From Candidatus Iainarchaeum sp. (GTDB taxonomy: Archaea; Iainarchaeota; Iainarchaeia; Iainarchaeales; CSSED10-239), in contig JAQUVR010000008.1 of NCBI GenBank assembly GCA_028693335.1, positions 1 through 11,622 on the forward strand: a stretch of 11,622 bases of DNA, read 5' to 3'. Position 1 is the stretch's first letter; every line of letters starts with the position of its first letter. The notes beneath the pieces are model-generated. The model was not told where the DNA came from, searched no databases, and worked only from the letters and a program-made list of their open reading frames with translations. The translations under genes were made by a program, and so were the position numbers. Shown piece by piece: positions 1 to 11,622 of this stretch.

Positions 1-682
1 GAACAACTCTAAAATGTGCTGGTGTTCCAAGACCACCAGATTGTAATGGATCGTGTAATACATCTCCAAGTAATGCGCCTGCTTTTGCGCCGGTTGCATC
101 AATAAATGGAACTGTCTTGGTGTTTACATTGTTGATTAATATTTTTGGAATTAATACTTTCTCTTTTTGCATCATTTGCATACTTAAAGCAGTTGCAACC
201 ATAATAAATCCTGATAAAATCAACATAGCTGCAAATACAACATCAGGAATCCAACCAAGCCTCCAAAAAATAATTGCTAAAATTAACCAAGTGGTTGGTA
301 AAATAAATCCAATGAGTCTACTAGACCCCATAGATTTTGCAGCTTCGATTTTTGCATTGTCTATGATTTTTTTACCTTCACCTGCATTTACTTCTTTTAT
401 TATTGGCGTGTGGTTATCTTCATTATTTGGATAAACTAAGATATCAGTTAATTGATTTGTTGGAAGCATTTCAGCAAGAGACGCAGCAATCATTGATTTT
501 CCAGTTCCTGGAGCACCAATAAGCATTATGTGTCTTTTTTGTTTTGCTGCTTTTTTAATAATTTTTATTGCTTCTTCTTGTCCAACAACTTGATCTATCA
601 GCATTTTAGGAACTATTATTTGGCTAGTGTCTTTAAAATCCAATTCTTTTTCAATAATTTCTTGCTCTTTATTTGTTGACAT
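1..682 (-). CDS. lonB: ATP-dependent Lon protease, archaeal membrane-bound LonB type. Only the N-terminal 227 codons are present; the gene continues past the window start.
   Basis: Not on the supplied ORF track because it is edge-truncated. My reverse-complement translation from the ATG at 682-680 reads MSTNKEQEIIEKELDFKDTSQIIVPKMLIDQVVGQEEAIKIIKKAAKQKRHIMLIGAPGTGKSMIAASLAEMLPTNQLTDILVYPNNEDNHTPIIKEV... The Walker A motif GAPGTGKS lies at nt 494-517. Two hydrophobic helices (LIGFILPTTWLILAIIFW and VVFAAMLILSGFIMVATAL) are inserted in the AAA+ module, followed by GDVLHDPLQSGGLGTPAHFRVV. This arrangement and these motifs are characteristic of archaeal LonB. Confidence 0.85.
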   Translation of the reverse strand, partial: MSTNKEQEIIEKELDFKDTSQIIVPKMLIDQVVGQEEAIKIIKKAAKQKRHIMLIGAPGTGKSMIAASLAEMLPTNQLTDILVYPNNEDNHTPIIKEVNAGEGKKIIDNAKIEAAKSMGSSRLIGFILPTTWLILAIIFWRLGWIPDVVFAAMLILSGFIMVATALSMQMMQKEKVLIPKILINNVNTKTVPFIDATGAKAGALLGDVLHDPLQSGGLGTPAHFRVV

Positions 683-770
683 AGTTTATCTTTTTTTAAA
701 AATAGTTAATATATTAATAAATATTATATATAACCATTTTATTAAAAACATATTTATTATTAAGATATTT
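683..770. promoter_or_regulatory. Divergent promoter region between lonB and rnz, with candidate archaeal TATA boxes
   Basis: The 88-nt spacer is almost pure A/T. The perfect 12-bp palindrome TTAATATATTAA at 706-717 is centred about 30 nt upstream of the lonB ATG (682, minus strand). TTTTATTAAAA at 737-747 is centred about 29 nt upstream of the rnz ATG (771). Neither gene has a Shine-Dalgarno motif, which fits leaderless or short-leader archaeal transcripts. This is positional inference only. Confidence 0.35.
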
Positions 771-1694
771 ATGTCAAACAAAATAAAACTTATATTTTTA
801 GGAACGAGCGCTAGTCTTCCAACATCAAAAAAAAATTTAACAAGTGTATTAATTAATTATCAAGGTCAAAATCATCTGTTTGATTGTCCAGAAAATGTTC
901 AACAACAAATAATGAAAAGTAAGCAAAGCATAATGAAAATAAAAAATATTTTTATAACTCATTTTCATGGTGATCATTTTTTTGGAATCTTTGGTTTGTT
1001 GTCTACAATGAATCTTAATAATAGAGAAGAAGGATTAACTATTTATTTACCAGAAAAGAACAAACAAAATTTTTTAGATATATTAAACTCAGCTCAAATT
1101 AATTGTTCTTTTAATATTACTGTTGTTGGTATTAAAAAAGAGCAAATTATTTATTCAGATAAAAATTTAAATATAGAATCTGTTAAATTAGATCACACAA
1201 TTTCAACATTTGGTTTTATTTTTAAAATAAAAGATACCTTAGGAAAATTTAATAGAGAAAAAGCATTAAAGTTAAAAATTCCAGAAGGCCCATTATTTTC
1301 AAAATTATCAGAAGGGAAATCAATAAAAATCAATGGCAAAGTAATTACTCCTAATCAAGTCATTGATACCAAATTTAAAAAAATTGGTAAAAAGATTCTG
1401 TACTTAACTGACACAAAGATTATACCAGTCAACAAAAAACTATTAGATTCAGATATTTTGATACATGAATGTACTTTTGGAAAAGAAGAAGAAAAGAAAG
1501 CAAACTTAGTAAAACACTCCACATCTGTTGGTGTTGCTGGTTTTGCAAAAAAAATAAAAGCAAAACATTTATATTTAGTTCACATCTCAAGTAGATATCA
1601 AGAAACAGATAATATATTAACTGAATCAAGTAAACTTTTTAAAAATACAATGATTCCAAAAGACCTTGATACCTTAGAAATTGATGATTATTAA
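771..1694 (+). CDS. rnz: Ribonuclease Z (tRNA 3' endonuclease, short form, metallo-beta-lactamase fold), 307 aa
   Basis: This is track ORF 627..1694, but the homologous protein begins at the internal ATG 771 (codon 49): MSNKIKLIFLGTSASLPTSKKNLTSVLINYQGQNHLFDCPENVQQQI. It carries the HxHxDH motif ITHFHGDHFFGIFGLLSTM, the exosite-arm region PEGPLFSKLSEGKSIKINGKVITPNQV, and the C-terminal LIHECTF...HSTSV...YLVHISSRY, all typical of RNase Z. The 627-770 extension overlaps the lonB start and the promoter and is AT-driven hydrophobic filler. Confidence 0.85.
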   Translation: MSNKIKLIFLGTSASLPTSKKNLTSVLINYQGQNHLFDCPENVQQQIMKSKQSIMKIKNIFITHFHGDHFFGIFGLLSTMNLNNREEGLTIYLPEKNKQNFLDILNSAQINCSFNITVVGIKKEQIIYSDKNLNIESVKLDHTISTFGFIFKIKDTLGKFNREKALKLKIPEGPLFSKLSEGKSIKINGKVITPNQVIDTKFKKIGKKILYLTDTKIIPVNKKLLDSDILIHECTFGKEEEKKANLVKHSTSVGVAGFAKKIKAKHLYLVHISSRYQETDNILTESSKLFKNTMIPKDLDTLEIDDY

Positions 1695-1708
1695 AAAAGG
1701 TGATTTTA

Positions 1709-2353
1709 ATGAGAAGACCAAGACCAATGAAAATAAAAAATAGTGGATCTAGACAACCAAGTGTTGGTGGATTTATAAAAGATAAATATGCTAAATTAAA
1801 AGACGTAATTTCTAAAAGAAAAGAAAGATCACAAGAAAGAAAAGTACAAAAAAAATTTAGTAAATTTGATAAATTAAGAGAAATTCAGACAACTCAATTA
1901 GGAAAAACAATTCAAGTCACAGAAAGAGAAAAACTAGATTCTTTGTTAAAAAAACAAGTTGCATTATCAAATGAAATTAAAAGACTAAATGAAAGAAAAA
2001 AAGATATTGCTGCAATGGAATCTGCTGGTGGCAAAGGAAGAACAAGAAAATTTACTGCAGAGGAAATGGAGTTATTAAAAAAAAGACACGCTGCTGTTTA
2101 TGAAAGAGTTGTATCAGAATCAAATAGAATCAGATTTTTAATAGAACTAAATGCTCAAGAGAAATTAGTTAGAAACCTTAGTGAGAAAGAAATCGCGATC
2201 CACACAGATATAATAAATAGTTTAATGTCAAAATATAGAAAGAAAAAAATAAATGGTTTCGAATTAAATCAAATAATGACTCAAATATCAAAAAAACTTA
2301 CAAACACTAACGATTTAGTAACTGTTTTGAAGCAAATAAAAAAAGTTTATTAG
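1709..2353 (+). CDS. Hypothetical protein, highly basic (Lys/Arg/Glu-rich) with predicted coiled coil, 214 aa
   Basis: This is track ORF 1700..2353. I prefer the ATG at 1709 because the GTG at 1700 lies inside a strong Shine-Dalgarno match AGGTGAT (1698-1704), which sits 4 nt upstream of ATG 1709. The gene starts 14 nt after the rnz stop, so it is probably co-transcribed. Sequence: MRRPRPMKIKNSGSRQPSVGGFIKDKYAKLKD...LLKKQVALSNEIKRLNERKKDIAAME..., with heptad-like charged repeats. I recognise no family. Confidence 0.6.
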   Translation: MRRPRPMKIKNSGSRQPSVGGFIKDKYAKLKDVISKRKERSQERKVQKKFSKFDKLREIQTTQLGKTIQVTEREKLDSLLKKQVALSNEIKRLNERKKDIAAMESAGGKGRTRKFTAEEMELLKKRHAAVYERVVSESNRIRFLIELNAQEKLVRNLSEKEIAIHTDIINSLMSKYRKKKINGFELNQIMTQISKKLTNTNDLVTVLKQIKKVY

Positions 2354-2357
2354 GTAT

Positions 2358-3050
2358 TTATCTATAAACAAAACATTTTCCAGGATCTAAGATTACAGGA
2401 TTTACTGAAAATCTTAGATTACTTAATTTTTCTTTAAAATTATTTATGTTAACCTTAATATCTTCAAAGGTGTTATACTGCATAGGAATAACAACTTTTG
2501 GTTTTATTTTTTTTACTGCTTGAATTGCTGATCCAATATCCATTGTGTGTCTTCCACCAATTGGTAGAAAAGCAAGATCTGCAGACAGTTTATCATGTTC
2601 GTTTGTAAGGTTAGTGTCTCCTGCAAAATAAATTTTGTGTTCTTTTGTTTTTACTAAATAACTTAATGGATAAAAAGATGTTGGGTGATGTGCTGGATGA
2701 GCAATATATTCAATATTTTGAATAGTTTTTGACTCATATTCATCCATTGAAATCAAATTATTTTCTGAAGAATTTTCTATTTTATTCAATACACTTCTGT
2801 GAGCAATAATTTTTGGCTGATATTTTTTAATAAGATAATTTGTTGCTTCAAGATCACAATTATCTTGATGTTCATGGCTAATAAGTATAAAATCTATTTT
2901 TGGAATTGTTGTTATTTTTTGAGAACAACAAATCAATCTCTTGTAATTACAAAACAAATCATTACTAAAATAAGGATCTGTTAAAATATTTTTGCCATTA
3001 ACAGATAGTATAAAAGAAGAGTGTCCCAGATATTTAACTTTTATACACAT
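2358..3050 (-). CDS. Metallo-beta-lactamase-fold metal-dependent hydrolase (small UPF0173/Lactamase_B_3-like type), 230 aa
   Basis: Track ORF. The N-terminus MCIKVKYLGHSSFILSVNGKNILTDPYFS is typical of this family. The metal motif reads ILISHEHQDNCD (HxHxDN rather than HxHxDH, nt 2859-2876). Further ligand-like positions are HPAHHP, YFAGDT and LPIGGRHTMD. The gene converges on the preceding gene with only 4 nt between the two stop codons. Confidence 0.8.
   Translation of the reverse strand: MCIKVKYLGHSSFILSVNGKNILTDPYFSNDLFCNYKRLICCSQKITTIPKIDFILISHEHQDNCDLEATNYLIKKYQPKIIAHRSVLNKIENSSENNLISMDEYESKTIQNIEYIAHPAHHPTSFYPLSYLVKTKEHKIYFAGDTNLTNEHDKLSADLAFLPIGGRHTMDIGSAIQAVKKIKPKVVIPMQYNTFEDIKVNINNFKEKLSNLRFSVNPVILDPGKCFVYR
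2385..2435 (+). terminator. Possible hairpin plus T-run terminator for the 1709-2353 gene, embedded in the 3' coding end of the opposing MBL gene
   Basis: ATCTAAGAT (2385-2393) and ATCTTAGAT (2411-2419) form a perfect 9-bp inverted repeat with a 17-nt loop. They are followed by TTTTT (2427-2431) and TTT (2433-2435). An inverted repeat of this size can arise by chance in AT-rich DNA. Confidence 0.2.
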
Positions 3051-3184
3051 AATAATATTAGAACGAAATCTTATTTAAATTAATCTTTTTTAATAAATTA
3101 GTTATTTTCTCGTTTTAGGTGTTTTTTTAAATATTTACTACTACTATATATTTATATAAATCTAAAATTGAAATAAGAAAAATA
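3051..3184. promoter_or_regulatory. Divergent promoter region between the MBL hydrolase and the 3185 operon
   Basis: The consensus-like archaeal TATA box TTTATATA at 3151-3158 is centred about 30 nt upstream of ATG 3185, and there is no Shine-Dalgarno motif. On the other strand, TTTAAATA (plus-strand 3072-3079) lies about 25 nt upstream of the MBL ATG (3050). Confidence 0.4.
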
Positions 3185-3988
3185 ATGAATAAAATTAAAA
3201 CTATTTTAATTGCAATGATGTTTTTATTTTTAATAAATGTGGTTTATTCTGCAGAAGTTAAAAACTTTAATATATCAATAGAAATCATTTCTCCAACTTC
3301 TGCAAAAATTACAGAAAATTGGATGGTAGATGCAAAAGATGATGCTGATCTGATTTCTTTTAAAGAAAAGATACTTCAAGCAAATGTTGATCTTGTCCAA
3401 TTAGAAAAAATAGATCCTGATTTAAAACCACACATATATATTAATAAATTTTCTAAATTGACTGTTCAGTTTGATGAGATTAATTTAATTGTTAAGTTAG
3501 AATATTTAACAGACGATTTAATTTTAATAAAATATTTAGATTATAAAGATCAAATAATTTGGAAATTTAATGAAAACCTATTTAGACAATTTGTAGAAAG
3601 TGGGCTTTATCATATTCCAAAAGAATCAACCGCAAAAATCATTGTGAATTCGCCATTGTTAATTGGAGATGCTCTTCCAAAAGGAATTCAAGAAAACGGA
3701 ACGATTATTTGGACAGGTATTTCTACAAATGAATTAAGATTACTTGTAATTGAAAAAAAAATACCAATAGCAACATTTAATGTGTCAGATTTTTTTAATA
3801 CGGTTTATTTAAGGGGTACATTTTATTATGCCATGATGACTATTATTTTTTTAATATTAGTTTTGTTATTGTTTAAAAAAAAAGTAAGTAAAAACATAAA
3901 ATCTTTTGTAAGAAAACATTCAATAATAAAACCAAAAAAGCAAATAAATGATATATTAGATATTGATCTTATTAATAAAAAAGACTAA
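3185..3988 (+). CDS. Hypothetical secreted or surface protein with an N-terminal signal peptide and a C-terminal transmembrane anchor, 267 aa
   Basis: Track ORF. MNKIKTILIAMMFLFLINVVYSA/EVKN looks like a signal peptide. One C-terminal hydrophobic helix, YYAMMTIIFLILVLLLF, is followed by the basic tail KKKVSKNIKSFVRKH. Three N-x-S/T sequons (NIS, NGT, NVS) lie in the predicted external part. I recognise no family. Confidence 0.65.
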   Translation: MNKIKTILIAMMFLFLINVVYSAEVKNFNISIEIISPTSAKITENWMVDAKDDADLISFKEKILQANVDLVQLEKIDPDLKPHIYINKFSKLTVQFDEINLIVKLEYLTDDLILIKYLDYKDQIIWKFNENLFRQFVESGLYHIPKESTAKIIVNSPLLIGDALPKGIQENGTIIWTGISTNELRLLVIEKKIPIATFNVSDFFNTVYLRGTFYYAMMTIIFLILVLLLFKKKVSKNIKSFVRKHSIIKPKKQINDILDIDLINKKD

Positions 3989-4000
3989 AATTGAAAATCT

Positions 4001-5497
4001 ATGGAATTGAAGTTAAATAAAATAGATGCTGCTGTCTATGAGATTATTAAAGAAAAAAAGAACATTAATCTTGATGATCTAATCATAAGTCTAAATCCAC
4101 TTAATGAAGACTCAATAAGAAGATCTTTAGAAGTTTTAAAAAGAGAAGGACTAATTGATGAAAATATAAAAGTCACAAAAAAATATTCATTAGATAAAAA
4201 TGGTCTTTTGGCATTAAAAGATGGGTTTATTGAAGAATTATTTTGTAATTATTTGGCTGATAAAAAAATATCCATATCTGATTTATCAAAAATAGAAATT
4301 CCAAAAATTGACAAATCAGAGATTTCTTTAGCACTTGGAATTTCAAAAAAAAAAAATTTAATTTCAATTGTTGATGGAATTATTTTTGTGGATCAAGATT
4401 ATTTATCAAAAATTGCTATTGAAAAAAACATTCTAGAAAAAATAAATTCTAATCAAAGTGTTTTAAAAGAAGAAATTATTGATCTTTTAAAAAGAAAGGA
4501 TTTTATTATTGAAGAAGAAGTTTTATTTAAATCATATAAATTATTAGAAATAGTTTATTATGAGACAATCCAAGACAAGGAACTTTATTTAACCCCAGAT
4601 CAATTAAAAAGTGGAGATTATAAAAATTTAGACTATAAAGAATTTGATGTTGAGGTTTTACCAAAACCAAAAGAAATTGGTAGAATTCATCCATTACGAG
4701 TTGTAATGAATCAAATAAGAGATCTTTATTTAGAAATGGGGTTTAAGGAAATGAATGGTTCTTATGTCCAAACCAGTTTTTGGAATATGGATGCAATGTT
4801 TATTTCACAAGATCATCCTGCAAGAGATTCTCAAGATACTTTTTATTTAAAAGAAAGTGGATCTTTACCATTTGATGAAAAACTATTAGAAACAATTTCA
4901 GAAATTCACAAAAATGGTGGAGACACAGGATCTATTGGTTATCAGTATGATTGGTCTGAAAAATTAGCAAGGTCTTTAGTTTTAAGAACACACACAACAG
5001 CAGTTACTTTTAAGACATTCCATAACCTTTCTTTAGAAGAAAAAGAAACAAGCAAATATTTTTCAATAGGAAAAGTTTTTAGAAACGAAACCATAGATTC
5101 AACACATTTACCAGAATTTCATCAAGCAGAAGGTTTTGTTATTGGAAAAGATTTAGGACTAGCAGATCTTTTAGGATTTATTAAAGAGTTTTTTAATAAA
5201 CTAGGGATTAAAGAAATAAAATTTAAACCAACCTATAACCCATATACAGAACCAAGTGTTGAGGCATACTGTTATTTGAAAAAAGAAAAAAAATGGGTAG
5301 AAATAATTAATGCCGGAATATTTAGACCAGAAACGGTTTTTCCATTTCAAATAAATAATACTGTTATTGCATGGGGATTAGGTGTTGAAAGATTAGCGAT
5401 GTTATTATATGGTTGCGACTCTTTAAAAGAAATCCATGGTGATGAACCAAATCTTGATTGGTTAAGAACATATGTTTTACCAAGAAGAGAGTTATAA
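4001..5497 (+). CDS. pheS: Phenylalanine--tRNA ligase alpha subunit, archaeal/eukaryotic type, 498 aa
   Basis: Track ORF. The class II motifs are present: motif 1 region HPLRVVMNQIRDLYLEMGF, motif 2 GKVFRNETIDSTHLPEFHQAEG, and motif 3 GLGVERLAMLLYG. The long N-terminal winged-helix-like extension and the ~500 aa length match the archaeal alpha subunit. Confidence 0.95.
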   Translation: MELKLNKIDAAVYEIIKEKKNINLDDLIISLNPLNEDSIRRSLEVLKREGLIDENIKVTKKYSLDKNGLLALKDGFIEELFCNYLADKKISISDLSKIEIPKIDKSEISLALGISKKKNLISIVDGIIFVDQDYLSKIAIEKNILEKINSNQSVLKEEIIDLLKRKDFIIEEEVLFKSYKLLEIVYYETIQDKELYLTPDQLKSGDYKNLDYKEFDVEVLPKPKEIGRIHPLRVVMNQIRDLYLEMGFKEMNGSYVQTSFWNMDAMFISQDHPARDSQDTFYLKESGSLPFDEKLLETISEIHKNGGDTGSIGYQYDWSEKLARSLVLRTHTTAVTFKTFHNLSLEEKETSKYFSIGKVFRNETIDSTHLPEFHQAEGFVIGKDLGLADLLGFIKEFFNKLGIKEIKFKPTYNPYTEPSVEAYCYLKKEKKWVEIINAGIFRPETVFPFQINNTVIAWGLGVERLAMLLYGCDSLKEIHGDEPNLDWLRTYVLPRREL

Positions 5498-5515
5498 TTT
5501 TAAATTAAGATAAAA

Positions 5516-7183
5516 ATGGCAATATTAGATACAACTTTAGAATATATAAATAAAGAGTTAAAAAAAGAATTAGATATAGATTCATTAGATAAAATATTAT
5601 TTGATTTTGGTTTAGAAATAGAATCTTATAATAAAACAACTGATGAATTAAAAATAGACATTACTGCTGAAAGATCAGATCTATTGTCAGAAATTGGATT
5701 TATCAGAGCATTAAAAGCATATTTGGAAATATCTTCAGTAAATGAATATAAAGCAAAATCATCAACATATGTTTTAAATATAGAAAACTCAGTAAAACCA
5801 GTAAGACCATTTAGTGTTTGTGCAGTTATAAAAAATTTAACTTTAACTGATGATAAATTAAAACAAATTATTTGGGCCCAAGAAAAACTACACCTAACAC
5901 TTGGAAGAAAAAGATCTGTTGCCGCTATTGGTATTTATCCATTAGATAAAATAAATTTCCCAATAACCTTTCTTTCAAAACAACCAAAAGAAATATCATT
6001 TATTCCATTAGGTGAAACAGAATTATTTTCTGGAAAAGATATTTTAGAAAAGAATGAAACCGGTATTGCGTATGCATCACTTTTAGAAAATAAAGAAAGA
6101 TATCCTGTTTTTGTAGACTCTCTTGGAAAAACATTATCAATGCCACCAATAATTAATTCAGAAGATACTGGAAAAGTCACAACATCAACAAAAGATGTTT
6201 TTATTGAGTGCTCTGGTTTTAATTTAGCAAGACTTAATCAAATATTAAATATTGTTTGTTGTATGTTTGCTGATTTTGGTGGAGAAATTTATCAAGTAAC
6301 AATAAATTTTGGATCAGAATATTCTGAAAAAAAAATAATTACCCCGGTATTAGAATACAGAAAAAAAATAATCCCGATAAATGAATTAAATTCATTAATT
6401 TCCACAACATTAACAATTGATGAAATTGAAAAATTATTAATAAGAATGCAGTATACAATAAAAAAAATAAACAAAGAGAAAATTGAAGTTACAATACCGC
6501 CGTTTAGATGTGATGTAATGCACACAGTTGATGTTGCTGATGATCTTGCAAGAAGTTATGGTTTTAATAATATTAATTTTAAACAACCAAATATATCTAC
6601 AATTGGTGGGTTAACAAAAGAATCATTAGTTCAAAATAACATAATTAATGTTATGACTTTATTAGGATATACAGAAATTAGTCCATTTTCTTTATCAAAT
6701 AAAAAAGAATTATTTGAAAATTTTTTAATTCCAGTAAATAAAGATGCACTAGATTTAGGATATTCAAAAGATAAAAATTTAGATGTTATTGTTACTTGGT
6801 TATATCCAAAATTATTAAAGACATTAACCAATAATCAACACAGAGGATATCCACAAAAAATATTTTCTTGTAATTATGTTGTTATTAAGGACACAGAAGA
6901 AGAAAATAGATCTAAAAATAGATTAAAATTATCTGCAATGACTGCATCATCAAAAATATCTTACACACAAACAGTTTCAGATCTTTTAACTTTGTGTAAT
7001 GTTCTTGGACAAAAATTGGATTTAGAGAAAAAAAATTATCCATTTTATTTAAAAGACAGATCTGCAGAAATAATTATTGATGGTAAATCTGTTGGGCATG
7101 TTGGAGAAATAAATCCAGACGTTTTAGTAAATAATGACTATTTTGTGCCGGTTGTTGGTTTTGAAATAGAAATCTTGTTTTAA
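5516..7183 (+). CDS. pheT: Phenylalanine--tRNA ligase beta subunit, archaeal type, 555 aa
   Basis: Track ORF starting 18 nt downstream of pheS. It has a B3/4-type region (RPFSVCAVIKNL...LHLTLGRKRSVAAIGIYPLDKI...) and a B5-type region (IPPFRCDVMHTVDVADDLARSYGFNNI). The ~555 aa length and the adjacency to pheS fit the archaeal beta subunit. Confidence 0.9.
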   Translation: MAILDTTLEYINKELKKELDIDSLDKILFDFGLEIESYNKTTDELKIDITAERSDLLSEIGFIRALKAYLEISSVNEYKAKSSTYVLNIENSVKPVRPFSVCAVIKNLTLTDDKLKQIIWAQEKLHLTLGRKRSVAAIGIYPLDKINFPITFLSKQPKEISFIPLGETELFSGKDILEKNETGIAYASLLENKERYPVFVDSLGKTLSMPPIINSEDTGKVTTSTKDVFIECSGFNLARLNQILNIVCCMFADFGGEIYQVTINFGSEYSEKKIITPVLEYRKKIIPINELNSLISTTLTIDEIEKLLIRMQYTIKKINKEKIEVTIPPFRCDVMHTVDVADDLARSYGFNNINFKQPNISTIGGLTKESLVQNNIINVMTLLGYTEISPFSLSNKKELFENFLIPVNKDALDLGYSKDKNLDVIVTWLYPKLLKTLTNNQHRGYPQKIFSCNYVVIKDTEEENRSKNRLKLSAMTASSKISYTQTVSDLLTLCNVLGQKLDLEKKNYPFYLKDRSAEIIIDGKSVGHVGEINPDVLVNNDYFVPVVGFEIEILF

Positions 7184-7204
7184 AAAATAGAAGAGATGAA
7201 ATGA

Positions 7205-8716
7205 ATGCAATCTAAATTAATAGTAGCTCCAAAAAAATTTTATATAACAACTCCGATTTATTACATAAGTGATAAGATGCATTTAGGTCATTCATACACA
7301 ACAATAGCAGCAGATATTTTTGCTAGATATTATAGAATGATTGGGTCAGATGTTTTTTACTTAACAGGAACAGACGAACATGGATTAAAGATTCAACAAT
7401 CAGCAGAAAGTAAAGGACTAACTCCAAAACAATTAGTTGATGGTCTTGCAAATGATACAAAACAGTTATGGAAATTGTTAGACATATCTTATGATGAGTT
7501 TATTAGAACCACAGACAAAAAACATGAAGAACTTATAAAAATAATTGTTCAGAAAATGTTTGATAAAGGAGATATTTACCTTGGAGAATATGAAGGCTGG
7601 TATTGTAAGGGGTGTGAAAGTTATTTTACAGAAAAAGAAATTGAAAATGGCAAATGCCCAATAGGCCACGAAGTTTTTAAAGAAAAAGAAAAGGCTTATT
7701 TTTTTAAATTAAGTAAATATCAAGAATGGTTATTACAATATATAGAAGAGCACCCAGAATTTTTACAACCACAAACAAGAAAAAATGAAATGTTGTCTTT
7801 TATAAAAAATGGCTTAGATGATCTTTGTATTTCAAGAGAGGCAGTGTCTTGGGGAGTAAAATTGCCTTTTGATGATAAATACACTGTTTATGTTTGGGTT
7901 GATGCGTTGTTTAATTATTTATCAGGGTTAGACTATTTTGAAAATAAAGAAAAATATTCTAAATATTGGCCACCTGATTTACAATTAATGGGTAAAGAAA
8001 TTTTTAGATTTCACACAATTTATTGGCCAATTTTTTTAAAATCTGTGGACTTAGAAATTCCAAAAATTGAATTTGCTCATGGATGGTGGACTGTTGAAGG
8101 TCAAAAGATGTCAAAGTCTTTTGGGAATGTTATTTATCCTGATGTATTTATTGAAGAGTACGATTTAGACACCTACAGATATTATTTATTTAGAGAAGTT
8201 TCTTTTGGAGAAGATGGATCATTTTCAATAAAGACTGTAAAAGAAAGAATAAACAATGAACTGGTTGCAACACTTGGTAATCTTTTTTCAAGAGTATTGA
8301 CTCTTGCTCAAAAAAGAGAGAAAACTTTTACTTATTTTACAGATGAATTATCAGAAAAGGTTGAAGAAAAAATTGCTGAAATACACAAGGGGTATACACA
8401 AATAAATTTATCAAAAGTTATATCAGAAATTTTTGAAATCTGTTTTCTTGCAAATAAGTATGTTCAAGATAATAAACCATGGGAGTTAATCAATACAGAT
8501 CCAGAAAAATTTGATCAAGTTATATATGTTCTTTTAGAGACTTTAAGGATTGTTGCTGTTGAATTATCACCCATAATGACTAAAAAATATAAAATTATGT
8601 TTGATCAATTAGGGTTAGATCTAGATGATAAAAATAATTATTTACTAGAATTTAGTAATATTATGGAAAATAAAAAAGTAAAAAAAGGAGAATATCTTTT
8701 TGTAAAAAAAGAATAA
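7205..8716 (+). CDS. metG: Methionine--tRNA ligase, short single-zinc-knuckle form without a C-terminal tRNA-binding domain, 503 aa
   Basis: Track ORF starting 21 nt after pheT. The HIGH motif reads KFYITTPIYYISDKMHLGHSYTTIAADIFARYYRMIGSDVFYLTGTDEHGLKIQ, and the KMSKS motif reads GQKMSKSFGNV. There is one knuckle, CKGC...CPIGH (C134, C137, C151, H155; nt 7604-7669). The protein ends shortly after the anticodon-binding helices. Confidence 0.95.
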   Translation: MQSKLIVAPKKFYITTPIYYISDKMHLGHSYTTIAADIFARYYRMIGSDVFYLTGTDEHGLKIQQSAESKGLTPKQLVDGLANDTKQLWKLLDISYDEFIRTTDKKHEELIKIIVQKMFDKGDIYLGEYEGWYCKGCESYFTEKEIENGKCPIGHEVFKEKEKAYFFKLSKYQEWLLQYIEEHPEFLQPQTRKNEMLSFIKNGLDDLCISREAVSWGVKLPFDDKYTVYVWVDALFNYLSGLDYFENKEKYSKYWPPDLQLMGKEIFRFHTIYWPIFLKSVDLEIPKIEFAHGWWTVEGQKMSKSFGNVIYPDVFIEEYDLDTYRYYLFREVSFGEDGSFSIKTVKERINNELVATLGNLFSRVLTLAQKREKTFTYFTDELSEKVEEKIAEIHKGYTQINLSKVISEIFEICFLANKYVQDNKPWELINTDPEKFDQVIYVLLETLRIVAVELSPIMTKKYKIMFDQLGLDLDDKNNYLLEFSNIMENKKVKKGEYLFVKKE

Positions 8717-8729
8717 TCTTTATTTTTTT
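8704..8729. terminator. Reciprocal oligo-T terminator candidates at the metG/aIF5A convergent junction
   Basis: The two stop codons are 3 nt apart (8716 and 8720). T7 at 8723-8729 lies 7 nt downstream of the metG stop and is at the same time the KK(R) codons of aIF5A on the other strand. A7 at 8704-8710, which is T7 on the minus strand, lies just downstream of the aIF5A stop and is the KK codons at the end of metG. Archaeal RNA polymerase terminates at oligo-T tracts. Confidence 0.35.
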
Positions 8730-9115
8730 CTAGATATTTTTATTAAAGAACCAGCTTTCATATATTCTATTTCTACGCCAGGTCCTAAATCTTCAAATTC
8801 TGCTTTATCAACTTCATATGTTTTATAATCCGCAGTGTCCATTATTTGATACTTGGTTCCAAGATCTGCAATTATCTGTGCATTTCCTTTATCTATGATA
8901 GGAACTTCTACATCTTCAGAACTTGGTTTTAATAAATTCATTTTTTGTCCAGAAAACACAGCTGTTGCTGTCATTCTTACTTTTGCTGCACCGTGTTTTC
9001 CTGGTTTTGATTTTGCGATGGTATCTATTCTACAGATAACATCATCAATTACAATAAATTGTTTTTCCTTTAATTGCCCAACTTGTGCAAATTTTATTTC
9101 AAAATCTCTTGCCAT
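8720..9115 (-). CDS. eif5a: Translation initiation factor 5A (aIF5A), 131 aa
   Basis: Track ORF. It carries the hallmark hypusine loop SKPGKHGAAKVRM, with the modified Lys at residue 40 (codon at nt 8996-8998). The N-terminal SH3-like and C-terminal OB-like segments and the ~130 aa length are typical. A GGGG(A) Shine-Dalgarno-like motif lies about 7 nt upstream of the ATG on the minus strand. Confidence 0.95.
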   Translation of the reverse strand: MARDFEIKFAQVGQLKEKQFIVIDDVICRIDTIAKSKPGKHGAAKVRMTATAVFSGQKMNLLKPSSEDVEVPIIDKGNAQIIADLGTKYQIMDTADYKTYEVDKAEFEDLGPGVEIEYMKAGSLIKISRKK

Positions 9116-9259
9116 ATTTTTTCCCCATTTCTAATTATTGTTAAGTCATATTTATTAAAATTAATTAAATAGCAACTATATTACTAAAATAAATATATAT
9201 ACATGTTTTTAAATATGTTTTGTTTAACAATTACTATATTATTTTAATAATTATATTTG

Positions 9260-9310
9260 TGGATCTGGGCCGTACTAGATCAAAATAGTTTTTGGTTATA
9301 TAAGACCAAT
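9260..9310 (+). promoter_or_regulatory. Candidate promoter (TATA box) and upstream GC-rich palindromic operator-like site for the 9333-11622 operon
   Basis: TTATATAA at 9296-9303 lies 30-37 nt upstream of ATG 9333 and is flanked by the short inverted repeat TTGGT (9292-9296) / ACCAA (9305-9309). Just upstream, GATCT (9262-9266) N10 AGATC (9277-9281) encloses GGGCCGTACT. This is the only G+C-rich island in any intergenic spacer of the window. Confidence 0.3.
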
Positions 9311-9332
9311 ATAAAAAAAGAAAATAGGAGTA

Positions 9333-9806
9333 ATGATACTTATGTTAAAAGTATTTAGAATGTTTTTCAAAGAAGATTGTCAACCAAAAGAATCCAGAAG
9401 AAACAATATTGCAGTTTTTGTTGATGGACCAAATATTTTAAGAAAAGAATTTAACATTGATCTTTCAAAAATAAAATCACAATTATTAAAAGACGGTTCA
9501 TTAAAAATTGCAAGAGTTTATTTAGATCAATATGCAACAGACAAATTAATAGAAGCAGTAGTGAATTTAGGATTTGAAACAATAATTACTGTTGGAGATG
9601 TTGATGTTGCAATGGCAGTTGATGCTACAGAGGCTTCATTTAACAAAGATATAGACACTGTTGTTTTTATTACTAGAGATTCAGATTATTTGCCAGCAAT
9701 TTTAAAAGCAAAAAAACAAGGTAAAAAAACAATTGTTTATTTAGTAGAGGAAGGCTCTGCAGTTGCTTTAAAAAATACAGTTGATAGAGTTGTGTTTATT
9801 AAATAA
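9333..9806 (+). CDS. NYN/LabA-like (PIN-related) domain protein, small archaeal TIGR00288-like type, 157 aa
   Basis: Track ORF. The conserved acidic-residue blocks of the NYN fold are present: NIAVFVDGPNILRK, ITVGDVDVAMAVDATE and TVVFITRDSDYLPAILKAKKQGKKTIVYL. An AGGAG motif at 9326-9330 is only 2 nt from ATG 9333, so ATG 9342 is an alternative start. Confidence 0.7.
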   Translation: MILMLKVFRMFFKEDCQPKESRRNNIAVFVDGPNILRKEFNIDLSKIKSQLLKDGSLKIARVYLDQYATDKLIEAVVNLGFETIITVGDVDVAMAVDATEASFNKDIDTVVFITRDSDYLPAILKAKKQGKKTIVYLVEEGSAVALKNTVDRVVFIK

Positions 9807-9820
9807 ATGTGTGTTAAACC

Positions 9821-10315
9821 ATGAATTTACCAGTAACAAATCCAATAGTCAAAAATGTTTTTTTGGAACAAATAGTTCCAGAAAAATTATTTTTAGATCT
9901 TGCAGAAAAGAAATTTACTGGTTATTTATATTTGGTTGTTGATGGGAAAAATGGTTTTGAGGAATCAATATTAATACTATCAAAAGGATCTATTATTGGA
10001 GCAATATATATAATTGAATTTTTTGAAATTGAAATGTATGGAAAAAGTGCAATAAATTTTTCAATTAACTCATATGGTCACAACCTTGGTCAATTTGATA
10101 TATTTGAGTTAACTGAAGATCAAATAAAATTAATATTATTATTTAATGATAAAATAAAATTTAATTACCCAATAAATAATAAAAAAGGAAATTTTTTTGA
10201 AAAAATAAATTATGATCAAAATTTAATAGATTCACTATTAAAAGAAAAAATGCAAAACAATCTTACTCAAAAAGATATTCTTGATGAGCATGGATTAGAT
10301 GAGTTATTAAAGTAA
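9821..10315 (+). CDS. Hypothetical protein, possible PATAN/DUF4388-like domain (perhaps the archaeal DUF2226-type family), 164 aa
   Basis: Track ORF starting 14 nt after the NYN gene. The segment LFLDLAEKKFTGYLYLVVDGKNGFEESILILSKGSIIGAIY...MYGKSAINFSINS...GQFDIFELTEDQ follows the pattern I associate with PATAN/DUF4388 domains (x-TG-x-L-x-h, then h-x-x-G-x-I-h-x-A, G-x-x-A-h, G-x-F-x-h). The assignment is by eye only. Confidence 0.45.
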   Translation: MNLPVTNPIVKNVFLEQIVPEKLFLDLAEKKFTGYLYLVVDGKNGFEESILILSKGSIIGAIYIIEFFEIEMYGKSAINFSINSYGHNLGQFDIFELTEDQIKLILLFNDKIKFNYPINNKKGNFFEKINYDQNLIDSLLKEKMQNNLTQKDILDEHGLDELLK

Positions 10316-10329
10316 AAAGGTGCAAACAA

Positions 10330-10770
10330 ATGTTTTCAGCAATATCAAAATTAGTTACAAGAATTTCTGCAAAAGTATTAAATGTAGAAGACTATAGTAG
10401 AGATAATTGTTTATCTTCATTATTAGAATATAAGCCAATATTTATTCATTCAGTTGATTTAACAGATTTTTTAATGAAATTAAGAGTTAAGCATTTAATA
10501 AATGATATCATCATTACAGATTTAGATGGTGTAATAGTTGCAAGCACTAGTAAAGATCTAAAAGAAGGATTTAAGAGTGCTGCGATGTATAACTATATTA
10601 ATTCCGAATTAAATAAATTATCTATTATTTTAATAGAATCTGATGGATGGCACATAATTTTTAAAAATCAAGAAAACATATATTTTATGAAAGCAAACGA
10701 TTCTTTATCAAGAATAGAAGTTACAACCATAATTGATGAGATCGATGGATTTCTAAAGTGTATTGTTTAA
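10330..10770 (+). CDS. Hypothetical protein, possible Roadblock/LC7 (MglB-like) fold, 146 aa
   Basis: Track ORF starting 14 nt after the previous stop, with a good Shine-Dalgarno match AGGTG (10318-10322) 7 nt upstream of the ATG. INDIIITDLDGVIVASTSKDLKEGFKSAAMYNYINSELNKL...IILIESDGWHIIFKNQENIYFMKANDSLSRIEVTTIIDEIDGFLK fits the beta-beta-alpha-beta-beta-alpha Roadblock layout, with a h-h-D-x-D/K-G-h-h-h-A signature. The assignment is by eye only. Confidence 0.45.
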   Translation: MFSAISKLVTRISAKVLNVEDYSRDNCLSSLLEYKPIFIHSVDLTDFLMKLRVKHLINDIIITDLDGVIVASTSKDLKEGFKSAAMYNYINSELNKLSIILIESDGWHIIFKNQENIYFMKANDSLSRIEVTTIIDEIDGFLKCIV

Positions 10771-10811
10771 AATTATATTTATATTATATTTATTTAAATA
10801 CGTGAAACAAA

Positions 10812-11622
10812 ATGGGCGAAGTAATAGCAGTAGTATCCGGAAAAGGTGGGGTTGGTAAAACCACGCTTACAGGAAATTTAGGAATAGCATTATCAGAATT
10901 AGGTTTTTCAGTTATATTAATTGATGCAGATCTTGCAATGGCAAATTTAAGTTTGCTTATGGGCCTAAAAACACCACCAATAACAATACATGATGTGTTG
11001 TTAGGGTCTTCAGCTGTTGAAGATGCGATTTATGATGGGCCAAAAGGTGTGAAAGTTATCCCTGCTGGATTATCTCTTTCAGTTTATACAAGAGTAGATT
11101 CTGAGAGATTGGTTACAGTTGCAAAAAGCCTAAAAAACAAATATGATTTTGTATTAATTGACTCTCCTGCTGGTATTGAAAAGAATGTTTTAGCAGCAAT
11201 GTCAGCATCTTCTCAAATACTTTTAATAACAGAACCAACAGCACCATCTGTTGCTGATGCCTTCAAAGCAAAAATTGTTGCACAAAGATTAAATCAAAGA
11301 GTAATGGGCGTTGTTATAAATAAAGTAAGTAATGCTAAGGGAGAGATATCAGAGAAAGAAATAATGAAAATGTTAGAGTTACCTTCATTTGGTAAAGTTC
11401 CTTATTCTGAAGAAATTAGAGAATCTTTTTTATTAAAAAAAATAAAACCTACATTGATACACAATCCAAATTCATCATCAGCAAATTCTTTTAGGCATAT
11501 TGCAAGAAAAGTGTCTGGTAAAGAAATAGAAATTGCGTTAGAAGAAGAAAAAAACAAAAAACCTTTATTTGCTGGTTTAGTTATGGCACTTAAAAAAATG
11601 TTTTCAAAAAATAAAAAAAAGG
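10812..11622 (+). CDS. minD: MinD/ParA-family septum-site-determining-type ATPase (archaeal MinD) with a C-terminal amphipathic helix. 270 codons are visible and there is no stop before the window end.
   Basis: Not on the supplied ORF track because it is edge-truncated. My translation from ATG 10812 reads MGEVIAVVSGKGGVGKTTLTGNLGIALSELGFSVILIDADLAMANLSLLMGL...YDFVLIDSPAGIEKNVLAAMSASSQILLITEPTAPSVADAFK...GVVINKV...KKPLFAGLVMALKKMFSKNKKK. The deviant Walker A motif with signature lysine, SGKGGVGKT, lies at nt 10839-10862. The switch blocks DADLAMANLSLLMG and DSPAGIE closely match MinD. Confidence 0.9.
   Translation, partial: MGEVIAVVSGKGGVGKTTLTGNLGIALSELGFSVILIDADLAMANLSLLMGLKTPPITIHDVLLGSSAVEDAIYDGPKGVKVIPAGLSLSVYTRVDSERLVTVAKSLKNKYDFVLIDSPAGIEKNVLAAMSASSQILLITEPTAPSVADAFKAKIVAQRLNQRVMGVVINKVSNAKGEISEKEIMKMLELPSFGKVPYSEEIRESFLLKKIKPTLIHNPNSSSANSFRHIARKVSGKEIEIALEEEKNKKPLFAGLVMALKKMFSKNKKK

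Follow-up and report, generated by a model that had tools for sequence, protein, structure and literature searches.

A conserved DUF2226–Roadblock–MinD gene cassette in DPANN archaea as a candidate MinD partner module

Results and Discussion

Organization of the Gene Cluster

The window analyzed here, the whole stretch of 11,622 nucleotides from Candidatus Iainarchaeum sp., harbors a cluster of genes in the order NYN, DUF2226, Roadblock, and MinD, with the NYN gene at its head and the MinD gene at its end (Table 1). The ORF coordinates agree with the preliminary description of four same-strand genes separated by 14, 14, and 41 nt. The cluster is, however, not the four-gene operon proposed earlier, since co-oriented genes continue past the end of the window, which falls one codon short of the MinD stop: an LSm gene lies 28 nt downstream of the MinD gene, and a gene for a 304-aa membrane protein follows 17 nt beyond LSm. 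The tight intergenic spacing is nothing special in this window of 26% G+C, as unrelated neighbors are also placed 3–21 nt apart (e.g., PheRS and MetRS, 21 nt). Neither tRNA genes nor credible Rfam matches were found in the window. The NYN ORF more likely starts at the ATG at position 9342 than at 9333, because the gene callers pick the former and the N-termini of homologs align there.

The spacer shared with the divergent aIF5A gene is, as had been noted, the longest between clear genes of the window, the runner-up measuring 134 nt. The TATA box reported about 30 nt before the first ATG corresponds to an octamer that is indeed present but does not exceed chance expectation, since the window has 7.7 TATA-like octamers per kb when up to one mismatch is tolerated. 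A G+C-rich palindrome at ∼9261–9283 was also evaluated as a regulatory site and rejected, as it is not conserved among near-identical strains; it holds three of the four SNPs between them, one of which breaks the stem. Within the cluster, the strong Shine-Dalgarno site described for an internal gene could be located ahead of the third gene. The cluster had further been described as free of any T-run or TATA break, which is incorrect: the Roadblock–MinD spacer carries one of only seven exact TTTAWATA sequences on the + strand of the window, and five T-runs of at least six nucleotides occur within the coding sequences of the cluster. This spacer may contain a weak internal promoter, which is not a conserved feature because the Roadblock–MinD junction in Micrarchaeota is an overlap of 8–11 nt.

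Table 1. Positions of the genes and sequence features of the cluster and its upstream flank in the window.
Feature	Position	Strand	Remarks
aIF5A gene	8720–9115	−	Flanks the 217-nt spacer
Divergent intergenic spacer, aIF5A/NYN	9116–9332	.	217 nt; TATA-like octamers and AGGAG
TATA-like octamer	9295–9302		31–38 nt ahead of the ATG at 9333
AGGAG	9326–9330		Inside the 217-nt spacer
NYN ORF	9333–9806	+	First gene of the cluster
DUF2226 ORF	9821–10315	+	Second gene, 164 aa
Shine-Dalgarno-like AGGTG	10318–10322	+	7 nt before the ATG of the Roadblock-like gene; read from sequence
Roadblock-like ORF	10330–10770	+	Third gene, 146 aa
N-terminal extension of the Roadblock-like protein	10330–10389	+	Basic amphipathic helix FSAISKLVTRISAKVLN, then acidic patch
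Roadblock–MinD spacer	10771–10811	+	41 nt, 90% A+T
Exact TTTAAATA	10793–10800	+	In the Roadblock–MinD spacer
MinD ORF	10812 to beyond 11622	+	Last gene, 271 aa in full
Deviant Walker A GKGGVGKT, signature lysine K11	10839–10862	+	Translation
C-terminal amphipathic basic helix PLFAGLVMALKKMFSKNKKK	11562–11621	+	Membrane-targeting-sequence-like

Sequence and Structural Analysis of the Encoded Proteins

The product of the fourth gene is a predicted archaeal-type MinD ATPase of the ParA/MinD superfamily. It scored 265 bits (E = 5e-79) with TIGR01969 (minD_arch), the cutoff of which is 201.75, and the closest solved structure is that of Archaeoglobus fulgidus MinD-1 (1HYQ; E = 4e-57). The deviant Walker A motif is intact, with S-GKGGVGKT at residues 9–17 (pattern KGGxxGK[ST]). 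The C-terminal helix showed a hydrophobic moment of 0.50 as compared to 0.38 for the membrane-targeting sequence of Escherichia coli MinD, computed alike. About 55 distinct MinDs encoded in similar arrays bear a similar C-terminal motif, such as KKGFLSKLFSFFKKK, close to KKGFLKRLFGG of E. coli. The conserved amphipathic helix supports the earlier proposal of a membrane-targeted MinD, with membrane targeting as the predicted property. No match to the MinC or MinE families was obtained among the proteins of the cluster or of the 16-kb locus around it.

The first gene codes for a predicted TIGR00288-type NYN nuclease, in line with the NYN-like assignment made by eye, as the protein scored above the cutoffs of both PF01936 (E = 1.1e-25, 91.3 bits against 24.2) and TIGR00288 (180.2 bits against 178.45). 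Residues Asp28, Asp86, Asp88, Asp113, and Asp115, which belong to the VDGPN, DVDV, and RD-D motifs, were invariant in 17 homologs.

Tertiary structure prediction of the third gene product using AF2 showed an α-β-β-α-β-β-β-α topology (helices 44–53, 77–91, and 128–145; strands 57–64, 69–72, 99–103, 107–113, and 116–122). A Foldseek search of the model against the PDB gave 55 matches at E ≤ 1e-3; the best 50 of these were LAMTOR, MP1, p14, dynein Roadblock, HBXIP, and other Roadblock-domain chains of archaeal and Streptomyces origin. The target TM-scores of the Roadblock-superfamily chains ranged from 0.47 to 0.71. The predicted topology and these matches confirm by fold the Roadblock/LC7 assignment that the preliminary description had made. 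The strong evidence for Roadblock membership comes from the modeled fold alone. The window protein did not match the Pfam family Robl_LC7 (PF03259), which was matched by only four of 35 homologs, with E ≥ 0.069. Searches of two Roadblock-family profiles against the PDB spanned E = 0.03–0.3: the narrow profile weakly retrieved dynein Roadblock chains only (E = 0.03), and a broader profile of 21 sequences gave E ∼0.1, mostly to dynein Roadblock, with no gain over the narrow one. The fold is preceded by an N-terminal extension modeled with low confidence, the basic amphipathic character of which is kept across 51 homologs. Its helix has a net charge of +2 to +3 and a hydrophobic moment of 0.70, the highest in the protein. 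The extension may serve as a peptide that binds MinD or the membrane, and the helix could equally be a membrane anchor.

The second gene product is assigned to the DUF2226 family, a putative remote relative of PATAN. The window protein matched PF09987 below the cutoff (E = 0.006, 16.5 bits against 22) and covered only the N-terminal part of the model, approximately positions 28–109 of 252. The same model was matched by eight of 22 close homologs and by 78 of 80 members of the wider family, with a best E of 1.4e-18. The PATAN-like assignment made earlier holds indirectly: the window protein gave no direct match to the PATAN model DUF4388/PatA_N (PF14332), and its connection to PATAN is a putative homology by transitivity only. 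DUF4388 was weakly matched by seven of the 80 DUF2226 family members (best E = 0.0033). Two multi-repeat members, P0235 and P0252, matched both DUF2226 (E = 1e-13) and DUF4388 above threshold (35.8 and 31 bits, respectively; cutoff 25). P0235 was in turn picked up by the window-family profile with E = 6e-6 in 1.84e9 proteins and with 73% probability in hhalign. The protein is assigned a putative PATAN-like α/β domain with short helices behind it; neither its AF2 model (pLDDT 83; Foldseek, E ≤ 1e-3) nor the family sequence profiles matched any PDB entry. PATAN domains are reportedly fused to, or associated with, REC, HTH, or Roadblock domains as a rule. The PATAN-like protein of the window has no REC or HTH domain; a Roadblock-fold gene accompanies the DUF2226 gene in this cluster as well as at another locus, L023.

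Conservation of the Array and Delimitation of the Cassette

The order NYN–DUF2226–Roadblock–MinD–LSm was conserved across more than 60 loci, the carriers being DPANN archaea (Iainarchaeota, Micrarchaeota, and relatives) in the minority of loci covered by taxonomy. Scanning the GTDB species genomes with DUF2226 as the anchor, with a bias towards carriers of the motif QQ[ILV]EL[LF]K[IV]F, gave 11 loci, every one of which has NYN, MinD, and LSm in unchanged order. A NYN-anchored scan of metagenomes yielded 48 loci long enough to judge, with the full five-gene array in 36, only the Roadblock gene missing in three, NYN and LSm without the cassette in seven, and NYN with neither cassette nor LSm in two. 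The linkage to minD is hence conserved well beyond this genome, in GTDB as well as metagenome loci, so that the partner idea is not refuted by an adjacency confined to one genome. The loci range from 0.22 to 0.60 in G+C content, identity between them drops to 16% for DUF2226 and 11% for the Roadblock-like protein, and the upstream flank varies (aIF5A, Nre, or TatD). Synteny between Iainarchaeota and Micrarchaeota extends in part to the surroundings of the array, with MetRS and aIF5A nearby in both phyla, and part of the array conservation may therefore represent inherited gene order. The genes of the array overlap by 4–11 nt in Micrarchaeota, suggesting translational coupling.

The DUF2226 and MinD genes are gained, lost, and relocated as a pair. 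Within the array context, no locus carried DUF2226 without MinD or MinD without DUF2226, and in the NYN tree the loci without the cassette fall within groups that carry it. A single locus, L106, provides an independent context for the pair; there the two genes overlap by 1 nt, and NYN, LSm, and Roadblock genes are all missing from the vicinity. DUF2226 genes without MinD were found at L022, where the gene stands alone, and at L023, where it lies between two Roadblock-like genes. About nine of ten arrays include the Roadblock gene, the accessory member of the cassette; it has been lost alone at least three times from otherwise intact arrays, so MinD must be able to function without it. The distance correlations, which are confounded by shared phylogeny and carry no significance estimate, placed Roadblock–MinD at the top of the ten pairs among the five families (0.94 raw, 0.59 partial), with the partial values of MinD–NYN (0.12) and MinD–LSm (0.09) in the lowest tier.

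The NYN gene directly adjoins LSm in lineages lacking DUF2226, Roadblock, and MinD, which indicates that these three form a cassette within a TatD–NYN–LSm block of greater age, NYN being a neighbor rather than a MinD partner. The unit behind the MinD partner module proposed in the preliminary description is thus DUF2226–(Roadblock)–MinD, with the NYN gene outside it. On balance, we consider it probable that the functional unit of the conserved NYN–DUF2226–Roadblock–MinD–LSm array is the DUF2226–Roadblock–MinD cassette, the two small proteins of which would replace MinC and MinE. NYN and LSm, with TatD upstream, would then represent an older RNA-metabolism block hosting the cassette, probably co-transcribed with it and not a MinD-specific partner.

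Alternatively, all five genes could constitute one RNA-metabolism unit, in which a membrane-bound MinD and its partners position NYN and LSm in a degradosome-like manner. The cassette lies exactly between NYN and LSm in all examined loci but one, TatD is usually found just upstream of the array, the NYN and LSm junctions match those inside the cassette in tightness, some overlaps with LSm measuring 4 nt, and the catalytic aspartates of NYN are intact. Nevertheless, this is unlikely: NYN and LSm are still adjacent in at least seven lineages without the cassette, so neither depends on MinD for its function; L106 has the DUF2226–MinD pair without either of them; and the partial correlations of MinD with NYN and LSm belong to the lowest tier. 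It also appears improbable that the arrangement is inherited gene order without direct interaction of the proteins, the Roadblock and PATAN-like proteins regulating a Ras-like GTPase encoded elsewhere (cf. MglB–MglA) and MinD acting independently. The classical tie of Roadblock and PATAN to small GTPases and response regulators, as attributed to Makarova et al. (2006) in PMC11580455, would accord with such an arrangement, as would the two Roadblock genes flanking DUF2226 at the MinD-less L023 and the packing of all genes in this compact genome, which is tight whatever their function. Against it, the 16 kb around the cluster contain no GTPase gene, the three cassette genes are lost together, DUF2226 and MinD remain unseparated across loci with <20% identity, L106 carries the pair independently, and the distance co-variation is strongest for Roadblock and MinD. 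An anti-phage defense or mobile cassette joining the NYN nuclease to an ATPase is very improbable and was rejected after a PADLOC scan, since, although NYN and P-loop ATPases recur together in defense islands and weak generic matches were obtained (NYN, E = 3e-5; MinD to PDC-M28B, E = 2e-6), these span generic motifs only, the DUF2226 and Roadblock-like proteins matched nothing in PADLOC, and the genes occupy a fixed housekeeping locus (aIF5A, tRNA synthetases, LSm, and enolase), apparently vertically inherited, with no integrase, repeats, or tRNA nearby.

Proposed Role of the Cassette

To our knowledge, archaea encode ATPases of the MinD family yet lack both MinC and MinE, and we know of no partner protein identified for any archaeal MinD. 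Returning to the DUF2226–Roadblock–MinD cassette as the functional unit, linkage and sequence features led us to propose its two small proteins as the localizer and activator of MinD, and they are at present the most promising candidates for the missing archaeal MinD regulators. A stimulating partner is a general need of ParA/MinD positioning systems (PMC11407121; bioRxiv 10.1101/2020.04.03.021790); these ATPases bind the N-terminal region of the partner and attach to the membrane through a C-terminal amphipathic helix (PMC11407121; PMC12462528). In the proposed mechanism, MinD would sit on the membrane as an ATP dimer, with the DUF2226 protein as its obligate partner in the role of adaptor or localizer. 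The Roadblock-like protein, presumably a dimer as are other Roadblock proteins, would present two N-terminal basic amphipathic peptides, which could modulate the ATPase cycle or the membrane residence of MinD after the model of the N-terminal peptides of MinE, ParB, PomX, and McdB acting on their ATPases. The two small proteins would jointly stand in for the missing MinC and MinE, and the cargo could be the division ring, pili, or another envelope structure. A more specific version, a MinE-independent Min system of DPANN archaea in which the Roadblock dimer is the analog of MinE, activating MinD and releasing it from the membrane, and the DUF2226 protein is the obligate adaptor between MinD and its cargo, is put forward tentatively and is rather doubtful as a whole.

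The cassette supplies two concrete MinD-partner candidates conserved across deep DPANN lineages, making the partner question directly testable with recombinant proteins. If the proposal is true, these would be the first partner proteins to be identified for an archaeal MinD, and the Roadblock/PATAN platform, hitherto linked to Ras-like GTPases, would also govern SIMIBI-class ParA/MinD ATPases. The literature search found no description of a MinD–DUF2226–Roadblock module, in keeping with its earlier designation as undescribed, and no literature on the DUF2226 family (PF09987), which gains its first functional context from the cassette. The analysis also reveals the conserved TatD–NYN–LSm block in these archaea.

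Comparison With Known Systems

In a survey of archaeal type IV pilus loci, FleN/MinD (arCOG00589) and Roadblock (arCOG02603) genes each recur near the pilus genes (Makarova et al., 2016; PMC4858521). The MinD–Roadblock–DUF2226 unit is not described in that survey, and the 16-kb locus around the cluster contains no pilus genes.

Similar to the cassette, the bacterial MinCDE system has partner genes beside minD and a MinD that combines a deviant Walker A motif with a C-terminal amphipathic membrane-targeting helix, the sequence type of which (KKGFLxxLF) is nearly identical in both. MinE resembles the Roadblock-like protein as a small, presumed-dimeric partner with an N-terminal amphipathic basic segment. 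The cassette, in contrast, encodes no homologs of MinC or MinE, and the predicted Roadblock and PATAN-like folds are unrelated to that of MinE. The MglA–MglB system of Myxococcus and Thermus shares with it the Roadblock and PATAN-type accessory factors of a P-loop NTPase for spatial organization. It differs in the NTPase, which in the cassette is a SIMIBI-class MinD ATPase instead of a Ras-like GTPase, no small GTPase being encoded in the window or the 16-kb locus L001, as well as in the N-terminal peptide extension of the cassette Roadblock protein and the lack of REC and HTH domains in its PATAN-like partner.

MinD4 and MinD2 of Haloferax volcanii are, like the cassette MinD, archaeal MinD-family ATPases, and we know of no partner proteins of the haloarchaeal MinDs. 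MinD4 acts in the positioning of archaella and chemosensory arrays rather than of FtsZ and requires a bona fide C-terminal membrane-targeting sequence for its patterning (bioRxiv 10.1101/2020.04.03.021790; PMC11588486). The cassette MinDs of two loci, L014 and L016, are comparable to MinD4 in having long C-terminal extensions. The reported neighbors of haloarchaeal MinDs are che/fla genes, unlike the DUF2226 and Roadblock genes seen here. The Ragulator (LAMTOR)–Rag system, which provided the best structural matches of the cassette Roadblock-like protein, is a eukaryotic lysosomal one in which the Rag GTPases carry their own Roadblock domains and lipidated LAMTOR1 serves as the anchor; in that system, Roadblock dimers provide a dimeric NTPase with a membrane-anchored platform.

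Organization of the minD gene cluster

The window, with a G+C content of 26%, is dense with archaeal housekeeping genes, including those for RNase Z, PheRS alpha and beta, MetRS, and aIF5A. The preliminary description of the gene cluster carrying minD was mostly correct in its physical observations: the ORFs, the gaps of 14, 14, and 41 nt between them, and the 217-nt spacer upstream of NYN are seen in the sequence, the last being a divergent spacer common to aIF5A. The absence of any T-run or TATA break inside the cluster was not borne out, as the spacer before minD holds an exact TATA consensus and five runs of at least 6 T lie within the coding sequences. This TATA element is too near the minD ATG to serve that start. 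The start of NYN is more likely at 9342 than at 9333. Gaps of 3–21 nt also part clearly unrelated genes within the window; therefore, tight spacing alone is no evidence of an operon. A G+C-rich near-palindrome is present in the spacer upstream of NYN. Near-identical strains differ by four SNPs over 246 nt, of which three fall inside the palindrome and one breaks its stem, and it is probably not a conserved element.

The cluster had been described as comprising four genes, but it runs on beyond the window. In the source contig, where MinD is 271 aa long, an LSm (Sm-like) gene is located 28 nt past minD, followed after 17 nt by the gene for a 304-aa membrane protein that has a transmembrane helix at its N-terminus and matches no Pfam family. 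The order NYN-DUF2226-Roadblock-MinD-LSm is referred to below as the array, and DUF2226-(Roadblock)-MinD as the cassette.

Coordinates of features in the window and in related loci (L numbers; L001 is the 16-kb source-contig region around the cluster)
Feature	Locus	Position	Remark
Ambiguous ORFs only	window	1-780	RNase Z start ambiguous
217-aa Lys/Glu-rich protein	window	1700-2353	probably coiled-coil; no Pfam match in source-contig gene table
267-aa protein	window	3185-3988	signal-like N-terminus, C-terminal transmembrane helix; no Pfam match in source-contig gene table
Near-palindrome, GGATCTGGGCCGTACTAGATC	window	9261-9283	spacer otherwise 19% G+C
Four co-oriented ORFs	window	9333 to window end	order NYN, 164-aa protein, 146-aa protein, MinD
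Second TATA-like octamer	window	10778	distance workable for near-leaderless minD transcript
Exact archaeal TATA consensus, TTTAAATA	window	10793-10800	19 nt upstream of minD start, in 41-nt spacer
LSm and 304-aa membrane protein genes	L001	9327-10492	
Array intact except for cleanly absent Roadblock	L007	4501-4627	
Array intact except for cleanly absent Roadblock	L043, L044; L017; L018; L101; L107		
Extra-long cassette MinD	L014	5224-6405	393 aa
Extra-long cassette MinD	L016	5228-6505	425 aa
Triple-repeat DUF2226/PATAN-like gene	L022	5001-6251	416 aa
DUF2226 between two Roadblock-like genes	L023	4444-7159	same genes in L024
Recurring aIF5A (minus strand)-TatD-like hydrolase-NYN-(cassette)-LSm block	L090, L092, L094, L097, L104, L107; Micrarchaeota L008-L010		

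Characterization of the encoded proteins

The first ORF encodes a TIGR00288-family NYN protein in which the conserved aspartates are all present. The fourth encodes an archaeal MinD (265 bits to TIGR01969) with the deviant Walker A motif GKGGVGKT, for which the closest solved structure is A. fulgidus MinD-1. Counterparts of its C-terminal helix (PLFAGLVMALKKMFSKNKKK) occur in ∼55 orthologues, and in some of these the helix reads nearly as the membrane-targeting sequence of E. coli MinD, e.g., KKGFLSKLFSFFKKK. Two cassette MinDs are extra long owing to a Pro/Ser/Gly/Ala-rich C-terminal extension and are in this respect reminiscent of Haloferax MinD4, whose C-terminal domain is reported to be unusually long.

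The 146-aa product of the third ORF, 100% identical to a protein annotated in the Iainarchaeum MAG GCA_030154545.1, showed no significant match in Pfam. In the PDB, a profile of its homologues matched dynein Roadblock chains only (E = 0.03), and its AlphaFold model shows the Roadblock topology. Foldseek comparison of the model with the PDB gave 55 matches at E ≤ 1e-3, the best 50 of which all belong to the Roadblock superfamily: LAMTOR, MP1, p14, HBXIP, dynein LC7, and other Roadblock-domain chains (archaeal and Streptomyces). The core is preceded by an extension of ∼40 residues that begins with a basic amphipathic helix (residues 1–18) and then an acidic patch, the character, not the sequence, of which is kept in 51 homologues.

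The 164-aa product of the second ORF scored slightly under the DUF2226 cutoff. The N-terminal motif MN[ILV]P is invariant in DUF2226. An exhaustive profile search retrieved no more than 147 related clusters from 1.84 billion representatives; 78 of 80 sampled clusters match DUF2226 (best E = 1.4e-18) and seven weakly match DUF4388/PATAN. Two multi-repeat members of the family exceed the Pfam thresholds for both DUF2226 and PATAN, and hhalign linked the family of the window protein to one such member with 73% probability. These dual matches and the hhalign link make "PATAN-like" a reasonable label, though by transitive homology only. The model of the protein is confident (pLDDT 83), and no structural neighbour was found for it in the PDB. 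In longer DUF2226 versions of 200–330 aa (alignment A4, e.g., proteins P0190, P0175, P0194, P0233, and P0209), a low-complexity linker rich in Pro is added, and a basic amphipathic helix (AEKLKKLLLKEK) forms the conserved end of the protein; the window protein has neither. This terminal helix might provide a second means of binding the membrane or MinD.

Conservation of the array and the cassette

When one genome per GTDB species was scanned with DUF2226 as the anchor, 11 loci were retrieved, all in the five-gene order. Further Iainarchaeota contigs, whose upstream neighbours differ, share this order, as do Micrarchaeota, where DUF2226 is only 20–25% identical, genes overlap by 4–11 nt, and the middle gene is a detectable homologue of the window's Roadblock-like gene. 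LSm keeps its position in every complete array. The 304-aa membrane protein is kept within Iainarchaeota-type loci only, with a common motif around KYPEYK...LLLPxAKYY, and unrelated genes take its place in Micrarchaeota.

A metagenome scan anchored on NYN, which did not presuppose the other genes, gave 80 loci, 48 of them with enough downstream sequence to judge; most of the other 32, which are too short for this, open with the same array. The full array was present in 36 of the 48, an array without Roadblock only in three, NYN followed by LSm in seven, and NYN with neither cassette nor LSm in two. Neither DUF2226 without MinD nor MinD without DUF2226 was observed in the NYN-anchored loci. The neighbour-joining NYN tree has cassette-bearing loci on either side of its midpoint root, with cassette-less loci nested, which suggests that the three cassette genes were lost en bloc. 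Roadblock by itself disappeared at least three times, on separate branches of this tree, leaving DUF2226 followed by MinD with a ∼100-nt gap or an overlap. The typical context of cassette-less loci is aIF5A(-), TatD, NYN, LSm. The arrangements and the tree therefore show the cassette to be embedded in an older TatD-NYN-LSm block. Together with aIF5A, this block recurs across lineages with or without the cassette, in some cases with TatD and NYN overlapping, which suggests an RNA- or translation-related operon in its own right. NYN, earlier proposed as a member of the MinD partner module, is a neighbour and not a MinD partner, as it adjoins LSm in loci without the cassette.

The pairings of DUF2226 with MinD and with Roadblock are each also seen outside the array. 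In a single locus, L106, a 291-aa DUF2226 gene overlaps by 1 nt a gene for MinD with the same type of C-terminal helix, and no NYN, LSm, or Roadblock gene was found in the vicinity. L023 and L024 represent a second kind of DUF2226-Roadblock unit, in which a canonical DUF2226 is flanked by two Roadblock-like genes. In L023, these match Robl_LC7 in Pfam at E = 6e-4 and 2.7e-4, the genes for two small multi-pass membrane proteins come next, and no MinD or GTPase was found within 7.5 kb. The gene for three tandem DUF2226/PATAN-like domains, both Pfam models being above threshold, stands alone, away from MinD or Roadblock genes.

Pairwise distances in 50 complete arrays were compared for the ten family pairs. 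DUF2226 and Roadblock are fast-evolving (mean identities of 31% and 32%, against 54–60% for MinD, NYN, and LSm). The highest correlation was that of Roadblock with MinD (0.94 raw, 0.59 with the other three families regressed out); it is only suggestive because shared phylogeny was not properly controlled.

Discussion

Two observations speak against a five-gene RNA-metabolism unit: NYN-LSm is retained where the cassette is missing, and DUF2226-MinD is found where NYN-LSm is missing. Inherited gene order alone, in which the small proteins would serve a GTPase encoded far away, is also the less likely reading, given the block-wise loss of the cassette genes, a DUF2226-MinD pair that is never separated even at <20% identity, and the pair in L106. 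A defence-island cassette found no support.

In the cassette, an ATP-bound MinD dimer would cycle on the membrane, with DUF2226 serving as obligate adaptor. The Roadblock-like protein, which is presumably dimeric, may tune the ATPase or the membrane cycle through its paired N-terminal peptides, since ParA/MinD ATPases as a general rule engage an N-terminal aliphatic and basic peptide of a dimeric partner (PMC11407121; PMC12462528). The N-terminal peptide of Roadblock could equally be a membrane anchor. The N-terminus of MinE joins both functions, i.e., ATPase-partner peptide and membrane anchor.

No paper on DUF2226 and no description of a MinD-Roadblock-PATAN unit were found in the literature, and the 16 kb around the cluster contain no pilus or division genes. 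The cassette supplies the first candidates for partners of an archaeal MinD, which makes the question of partners testable. Its components belong to known families, and MinD with adjacent partner genes follows a familiar logic. Archaeal MinD4 places the motility and chemosensory machinery (bioRxiv 10.1101/2020.04.03.021790), and FleN/MinD and Roadblock genes are both recurrent in archaeal type IV pilus loci (PMC4858521).
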